Source: a virus (taxonomy: Duplodnaviria > Caudoviricetes). Taken from it: DNA of 25,446 bases. The notes beneath the pieces were generated by a model, which saw only the letters and a list, made by a program, of their open reading frames with translations, was not told the origin of the DNA and searched no databases. A program made the translations under genes and the position numbers. The stretch lies in the IMG/VR virus record IMGVR_UViG_3300027963_000311, positions 1-25,446 of that record; one strand, written 5' to 3'. Below are positions 1 to 25,446 of the stretch, one piece after another. How positions within the stretch are numbered: the first letter of the stretch is position 1; the number at the start of each line of letters is the position of its first letter.

Positions 1-129
1 ATATGCTGCCATAAGCAGTGCCATAAGCTTGCGCCCATAACTTGCCATGCCTACCTGGTCATTGCGACGTTGCGCGCGTTCGTACCACAATGACAATAAC
101 TGAAACTCGTATTCTTGCTGTGCATTCAT
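1..129 (-). CDS. Early hypothetical protein, 5' part only (runs off window): MNAQQEYEFQLLSLWYERAQRRNDQVGMASYGRKLMALLMAAY...
   Basis: Read manually; ATG at 129 preceded by SD TAAGGAG (taaggagtgatcaccATG); open to base 1. Not in ORF track. Confidence 0.75.
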   Translation of the reverse strand, partial: MNAQQEYEFQLLSLWYERAQRRNDQVGMASYGRKLMALLMAAY

Positions 130-141
130 GGTGATCACTCC

Positions 142-348
142 TTATTGCTTCACAATTGCTTCGATGATACCAAGCTCTTTACTGGTGACCTTGTATACCA
201 CGCCACCAATCATGTACCGTGCAAACACCACATTGCACGCAATCAATTTGCCGTAGTGTTCATTGATGGCAGTACGCACTGCCACATTACGGCCATTGGC
301 GTAAATCTCGTGTACCTTGCCATCGATCATAATCATAAACTTTGACAT
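142..348 (-). CDS. First early hypothetical protein (68 aa, MSKFMIMIDGK...)
   Basis: Frame of track ORF 142..450; start moved to ATG 348 with AGGA upstream, because the longer version would overlap the promoter at 390-418. Confidence 0.7.
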   Translation of the reverse strand: MSKFMIMIDGKVHEIYANGRNVAVRTAINEHYGKLIACNVVFARYMIGGVVYKVTSKELGIIEAIVKQ

Positions 349-389
349 GTTGTTCCTGCTTTCTGTGCTAGTGCGAATAACCTGCCATG

Positions 390-418
390 ATTGTACATCA
401 TTTTGATATACATTGCAA
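390..418 (-). promoter_or_regulatory. Sigma70-type early promoter TTGCAA-N17-TACAAT with overlapping palindromic operator-like site TGTATATCA-N3-TGATGTACA
   Basis: -35 at 418-413, -10 at 395-390, 17-nt spacer; imperfect inverted repeat at 392-412 shared with the promoter at 18256-18285. Confidence 0.75.
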
Positions 419-435
419 TAGGCAATTTTGGCGCA

Positions 436-473
436 ATAAACCCCAATCATGTGTACAGTAGATTGGGGTTTAT
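436..473. repeat. Perfect 13-bp inverted repeat with 12-nt loop
   Basis: ataaaccccaatc (436-448) / gattggggtttat (461-473). Confidence 0.9.
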
Positions 474-557
474 CTCGCGTATTAATTTTGGTACCACGCG
501 CGCCAGCTGTGCGATCAAAATCGTTATTTAGTGACTGCCTAGACTAGCAATCAGATT

Positions 558-610
558 GTAACACACAAACGCCACGCATGCAGTTTGCGTGGCGGTCCGT
601 GGCGTTTGTG
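558..610 (-). terminator. Probable terminator ending the late operon, with an alternative longer pairing
   Basis: Minus strand: cgccacgca-aactgca-tgcgtggcg followed by tttgtgtgtt; 598-610 is also a perfect 13-bp complement of 564-576. Lies just after the last tail gene. Confidence 0.55.
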
Positions 611-653
611 CGGCGCGTTGAAGTATGTTCGACAAATCGATTATAGCATAGGT

Positions 654-971
654 TTACTGTGGTGCAACAGGCCATGGTGGTGCAGTCCATTCAGTCACAT
701 TAATCTGTTCAGGATAATCACGCAATGCCTGGCGATATTCACGCCACTGTGTTACCTGTGCTGGTGTAAGTGGTGCATCTGGCAGTTGCGTGTAGTCTGA
801 TTCTAGTAATAACTCATTGCGATAATTTCGCACATCGCGCATTGCCTGCTCTTGATCTGGCGAATCCACAATATAACTATCAGCTGGTGGCGTATCGTAG
901 TAGGTGCCAAATTCATCACAATACCGTGTGGTGATTTGTGGCACACTGATAAATAATCGATAAATAATCAT
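654..971 (-). CDS. Phage tail (fibre) assembly chaperone protein
   Basis: Motif R.YRNELLLESDYTQLPDAP....WREYRQALRD.P typical of the Phage_tail_APC family; last gene of the tail module. Confidence 0.85.
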   Translation of the reverse strand: MIIYRLFISVPQITTRYCDEFGTYYDTPPADSYIVDSPDQEQAMRDVRNYRNELLLESDYTQLPDAPLTPAQVTQWREYRQALRDYPEQINVTEWTAPPWPVAPQ

Positions 972-1450
972 GTTTGGCTTCCTGTCATTTGCACAATGTG
1001 CAGTATAGGTGATTCATTATTTGTGCCATCTGCAGCCACATTGATATTTACATTTGATGATGGAATGACGCGAATCTGCAATACATCACCACTTGCAAAA
1101 TATCGAATCATTGTGGCCACATGGTAATTGATTGTGGTAAATGAATATCCGAAATACCCAATGTTGACGGTATTGATGACGCGCTGTGTAAATAGCGTTA
1201 CATTGCCAGACGTTTGCAGAAACACCTGTATGCCGTAATAGCCTGCTGTTGGTATGGTTATATCTGTAGTACTCCAAGTAAATCCATTATTGCGCGTTTC
1301 AGTTTGCCATGTAATCAGCGTGCCAGCAGTGGTAATTGCCTGTGATGCTGATCGTGTAAGCGTAATACAGGCACCTGCAGTTTCTACGCGCTGCAAATCC
1401 TGAATTTCGCTTATTACACTTGCAAGGTTATTGGTTATTAAGTTTGACAT
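968..1450 (-). CDS. Tail-tip / receptor-binding protein, beta-sandwich (C1q-like)
   Basis: Short N-terminal coil then ITIPTAGYY.I and F.SGDVLQI motifs typical of C1q-like tail domains; position before chaperone. Confidence 0.6.
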   Translation of the reverse strand: MSNLITNNLASVISEIQDLQRVETAGACITLTRSASQAITTAGTLITWQTETRNNGFTWSTTDITIPTAGYYGIQVFLQTSGNVTLFTQRVINTVNIGYFGYSFTTINYHVATMIRYFASGDVLQIRVIPSSNVNINVAADGTNNESPILHIVQMTGSQT

Positions 1451-2528
1451 TTACCGATTCACTCCCATCATTATCAAACTTTAATTCTATGCCCTGCACC
1501 TTTTGCGTTATTAGCGTGCCATTATCATTGATGCTAACCAAATCACCAAAAAAGTAATCACGGCCATACTTCAATGCCGCGTTTTGTGTAAGCTTGGCTG
1601 TGTAACTGGTGCGTTTTTTTGTTTGTAATGCTAGTGCGCTATCACCCATACTATTGTAATTAGCAGTGGTGGTACCAGCTCCCTGATTGCGTGCATCTAT
1701 GAAGTTTTCTCGATTAGATAACCCTGTACTAAGTGATGCAGGCCTGCTGTACATGGCACGTGCTAGTGATTCGCCACTGCCACCTAAAATAACATTGGTA
1801 AAATCTTGCAGTCTATCAGTGATTACTTGCAATTCTGCAATAGTGCCAGTGGCCACTGATAGAATTACCGTACTACTTCGATTGGTGCCACGTTGCCCTA
1901 AATACCACGTAAATGTGTACGTGGCTGGTGCAGTCCAGACCATATCAAAATCACCACCATTGCCTACAGCCACCTTCTGCATAGCATCTAAAAGATTTTG
2001 CATACTACAGGCAATGCTCACATTACTACCACCACCAGCACTGGCAGCAGTGGTCATGCCAGTTGTGCTGCCATTAATGATGCGTTGTGACGTGGTGCCA
2101 GTTACTGCCAAGGCCGTGCAATTGTAATTGAACAATGTTTTTAGTACGGTTTCAGCAGGCACTGCAGCAAATATACTTCTGTTTGCTACGTTGGCACGAT
2201 ATGCGACCAATCGATCAGCTAGCAGTGCCGTCATCGATACGGCCGTAATTTGGTAAATTGTTTGCGTGCTGACAATTCGCACAATCTTGCGAATCATGCC
2301 TGCAAATTCAACACTTGCAGATATGCCTTGTGCGCTGTCTTGACGCGTTACTGACACAATATACCCATATTGCAAATACTGTGCGTTAGGTGACGTGCTA
2401 GCCATGCTAAACGCCAAGCCGTCAATAGCGTTTACCTGCCTGCTGATTTGTAATTGCATATAATCCGTGGCTATGGTTTGAATTACGCCACTGGCATTGT
2501 AAATAGCCATCGTATAAAGTAGTGCCAT
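1428..2528 (-). CDS. Minor tail / baseplate hub protein (siphovirus ReqiPepy6 Gp37-like)
   Basis: Motifs NVILGGSGE..AR, RE.FIDAR and KYGRDYFFGDLVSI; position in baseplate cluster. Confidence 0.8.
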   Translation of the reverse strand: MALLYTMAIYNASGVIQTIATDYMQLQISRQVNAIDGLAFSMASTSPNAQYLQYGYIVSVTRQDSAQGISASVEFAGMIRKIVRIVSTQTIYQITAVSMTALLADRLVAYRANVANRSIFAAVPAETVLKTLFNYNCTALAVTGTTSQRIINGSTTGMTTAASAGGGSNVSIACSMQNLLDAMQKVAVGNGGDFDMVWTAPATYTFTWYLGQRGTNRSSTVILSVATGTIAELQVITDRLQDFTNVILGGSGESLARAMYSRPASLSTGLSNRENFIDARNQGAGTTTANYNSMGDSALALQTKKRTSYTAKLTQNAALKYGRDYFFGDLVSINDNGTLITQKVQGIELKFDNDGSESVNVKLNNQ

Positions 2529-3446
2529 TTAAATGCGCTTCACACTAATAATGCAGTTTGATACTGTTTGCCCTGTAACGCTTGACCATGCCTTTACATT
2601 TGTTGCCACACTACTGCCAGCAGTGACTGATAGGAAGCTTGAATGCGTGGCAGCAAATGTTGATCCGGTGGCAAACAGTGCTGCAGATTGTGGTGGATAA
2701 ATGATTAAATTATCCATGGTAATGCGACGATTTCCTGTAGCACCTGCACTATATTGCACCTGTACCGAAAATAGATAATACCCACTTGTTAAAATGGTAA
2801 TGGTTCCTGATGGCGTATCCATTGATATAGTGCCATCAGCACTATTAGTTGATGATGTGAAGCTGCCAATTTGATAATCAGTATTTGCCGCAGTTAATGC
2901 AGCAGTTCCGCCACTCATGGTGGCATAAATTGCTGGTGCCAATTGTCGTGTGGTGGCGTATGTATAGTATGACGCAATCGCACTTACAAGGCCAGATGCC
3001 ACGGTAACCGTGCCAAGCGTAATATATGGCTGTGCAGCAGTGGTTAATTGTGCACTGGTGGCAAGTGCCAGCCGTGTGGTTTTGGTGGCAATGGTTGTGC
3101 CTGCCACTGATCGCGTTACGGTGACACTTGCGCCAGACTCATTTGCCAGGATAACTAAATTATAGGTACCATTCGCCACCACTCCCACTGCAATACTGGC
3201 ACTGCTGGTATTCTCGTACAAATAGCCACCCGTAACAGTAGTGGTTCCTGTGGCCACCACTGCACTGCCATCTGCAATTGATAGCGTGGCAGTGCCTGTA
3301 CCTGATTGTGCCAAATAGCTGCCTTGTAACAACACTCCGATACCTAACGTTTTTGCTTCGATTACCGTCATGCGTGACGAATCATAGCCTGCTGCAGGGC
3401 CATCACCCGTGCCAGTGGTGGCATACCCAATTGATTGTTCAGCCAT
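2529..3446 (-). CDS. Minor tail / upper baseplate or receptor-binding protein
   Basis: Thr/Ser/Ala-rich; N-terminal LSIADGSAVV...GYLYEN motif and C-terminal beta-sandwich (ITILTSGYYLF); lies between Dit and hub genes. Confidence 0.65.
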   Translation of the reverse strand: MAEQSIGYATTGTGDGPAAGYDSSRMTVIEAKTLGIGVLLQGSYLAQSGTGTATLSIADGSAVVATGTTTVTGGYLYENTSSASIAVGVVANGTYNLVILANESGASVTVTRSVAGTTIATKTTRLALATSAQLTTAAQPYITLGTVTVASGLVSAIASYYTYATTRQLAPAIYATMSGGTAALTAANTDYQIGSFTSSTNSADGTISMDTPSGTITILTSGYYLFSVQVQYSAGATGNRRITMDNLIIYPPQSAALFATGSTFAATHSSFLSVTAGSSVATNVKAWSSVTGQTVSNCIISVKRI

Positions 3447-3451
3447 GGTGG

Positions 3452-4354
3452 TTATACTCCTATAAATCGATCATTGTACGTAAGCGTTACTGCACTAGCA
3501 CTGGTGCCAGCCGTGGCAGTAATTTGAATGTTATTCACGCCGCCAATAATTTGTGGCATTGGTGCCAGATTAAACGTGGCCAGATTTGATGCAGCACTGA
3601 TGTTTGCCAATTGATTTGCGCCTGTTTGATCTACTACTGTTTTATATCCATAGCGTAAATCAAACGTATATGTGGTGCCAGCCGCAATGTTTACAGTTAC
3701 CGTGATTGTATCACCCGTGCTGGTGTTCTGAATGATTAAACTATTCAACGGCCCTACTGCCACAATGTTTGGATATGAATTCCACGTGCCAGTATATGAC
3801 ACTTGCGTATTTACATTGACCGTGCCACTTGCGCCATAGGTCACTGGATATACTCGCGGTATTGGTGTAGGAGTGCCAAGAATTGCAGGTGTACCAGCAA
3901 TAACGTTTTGTGCAGGATTGTACCAGGTAGGATCATCTGCACGCATCTGCACAATTGTTTTTACACTATAGCCTGATTTACTATCAACATCAAGTGACAA
4001 ACCACCTAATATTTTTGTGGCAATGGCACGCTGTGTACCATCAGGCCGTGTAATCGTGAGTGTGCCAACCACGTTTGATGGTGAAAATATTGCTAGTAAC
4101 TTATCTCGAATTGCATAATGGTCTGTAATGTTGGTGGCAGTAATGATTAATGGCAATTGTAATACACGCGGATCGAGGCGAAAATCAATATCCGAATCAC
4201 CTTGTTGCAGCGACCCGCGTTGTGTAATTCGGTGTAGTGGTGCCATGCCAAATCCTAAATCACCCATATACCCAAACGTAAGACCTGACACCACATCATA
4301 GCCATTGAGTGTATATGTAGTGCCCTGTATGCTGTATGTAAGTGCGTATGCCAC
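3452..4354 (-). CDS. Distal tail protein (Dit)
   Basis: Directly after tape measure; PRVLQLPL, RADDPTWY, YTGT....P.I...GP, L.P...G.NNI and terminal Y..RF.GV motifs. Confidence 0.85.
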   Translation of the reverse strand: MAYALTYSIQGTTYTLNGYDVVSGLTFGYMGDLGFGMAPLHRITQRGSLQQGDSDIDFRLDPRVLQLPLIITATNITDHYAIRDKLLAIFSPSNVVGTLTITRPDGTQRAIATKILGGLSLDVDSKSGYSVKTIVQMRADDPTWYNPAQNVIAGTPAILGTPTPIPRVYPVTYGASGTVNVNTQVSYTGTWNSYPNIVAVGPLNSLIIQNTSTGDTITVTVNIAAGTTYTFDLRYGYKTVVDQTGANQLANISAASNLATFNLAPMPQIIGGVNNIQITATAGTSASAVTLTYNDRFIGV

Positions 4355-6210
4355 TATATACCACCTGCTAATATTTGCATGGCATTGAAATCTGCCATGA
4401 TACTTGATTCACTTTGATTTGTATTATACGTGGCTGATAGCTGGTAATAATTCTGCACTGTTGCCTGTGCTGCATTCACCCCACTGCCTAGTGTGGCATT
4501 CATTGCGTTTGTTACGTCTGGCAATCCTGCCATAATGCCTGCTGCCATGCCTTGTGAAATAGGTCTGCCCACAAGATTGGCAAACACCTTTGATGGTGAT
4601 GCAATTCCGAGTAATTTCATGGCCGCATCAAGTGCACCTTGTGCAACCTTTTTGGCGGCATCGGTAATTGCATCGATGCCGTTGCTAATGCCATGTGCAA
4701 TGCCATCTGCAATGCTTTTTCCAACGGCCGTGGCCTGTGAAACAATCGACGATACAAGGCCGCCAATCTTGGCTGATACATCTATCACAAATGTATTGAT
4801 GGCCGTTTGTACTGTAGTAACAAATGTATTAATTGCTGTTTGAATGGTTAACCACGCGCCTGCAAAATCACCTTTTAAGAGTAGGCTAATTGCAGACAAT
4901 GCGCCAATAATCAGTGCCTGCCATGGCGTGATTATTGCCATCATGCCACTAATAACAATCTGAATATATGGCCATAAGAATTGAAACGCCTGCATTAATC
5001 CCTTTACCTGCATTGCCATACCGTTTATTGCCAGTGATACCACGCTAATCAGAATATCTCCCAACAAAATAAATACAGTGACAATGTTTTGTATGTAGCC
5101 TTGTGTTTGTGGTGATGCCAGTTGTTTTGCAATCACATTGTATAGTGCTGACAATGCAGGCTCTGCCACTGCATACAGATTACCAATGGCACTGGTAATT
5201 GGTGCAATGGCTGCCATAAATGAATTAAACCCTGTTTGCAACGATTTCAGTGTATTTTGCCAGTCAATGCCAGATACAAATTTATCTGATGATAAATATA
5301 ATTTATCAATAGCAGATATGATGCCTGGCCAGTCAATTCCAGAAATAAAGTTTGCAAATTGCGTAACTAAATCACCAATGATTGGCACTAATACTTCACT
5401 TGCATAACTTCCAAAACGCACCAGTACTGGCAGCAGTGCCTCGCCTAACGTCTGCTGAATATCTGCAAACTGTGCTGCCAGCACTGCCTGCTGTCCTGCA
5501 TAGGTATCAACAGCAGCAGCAGCACTGCCGCCAAATTCCTTGCCTAGTTCACCTAAAATAACCTGCTGTGCACCAGCCACATTGCCTGTTTCGACCATGG
5601 TTTTAATCATGGCCTTTTGGTCATCAGTAAACGACACACCCACACGCGACAATGCACTAATGCCTGCTATAGGATCGTTCAGGGCCTTACCTACTTGCAG
5701 TGCTGATGATTGCAGATCAGTACCCATGGCCTGTGAAATATCTGCAATAGCTTGCGTGGCATCGCCAAAATTTGCGCCTTTAATTTGCGTGAATGTAGCT
5801 AAAACATTTTCAGCACCTAAAATTGCATCATCAGAAAAAATGCTATTGCCACTGCTGGCACTCATGGCACCAGCCATATCTGCCATTTGCTTTGCAGTGA
5901 GGCCAGCTGCCATGCCAGTGGATTTCACCACTGCTTCAGTCTGTGCAAATATAGATTGGAATTCGCTTGCTTCTACAATGCTGCCTGATATGAAATCAGT
6001 CATCTTTGAAAATGCTGCACCTGCCAGATTAACTGCTGCACCACCAATGGCATGAAATGCACCAGTGGCAATAGATTGCAGCGCGCCAAAACCCTTGCCC
6101 GCTGTTTTGGTGGCACCGCCAACGTTTTCCACGCTGCTCGTAACTGCAGCAGCCACTGGCGTTACATCATCTTCACCTAAGAAACGAATTAGTACAGTGG
6201 TATCACTCAT
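4354..6210 (-). CDS. Tail tape measure protein (618 aa)
   Basis: Long Ala/Ile/Gly-rich helical protein; LGIASPSKVF motif near C-terminus; follows tail assembly chaperones. Confidence 0.93.
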   Translation of the reverse strand: MSDTTVLIRFLGEDDVTPVAAAVTSSVENVGGATKTAGKGFGALQSIATGAFHAIGGAAVNLAGAAFSKMTDFISGSIVEASEFQSIFAQTEAVVKSTGMAAGLTAKQMADMAGAMSASSGNSIFSDDAILGAENVLATFTQIKGANFGDATQAIADISQAMGTDLQSSALQVGKALNDPIAGISALSRVGVSFTDDQKAMIKTMVETGNVAGAQQVILGELGKEFGGSAAAAVDTYAGQQAVLAAQFADIQQTLGEALLPVLVRFGSYASEVLVPIIGDLVTQFANFISGIDWPGIISAIDKLYLSSDKFVSGIDWQNTLKSLQTGFNSFMAAIAPITSAIGNLYAVAEPALSALYNVIAKQLASPQTQGYIQNIVTVFILLGDILISVVSLAINGMAMQVKGLMQAFQFLWPYIQIVISGMMAIITPWQALIIGALSAISLLLKGDFAGAWLTIQTAINTFVTTVQTAINTFVIDVSAKIGGLVSSIVSQATAVGKSIADGIAHGISNGIDAITDAAKKVAQGALDAAMKLLGIASPSKVFANLVGRPISQGMAAGIMAGLPDVTNAMNATLGSGVNAAQATVQNYYQLSATYNTNQSESSIMADFNAMQILAGGI

Positions 6211-6392
6211 TTTTTCTTTGCCTTGTGTTCGTTCACTTCAGATTCAATGGCCATCAGTGCCAGGTGTTCAGAGATGATTTGCCAGTCTGGCAGGTTTGCT
6301 GGTGTGCAGTGATATATATCACGACACAATATCAATTCCAAATATTCAATAGGCATTGGTGCTTTGGTCCATAGGTGTGCACGCAATGCCAT
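6207..6392 (-). CDS. Tail assembly chaperone, C-terminal (gpT-like) segment reached by -1 frameshift
   Basis: In the -1 frame relative to the upstream chaperone; ends overlapping the tape measure start; contains YHCTP..L motif. Confidence 0.75.
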   Translation of the reverse strand: MALRAHLWTKAPMPIEYLELILCRDIYHCTPANLPDWQIISEHLALMAIESEVNEHKAKKK

Positions 6393-6394
6393 TG

Positions 6395-6610
6395 CTATTT
6401 TGGGTTTGTTTCACCTGATACACGACTCACAATAGCACTAATGATTTGCGCCAAATGACTAGCAGGCAAATCTTCAGCCTTGCGGCCGTCATCTACCATT
6501 ACACACTTATTCATGATTGGTAGCAGTGCATCTAAATCATTCCCCTGGCCAGCCTTCACAAGGTTTGCCACATCACGAATAGTTAGTTTACTTGCATCGA
6601 TGCTGTACAT
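6395..6610 (-). CDS. Tail assembly chaperone (gpG-like)
   Basis: Between major tail and tape measure genes; ends in slippery heptamer C CCA AAA then TAG; AGGAG upstream of start. Confidence 0.8.
   Translation of the reverse strand: MYSIDASKLTIRDVANLVKAGQGNDLDALLPIMNKCVMVDDGRKAEDLPASHLAQIISAIVSRVSGETNPK
6398..6404 (-). other. -1 programmed ribosomal frameshift site C CCA AAA
   Basis: X XXY YYZ heptamer in frame just before the stop; -1 frame continues ATA GCA ATG GCA TTG into 6207..6392. Confidence 0.8.
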
Positions 6611-6637
6611 ATGTTTGTTGTTCTCCTATAGTCGTAT

Positions 6638-6663
6638 GTGGCATGGTGCCAGCCACGCCACAC
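6638..6663 (-). promoter_or_regulatory. RNA hairpin after major tail gene (attenuator or mRNA-stabilising; no U-tract)
   Basis: Minus strand tgtggcgtgg-ctggca-ccatgccaca; the single mismatch is a G-U pair only on the minus-strand RNA. Confidence 0.55.
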
Positions 6664-6679
6664 TACTGTGCATTGAGTA

Positions 6680-7126
6680 TTAAACCGTGTGAGTAATGCT
6701 GGCACATCGTAACGTGAATGAACACATGATAGGGCCTGCACTTGATGCATCAATAGCAGGTAAATCAATTGCCGTAATTTGGCCAGCACTGGTAGCATAC
6801 GAATCTGCACCAGCAGCGGCACCAGCTGGTATCCATTTGAGTGCAATCAACGTACCATTTTCAAATGCCGTCAACATGATGCTGTAGCCTTCAGTAAGAG
6901 ATTCGGTATACAACACATTTACCACTACTTCTAATGGTTCGTTTTTGCCAACCGTTAGCACTGCATAGCTACCATCAAACGTGTATGCTTCGCCAGTAAC
7001 TTTGGTAAGTGTGACCACGTCTACTGATTGGCTGCTTCCTGAAATATCCGTGAATGCACCGCTGCCACCCGTTTGGTAGCTAATGGTGGCGGCCGCTCCT
7101 GACATTGCGCCTGTGGTTTGTGCCAT
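6680..7126 (-). CDS. Major tail (tube) protein
   Basis: 148 aa beta-rich; position between tail terminator and chaperones; AAGGAG SD. Confidence 0.8.
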   Translation of the reverse strand: MAQTTGAMSGAAATISYQTGGSGAFTDISGSSQSVDVVTLTKVTGEAYTFDGSYAVLTVGKNEPLEVVVNVLYTESLTEGYSIMLTAFENGTLIALKWIPAGAAAGADSYATSAGQITAIDLPAIDASSAGPIMCSFTLRCASITHTV

Positions 7127-7141
7127 GGCTGGTAATCTCCT

Positions 7142-7597
7142 TTACTGCACAATCTCAACAAATGTGAGTGTGCAAATTACTCCGTGATAGTTTCGACCTG
7201 ATCCTGTAACAAACTCAATTACCTGTGCACGTTGCGTAAGTAATGTGAGTGTGTATGTTTGACCTGATAGCTGGCGTGCCTGTTCAATGTATGCTGCCAT
7301 GTATGCCTGGTACACTGCTGCAATATCCGTTAACCCCAACCCCATGCCTACTGCACGCAATAAACAGGTGTCTGTAATTGTCCATTCGGTATTCATTACG
7401 TGGCCAGCACCACCCAATGTTTGTACTTTGGTTCGCTGTGATGTCATGCCAACCGGTGACACAATCCGCGTTGGCAAATCACCAATTTCTTCACTATCTT
7501 TTAGTGTAGTGCCTGATCGCACCAGCACTGTAGTACCTGATAGCTGTACATTGAGTGATGTAATAGCAGTGATGATTGCACTAATGTTACTGGCCAT
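7142..7597 (-). CDS. Tail terminator / tail completion protein
   Basis: Size, position before tail tube gene, C-terminal beta strands (YHGVICTLTFVE). Confidence 0.6.
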   Translation of the reverse strand: MASNISAIITAITSLNVQLSGTTVLVRSGTTLKDSEEIGDLPTRIVSPVGMTSQRTKVQTLGGAGHVMNTEWTITDTCLLRAVGMGLGLTDIAAVYQAYMAAYIEQARQLSGQTYTLTLLTQRAQVIEFVTGSGRNYHGVICTLTFVEIVQ

Positions 7598-8193
7598 TAG
7601 CTACGCTTCCTGTAGGGTTCGAGTGTCTGCTGCACGTCTGTGGGTATGCGTGGTGCCTGCAGGATAACGCCATCTGATGAGAGAATAGCGCGGTCACTAT
7701 CAGGAGTGCCTTCGCGTGCACGATAAATAAAACTGCCTAGACGCAAACACGCTGCCACAATATCAGATGGTGGCGTAATCGAGTAGGCAAACCTACCAGT
7801 AATGGCAATGGCAATATCAGGAGTGCCAGTATAGGTCCAGATATAGCTGGTATTCATCTGAATCTTAATGGCATATGCTGGCGTGTAATTGGCAGGCAAC
7901 AGTACCACCACACTGCCTGGCACGGTTTGACCATTGCCATTCACAATCGTTGTTAGCTGGCACAAATCGTAATCCAGCATTAGTGTATTGTTCATAGCGT
8001 CAACGTTGCCACCATACCGAAAATCAAGTGCATTGTAATACCGTGTGGTATCTGCAGGGCATTCAAAAATTCGATTGGTGTACGTTTCTACCATCGATTG
8101 TGCACGCGTGGCAGCATATCCAAGTTGGGTATCATCACTGGTACTGGTGGCACCAATGTATGATCGTAAATCTGCTGTACTGATATATGCCAT
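7597..8193 (-). CDS. Head-tail adaptor (connector) protein
   Basis: N-terminal AY.STADLRSYIG....DDTQL, ETYTNR.F, TRYY, P.DIVAACL and terminal LEPYR motifs typical of gp6/gp15-like adaptors. Confidence 0.88.
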   Translation of the reverse strand: MAYISTADLRSYIGATSTSDDTQLGYAATRAQSMVETYTNRIFECPADTTRYYNALDFRYGGNVDAMNNTLMLDYDLCQLTTIVNGNGQTVPGSVVVLLPANYTPAYAIKIQMNTSYIWTYTGTPDIAIAITGRFAYSITPPSDIVAACLRLGSFIYRAREGTPDSDRAILSSDGVILQAPRIPTDVQQTLEPYRKRS

Positions 8194-8199
8194 AGTGGT

Positions 8200-8409
8200 T
8201 TATTCCTTTGGCAGACGTTTTACCCGTCGTGGTGCCTGCTCTTGTGGTACATCGATAGCTGGCACGTCATCTGGTACTAACACTGCACGATTGGTGGCAA
8301 TCAGTCTGGTGCCTTCACTGGTGGTGACGTCGATAACATCACCACCAGTGTGTACCACCATGCGTGTGCCTACCATTCGTGCAAGGCTGTTATGAAGCTT
8401 TACACGCAT
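8200..8409 (-). CDS. Small hypothetical protein following the capsid gene
   Basis: 69 aa, GDVIDV...EG.RLI....A motif with basic tail, common downstream of capsid genes; AGGAG SD. Confidence 0.7.
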   Translation of the reverse strand: MRVKLHNSLARMVGTRMVVHTGGDVIDVTTSEGTRLIATNRAVLVPDDVPAIDVPQEQAPRRVKRLPKE

Positions 8410-8421
8410 ATAGTATTACTC

Positions 8422-9978
8422 CTACGATGCAGGATTCACACCATACACGAATGCTTCAGCCTGCGTCACGTCACCACCCCAACGTACCGTACAGAAAATG
8501 GCAGTCTGATAATTCGCCTGGTACAGGTATGGATTGCGGCTGATTTCCAAACCAAGATTTTCCACAAATGCATAGTAATTGAAGTTACCAAACAAAATGG
8601 CCTTGGCACTGGCCCCCAATGCGGCAATTTTATCAGACACTGCCACCGGTTTGGTATACAGGCTGTTCATATCACCCATAGGGGTTGGTTGGAAGCTAAA
8701 GAAATTGCCAGTGAGTGCACGAATGGCCCCAAGCGTGGTGTTACGCATTACCCAACCAACGCTGCTGGTATCGTCTGCATACCATTCAGGCAATTTGTGT
8801 ACGATGTTGAGAATATCGCTAGCGTCAACACCAGATACACTAGCCAACGTTTCCGAAACAGTGGCACGTGCCAAAATACCATAAGGTTGTGACGATCCCG
8901 TACCAACCAATTGATAGTTATTCAAGTGGCGTGCATATGCGCGTCCTACTTCGCGTGCAATGAATCCTTCAAGGTCCATGGCTTGATCACGCAACAATTG
9001 ATTTGAAATCTTCATACCCAATGATGCAGTGTAGATGGTGATGGCACTGCCAGCAAAGGTTGGTTCATCTTCGTTGAATGCACTCGATTCAGCAACAAAT
9101 GCAAAATCCGATTTTTCATCTTGATTTGCAATGTTGAAGATTTGGCCACTGGTGGTGTAGCGTTGCATAGGAAGCTTGGCACCAATCCAGGTTTCGTCAC
9201 GGCGATCCGTAATTTGTTTGGCATAGTCTTGTGGCACTAAGAAACCACCGTTTGCATTGGTGCCTTCTACTAATACGGCCTTGGCAGCGATTTCGTCACC
9301 AGTACGCATCCAGTGTTTAAGTGCATCCATTTGGTCATTGCTGTTACCCATGGTGGTAAGCTTTTTGGTAGCTGGTGCATTGCCTGCAATAACGCCACCA
9401 CCTTTTACAGGTTCGCCTGCCATTTCTTCGATGGCGGCCTTCACTGCATCCTTAATGATTTGGTCTGACATGGTTGTAGATTCCTTTGATGTAAGTGTGT
9501 GTATATTGCTACTGGTATTTGCAGGGCCGCTGTTGCCAGCCTGTGGCACTGCCTTCATATCAGAAATAGCCATGGTTCGTGGTTCTGCTGGTGTAGGGGT
9601 TAAACTAATTTCTCCTACAATCCAGCGTTTCAATTCGCCACCATCACGCACCACCAAATGTGATAGTGCACCTGTAGATAATCCTAGCACACCACGTTTT
9701 ACCAGTGCCATCACCTGCTGTGCATATTTGTGGCGTTTGTCAATTTCAATATCAACATCGATGCCTTCGCTATCAGGCTGCCACATCTTCACCGTGCCAA
9801 TTTGTGACTGCAAATCTGATAGGCCGTGATCATAATACACTGGCATGCCAACGAATGATCGTGTATCACCAAAATCTGTTTGTGCAGTGAATCGATCCCC
9901 CGTTAAATCTTTGCCACCAAACACCACGCCACGGCCGCGTACCACATATTCTGATATTTGTTTGACTGCATACTTCAT
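8422..9978 (-). CDS. Fused HK97-type prohead protease + major capsid protein
   Basis: N-terminal ~145 aa with YYDHG, GLSTG and EISLTPTPAEPRT protease motifs; C-terminal GGFLVP, FVAE, GTGSSQPYGIL, ILFGNF capsid motifs; no stop between them. Confidence 0.93.
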   Translation of the reverse strand: MKYAVKQISEYVVRGRGVVFGGKDLTGDRFTAQTDFGDTRSFVGMPVYYDHGLSDLQSQIGTVKMWQPDSEGIDVDIEIDKRHKYAQQVMALVKRGVLGLSTGALSHLVVRDGGELKRWIVGEISLTPTPAEPRTMAISDMKAVPQAGNSGPANTSSNIHTLTSKESTTMSDQIIKDAVKAAIEEMAGEPVKGGGVIAGNAPATKKLTTMGNSNDQMDALKHWMRTGDEIAAKAVLVEGTNANGGFLVPQDYAKQITDRRDETWIGAKLPMQRYTTSGQIFNIANQDEKSDFAFVAESSAFNEDEPTFAGSAITIYTASLGMKISNQLLRDQAMDLEGFIAREVGRAYARHLNNYQLVGTGSSQPYGILARATVSETLASVSGVDASDILNIVHKLPEWYADDTSSVGWVMRNTTLGAIRALTGNFFSFQPTPMGDMNSLYTKPVAVSDKIAALGASAKAILFGNFNYYAFVENLGLEISRNPYLYQANYQTAIFCTVRWGGDVTQAEAFVYGVNPAS

Positions 9979-11306
9979 TGATTCATTCCAATCAGCTGGC
10001 GTGCAAAATCTCGCACTGATTTGGCCATCTCATCACGCCATGCCTGTGGCAGTGCTGCAACAAAATCTGGTCCTTTGCGTTTGGCCAGTGCAATTAGTTT
10101 TGCCTTAAATTCCTCAAACGTTACATCACCTTTATAACGGCCCCATGTTGACACTGCTGCTGGCACATCATCTGGTGTAACAATTGGGAAGTTTCGTGTA
10201 TCAGGTAATACAAAATCACCTGCTGGCATTGCTTCGCGTTCTTTTGGCGTGGCGTTGCGATCAGCAGCAGTGCGAATGGCCATCATTGCATCAGGTTCGT
10301 ATTCGTACATTTGCATGCCAACAGGTTCTGCTGATTCCTGCATTGGTGTTTCTGCCAGCTCTTGTACATCCATTGGTTCTGCCATCATTACAGCACGCAA
10401 TTGCCAGCGTAATTTTTGATGGTACATTAAACGGTCCTGCAAGAAGTTTTGCACGCCATATTGCATCACTTCACCAGCCATCATGATTCCACCATTGATG
10501 CAGTCAATGATGTACAGGTTATCCATGCTAATGCTGGCAATGAGTACATCTAGTGAATCATCAGCAGTGGTGGTATCGATTGGTTGGTGCATGGCTAATT
10601 GAAACAACGTTGCTGGTGCCTTGTAATCGAGTGCACGCAATGTTTCGGCAATGCCATCAATCGCATCATCAAGTGCTTCATAGATTTGTTCAAAAAATGC
10701 ATGGTATTGTGGAAAATCTTCACCTTCCACATTCCAGTGTGCAGCGTGTGTTTTGTATTGCAAAAATACCGTATTGGCTAATACTTTGCATACTTCCATG
10801 GCCAAATCATCTTGTGTGGCTTTTACTGCCTTCATTGGCACTGCTGGCACCATTCCCATCATTGGTGATGGATTTGGCATACCATCATCACCCAATGCCA
10901 CCATGTGATTTACCAAATCTTGTGCAGTTTTGCGTGCAGTGCGAATGATTTTCATATCCGCTTCAGAGTGTCTGCTACCTGCTTTTACTTCCATCTTGTT
11001 TATCTCCTTCAAAATCGATTGCACCCAATCCCTGCCTGCATCGCCACCCCAACCATGCCATGCCTGCCAGCCACGGCCCTGATCATTCCATGTGCTGCCT
11101 TGTTTATCCACTGCATGGCGTGCAAAATAACTTGCCATGCGCTGTACTGTGTCGAGTGATACAGGTTCCCTATTCGCCAATTGCCGTGCACGTGCCAACC
11201 CAACCAACGTCATGCCACGTGCACTTGCAGGTTTTGATTCGCGTACATCAAGTGCCATCTGTGCATTGCGTGCCACGTCTGCTGGTGGTCTGTACGTATC
11301 TGCCAT
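9975..11306 (-). CDS. Multidomain head-region protein containing a Dps (ferritin-like) domain
   Basis: ATG 11306 with AAGGA SD. N-terminal phage head-associated domain (GLARARQLAN...RMASYFARH...WGGDAGRDW), KAGSRHS segment, central Dps domain, C-terminal ER..MP.GDFVLP..R.FPI domain (DUF6582-like). Stop overlaps capsid ATG (ATGA). Confidence 0.88.
   Translation of the reverse strand: MADTYRPPADVARNAQMALDVRESKPASARGMTLVGLARARQLANREPVSLDTVQRMASYFARHAVDKQGSTWNDQGRGWQAWHGWGGDAGRDWVQSILKEINKMEVKAGSRHSEADMKIIRTARKTAQDLVNHMVALGDDGMPNPSPMMGMVPAVPMKAVKATQDDLAMEVCKVLANTVFLQYKTHAAHWNVEGEDFPQYHAFFEQIYEALDDAIDGIAETLRALDYKAPATLFQLAMHQPIDTTTADDSLDVLIASISMDNLYIIDCINGGIMMAGEVMQYGVQNFLQDRLMYHQKLRWQLRAVMMAEPMDVQELAETPMQESAEPVGMQMYEYEPDAMMAIRTAADRNATPKEREAMPAGDFVLPDTRNFPIVTPDDVPAAVSTWGRYKGDVTFEEFKAKLIALAKRKGPDFVAALPQAWRDEMAKSVRDFARQLIGMNQ
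10390..10811 (-). other. dps: Dps / mini-ferritin domain
   Basis: KTHAAHWNVEGEDFPQYHAFFEQIYE...IDGIAETLRAL...HQKLRWQLRA; H192, H204, E208, D219, E223 (track numbering) have the spacing of the Dps ferroxidase ligands (Listeria H31, H43, D47, D58, E62). Confidence 0.92.
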
Positions 11307-11330
11307 GTGCAATCCTTTGCTAGTGTAGCA

Positions 11331-11798
11331 TTACGAAAATGCATCTTTTACGGCCTGATCTACCACTGATTTAATCTTGCCACTATCTTCCATACGCTTG
11401 GCTATTTCGTCAGTGGTTAACCAACGGCCCTGATGTATTGGTGCCTGCTTATTGCCAATTACATACTGTGCATAGCTGGCAGTGCTTACTGCCTGTGCTT
11501 CTGCAATAGTGCCACGTAGTACCAGGTAGCTTCTATTCAGCTTCTGTGATTTGCCTGCACCACGGCCGCGTACATACGGTATTTGGATTGTGCCCTTCCT
11601 ATACCCTGCCATTACAAACTTGCGCTGCTTATCACTGACAAATCCAGGTGCACTGCCACGTGCTGGCGGTGGTGGGTCGTTCAGAATTAGTTCAGTTACT
11701 GCAAGGCCTGCCACCACTGGCAATACATCTTGCTGTAATTGTCTAACCTTCTCGATTAGATGCAGTGTGGCGTTCTGTACTTCAATGCTAAATGCCAT
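11331..11798 (-). CDS. Virion morphogenesis protein (HK97 gp10 / Mu gpG-like)
   Basis: SQKLNRS, STASYAQYV.G, Q...H..RW motifs; located directly after the MuF domain. Confidence 0.65.
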   Translation of the reverse strand: MAFSIEVQNATLHLIEKVRQLQQDVLPVVAGLAVTELILNDPPPPARGSAPGFVSDKQRKFVMAGYRKGTIQIPYVRGRGAGKSQKLNRSYLVLRGTIAEAQAVSTASYAQYVIGNKQAPIHQGRWLTTDEIAKRMEDSGKIKSVVDQAVKDAFS

Positions 11799-13859
11799 CT
11801 ATTCACCTGGCCCTATGATTGGTGATTCCACCAACACTAACGCAATAGCACACCTGCAATTTACGTGTGCTGGTGGCCCTGCAGTCACTTCTACTGGCCA
11901 TTGTGCCTGCAGTAATCCATCATAATCTTTGCAGTCATCACAGATGGTTGTGTCATTTTCTGCAATCCAGATCATAGTGGTATTGATGCCAGCCTGCAGT
12001 GCCTGATTCTGAATGGCAAACGTTTGCTGTGCTGCAGCTCGTGTGGGTTCAGTGAATGCAATGCGTTGTGCACGCAAATCACCAAACATGGCTAATTGAT
12101 TGCGAATATCATCAACGGTAATGCCAACCGTGGTTTGTGCGTTGGTAATTACACTGCTGATGTAATCACGTTCAGTGGCTGATAGGTCCTGCAGGAAGGG
12201 TTGCCAGTAACTATCAATATAGGTATTCGCCTGATTGGCAATGCCTTGTTTGATAATCTCATCTCCTACAACATCAGCCATGCCAGGTATGGTGCGAATG
12301 CGTTCTGCACCTGCATCTAATACCAGCTGTGCCACATTGTCTGTAAGCACGTCACGCAAATCCGTGTCAATGGCTGTATAGTCACCATTGGCAATTGCTT
12401 CTGCATTCTTATCACTCCGCGCTGCTAACTTCTTGGCTATGGCGTCGTACACCTTGCGTTCAGCTGGTGTGAGATCAGCCAATGTGAGTGCCTTTATAAA
12501 GTGAAACACGTGACCTATATCACTCTTTTTTTTTACGCCTTTTAGTTCTGCATAGATAAAATCAGTCATGTATCGTGGCAGTGTATCTGATTCAAACGTG
12601 GCAGCAGCATTGCCTTTTTGTTTGTAGCGTTTCACGACCTTGCGTTCGTATGCTTCCAAGTCTGCAAGTCTACTGGCCTGTACTGCTTTTACATCAGTGA
12701 GTGATTCATCAACAATTTCTGCACCTGTATCAACGTTGATACCAGTCACATCAGGGCCAGTGGTGGTAGGTGGCACGCCAATTGCCTCATCAATGTTGTC
12801 ATAGCCTAGAATTTTCATGGCACTGCCAAGTGGTATGCCAGCCTGTACCAACTGCAGTAGGCTGCCAGCTCGTTGTGCTTCGTCTGTTTGAAATACGTCT
12901 AACGTTTCAGGAGTGAAATGCATTTTGTATTTGAGTGGTGCAAATACCTGTTGATTTAGTACACGTTGATAAAATGCCAACCGTGGCACAATGGTTTCAC
13001 GCCAAAATGATTGGCGATCACTATCAGCCGTGGCATAGTTCGCTGCACTTGCTTCTAGCATGGTACGTGGCACGCCAAACGTGGTAGTAATGTTGGTAGT
13101 AACGCGTTCTTGCAGTGGTACAAGTTCCATATCTTTTAACGGAAAGGTAAGAATTTGGGTTTTAACATCGCCACGAAAAAAGAAGGTTTTGAATGCATTC
13201 GAAACATTCTCTACACGTGACCGCCAATCAGATTTAAGCCGTTCATATTCTGGTGGCGTAATGGATTTGTCTAGACTCATGATTACTGCAGGCTGTGCAC
13301 CATGTTCAAAAAATGCACTGGTAAACCGTTCCAGATAATACGCAAGCTGTGCAGATTGCAGTGCTACACCTGCTGGTGCAATGCCGCCGTATACATCATC
13401 TCTAATCGATGGTTCGCGCCAGTACACAATTTCATCAATAGTCCAAGGCCCGTATATCTTGCCATTGATGTTTTGGCTAAATCGAATCCCCGTCATTACG
13501 TTGTCTGATGTTTGCAATTCAGGTTTGTATTCAACCTGTACTGATTTAGGATTCAAGAATTGAAACCCGTACAATACACGGCCACGATATAAGCGCAACC
13601 AAAATGCAGTGCCAGTTAGGAGTAGTGCACGTTCTGTTTGCTGAATCAGTGAATCCATTGGCGTGGCAAATGGATAATCAACGTTCACATCATTGCGTTC
13701 CAGTACAAATGGCACGGTGCCTAGCGCGTCTGATCGCAAATTGATAGCACGGTATAGCATTGGCACTTTTTCGTATGCATCAATGGTGCCGTATAATTCG
13801 CCAGCCTTCTTGGCAACACTGTACCAACCTGGTATGGCCTCGATCGCTTTATAAGTCAT
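11799..13859 (-). CDS. Portal protein fused to a C-terminal MuF / SPP1 gp7-like head morphogenesis domain
   Basis: HK97-type portal motifs (LLLTGTAF, YGGIAP, FFEHGAQP, FGVP..L, NYATA, FWRETIVP); C-terminal RAQRIAFTE..RA, W....D...C..C, PPAHVNCRC MuF signature. Confidence 0.92.
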   Translation of the reverse strand: MTYKAIEAIPGWYSVAKKAGELYGTIDAYEKVPMLYRAINLRSDALGTVPFVLERNDVNVDYPFATPMDSLIQQTERALLLTGTAFWLRLYRGRVLYGFQFLNPKSVQVEYKPELQTSDNVMTGIRFSQNINGKIYGPWTIDEIVYWREPSIRDDVYGGIAPAGVALQSAQLAYYLERFTSAFFEHGAQPAVIMSLDKSITPPEYERLKSDWRSRVENVSNAFKTFFFRGDVKTQILTFPLKDMELVPLQERVTTNITTTFGVPRTMLEASAANYATADSDRQSFWRETIVPRLAFYQRVLNQQVFAPLKYKMHFTPETLDVFQTDEAQRAGSLLQLVQAGIPLGSAMKILGYDNIDEAIGVPPTTTGPDVTGINVDTGAEIVDESLTDVKAVQASRLADLEAYERKVVKRYKQKGNAAATFESDTLPRYMTDFIYAELKGVKKKSDIGHVFHFIKALTLADLTPAERKVYDAIAKKLAARSDKNAEAIANGDYTAIDTDLRDVLTDNVAQLVLDAGAERIRTIPGMADVVGDEIIKQGIANQANTYIDSYWQPFLQDLSATERDYISSVITNAQTTVGITVDDIRNQLAMFGDLRAQRIAFTEPTRAAAQQTFAIQNQALQAGINTTMIWIAENDTTICDDCKDYDGLLQAQWPVEVTAGPPAHVNCRCAIALVLVESPIIGPGE
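12520..12534 (-). other. A9 run / A AAA AAG slippery site followed by -1 frame stop (GAG TGA)
   Basis: GGC GTA AAA AAA AAG AGT GAT at portal codons ~441-447; -1 frame stops at 12522-12520, +1 frame stops a few codons later (GTG ATA TAG). Confidence 0.65.
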
Positions 13860-13881
13860 TGTGCATTGCCTTTACTACCAC

Positions 13882-15099
13882 TTACATAAAATCATACATT
13901 ACGCTACCATCGCCTAACATGGCATTGGCACCACTCACTGCATCCACCATATCATCATGGCTGCCATACGGGAATGCCACAGACTCATCAATGAATTGCT
14001 GGCACCATTCGCCACGCACCACGCGAATCATATTCTGTTCAGCTCGAGCGGCCCATGGCATAGCGCGATGCATCTTATCCTTTGTGACGTGATAGCCAAC
14101 CAACGTAACGTGTGCTAATTCCTGCATGCGTCGCAATTCCTGCAGGCCTGCCAAACCATGCAGTGCTTCCTCAACACCTTGCGTGGTATCGTCTGCTTCT
14201 GATCGCATTACATCGATCATAATCTTGCGTACATCTGGCCATTCAGCCTTGATGCGTATGCCATCAGCAATGTACATGATGCCATCATCTGCCATAGCCA
14301 CACGCACACTAGCAGTATAGTCTGCACTATCTCGCACACTGGTGGCCAAATCCCAATAACGATACCACTGCAGGTTTGGTGGTGGTGCGTCTACTAACGT
14401 AAACCACTGACGTTTGAACAGTGCACCAGACAAATCAACAAACTGGCCGTTTGCTTCCTGTTCAAACTGTTCACTCGTATAACTTGTGCGTAACGTGTGG
14501 ATAAATGAATCGGGCAAAAATACATTGTCTGTGGTTTTGCTATGTATCACTGCATAATCAGGATTACTGCTGCCATGCCACAAATCGTATATCCAATTAC
14601 GGCCGCGTGGCGTGGTAGTAATCCATGCCTTGCCTGGCATTTCGCGCAACGTGGCAATGGCAATCTGCCACGCATCGATGTGCATCATGGCTGCTTCGTC
14701 AAACCATATCCAACCAAGATTGGCACCACGCAAGCGATCAGGATTGTCTGCACTCCTTAGCAATATTGTTCTGTTGCCATGCAGCACAATAGTGCCTGTG
14801 CTGATGTTATGCGTTTTAAGTATGCCAGCAGGCCGTGCAATATCTAATAACATCTTGCGTGGTCCATCACGTAGCATTGGGTATGTTGGCGCAACGATCA
14901 TGCCAGTGCTATTTGGTGGCATGCGTAGCACTTCGATTACACCAGCTCTTGTCTTGCCACTGCCACGGCCCCCAATAAAGGCCCGAAACCGTGCTGTGCT
15001 ATTCCAAAACATCTCCTGTGGTTTCGTACACTCGCTGTGGCGTAACGTCCTGTATTGTATTTGCGTTGTTGATGATTGCTGGTACACGTGGCGTGCCAA
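13882..15099 (-). CDS. terL: Terminase large subunit
   Basis: Walker A GGRGSGKT, LRGANLGWIWFDEAA, TTTPRG.NW, nuclease WDLA and FPYGSHDDMVDA. Exact start uncertain. Confidence 0.95.
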   Translation of the reverse strand: MARHVYQQSSTTQIQYRTLRHSECTKPQEMFWNSTARFRAFIGGRGSGKTRAGVIEVLRMPPNSTGMIVAPTYPMLRDGPRKMLLDIARPAGILKTHNISTGTIVLHGNRTILLRSADNPDRLRGANLGWIWFDEAAMMHIDAWQIAIATLREMPGKAWITTTPRGRNWIYDLWHGSSNPDYAVIHSKTTDNVFLPDSFIHTLRTSYTSEQFEQEANGQFVDLSGALFKRQWFTLVDAPPPNLQWYRYWDLATSVRDSADYTASVRVAMADDGIMYIADGIRIKAEWPDVRKIMIDVMRSEADDTTQGVEEALHGLAGLQELRRMQELAHVTLVGYHVTKDKMHRAMPWAARAEQNMIRVVRGEWCQQFIDESVAFPYGSHDDMVDAVSGANAMLGDGSVMYDFM

Positions 15100-15445
15100 T
15101 CTCTACTACATAATCATGTGTGATGGTTTGCTGTATCTCTTGACGCTGCCTATACTCTGCTGGCATGTGTCGATTCGCCATGGCCATCAGCAACATATCA
15201 CTGCCAGCAAATGCACGCTTCTTTATTTCACGTTCAATGCTGGCATTGAATAACGCCACTGCATTATCACACTGCGTATTAAAATCATGATCTGCATTCA
15301 TGTGGTGGTATACCGTTTGTCGTGATATACCAGCCTTTTTTGCTGCTGCTGCTATGTTGCCTTCAATTGACAAATGTTTGCAGTACAAATCACGCCATGC
15401 TGCATCTCGATTTACGCCATCTTTTTTTATCGTGTCAGATGCCAT
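14999..15445 (-). CDS. terS: Terminase small subunit
   Basis: HTH NIAAAAKKAGISRQTVY, D.DF, D.LL.......PAEYR; directly upstream of terL. Confidence 0.82.
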   Translation of the reverse strand: MASDTIKKDGVNRDAAWRDLYCKHLSIEGNIAAAAKKAGISRQTVYHHMNADHDFNTQCDNAVALFNASIEREIKKRAFAGSDMLLMAMANRHMPAEYRQRQEIQQTITHDYVVEIGTPRVPAIINNANTIQDVTPQRVYETTGDVLE

Positions 15446-15639
15446 AAATCATACCTACCTTTACATATCACTTCTTTAGTTGTCATAATGCGTAATATTA
15501 CATTAATAGTAGTATTAATAATAATTATGATAGGTGCATATTCATGCATTGTGGGTTCGTCGAGTAATGCCATTGCAATACTGGCAATCAACAGCAGTGC
15601 ATTGATCCAAATCGTTTTCGATTCATACCATGGTTTCAT
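15427..15639 (-). CDS. Holin-like two-TM membrane protein
   Basis: MKPWYESKTIWINALLL... with two hydrophobic segments; start re-assigned to ATG 15639 (AGGAG SD); in lysis cluster. Confidence 0.7.
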   Translation of the reverse strand: MKPWYESKTIWINALLLIASIAMALLDEPTMHEYAPIIIIINTTINVILRIMTTKEVICKGRYDLWHLTR

Positions 15640-15650
15640 GTGAGTTACTC

Positions 15651-15857
15651 CTACTTCATATAATTCAATATAAATACTAACACGCCATACAACGCACTGA
15701 TGGCCATCAGTACACCCTTCCATTTGGTCTGTTCTTGTTCTAATTGGCTAATGCGTGCTTCAAGTGATGCAAACTTTGCGTTGCCTTCGTCAAGTCGTTT
15801 GGCAATGTAGATAAGATGCGTATTAATTTCTGCTAGTTGTGTTTCTACAGTGCTCAT
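15651..15857 (-). CDS. Small coiled-coil protein with C-terminal TM helix (lysis accessory / holin-like)
   Basis: RLDEG...F..LE.RI..LE coil then VLMAISALYGVLVFIL; between amidase and holin. Confidence 0.65.
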   Translation of the reverse strand: MSTVETQLAEINTHLIYIAKRLDEGNAKFASLEARISQLEQEQTKWKGVLMAISALYGVLVFILNYMK

Positions 15858-16399
15858 GGATTGGTATCCTGTACAAACCGTGCACGCAAATCACTACGCA
15901 CTACATTCATATCTATCATAGCACCAGGGCATGTTTTTTTGCTACCTGTTTCACGATGTCCGAGTACGGTATTTTTTGATGGCTGCAGGCCACGCCATCG
16001 AAGCAACGTTTCTGCCACATGGTACATGGTAGTGCGTTGTTTCTCTGTCCAGTCATGATGATCGAAATAGCCAACCATCTCAATACCCCATGATTTATTA
16101 TTCCACATGGCGGCGTGTGTGCCTGGCTCGTTGATGGCCGTCATTTGCCAGATACCATCTGGTGCAATGAATAGGTGTGGGCCACTGGTCCAGCCAAGGC
16201 CGCAATAGTAATGCATCATGCCTTGCATAGTGGCCAAACCACGCCACTGGTATTCCTGTGGCGAATAGGTATGGTGCATGACAATTGCTTTTGCCCAATT
16301 GGCAATACTACTATCATATGAATAGACGTGTGTGCGAAAATCTTCTGCTGATTTCCACTGCCTGAAATCGTGGCGAAATAGTGCATCTGGTGTGGTCAT
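15854..16399 (-). CDS. Endolysin, N-acetylmuramoyl-L-alanine amidase (Amidase_2), catalytic domain only
   Basis: IVMHHT, HLFIAPDG.IWQ, G.HA...N..SWGIEMVG, LGHRE, KTCPG zinc-amidase motifs. Confidence 0.92.
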   Translation of the reverse strand: MTTPDALFRHDFRQWKSAEDFRTHVYSYDSSIANWAKAIVMHHTYSPQEYQWRGLATMQGMMHYYCGLGWTSGPHLFIAPDGIWQMTAINEPGTHAAMWNNKSWGIEMVGYFDHHDWTEKQRTTMYHVAETLLRWRGLQPSKNTVLGHRETGSKKTCPGAMIDMNVVRSDLRARFVQDTNP

Positions 16400-17073
16400 G
16401 GTTTCACCTTTTTGATGTACACGGCCAAATCATTTAGGTAATCTTGCACTTCTTGAATTGACGATTTGCCAGCCAAAAAACCCATGCGAATCATATAATT
16501 AATATCCCATGATTTTGTCCATACCAGATCAGCTACCTGATTTGGCGTAAGCAGGGTATTCACTTGATTTTGCAGTGTTGCTACCTGTTGCTCTAATGCA
16601 GTAACGCGCGCTTTTAATTTTTGCGTATTATCCATGGCGCTATTTGCGGTATCTTTTGCATTGTTGGCAATCGAAGCAGCATTATTTGCCGCATTGTCTG
16701 CTGCAGTAACGCTTTGCTTTACGGCGTTGAGTGATGATTCATCCACGTTGACCACGGTGCTGGACGGCGTGTCGCTGGGATCTATGTAGCCCGCAATCGG
16801 CTGATACCATTGTTGACCGTTGCTATCAACGTAACCCAAAAATAATTGCTTATTGAGAATGACCAAGCTACCAGCGGTGCCAGGAATAAACCATACAACC
16901 TGTGGCTGCCCACCTCTAACGGTGCGTACCACGTGCGGCCCCCATGGCCCCCCTGCTGTCGTACTACACACGGTAACCTGAAACGTGGTGCCCGTTTTGT
17001 CAATCACAAAGCTACAGCCGCTGCCCGAGTAGGATGCGTTAATCATTGGTAGTGGCGTTGGTGGTTGTGTCAT
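16396..17073 (-). CDS. Hypothetical protein: beta-rich N-terminus + Ala/Asn-rich coiled coil
   Basis: ATG 17073 with GGAG SD; AADNAANNAASIANNAKDTANSA and LKARVTALEQQVATLQNQV heptads. Confidence 0.7.
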   Translation of the reverse strand: MTQPPTPLPMINASYSGSGCSFVIDKTGTTFQVTVCSTTAGGPWGPHVVRTVRGGQPQVVWFIPGTAGSLVILNKQLFLGYVDSNGQQWYQPIAGYIDPSDTPSSTVVNVDESSLNAVKQSVTAADNAANNAASIANNAKDTANSAMDNTQKLKARVTALEQQVATLQNQVNTLLTPNQVADLVWTKSWDINYMIRMGFLAGKSSIQEVQDYLNDLAVYIKKVKP

Positions 17074-17085
17074 TGTGTTACTCCG

Positions 17086-17126
17086 AATAAAAACAGCCAT
17101 GTATACATATAGTATACATGGCTGTT
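17086..17126 (-). terminator. Intrinsic terminator separating middle genes from the lysis/late operon
   Basis: Perfect 15-bp IR aacagccatgtatac (17092-17106) / gtatacatggctgtt (17112-17126), ending in TTTTTATT on the minus strand. Confidence 0.8.
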
Positions 17127-17166
17127 ATTTCATGGTTTGGCGTTACATTTCAAGTGGTGGCAGTGT

Positions 17167-17706
17167 TCATATATAGTTTTCGTAATCCTCTTTATAGTCA
17201 ATGCTGGCATTTACCCAATGCCGAAAATGATCCAGGCATGGCTTATAGTCATTGCCATTAAACCACCGTGATGCATGATGGCAGTAATCATCACCATCTG
17301 TGACGTATCGCCAGCAGGTATCATCTATTGATGTTTCTGCATAGAAATCCAGGATAGCCACGCTATATATGAGATGCTCACTTCTATATGTTTCAAACCC
17401 TTCAAATCCATTGTCGTACTGCTGCCATGCAGTGAGTTTATGTAGACTGGCCAAATTCTTCATAAAATCATGGTCAAGTGCAGTGCGATAAATACCATCA
17501 TCACTTGTACGCACCTGTACGCCATCAATAAACATTTGTGTTGGGTTCACTGACCATGACAACAAATGCTCTTTACCATTGAATTGCAATTTACTATTCC
17601 ACATATTGTCATGTTTGGTAAATGCCACTTCTTGACGAAATATATACATACGGTATGTTTCGGGTTTTGGCGTGTATGGTTCGAATATAAATTCATTCAT
17701 TGTCAT
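17167..17706 (-). CDS. Hypothetical protein (179 aa, aromatic/acidic)
   Basis: ATGA overlap with upstream gene; no recognisable motif. Confidence 0.7.
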   Translation of the reverse strand: MTMNEFIFEPYTPKPETYRMYIFRQEVAFTKHDNMWNSKLQFNGKEHLLSWSVNPTQMFIDGVQVRTSDDGIYRTALDHDFMKNLASLHKLTAWQQYDNGFEGFETYRSEHLIYSVAILDFYAETSIDDTCWRYVTDGDDYCHHASRWFNGNDYKPCLDHFRHWVNASIDYKEDYENYI

Positions 17707-18065
17707 TTCATTACTGCCTTATCATTCGCATCGATATACAACCACTGCTGCCAGCATGATTTACTACTTGCCCAATGACGCCAGCCATGGCCATCATTCC
17801 ATAGGTATACAAACGTGTCGTATTGATTGCGTGGCGTGTCCTGCTCTGCATGATCATACCCATTTAGCCACATATACGTACTATCATTAAACTGCCAGAT
17901 GCCACCATCATTTGTGGCACTCCTGGCGTGCAATGCATAGCTACCAAACGTGACTGTGTCGCCACTCTCACACGTGGCAATGGCCACTGCTGCTGGGGTC
18001 ACATTGAGTGGTGTCACGTGGCAGGTGCCTAGGCTGCAGGTTAGGTATAAGAGTAATGTAATCAT
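17703..18065 (-). CDS. Secreted lytic transglycosylase, resuscitation-promoting factor (Rpf)-like
   Basis: Hydrophobic N-terminus, then IATCESG, GGIWQF..ST, A....P..Q, G...W....C lysozyme-like motifs; start re-assigned to ATG 18065 (TAATG coupling). Confidence 0.8.
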   Translation of the reverse strand: MITLLLYLTCSLGTCHVTPLNVTPAAVAIATCESGDTVTFGSYALHARSATNDGGIWQFNDSTYMWLNGYDHAEQDTPRNQYDTFVYLWNDGHGWRHWASSKSCWQQWLYIDANDKAVMK

Positions 18066-18223
18066 TACTTGCCAGCCTTCTGCTGGTGCCATACCCACAT
18101 CACAAACTGCAATGCCAGTATGGTTATGCATCCCGAAATAAAGTATTGATTTAGCCACGCCATGAGTATTGCCAAGATTCCTAGCAATACTGCCAACACG
18201 CGAATTTGCTTCACTAGTTCCAT
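18065..18223 (-). CDS. Small two-TM membrane protein (52 aa) MELVKQIRVLAVLLGILAILMAWLNQYFISGCITILALQFVMWVWHQQKAGK
   Basis: Read manually (below track cutoff); AGGAG SD 9 nt upstream; its TAA overlaps the next ATG. Confidence 0.8.
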   Translation of the reverse strand: MELVKQIRVLAVLLGILAILMAWLNQYFISGCITILALQFVMWVWHQQKAGK

Positions 18224-18255
18224 TTTGTCTACTCCTATCATATAACGCCATGCAT

Positions 18256-18285
18256 ATCATATATCAATATGATATACATTGTCAA
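18256..18285 (-). promoter_or_regulatory. Sigma70-type promoter TTGACA-N18-TATGAT with palindrome TATATCA-N3-TGATATA
   Basis: Perfect -35 at 18285-18280, -10 at 18261-18256; spacer shares CAATGTATATCA with the promoter at 390-418. Confidence 0.75.
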
Positions 18286-18551
18286 TTGCCTATTACTGCA
18301 TTGATTGCATCATCAATGGTTTTTACTACCACTGGTGCACGGCCGTTCCATTCTCTATACCACTGCTCTTGCCTTACATTGGGTTTGCCTTTGGTCTGCT
18401 TCACTTCGAGTAGATGCGTTACGCCATGAAACCCTACCAGTAGATCAGGCACACCGCTGCCTACTTTATGCAATAGCACTACGCTGGCCCCAATCTGGCG
18501 CAATGCCTGCACAATCTCGTTTTGATTATGGTCTGTTTTAGCGTTTCTCAT
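18282..18551 (-). CDS. VRR-NUC family nuclease (Holliday junction resolvase-like)
   Basis: D.NQ.EIVQALR..G, G.PDLLVG, LLEVK, Q..W PD-(D/E)xK motifs; start at ATG 18551 (ATGA overlap). Confidence 0.88.
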   Translation of the reverse strand: MRNAKTDHNQNEIVQALRQIGASVVLLHKVGSGVPDLLVGFHGVTHLLEVKQTKGKPNVRQEQWYREWNGRAPVVVKTIDDAINAVIGN

Positions 18552-19660
18552 AAATTTCTTTGCAACTCCTTTAGTAATTCGGTATACATGCCAGTGGCCT
18601 GGCACCAGCTGATGATTTCACTACGCACAAAATAGCCATGCATGCTACACGTAGATTTTGGGAATCCGTATGCCTTCTGCAAGTGGCCTAATTTGCCTTG
18701 ATACTCACCAATCATATGCACTACTTCATTACGGTATATATAGTGATGATCCCATTCACTAGCAAAATCACGCCACCATAAATAGTTTGGCATTTGTGGC
18801 GTAATCTTGCGTGGTAGTACATACCTGTAGTGCTTCAGCCACTCGCACACTGCATCACGTCTGTACAGATTGCCAATGCCATATCGATGGATATACATCA
18901 GCACTTCAGGCACGACACGGTTTGGCCACTCTTGACGCGCTGCATAATCCATTACTTTTGGTGCATAGAAATTGATTTCTTTATTTGATATATATTCCTG
19001 CATGGCATTGGCGTGTATCTCCTTTAGCCAATAGGCACACTTGCTTATATCCTCGATGCGAAATATATTCCCTGCTATCAGCCATTCATAGAAATCTACA
19101 GGATTCACTGTGACGTTGCGTGTGGTTCGCACCAGTGTTGATTTCAGGCCTAGCTGTTGGTACCAGACGCGCACCTGTTCACGTGCCATGTGCGTATCAT
19201 TGGCAATATCCTCGACACAATAGCCAATCATTGCTGATGATCGAATGCCTAACTTTTTTGTACGAATCTGTACGGCCGCAATGGTTCTGCCAAGCTTTTG
19301 TGCAATCACTGGCCACGGTTCCTGAAACGCCATAAACAGCAAATACTTTTCTTCTTGTGCAGTCCATGGTTTGTAATCGACAATCAAATCAAATTTGTGC
19401 AGCCAGGTATACACGGTATCTGACACACACCCTAATTCTGTTGCAATCTCCTGTGCAGTGAATTCTTTTTTGATGTAGTGCTGCAGTACATGCTTTTTTG
19501 TCCATGGTGGCGTGTTATCGAATTTGTGTAACTTTAGAAACCGTTGCAGCGCATGGCCACCAACCTGCAGTATTTTGCAGGTGCCACGTATGCCGTGCTG
19601 GCGTACTAAATCAAATACGGCCTGTGGTTCCATATCGTGTATTTTGCTTCTAATACTCAT
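18548..19660 (-). CDS. Multi-HTH DNA-binding protein
   Basis: TAQEIATELGCVSDTVYTWL, WTAQEEKYL...IAQKLGRTIAAVQIR (Myb-like), YCVEDIA...VRVW, GFPK...YFVRSEIISW (excisionase/AlpA-like). Start probably ATG 19660 (ATGA overlap). Confidence 0.7.
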   Translation of the reverse strand: MSIRSKIHDMEPQAVFDLVRQHGIRGTCKILQVGGHALQRFLKLHKFDNTPPWTKKHVLQHYIKKEFTAQEIATELGCVSDTVYTWLHKFDLIVDYKPWTAQEEKYLLFMAFQEPWPVIAQKLGRTIAAVQIRTKKLGIRSSAMIGYCVEDIANDTHMAREQVRVWYQQLGLKSTLVRTTRNVTVNPVDFYEWLIAGNIFRIEDISKCAYWLKEIHANAMQEYISNKEINFYAPKVMDYAARQEWPNRVVPEVLMYIHRYGIGNLYRRDAVCEWLKHYRYVLPRKITPQMPNYLWWRDFASEWDHHYIYRNEVVHMIGEYQGKLGHLQKAYGFPKSTCSMHGYFVRSEIISWCQATGMYTELLKELQRNL

Positions 19661-20073
19661 GATAGGCATTCCAGTGTATCAAGTGCGTGTAATTTGTCTT
19701 GTAGGGCCTTGCACGTGTCCTGCAATTGCAGCACTGCTGATAGTGCATCGCCCTTGCGTTTGGTGGCTGCAATACGAATAGCAAAATCACTGTGTGCCAA
19801 TCGATGTGCGGCCATTGCTTCTGTAGTGTTGCCAGCTCGTGGTAGATTAATTTTGATTTTGTAGATTGCATCAAATCTGGCAGTGTCGTTATCACTTAGT
19901 CGTTCGATGTTACTCGCCAGGCCATCACCAATCACTGCCAGCATTGTTTTGAGTCTGGCACGCACTGCAGGTACATTGTTGCGACAAAATCCACATAGTG
20001 GCACGCCATCATCATTTGGCATGAATTGATCACTGCAGCCAATGCACTCACTGTTCAGTCGTAACTTGTTCAT
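19657..20073 (-). CDS. Zinc-finger (CxxC-x11-CxxC) plus helical hypothetical protein
   Basis: CIGC...LCGFC at N-terminus; AAGGA SD. Confidence 0.7.
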   Translation of the reverse strand: MNKLRLNSECIGCSDQFMPNDDGVPLCGFCRNNVPAVRARLKTMLAVIGDGLASNIERLSDNDTARFDAIYKIKINLPRAGNTTEAMAAHRLAHSDFAIRIAATKRKGDALSAVLQLQDTCKALQDKLHALDTLECLS

Positions 20074-20109
20074 TGTTTGTCCTTTTTTTCTTCAATTCCT
20101 AGAAATACT

Positions 20110-20260
20110 GGTTTACTGGTTTACACATTGCCAGATTACTGCACTGCAATGCCATAAACCTTGTAAACCACCCTAAATCCACCCTGGTTTACATGGTTTA
20201 CATATGTAAACCATGTAAACCACGTAAACCACTGTAAACCGTGTAAACCCGTGTAAACCA
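20110..20260. repeat. Putative replication origin: 11 GTAAACC iterons in both orientations including a perfect 38-bp palindrome
   Basis: GTAAACC at 20163, 20206, 20215, 20224, 20234, 20243, 20253; GGTTTAC at 20110, 20118, 20186, 20195; palindrome 20185-20222; non-coding, directly after the primase-helicase stop. Confidence 0.8.
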
Positions 20261-20261
20261 C

Positions 20262-22301
20262 CTAATTGCATAGTTCACTTACCACCCGTTTTTGCATCTC
20301 GCCAATGATGCCAATGGCATTGAGTATTTTGGCTAGTGCATAGTGATCTTCTTGTGCATCGCTTTTGGCCAGTACACGCATCTGTGCAAGTTTGTGTTCA
20401 GGTAGCATAGTTAGCATGCTGGTAGTAGGCAATGGTGCCTGTGGTGGCGTTATAGGTGCCACTGCTGGCACTGCATCGATTACTGGCGGTGTGTCATCAT
20501 AGCCAACAGGTATTGTTTTGTTCTTGACCACAAAATATTTTGCGTTCGCGTCCTGCTTAACCATGCCAGCTGCCTTTAATCGTGTAAGCATCTTGTGCGT
20601 GTTCTGCCTGCTCTTACCTATTGCGTCTGCAATATCCTGTGGCCTGTAGTGCAGGCCGTTTTCTAGTAGCTTCAATATATCGCGGCGTTCTGGTGATAAT
20701 AGGAATGATTCATTATCCCCAATGACCTCGTGCATTGATTTTGCATCATTCCATTGCAGGGTTCGCTTATCGTCTGCATCAATATCACGACCACGCACTA
20801 GAAATTCAGCCTGCTGTGATTTGTCATCATCTCCGCTGATCCGTGACAATATCCACATGCCAGACACGCCACCAACCAACCCTGTGGTGCCTGATATTTC
20901 GTCAAATGCATCTTCTGCTTTTGATTTACGTGTGTGATGGATTACCAGAATTAAACAATGATGTTTTTCTGCCAGCACGTTTAATGGCTTCACTGCATCG
21001 TAATCTTCAGTGTAGGGGTTCGCATTCTTTTGGCGTGGTGCACGTATGTTTTCTAGAATATCGATCACGACCAGCACACAATCTTTTTGATGTGTTAGCC
21101 ACTCATCTAATTCTTTGACTGCTTCTTCACCCTTTGACCACTCATTGACTATGAATAGATTGTCTGGTAGTGGTTCGTCATTCATTTGCATCTGGCGCAA
21201 ACGTGATTGCATACGTCGTTGATTAGATTCAAGATCCATATACAACACACTACCTTGTTTGGTAGCGTATTTGCCAAGTGCATTACGGCCGTATGCCACA
21301 CACAAACTAACACCTGTAGATAGCCATGATTTACGTGCCTTTGGTTTGCCTGCAAATAAAATACACCCTTCAGGCCCGAATTCCTCAATTACCATCAGCA
21401 GTGACTGAAATCGTTTTGCATCTAAATCACGTGCACTGATTATTTCGCGCTTCACTACATACTCAATCGTTTTGTTCAGTGGTCCTGTCATGATTGGTAG
21501 TGCTGCCAGCTCGTGCATGGTAGTGACCTGGTACAGATTGCAATAGTCTGCCAGATCACCACCTTTACCCAATCGCATATCGATGCCATACGCATTCATC
21601 TGTGCAGATTTGAATTGTGCCAGCAAATCATTGGTGGCACTTCTGCCTGTATTGTCACAATCCAACGCAATGATTATTTGACCACTTGACCACCAATTTT
21701 GCAATTCATCTAGCAGTGATGCAGGTAGCACGCGTTCGCCACCACCAGCCATGGTAACTGCAGGTATGCCATAGTGCTGTGCTACCACTACTGATGCCTC
21801 GCCATTGGTGTACACCAGTGGTAGATTATTTGCACGTGCCATCTGCACTGCTTCGCGTAACTTGTACCAGCAGGATTTAAAACCCGTGTCACTGATGTAT
21901 GTTTTTGAATCCTGATAATCAAGAAACCTGTAGCGCGTGCCATTGTCTGTGCTAATTGCCATTGCAGGCCGTCTATTTTTCTTTGTGGCAGTCCAGCCCG
22001 CTTTTTCAAATACAGACCATTCTATGCCCTTCTGTGTGGCGTAATCGTGATGATCACGGTATGCACGTTTGCTGGTGGTTATTTCTTTGGCTGTATCGAT
22101 GCCAAGAAAATCTGCCAGCTGGTATAGGGTTCCTTTTTGACCTGATACAAAATCGACAAATGCGCCATGCTCATCATCATCAATGAGTAGTGAAAATGAA
22201 TTGCTATCACTTCCCACACGGTATGGTGAATTGCATCTGTACTGGCCTGATTCGTTTGGCACTAAATTGAGTGCCTGTAGTACCTTCTGTGCTGTGCTCA
22301 T
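20262..22301 (-). CDS. Primase-helicase replication protein (degenerate Zn-binding domain + TOPRIM + RepA/AAA_25 helicase + winged helix)
   Basis: IIIALDCD.TG and GGDLADY TOPRIM motifs; FAGKPKARKS, VLYMDLE, LVVIDIL, LVIHHTRK, ISGTTGL helicase motifs; C-terminal DIADAIGKSRQNTHKMLTRL wHTH. Confidence 0.9.
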   Translation of the reverse strand: MSTAQKVLQALNLVPNESGQYRCNSPYRVGSDSNSFSLLIDDDEHGAFVDFVSGQKGTLYQLADFLGIDTAKEITTSKRAYRDHHDYATQKGIEWSVFEKAGWTATKKNRRPAMAISTDNGTRYRFLDYQDSKTYISDTGFKSCWYKLREAVQMARANNLPLVYTNGEASVVVAQHYGIPAVTMAGGGERVLPASLLDELQNWWSSGQIIIALDCDNTGRSATNDLLAQFKSAQMNAYGIDMRLGKGGDLADYCNLYQVTTMHELAALPIMTGPLNKTIEYVVKREIISARDLDAKRFQSLLMVIEEFGPEGCILFAGKPKARKSWLSTGVSLCVAYGRNALGKYATKQGSVLYMDLESNQRRMQSRLRQMQMNDEPLPDNLFIVNEWSKGEEAVKELDEWLTHQKDCVLVVIDILENIRAPRQKNANPYTEDYDAVKPLNVLAEKHHCLILVIHHTRKSKAEDAFDEISGTTGLVGGVSGMWILSRISGDDDKSQQAEFLVRGRDIDADDKRTLQWNDAKSMHEVIGDNESFLLSPERRDILKLLENGLHYRPQDIADAIGKSRQNTHKMLTRLKAAGMVKQDANAKYFVVKNKTIPVGYDDTPPVIDAVPAVAPITPPQAPLPTTSMLTMLPEHKLAQMRVLAKSDAQEDHYALAKILNAIGIIGEMQKRVVSELCN

Positions 22302-22318
22302 TTGAAATACCTACTGAT

Positions 22319-22355
22319 AAAAAATAGACTGCATACAAGAGTGTATGCAGTCTAT
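22319..22355 (-). terminator. Intrinsic terminator between SSB-like and primase-helicase genes
   Basis: Perfect 14-bp IR atagactgcataca (22324-22337) / tgtatgcagtctat (22342-22355), ending in a T6 run on the minus strand. Confidence 0.8.
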
Positions 22356-22372
22356 CATGAGATAACTAAATA

Positions 22373-23155
22373 CTAAAATGATAGGCTATCATCGTCTAAT
22401 GGTTGTGGTGTGTTGGTGGCAGGTTGTTCTGCTGCCACGTTGCCACGTCGCTTCGTATGCCAGCCATCTTCCACAAGGCCATTACGCATATGCAGGCCGT
22501 ATTGCATCAGCTCTTTGCCTACATACAGACGTGTGAGTGTTTCTCGATCAGCAGCCTGTTTGATGCCTTCTAATACAATATCGTGTAGCACGGTTTTTTG
22601 CTGGCCTGCACCAACATCTACAAATATTGGATTACCTTTTGCATCATAGCTACCACCAACAGGAATCCAAAACGCCCATGGTGGTAGTGGTGCCTTGGCT
22701 GTTTGGTTTGCTACCTTGTGCACAAATTCATTGTGTTCTGATACCACACTATTTTTGGCACCAATCACGCGGCCTGCAGTCCAGCCTTTGCAGGCAAAAA
22801 TAACAGGTTCCTCGAAACCATGCAACAAACATACCACTTCAGTATAGATTTTCAAACCCTTCTGCCAGTGGTCATGCCAGGTATACGTACCTGCATCATC
22901 AACGCTAAACGCTTGCGATCGCTTCAGCAGCGGTGCAAACATCATTGATTTTGCCTGCCAGCCACCATCATCATACAAATCTGATTCTTGCCAGCCATCT
23001 GGTGGTGTTGGCATGCCATCAGCCTTGGCATACCAGCGGCCAAACTCTGCGACCTTGCCAACCTTACGGCCATGCGCCCAACGAATCCGTGGCATTTGGT
23101 CTTTGTCTTCTTGGGTTTTCCATTCCATGCCTTGTGCGTCATCTTGCCAGCTCAT
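22373..23155 (-). CDS. Probable single-stranded DNA-binding / annealing protein
   Basis: Trp-rich, acidic C-terminal tail ending PLDDDSLSF; directly upstream of primase-helicase; start re-assigned to ATG 23155. Confidence 0.55.
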   Translation of the reverse strand: MSWQDDAQGMEWKTQEDKDQMPRIRWAHGRKVGKVAEFGRWYAKADGMPTPPDGWQESDLYDDGGWQAKSMMFAPLLKRSQAFSVDDAGTYTWHDHWQKGLKIYTEVVCLLHGFEEPVIFACKGWTAGRVIGAKNSVVSEHNEFVHKVANQTAKAPLPPWAFWIPVGGSYDAKGNPIFVDVGAGQQKTVLHDIVLEGIKQAADRETLTRLYVGKELMQYGLHMRNGLVEDGWHTKRRGNVAAEQPATNTPQPLDDDSLSF

Positions 23156-23318
23156 TGCGTTTCTCGTTTCTTTCGTCTTGTAGATACATTGTGATTGCGT
23201 TGCGTACCACATCAGATAATGTGGTGTGTGTGCCTTGCCTGGCCTGCTCTGCTATTACCATCAGCAGTGCCAGGTAGATTTGGGTATCGATGCGAACAGC
23301 CATTAAACGTGTTTTGAT
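23139..23318 (-). CDS. Ribbon-helix-helix (Arc/CopG-like) protein, probable ATC start: (M)KTRLMAVRIDTQIYLALLMVIAEQARQGTHTTLSDVVRNAITMYLQDERNEKRNELAR
   Basis: Read manually; RHH pattern (alternating beta strand, T.SDVVR.AI..YL); AGGAGG 9 nt upstream of ATC 23318; alternative ATG 23303 lacks a nearby SD. Confidence 0.72.
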   Translation of the reverse strand: MKTRLMAVRIDTQIYLALLMVIAEQARQGTHTTLSDVVRNAITMYLQDERNEKRNELAR

Positions 23319-23336
23319 GTTTCATCACCTCCTAAC

Positions 23337-23373
23337 GTATAACAATTATACACTAAAACAAACTAACTTGCAC
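23337..23373 (-). promoter_or_regulatory. Promoter GTGCAA-N17-TATAAT with palindrome GTATAA-N3-TTATAC over the -10
   Basis: Perfect -10 at 23350-23345; palindrome 23337-23351; upstream of RHH/SSB/replication genes. Confidence 0.6.
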
Positions 23374-23655
23374 AACCTTTTGCACTGCTGGCGTGTTGGG
23401 TATTCCTGCATGTGCAATCTGGTGCCACTGTGCATCTGTCAAATCACGATCATTGTTGCGATAATCTGCCACATAATTGCAGATATTCAAGGCCACTACA
23501 TCAAGAGTGGAAGTAGTGCGAATATCTACAATCAGTTTGCCAAACTCCGATAGGCGAATAAACCCATGGTCATCAAATGGCATTACTACAATGTAGTGAT
23601 CGCCAACCCATTGAGAATAATATCGATAGCCATCTACTGATGCAAAATAATCCAT
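23353..23655 (-). CDS. Hypothetical protein (MDYFASVDG...)
   Basis: Track ORF frame; start at ATG 23655 with GAAGG upstream, after the hairpin. Confidence 0.7.
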   Translation of the reverse strand: MDYFASVDGYRYYSQWVGDHYIVVMPFDDHGFIRLSEFGKLIVDIRTTSTLDVVALNICNYVADYRNNDRDLTDAQWHQIAHAGIPNTPAVQKVVQVSLF

Positions 23656-23669
23656 TGCTACCTTCTTGG

Positions 23670-23704
23670 CTGGCAACACACAAGGTTTATTTGTGTGTTA
23701 CCAG
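23670..23704 (-). promoter_or_regulatory. Intergenic 14-bp RNA hairpin without U-tract
   Basis: Minus strand ctggtaacacacaa-ataaacc-ttgtgtgttgccag, one U-G pair. Confidence 0.65.
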
Positions 23705-23711
23705 ATTGCAA

Positions 23712-23888
23712 TTAATCGCGCTTCATAAACTGAATAGCAGAATCCCAGCCTTTGGCGAATTCCTCCTGCATCATCTCGTAATGCCAGCTAGCAATTTTTT
23801 TCTCGTACCACACCATGCACTGTGCAATGGTGACTGATACACCCATAATCATGGCAGTGATTGCCAAACCAACAAATATTGTGTTCAT
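23712..23888 (-). CDS. Small membrane-anchored hypothetical protein (MNTIFVGLAITAMIMG...)
   Basis: N-terminal TM helix; TAATG coupling to upstream gene. Confidence 0.7.
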   Translation of the reverse strand: MNTIFVGLAITAMIMGVSVTIAQCMVWYEKKIASWHYEMMQEEFAKGWDSAIQFMKRD

Positions 23889-24229
23889 TACTTTGCCTTC
23901 GTGATTCGTAAACCACCAGCACGCGTGGTTTCTTTTTTGCATTCCATGATTTTCTTGGCAGTGCTTAATTCGCCATTCTCGATCAGCTCGTACAGTAACG
24001 CATCAATGCTTTTGGTGTCGTAACTGTGGCTGGTAGTTGATTCTGTTACCATTGCCGTGCCAACTTGTGCCAGCTTCACATTGCCACCCATGGCAATCGT
24101 CAATGTTTCGATATTGCGACGAATATCTTTTTGCGTGGCTTCGAGTGCAGTAATTTCCGAATCAATTTCAAAATAATCACGCATCGATGCTGCCAACAAT
24201 TCCTGATCTGTGCTGTAGTTATTAGTCAT
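23888..24229 (-). CDS. Hypothetical protein with N-terminal coiled coil
   Basis: 113 aa ORF, GGAG upstream; Y.EI...I..LE.....IR..I pattern. Confidence 0.75.
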   Translation of the reverse strand: MTNNYSTDQELLAASMRDYFEIDSEITALEATQKDIRRNIETLTIAMGGNVKLAQVGTAMVTESTTSHSYDTKSIDALLYELIENGELSTAKKIMECKKETTRAGGLRITKAK

Positions 24230-24611
24230 GATTTAGATTCTCCAATCGTGCTACATACTGATGTTTGTCTAACGTTACGCCATTGCCATAGTACATCGTG
24301 TTTCGCCACACGCGCCATTCGCCTTGACTGTCACTGAATAAAATGTTTTCTACATACTTGGAGCGATAAAATACGCTGCCATCAGTGCCAGGTGATGAAT
24401 GCCACTCCACGCCACCAGCCATGAAACCCGTTGCACGTACCACGCATACCGTACCAACTGGCATTGGGTATGCAGCGTCAATGTACGTGGTGGTGGTTTT
24501 GAGATGATTAATGAAATTACCCATACTGCCATCAGCCTGATGCACCATTGGCAATACGTGCAGCCACTGTGCATCTGTCATGATGATAAACCGATTATAA
24601 ATAGTGGTCAT
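24222..24611 (-). CDS. Hypothetical protein (MTTIYNRF...)
   Basis: Track ORF frame; start moved downstream of the 24671-24700 hairpin; start uncertain. Confidence 0.6.
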   Translation of the reverse strand: MTTIYNRFIIMTDAQWLHVLPMVHQADGSMGNFINHLKTTTTYIDAAYPMPVGTVCVVRATGFMAGGVEWHSSPGTDGSVFYRSKYVENILFSDSQGEWRVWRNTMYYGNGVTLDKHQYVARLENLNHD

Positions 24612-24670
24612 ACCTGTGCTATTCCTATCTTGTATAATGATCTGGCGAATACCTGTGCTCGTTCGCTTTG

Positions 24671-24700
24671 GGCCTGCAGTGTGTTGTTCCACTGCAGGCC
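24671..24700. repeat. Perfect 11-bp GC-rich inverted repeat (intergenic hairpin)
   Basis: ggcctgcagtg (24671-24681) / cactgcaggcc (24690-24700). Confidence 0.8.
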
Positions 24701-24709
24701 GTGTTGTGC

Positions 24710-24904
24710 CTAGAAATTACCCAACTCGTAATCCATACGCAAATCCGCCACCATTTTCATTGCGTCTTGTTCAGTGCTGGTGGTGAATGATTTGGCCGTA
24801 TTGCCTGCTACCACTTCCACCAACCACTTGCCTAATTCACGATACACAAACCATACAAACTTGCCATTACGGCCGTGTGCCATCAGTTTTAGATTTTCTG
24901 GCAT
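24710..24904 (-). CDS. Small hypothetical protein
   Basis: Fills the minus-strand gap; start uncertain (24904 or 24883). Confidence 0.6.
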   Translation of the reverse strand: MPENLKLMAHGRNGKFVWFVYRELGKWLVEVVAGNTAKSFTTSTEQDAMKMVADLRMDYELGNF

Positions 24905-25073
24905 TGCGCTGTGCTTCCTTCCTTTTCTCATTTAAGGCCTTAAATATTGGTGACGTTAGCAGCATGATTACCATGCTGGTACGTGTTAACCCCTTATATT
25001 CTGCCAATGCATCGATGCTATCTATCATCACTGCTGGCAGCCGTAGCATAATCATTCGCTTTTTATCAGACAT
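24867..25073 (-). CDS. Ribbon-helix-helix (CopG-like) DNA-binding protein
   Basis: KKRMIMLRLP......IDALAEYKGLTRTSMVIMLL RHH pattern; start ATG 25073. Confidence 0.8.
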   Translation of the reverse strand: MSDKKRMIMLRLPAVMIDSIDALAEYKGLTRTSMVIMLLTSPIFKALNEKRKEAQRNARKSKTDGTRP

Positions 25074-25344
25074 TGAAATTACTCGCATTAAAATCAATGT
25101 GATCAATGATTACCTGCAGGCCGTACAGTTCCAGCTCTTTCATGATGTGCTGTGCATTACCCCATGTGCTGCTATAAATCTTGCCATTGGTTTCTTCAGT
25201 CATGCACCACCAGGCACCATCTTGCCATAGTGTGATGCCAGTCATCTCACCATCATGCACCACCATTGCACACCACACGCGTTTGCAGTTTTCTGGCGTG
25301 CCGATCACTTCGCGTTCAAAATACATCCGTGTTACTTCACTCAT
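25066..25344 (-). CDS. Hypothetical protein (92 aa)
   Basis: GGAAGG upstream and TAATG coupling to the preceding partial gene. Confidence 0.75.
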   Translation of the reverse strand: MSEVTRMYFEREVIGTPENCKRVWCAMVVHDGEMTGITLWQDGAWWCMTEETNGKIYSSTWGNAQHIMKELELYGLQVIIDHIDFNASNFNV

Positions 25345-25445
25345 TACTTTTCACCTTCCTGCATTGTCTGCATAATCATTTTCAAATCAGCTGCCAGCCG
25401 TTCCAATTCGGCAATGCGTGTTAGCACAATTCCTAGCGCGTCATT
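25344..25445 (-). CDS. 3' end of a hypothetical protein entering from the right edge (...NDALGIVLTRIAELERLAADLKMIMQTMQEGEK)
   Basis: Open helical frame ending in TAA that overlaps ATG 25344. Confidence 0.6.
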   Translation of the reverse strand, partial: NDALGIVLTRIAELERLAADLKMIMQTMQEGEK

Positions 25446-25446
25446 G

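Follow-up and report, generated by a model that had tools for sequence, protein, structure and literature searches.

Gene organization of the locus

The window, by which we mean the entire 25,446-nucleotide stretch of Caudoviricetes DNA that was analysed, carries a head operon on its minus strand. In the direction of transcription, genes for the terminase large subunit (13882..15099) and for a portal fused to a MuF domain (11799..13859) are followed by a conserved gene of 155 amino acids (11331..11798), a modular head-module gene of 443 amino acids (9975..11306, the length being counted from the ATG start), and a gene encoding a prohead protease, a short delta region and an HK97-type major capsid protein (8422..9978). 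The protease-capsid gene matches PF05065 (E 5e-41) and TIGR01554 (E 1.7e-52), its capsid delta region spans only about 70 residues, and no close named relative of the capsid protein was found. An earlier note on this DNA had called the 155-amino-acid gene 'gpG', a label without Pfam or PHROG support. The ATGA that it described, in which the 443-amino-acid gene overlaps the start of the protease-capsid gene, is confirmed; of the 38 lineage loci in which the next gene is visible, 31 show the same overlap. Signals from a promoter and terminator scan were not above those of shuffled sequence.

Gene order was scored in 45 lineage loci, some of them on near-identical contigs, with 9 loci not scorable upstream and 7 not scorable downstream owing to contig ends. 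The 155-amino-acid neighbor is kept in all 36 scorable loci and the protease-capsid gene lies downstream in all 38. Judged by this synteny, the position is constant within the lineage and the gene forms a constant component of the head module. A free 142-amino-acid Dps gene lacking the tail helix occupies the same position in 8 of the 45 loci. Free Dps genes in variable locations, which the earlier note named as an observation that would refute its reading, are indeed a feature of unrelated phages, but within this lineage the free form keeps to one place.

The 443-amino-acid protein consists of an N module, an M module, a slot that here holds a Dps domain, a C module and a tail helix. The N module (residues 1-105; 10992..11306) is basic, with a computed pI of about 9.9, and belongs to the unnamed family phrog_2859; its profile found no PDB sequence match. 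The M module (residues 106-143; 10878..10991) is a short basic helix preceded by Lys108, a predicted protease site. The Dps mini-ferritin domain (residues 166-310; 10377..10811) fills the slot and is followed by the C module (residues 343-429; 10020..10280). Resemblance of the C module to DUF6582 is a lead only: the label comes from the earlier note, whereas a Pfam search of the 443-amino-acid protein gives no DUF6582 match, 3 of 26 homologs match below the cut-off, and 13-29% of members carry the assignment in ESM Atlas clusters. A C-terminal amphipathic helix (residues 430-443; 9978..10019), which begins after Lys429, is a candidate prohead-docking signal.

Contigs from four sequencing runs cover the gene piecewise, none of them spanning the whole stretch. 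The same architecture occurs in four complete copies on other contigs, at 93-98% identity, which rules out an assembly chimera. A search for a cultured phage of this lineage found none: coverage of the protein reached 80% in 0 of the 36 records that matched. A scan of genome contigs for the host yielded only two ordinary Dps, both in MAG fragments.

The Dps domain and its ferroxidase site

The Dps domain recognized in the earlier note is confirmed by Pfam Ferritin PF00210, which matches residues 175-306 (E 8.2e-16) at 58.7 bits, the cut-off being 24.5 bits. Among PDB chains, P. aeruginosa Dps 8ff9 gives the strongest sequence match (E 1.5e-14). AlphaFold predicts a four-helix bundle with a short BC helix, and this model aligns with S. 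aureus Dps 2d5k at a target TM of 0.91 and an rmsd of 1.8. All five ferroxidase positions named earlier are present as H190, H202, E206, D217 and E221, with a spacing of 12-4-11-4. The earlier numbering of these residues (192-223 rather than 190-221) counts from a TTG two codons upstream of the ATG. With W191, this stretch (10644..10739) completes the inter-subunit ferroxidase set of Dps (His, His, Asp/Glu, Asp, Glu plus Trp). All 36 fused lineage members retain H190, H202, D217 and E221, and 20 of the 36 retain E206.

For the Dps domain, four close relatives give dN 0.003-0.006 against dS 0.10-0.35, and comparison with L081 gives dN 0.13 against dS 1.26. This pattern rules out a pseudogene, and by this codon-level measure the Dps-bearing gene is under strong purifying selection. 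The domain is acidic (computed pI 4.4), so that the basic N-terminal modules would be required if the protein is to bind DNA.

Thr222 stands where an Arg directly follows the last site Glu in 5 of 5 PDB Dps chains shown, and this Arg, which has a role in cage assembly in E. coli Dps, is missing from all 36 fused lineage members. Position 282, aligned with an acidic residue of solved Dps proteins, is acidic in 30 of the 36, though Gln here. The earlier note in its strong form envisaged a full Dps dodecamer that stores iron inside the capsid, like the ferritin-like cargo of encapsulins. The complete predicted fold with its BC helix and the usually acidic position 282 would suit such a store, but the uniform lack of the Arg speaks against it, as does the small HiPIP-like domain that most relatives carry at this place and that cannot form such a cage. 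We regard a dodecameric iron store of this kind as very improbable.

An exchangeable slot

Among 121 related proteins, the slot holds a HiPIP-like domain in 80, an intact Dps in 23, a degenerate Dps in 5, and neither in 13. On this comparison of sequences, the slot is swappable and Dps is one of its cassettes, the HiPIP-like domain being the commonest content; the exchange of the two is new in the present analysis. The earlier note was right that a Dps domain is present, but missed that it is one of several interchangeable contents. DNA identity to L012, a relative with the HiPIP-like version, is 88% and 91% on the two sides of the non-homologous cassette, whose approximate limits are 10283..10933.

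The HiPIP-like domain contains four Cys arranged as CxxC...C...CxxW together with an upstream Tyr, and the Cys, Tyr and Trp are invariant in 16 of 16 members. Its best PDB match is the HiPIP 3h31 (E 5.5e-4), with which all four Cys align, and two further HiPIP-type chains are within the top four matches. PF01355 matches 9 of the 16 members, the best at E 0.0028, below the Pfam cut-off. The predicted structure is of low confidence (pLDDT 59), and fold searches with this model gave no informative match. Patterns for the Dps and HiPIP-like modules match an estimated 1,200 and 1,100 IMG/VR stretches, respectively, so both modules appear to be common.

Because the slot is empty in 13 of the 121 proteins, its content is dispensable, and an essential scaffold role is ruled out. 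The protein might instead be an accessory scaffold, with the slot domain serving mainly as an oligomerising or metal-stabilised hub and its redox chemistry incidental. Such a role would fit the shortness of the capsid delta region, a tail helix that stays constant beside a variable slot, and the survival of a degenerate Dps bundle in five proteins; it sits poorly with the empty slots and with site residues kept in every intact fused member, and we judge it improbable. That the five degenerate members persist after loss of the site residues does indicate that catalysis is not always what selection keeps.

Module borders and fusions to head proteins

The M module is preceded by Lys in 78 of 83 cases and by the initiator Met in the remaining 5, and all 28 Dps domains compared have a Lys close to their start. 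The protease-capsid protein has a predicted maturation site after Lys233, and all 27 proteins compared have Lys-Ala/Thr where the capsid delta region meets the shell (delta|shell). Several domain borders thus share a Lys with the predicted maturation site of the capsid. Of 100 proteins, only 50 have Lys at the C-module border, where the one studied here has Arg. The motif is unspecific, since 3 of its 7 occurrences in the 443-amino-acid protein fall inside domains; its density in 18 other proteins of the window is 0-1.4 per 100 residues. Common ancestry is another possible reason for conserved borders. A regular expression for the C-terminal helix, a candidate signal for binding the shell interior, matches 82 of the 121 homologs, and the helix is kept while the slot content varies.

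In other phages the N module is fused to portals, prohead proteases and capsid proteins. The HiPIP-like domain is fused to a prohead protease, a capsid protein or both in 18 of 40 ORFs scanned, with the capsid involved in 6. Three of six long Dps proteins from outside the lineage (P0136, P0137 and P0140) combine Dps with Peptidase_S78, and in a quick tree these fall in a separate clade (SH-aLRT 98), which suggests that the fusion arose more than once. A delta-like segment ahead of Dps in P0030 is a weak match (E 0.27).

The fixed place in the head module, together with the fusions of its modules to portals, proteases and capsids, favors a virion-internal protein over an early auxiliary gene. 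This part of the earlier reading stands, whereas its dodecamer and its likeness to encapsulins are not supported. Dps proteins in other phages are frequently free, and their genes are common in late or mixed regions: among 37 representative loci, 7 lie between terminase genes and 12 beside cytidylyltransferase genes. Late expression without packaging may therefore suffice, and the product here might not be packaged in working form, acting as an abundant late cytoplasmic iron binder that shields the host, or phage DNA during its replication, up to lysis. The eight lineage loci whose free Dps lacks the tail helix would agree with this, as would the published reading of phage Dps genes, which, in the available parts of two papers (PMC8008677, PMC6669764), treats them as host-protecting auxiliary genes. 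A cytoplasmic role leaves unexplained, however, why Dps, HiPIP-like, N and C modules are repeatedly fused to proteases, portals and capsid proteins, and why Lys borders are held in common with the capsid. We consider it unlikely.

A proposed model of packaged iron chemistry

With Dps in the slot here and a predicted iron-sulfur domain there in relatives, phages of this type are likely to have an iron- or redox-handling protein packed in their heads. We hold packaging of the protein in the phage head to be probable. Once packaging is granted, a function in iron or peroxide chemistry is somewhat favored. The full proposal, in which the gene product is a dispensable internal head cargo that binds ferrous iron and damps peroxide damage near the packaged DNA, stands at close to an even chance on the genomic evidence.

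According to this proposal, the protein would be made late, its translation coupled to that of the protease-capsid gene, and would dock in the prohead, probably via the C-terminal helix common to all architectures. The prohead protease would then cut after Lys at N|M (K108), at M|Dps (K159/K162) and ahead of the tail (K429). These predicted cuts match that predicted for the delta|shell border of the capsid itself, and would leave the N and Dps(-C) pieces folded within the head. Dps subunits could then pair, as dimers or as cages, to create inter-subunit iron sites, and in relatives the 4Fe-4S module would take a comparable iron or redox role.

A packaged protein may also work after ejection, with the Dps or Fe-S module quenching an oxidative response or supplying iron to an iron-poor host. 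The exchange of cassettes between phages that are 88-91% identical resembles the behavior of host-interaction genes. An oligomeric iron-loaded protein, however, would have to give up its fold or its metal in order to get through a siphovirus-type tail, and an ejection signal was not identified in the protein. There is precedent in that T4 internal proteins are ejected (PMC9026906) and that MuF and portal fusions have been proposed as routes of effector delivery (PMC5512222), both according to the portions of these sources at hand. On balance, a role after ejection seems rather unlikely.

If the protein is packaged, the virion itself would be a site of iron chemistry, with a bearing on the persistence of phages under oxidative decay in water and on the iron held by particles. 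We advance only tentatively the broader statement that one widespread group among aquatic phages loads its heads with an interchangeable Dps or HiPIP-type 4Fe-4S module through protease-cleaved fusion cassettes, such that virions are active in handling both iron and redox chemistry. If true, virions would shield their DNA from Fenton chemistry and carry iron between hosts, and the encapsulin principle of cargo in an HK97 shell would already exist in working phages. The swap between Dps and HiPIP-like domains offers a natural comparison for testing a packaged iron or redox role. The protease-capsid and cargo genes are adjacent and small, and work on the pair could provide HK97-type shells with a new tag for loading cargo.

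Comparison with known systems

Cellular Dps proteins (PA0962 8ff9, S. aureus 2d5k and B. anthracis Dlp-1 1ji5) have in common with the phage domain the predicted BC-helix fold and the canonical spacing of His-His-Glu/Asp-Asp-Glu. Unlike them, the phage Dps is embedded in a four-module protein, has an acidic core, and has no Arg following the last site Glu. Stand-alone phage Dps proteins (Gratiaviridae, Lactobacillus phages and Synechococcus phage S-EIVl; PHROG 3636) belong to the same protein family, but are free, unfused genes that are described as host-acting and lie outside the portal-capsid interval.

Family 1 encapsulins, including IMEF systems with a ferredoxin (PMC8346489), likewise have an HK97-fold shell gene whose neighbor belongs to the ferritin superfamily and, as here, bears a candidate signal at its C terminus. 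An Fe-S partner is known in IMEF systems and predicted in this phage lineage. However, encapsulins were curated to exclude phage neighborhoods (PMC8346489), and the shell here is a PF05065 capsid in a full phage; the presence of terminase, portal, protease and tail genes rules out a true encapsulin by the criterion of that study. Since the HK97-fold shell belongs to a genuine phage, as the capsid of an operon with terminase, portal and tail genes, the earlier description of the arrangement as encapsulin-like holds as analogy only.

The T4 internal proteins offer a functional parallel. In the available parts of the source, short propeptides target these proteins, which are retained with trimming by the prohead protease (PMC9026906). 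The proposed model resembles T4 IPI-III and Alt in its non-essential cargo, short targeting peptide, protease trimming and variable content (PMC9026906), and differs in its HK97-type head, C-terminal candidate signal, predicted cut after Lys and metal-domain cargo; the likeness is proposed at the level of function. Polyvalent and MuF-fused effectors (Iyer et al., 2017; PMC5512222) are, as here, multi-domain, shuffled, encoded by late genes and predicted to be packaged. Their domains are mostly conflict enzymes, and the main text, so far as available, names no Dps, HiPIP or iron. A literature search, in which subscription journals were thinly covered, found no paper that describes Dps or HiPIP as cargo of phage heads; this result rests on main texts, and the supplements of PMC5512222 could list ferritin-like domains.

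Finally, the Actinomycetia phage DSL-LC01 (OQ999401.1) carries N, C-like and HiPIP-like modules in genes annotated as capsid maturation protease. It differs from the lineage studied here in being a 129-kb phage with no Dps match reported, and the comparison is with its database annotation alone. A neighboring gene in DSL-LC01 is annotated 'high potential iron-sulfur protein'.

A predicted iron-binding domain in a head-region gene

The gene at 9975-11306 on the minus strand encodes a 443-aa modular protein, and the earlier note's assignment of its middle part to the Dps family is upheld by a Pfam Ferritin match to residues 175-306 (E 8.2e-16). Among solved proteins, P. aeruginosa Dps (8ff9) is nearest in sequence. 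An AlphaFold model built from a 28-sequence alignment contains three folded units, with linkers of low confidence between them (mean pLDDT 70.5, pTM 0.41), and its middle unit matches Dps structures with TM scores up to 0.91. The ferroxidase positions reported previously are present, but their numbering was off by two; they are H190, H202, E206, D217 and E221, with W191 also among the site residues. A proposed DUF6582 flank stands as a lead only.

Among the 36 fused members of the window's lineage (45 loci), H190, H202, D217 and E221 are conserved in all, W191 in 35, and E206 in 20. The Dps domain is under selection: comparison with four close relatives gives dN of 0.003-0.006 and dS of 0.10-0.35, comparison with locus L081 gives 0.13 and 1.26, and two more distant pairs are saturated. 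The Arg that follows the last site Glu in five solved cellular Dps proteins is missing from all 36 fused members, four free lineage members and six other fusions. We take this residue to be the equivalent of E. coli R83, which is presumably required for the Dps 12-mer. Its absence from every fused member argues against the idea that the protein builds a full iron-storing cage, which we regard as very improbable.

Five relatives carry degenerate Dps bundles from which the ferroxidase-site residues are gone. Such bundles (L042:2298-3614, L044:3873-5189; proteins P0023-P0026 and P0036) have gained several Cys and His residues, and possibly form a different metal site.

Genomic setting

The 25,446 bases of the window are the entire virus record, which is 89% complete (CheckV). 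Genes on the minus strand run in the order terminase, portal-MuF, 155-aa gene, Dps gene, protease-capsid, adaptor and tail genes. Thus, the Dps gene does lie between portal-MuF and protease-capsid as first described, and its stop codon shares an ATGA with the capsid gene start. The name gpG for the 155-aa gene (11331-11798) finds no backing, as this gene yields no family match; it is nonetheless conserved, with invariant YxRG and QaxIHxgRW motifs. In the scorable loci of the 45, near-identical contigs included, the 155-aa gene is kept upstream in 36/36 and protease-capsid downstream in 38/38.

The description 'encapsulin-like' can stand as an analogy only: the shell gene resides within a full phage morphogenesis operon, which rejects an encapsulin identity by a published criterion (PMC8346489).

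Several other features of these loci were observed. The portal-MuF proteins of L081:1889-4789, L082:2051-5059, L011, L018 and L044 carry a variable C-terminal extension of ~280-330 aa that is missing from the window, and an HExxH motif in the L081 and L082 versions suggests a metallopeptidase-like cargo. A strong 15-pair hairpin with a T-run (17092-17126, minus strand) lies just upstream of the lysis/packaging genes and is matched separately by related loci. A 373-aa protein (18548-19669) has repeated helix-turn-helix domains and a D5-like regulator PHROG match. Pieces related to the window's DNA also occur in two other freshwater studies, and the source of the window may be the freshwater metagenome run that contains most of its DNA.

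A slot that accepts two unrelated folds

A homolog search recovered 571 proteins, and modules were mapped on the best-scoring 120 of these (243-776 aa) plus the query. This mapping reveals a frame consisting of basic N module, short basic M helix, slot, C module and tail helix. Of these 121 proteins, 80 have a four-cysteine domain in the slot, 23 an intact Dps and five a degenerate one; in 13, neither type of domain is present. The Dps domain is therefore a cassette. The exchange is seen at locus L012, where identity to the window is 88% over the 5.7 kb that lie upstream and 91% on the downstream side. Across ~10933-10283, L012 is non-homologous and encodes the four-cysteine domain.

This domain has an invariant His-Tyr, CxxC, C and CxxW. 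Its profile has the high-potential iron-sulfur protein (HiPIP) 3h31 as top match (E 5.5e-4), followed at lower strength by PioC and 1hpi, and Pfam HIPIP matches 9/16 members, all below the cut-off. The predicted model is poor, and fold searches with it were uninformative. On these matches, we consider the domain HiPIP-like, with a putative Fe-S cluster. Both modules occur in 8/45 lineage loci, where a free 142-aa Dps gene directly precedes an N-M-(HiPIP-like)-C gene; at one of the eight, the N-M gene is cut after M. Thus, a single place can host either of two unrelated, predicted iron-binding folds, or both.

Signs of possible entry into the head

The same modules are joined to head proteins elsewhere. 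In cultured phages and haloviruses, the N module forms part of portals, prohead proteases and capsid proteins, and IMG/VR loci have it at portal-like C-termini; further matches bear hypothetical or other annotations. Peptidase_S78 is the fusion partner of Dps in P0136, P0137 and P0140, three of the six long Dps proteins found outside the lineage. Likewise, 18 of 40 HiPIP-like ORFs of other phages, picked from 80 loci with the window's lineage and near-duplicates excluded, also contain a prohead protease or capsid domain (capsid in six). A viral structure library holds uncultured phage proteins of 290-679 aa named Dps or ferritin/DPS. A quick tree built on 81 Dps domains sets the three that are fused to proteases apart from the window's lineage (SH-aLRT 98) and places the Dps of P0135, also a long fusion, in that lineage.

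Other partners were also seen: P0139, L188:3617-5203 and L235:3590-5695 join Dps or HiPIP-like modules to Zeta-toxin-like kinase domains, and P0140 and L238 include HAD phosphatase fusions.

Module borders carry a recurrent Lys. It precedes M in 78/83 proteins, and the other five have the initiator Met at that place, such that a cut after Lys would yield the N-terminus of the free form. Lys lies just ahead of Dps in 28/28, and the capsid delta|shell border is Lys-Ala/Thr in 27/27. Two observations weigh against this evidence: the C-module border has Lys in 50/100 only (Arg in the 443-aa protein), and unrelated proteins of the window often show the Lys motif too, with 3/7 of its occurrences in the 443-aa protein within domains. 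The C-terminal amphipathic helix is kept with or without the slot or C module (82/121 by strict regex). Position, fusions, Lys borders and the kept tail helix are sequence-level evidence for entry into the head.

Residues ~160-182 of P0028 and P0030, just before Dps, resemble the capsid delta end (8/17 identical, E 0.27), a weak hint that Dps may sit behind a capsid-like processing signal. By eye, in the N-module fusions of other phages (L045, L046, L050, L055 and L065), the residue before the N module or other module starts looks lineage-specific (Asp, Lys, Phe or Leu), as expected for differing prohead protease specificities.

Proposed function

In the most likely scenario, the protein and the capsid subunit would be produced together, the tail would dock the protein in the prohead, and the capsid-fused protease, whose invariant His51 and Ser101 we take to be catalytic, would trim it. 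Predicted cutting would part the basic N and M modules from the acidic Dps core (pI 4.4), and any DNA contact would come from N/M. Retained Dps would bind and oxidise Fe(II) at inter-subunit sites, lowering hydroxyl-radical damage to the packaged genome. In this scheme, docking, cleavage, retention and chemistry are inferred steps, and what is observed is the sequence, the predicted fold, the synteny, the slot swap and the fusions. That the protein instead serves as a scaffold hub seems improbable.

A purely cytoplasmic late role is an unlikely reading, although free phage Dps needs no head context: among 37 representative free-Dps loci of other phages (from 61), seven have terminase genes on both sides of Dps, 12 have a cytidylyltransferase gene as its neighbor, and only three adjoin the same small modules. 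In the first setting (L113, L121, L134, L140, L144, L149, L151), found in T4-like phages, a 144-aa Dps gene separates the genes for the small and the large terminase subunit. In the second (L099, L101, L108, L109, L118, L120, L129, L130, L137, L145, L148, L155), the neighbors are cytidylyltransferase-like genes and clusters of small, repeated but unnamed domains (phrog_727, 4689, 11180 and others).

In its proposed function as trimmed head cargo, the protein is most like the T4 internal proteins, whose short targeting peptides are described as being cut off by the prohead protease (PMC9026906). Ejection of the Dps protein into the next host is a slightly less likely outcome than the cytoplasmic role. 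The protein also resembles polyvalent phage proteins (PMC5512222); term counts for Dps, HiPIP and iron in the main text of that paper return no mention.

Phage Dps genes have been published as host-protecting enzymes (PMC8008677, PMC6669764). The literature searched yielded no description of a Dps/HiPIP-like slot in a phage head gene. Most likely, the arrangement is a new, iron-themed form of head cargo that would be packaged and processed by the protease. The Dps/HiPIP-like head gene itself is real, conserved and widespread; the relative A0A6J7WLL1 is already annotated Dps in UniProt, and a head-region gene of phage DSL-LC01 is annotated HiPIP.

Follow-up and report, generated by a model that had tools for sequence, protein, structure and literature searches.

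Gene content and organisation

The window analysed here (the whole stretch of DNA, 25,446 nucleotides) is a 25-kb contig of a tailed phage, and its minus strand carries a terminase gene, a portal-MuF gene, a 155-aa ORF, a ferritin-like ORF, a protease-capsid fusion and the tail genes (Table 1). An HK97-like portal domain and a MuF1 domain are located in one ORF after the terminase, both of them with Pfam scores above the cut-off, and the same ORF matches TIGR01537 and TIGR01641, in both cases below their cut-offs. As in the MuF/SPP1 gp7 family described in the accessible parts of PMC5576092, PMC6316719 and PMC7302621, the MuF1 domain comes directly after the portal. The ORF ends 14 residues past the Pfam MuF domain and has no C-terminal extension there; the polymorphic toxins of the MuF type were rejected as a model for the window, given that a C-terminal toxin domain is lacking.

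Table 1. Features of the window and of related loci discussed in the text. Positions are those of the window unless a locus is named.
Feature	Position	Strand	Remarks
Large terminase, directly upstream of the portal-MuF ORF	13882..15099	-	
Fused portal-MuF ORF, 686 aa (76.4 kDa)	11799..13859	-	PHROG 2662 spans residues 66-675
HK97-like portal domain, residues 36-342	12834..13754	-	Pfam PF04860, 122.7 bits, cut-off 39.1
Codons 405-407 (GAA CGC AAG), equivalent of the second slippery site	12639..12647	-	No run in the window
Predicted small helical connector domain, about residues 386-457	12489..12704	-	AlphaFold2, block pLDDT about 70-87
A9 run, last base of Val442 through Lys445, predicted slip site	12526..12534	-	
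A AAA AAG heptamer in -1 frameshift phase	12525..12531	-	Confined to the window's sub-clade, 15/38
TGA in the -1 frame (one A added), end of the predicted 446-aa product	12520..12522	-	Same position in 34/38
TAG in the +1 frame (one A lost), end of the predicted 447-aa product	12515..12517	-	From Ile448 ATA
Lys456-Ala457, candidate maturation-protease cut between portal and MuF	12489..12494	-	K-A motif
MuF (Phage_Mu_F) domain, residues 578-672	11844..12128	-	Pfam PF04233, 36.8 bits, cut-off 29.6
Prohead protease-major capsid fusion, one ORF	8422..9978	-	
Mirror layout junctions	L140:3524-3597; L141:3689-3762		

Between the two domains, the AlphaFold2 model contains a low-confidence linker (361-391) followed by the connector helices 386-415, 429-439 and 445-457. 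Over the portal the model is poor (mean pLDDT 53.7), and it becomes fair from residue 390 onward; because of this unreliability over the portal, the fold search adds just generic portal and minor-capsid matches. A similar connector stretch was recognised by eye inside the portal ORF of two unfused distant relatives, L172 (ORF 126-1943) and P0136.

Related to the rest of the head module, the protease-capsid ORF has K-A motifs at 142, 180 and 233 that may mark maturation cuts. Besides, a 445-aa ORF (9975-11312, minus strand) combines an N-terminal domain of PHROG 2859 (function unassigned) with a ferritin/Dps-like domain, and several K-A motifs in it could be protease sites.

The A9 run in the window

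Codons 442-447 of the 686-aa ORF read GTA AAA AAA AAG AGT GAT (minus strand, 12536-12519) and include a run of nine A's, which is the longest homopolymer of the window. The first-pass annotation had pointed out this run in the ORF, together with a -1 stop (GAG TGA) at about 446 aa and an early stop in the +1 frame, and each of these elements is found as described. The addition of one A gives a product of 446 aa ending in VKKKE, the loss of one A gives a product of 447 aa ending in VKKRVI, and two A's more or fewer also lead to an immediate stop (448 and 445 aa). The masses computed for the shortened and complete proteins, 50.4 and 76.4 kDa, agree with the ~50 and ~76 kDa that had been expected. 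The site had also been placed between the portal and the MuF part. This is correct, but it lies about 100 residues past the end of the Pfam portal domain, in the predicted loop that precedes the last connector helix (445-457), so the short product would consist of the portal and most of the connector, with the last predicted helix lost.

In the window alone the A9 site is weak evidence, because synonymous resampling of the window's own codons produced a run of at least nine in 39% of the trials (the run together with both stops in 2.6%). It is the conservation of the site, and not its presence in a single sequence, that exceeds chance.

Conservation in the close relatives

Three scans yielded 72 loci, 50 of which cover the site at 58% identity or more, and in all 50 (37/37 and 13/13) Lys-Lys-Lys is encoded on an unbroken A run. 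Of these loci L054, which is the window itself, was left out; the remaining 49 and the window correspond to 38 distinct sequences, which share 58-100% identity and form four sub-clades whose fourfold sites differ by 0.52-0.77. The conservation of the run in relatives had been proposed earlier as a test, and the run is never broken in these 38 sequences: it consists of nine A's in 15, ten in 20 and eleven in three of them. At the protein level, the Lys triplet is kept in 66/66 hits with at least 54% identity (the window's own protein and one near copy included) and is absent from 54/54 hits with 40-45% identity.

Lys443 and Lys444 are encoded by AAA in all 38 sequences, whereas the 12 other conserved Lys columns outside the site all mix AAA and AAG. 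On the codon tree, codons 442-447 have undergone 5 synonymous changes against 27.2 expected. For codons 442-446, 4 third-position changes were counted against 28.4 expected (36 sequences), with a Poisson p of 1.5e-8 that is the lowest of about 655 windows along the gene, the next best window elsewhere reaching 1.9e-4. Parsimony and Poisson counts of this kind are rough, but the peak of constraint is sharp and centred on the site, and no stretch of the gene is under stronger synonymous constraint than codons 442-446.

The conserved feature is the length of the run and not the heptamer, which occurs in only 15 of the 38 sequences. These 15 form the window's sub-clade, and all of them use AAG at codon 445 and GTA at codon 442; single-codon use is found in just 4 of the 33 invariant Val columns of the sub-clade. 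When codon 442 ends in T, the three Lys codons are AAA AAA AAA and the following codon starts with A (7/7 such sequences).

Concerning the stops, the -1 frame closes within four codons in 38/38 sequences (a single codon on in 34, four codons on in the other 4), and in the 34 sequences with the stop after one codon six different codons occupy position 446, all of them ending in T. The +1 frame closes within three codons in 37/38, L032 having lost the near stop (13 codons), and the ATA codon of Ile448 is kept in 15/15 of the window's sub-clade. The background median distances to a stop are 5-11 and 7-16 codons. Nevertheless, the probability of a near stop given the amino acids is 0.18-0.70 for the -1 frame and 0.08-0.99 for the +1 frame; the stops are thus partly dictated by the protein sequence and, taken alone, constitute modest evidence.

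One ENA protein of 445 aa (P0064) ends exactly at KAKKK, the sole case among 66 clade proteins, and this is the end expected if an A11 run loses one A. It may be a real variant, an assembly error or a contig end.

A second site and a site-less branch in distant relatives

Two further scans (72 loci; best 80 of 89) together with the earlier ones provided 78 distinct fused loci of 28-47% identity, after removal of duplicates, of ORFs with fewer than 300 codons and of loci that do not cover the region. The A9 site of the window is absent from all 78. About 38 codons upstream, 66 of them carry A AAA AAA in -1 phase (A7-A9), two (L095 and L115) have the Lys pair without the run, and ten have neither site. 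The codon that precedes the Lys pair at this sister site has changed its amino acid 11 times over the tree, and its last base is A in every one of those 66 loci. The sister site has 0 changes against 31.2 expected, partly by construction since the 66 loci were chosen for carrying the run, and the fair figure is a run in 66 of the 68 loci with the Lys pair. The -1 frame closes within 16 codons in 66/66.

The 60 nt that follow the sister site rank first of 91 windows for predicted folding (mean z -1.94, the others -0.15 plus or minus 0.36; 14 loci). RNAalifold applied to all 51 distinct sister segments gave no single consensus, because two groups of sequences pair in different registers; one hand-written structure for all 51 segments reached 67.8% of paired positions. 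Two clean consensus folds were obtained from 17 and 17 of the 51 segments, the groups being hand-picked by register, and in each group a long predicted stem starts 4-5 nt after the heptamer. One of the groups displays only pair-preserving one-sided changes and a single break, and the other displays two both-sided changes, each of them probably one event. By these features the sister site looks like a classical ribosomal -1 signal, and its short product would be the portal with almost none of the connector. In L151, an in-frame deletion of about 21 residues (codons ~417-440) lies just after the sister site; the hairpin region is gone and an A8 run is kept.

The loci L041-L052 (fused, 42-45% identity) constitute a branch without a slippery run at either site, and no constrained window was detected in the ten site-less sequences, a comparison of low power (tree length 1.27). 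The existence of ten fused relatives without a site means that recoding is not universal, and the full fusion apparently can do without it.

In L172 (126-2758), located on a Chloroflexota MAG contig, the distant portal is unfused; it has a connector of the same kind and a tail rich in Pro/Val, and in the -1 frame it shares 16 nt with the start of an independent MuF ORF. A distant unfused portal matched one Chloroflexota MAG contig at 39%, which is too remote to name a host and gives no more than a weak host hint. No relative of the portal-MuF fusion was found in the genome collection, and the cultured phages gave 75 weak portal matches, none of which covers 80% of the fusion.

The mirror layout

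Two genomes, L140 and L141, have one A fewer at the sister site. In them the portal (405 and 408 aa) ends in frame at A AAA AAA TAG, and it is the -1 frame that goes on into the conserved KKIERRIK segment and the MuF domain. The predicted hairpin is kept in both (z -4.2 and -3.2). In L141 there is an AAGGAG 14 nt upstream of the site, and the first start codon in the new frame comes about 28 codons after it; in L140, the MuF part could start independently, judging from an ATG located five codons before the Lys pair.

The MuF sequences of L140 and L141 form one clade (89% identical, support 0.989) and are 53-65% identical to the others, and the portal of L140 is 99% identical to that of the fused L119, from which it differs by one A at the sister site. 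That a MuF clade of their own unites the two mirror genomes suggests that the layout is inherited, with this shared MuF clade placed on recombined portals. The split of the L140 type is also present in protein records from a 5,637-nt contig and from a Logan contig; a fragment in ENA stops at the Lys pair of the sister site. When viral contigs were scanned by pattern for further mirror genomes, the L140 and L141 contigs were the only ones to come up.

Proposed mechanism and its alternatives

The core idea of the first-pass annotation, a selected recoding site that gives a short portal beside the fusion, stands well with a run kept in 38/38 sequences and with a sister lineage that has its own site and a mirror layout; considering all mechanisms together, such a site is very likely. 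The reading preferred here, with a probability of roughly 0.6, is that the A9 run is conserved under selection as a programmed slip site, mainly transcriptional, which provides short and long subunits. The host RNA polymerase would add or drop an A on part of the late mRNAs. The slipped mRNAs would terminate within three codons and yield a ~50-kDa portal of 446-448 aa, and the unslipped ones would yield the 76-kDa, 686-aa portal-MuF fusion. Short and long subunits would then co-assemble into a mixed 12-mer, and fewer than 12 MuF domains (with the cargo extension where present) would enter the head. We infer the slippage, its rate, its mainly transcriptional nature and the mixed 12-mer from the sequences.

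Several published rates bear on the choice of mechanism. According to the accessible text of PMC4066793, the best unstimulated V_VVA_AAG heptamers shift at about 0.3% in E. coli, 3.7% at most. Slippage is efficient on runs of nine A or T, and the nine-A run of Thermus dnaX, with stops in both non-zero frames, serves to make its two products at 1:1 (PMC5009743, in the part available); in reporter cassettes, slippage was 63% with 11 A's, 40% with 9 and 10% with 7 (PMC3711429, likewise in part). Ribosome sliding produced robust truncation at A11 and little at A9/A10 in the accessible portion of PMC4363877. Around the A9 site, no SD-like stimulator upstream is consistent across 11 clade loci (the best anti-SD duplex of the window, -3.7 kcal/mol, abuts the run and is near the background quartile of the gene). 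Downstream, RNAalifold gave 0 consensus pairs for a stem-loop in 34 sequences, and the 60 nt after the window's site rank 16 of 89 windows against synonymous shuffles (14 loci). Polymerase slippage is therefore favoured: there is no conserved stimulator, an unstimulated heptamer would reach about 0.3% compared with 40% for an A9 cassette, and sliding is weak at A9-A10. Ribosomal shifting is its main rival, and both could act. The parallel with Thermus dnaX slippage that had been drawn earlier fits better, with A9-A11 in 38/38 and stops in both frames, than the E. coli dnaX mechanism suggested alongside it, for which a folded RNA downstream had been envisaged.

A programmed -1 ribosomal frameshift of the E. 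coli dnaX type, acting on A AAA AAG (A AAA AAA in other sub-clades) and giving the same 446-aa portal from an unchanged mRNA, is unlikely as the main mechanism. The heptamers are in phase, the T of the -1 TGA is kept through the six codons at 446 in 34/38, and the heptamer (A7-A9) and predicted hairpin of the sister site point to ribosomes there; A_AAA_AAG and A_AAA_AAA represent 72% of the IS heptamers (PMC4066793, accessible text). Nevertheless, AAG is limited to 15/38, seven A's suffice for such a shift and yet 9-11 are always kept, and neither of the stimulators was found at the A9 site.

It is improbable that no second product is programmed, which would mean that the protein needs the Lys triplet and that its codons are fixed by bias, by a pause or by another RNA-level function. 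All the subunits would then be fusions, with MuF released by the prohead protease, a scheme equally improbable. HK97-type proteases cleave after Lys, and the K-A motif that precedes the predicted mature capsid start (233) recurs after the connector as [VIY]KA in 78/78 distant loci and in the window (456-457); Lys456 is invariant in sub-clade A1, and Ala is absent from several clade members. The ten relatives fused without any site are in agreement with this proposal, as is the D/E at 447 that gives the GA of the stop and resembles acidic residues in site-less relatives. Codon bias, however, cannot yield AAA in 38/38 at two columns, because every other Lys column varies, and the compensating A's in the flanks, the second site with its hairpin and the mirror genomes are left unexplained.

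Pausing or sliding of ribosomes on the consecutive Lys codons, with loss of frame both ways and no defined stimulator, is very improbable. Three Lys codons with stops in both frames would suit it, since sliding has been observed with as few as three lysines (PMC4363877, in the part available), and three loci have A11; but 35 of the 38 sequences have A9 or A10, where that source describes little truncation, and the third Lys codon of the window is AAG. The least probable reading is a phase variation at the DNA level, in which replication slippage would toggle whole genomes between portal-only and fusion states: P0064 and the single A that separates L140 from L119 are compatible with it, but 49/49 clade loci are in frame, no indel of the A run was detected in the contigs of 4 of the 24 sequencing runs listed (contigs drop rare variants, and X1 may be the source of the window's own DNA), the shared MuF clade of the mirror genomes suggests an inherited layout, and P0064 itself may come from an assembly error or a contig end.

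MuF dosage and comparison with known systems

Portals are treated as homo-dodecamers and MuF proteins act at low copy number. For this reason the annotated portal-MuF fusions are a puzzle, to which the conserved slip site offers a testable answer: one gene would make both forms. Such fusions have been annotated in the Microbacterium clusters EA3, EA5, EA8 and EB (PMC7302621, accessible text), and in SPP1 the portal binds 1-2 copies of gp7 per capsid, a protein that helps infection (PMC5576092 and PMC6316719, in the parts available). With polymerase slippage of 40-60% and random assembly, MuF would still be present on about 5-7 of the 12 subunits, the rates being borrowed from E. coli and perhaps not those of the phage's host. 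At the published A9 rates (40-50%) about half of the 12 subunits would keep MuF, far above the copy number of SPP1 gp7, and the site would thus lower, not minimise, the MuF load. By the same arithmetic, the mirror layout at a shift of about 10% would give roughly one MuF per ring. It can be tentatively proposed that the family solved the control of MuF load at least twice, by polymerase slippage (A9-A11) and by a hairpin-stimulated -1 frameshift 38 codons upstream, with a default that flips between fusion and free portal.

Among the recoding systems already described, Thermus thermophilus dnaX is the closest: it is a single long ORF with a nine-A run and near stops in both non-zero frames, and its truncated product shares the N-terminus with the full one, as would the short portal, which would likewise join the same ring-shaped complex. 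The differences are that a phage head gene is involved here, that the run length is 9-11 and that slippage is predicted from sequence. E. coli dnaX has A AAA AAG with a -1 stop one codon on, as in the window's sub-clade, but the window's site lacks the SD and the hairpin and its AAG is not conserved across the clade. E. coli dnaX and the reversed, two-ORF dnaX of the Chlorobium type are paralleled by the sister heptamer with its hairpin and by the L140/L141 mirror, respectively (accessible parts of PMC5009743 and PMC3711429 for the dnaX genes). In the tail-chaperone G/GT and SPP1 gp17.1/17.1* pairs, recoding also determines in what proportion a virion or assembly protein is made in its two forms (PMC5009743 and PMC6316719, in part); these extend a short default in tail genes, whereas here a long default of the portal gene is truncated.

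Portal-MuF fusions and recoding in dnaX and phage tail genes are already known. What the present case adds is a single family in which two sites, apparently with different mechanisms, coexist with a mirror state and with a branch that has no site. Recoding at the portal-MuF junction is not mentioned in the accessible text of PMC5576092, PMC7302621, PMC7911831, PMC6316719 and PMC13313380, and no report of it was found in the open literature; the word "portal" is absent from the main texts, as available, of PMC5009743, PMC3711429 and PMC4066793. If the interpretation is true, the portal would be one more of the few phage genes for which programmed recoding is known, the annotation of such genes as having a single product would be wrong, and the story of dnaX in E. 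coli, Thermus and Chlorobium would be replayed in a phage head gene. Besides, the natural series formed by A7 with hairpin, A9, A10, A11, the mirror layout and no site would allow transcriptional and ribosomal slippage to be compared in one protein family.

A protease-like tail follows MuF in many relatives, and the ratio of the two forms may set the cargo delivered per virion; if true, this would be a dose control for a metallopeptidase-like cargo. In detail, 22 of the 37 clade sequences with a readable end carry a post-MuF extension of ~280-340 aa with an HExxH motif, for which there was no Pfam match above the cut-off and no identification by Atlas, and the extension is also found in 3 of the 66 fused distant loci counted and in both mirror loci. 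The loci concerned are L009, L011, L012, L017, L021-L030, L035, L037-L039, L077, L085, L086, L140 and L141. The extension, metallopeptidase-like by its motif, is present or absent even among relatives 88-90% identical to the window.

The tail-chaperone G/GT model was rejected for the A9 site, which is in a different gene, and the window has a G/GT candidate of its own at 6398-6404 (minus strand). It consists of C CCA AAA directly before the TAG of a 71-aa ORF (ORFs 6395-6610 and 6207-6392), from which the -1 frame runs into a 61-aa ORF just upstream of the tape measure gene.
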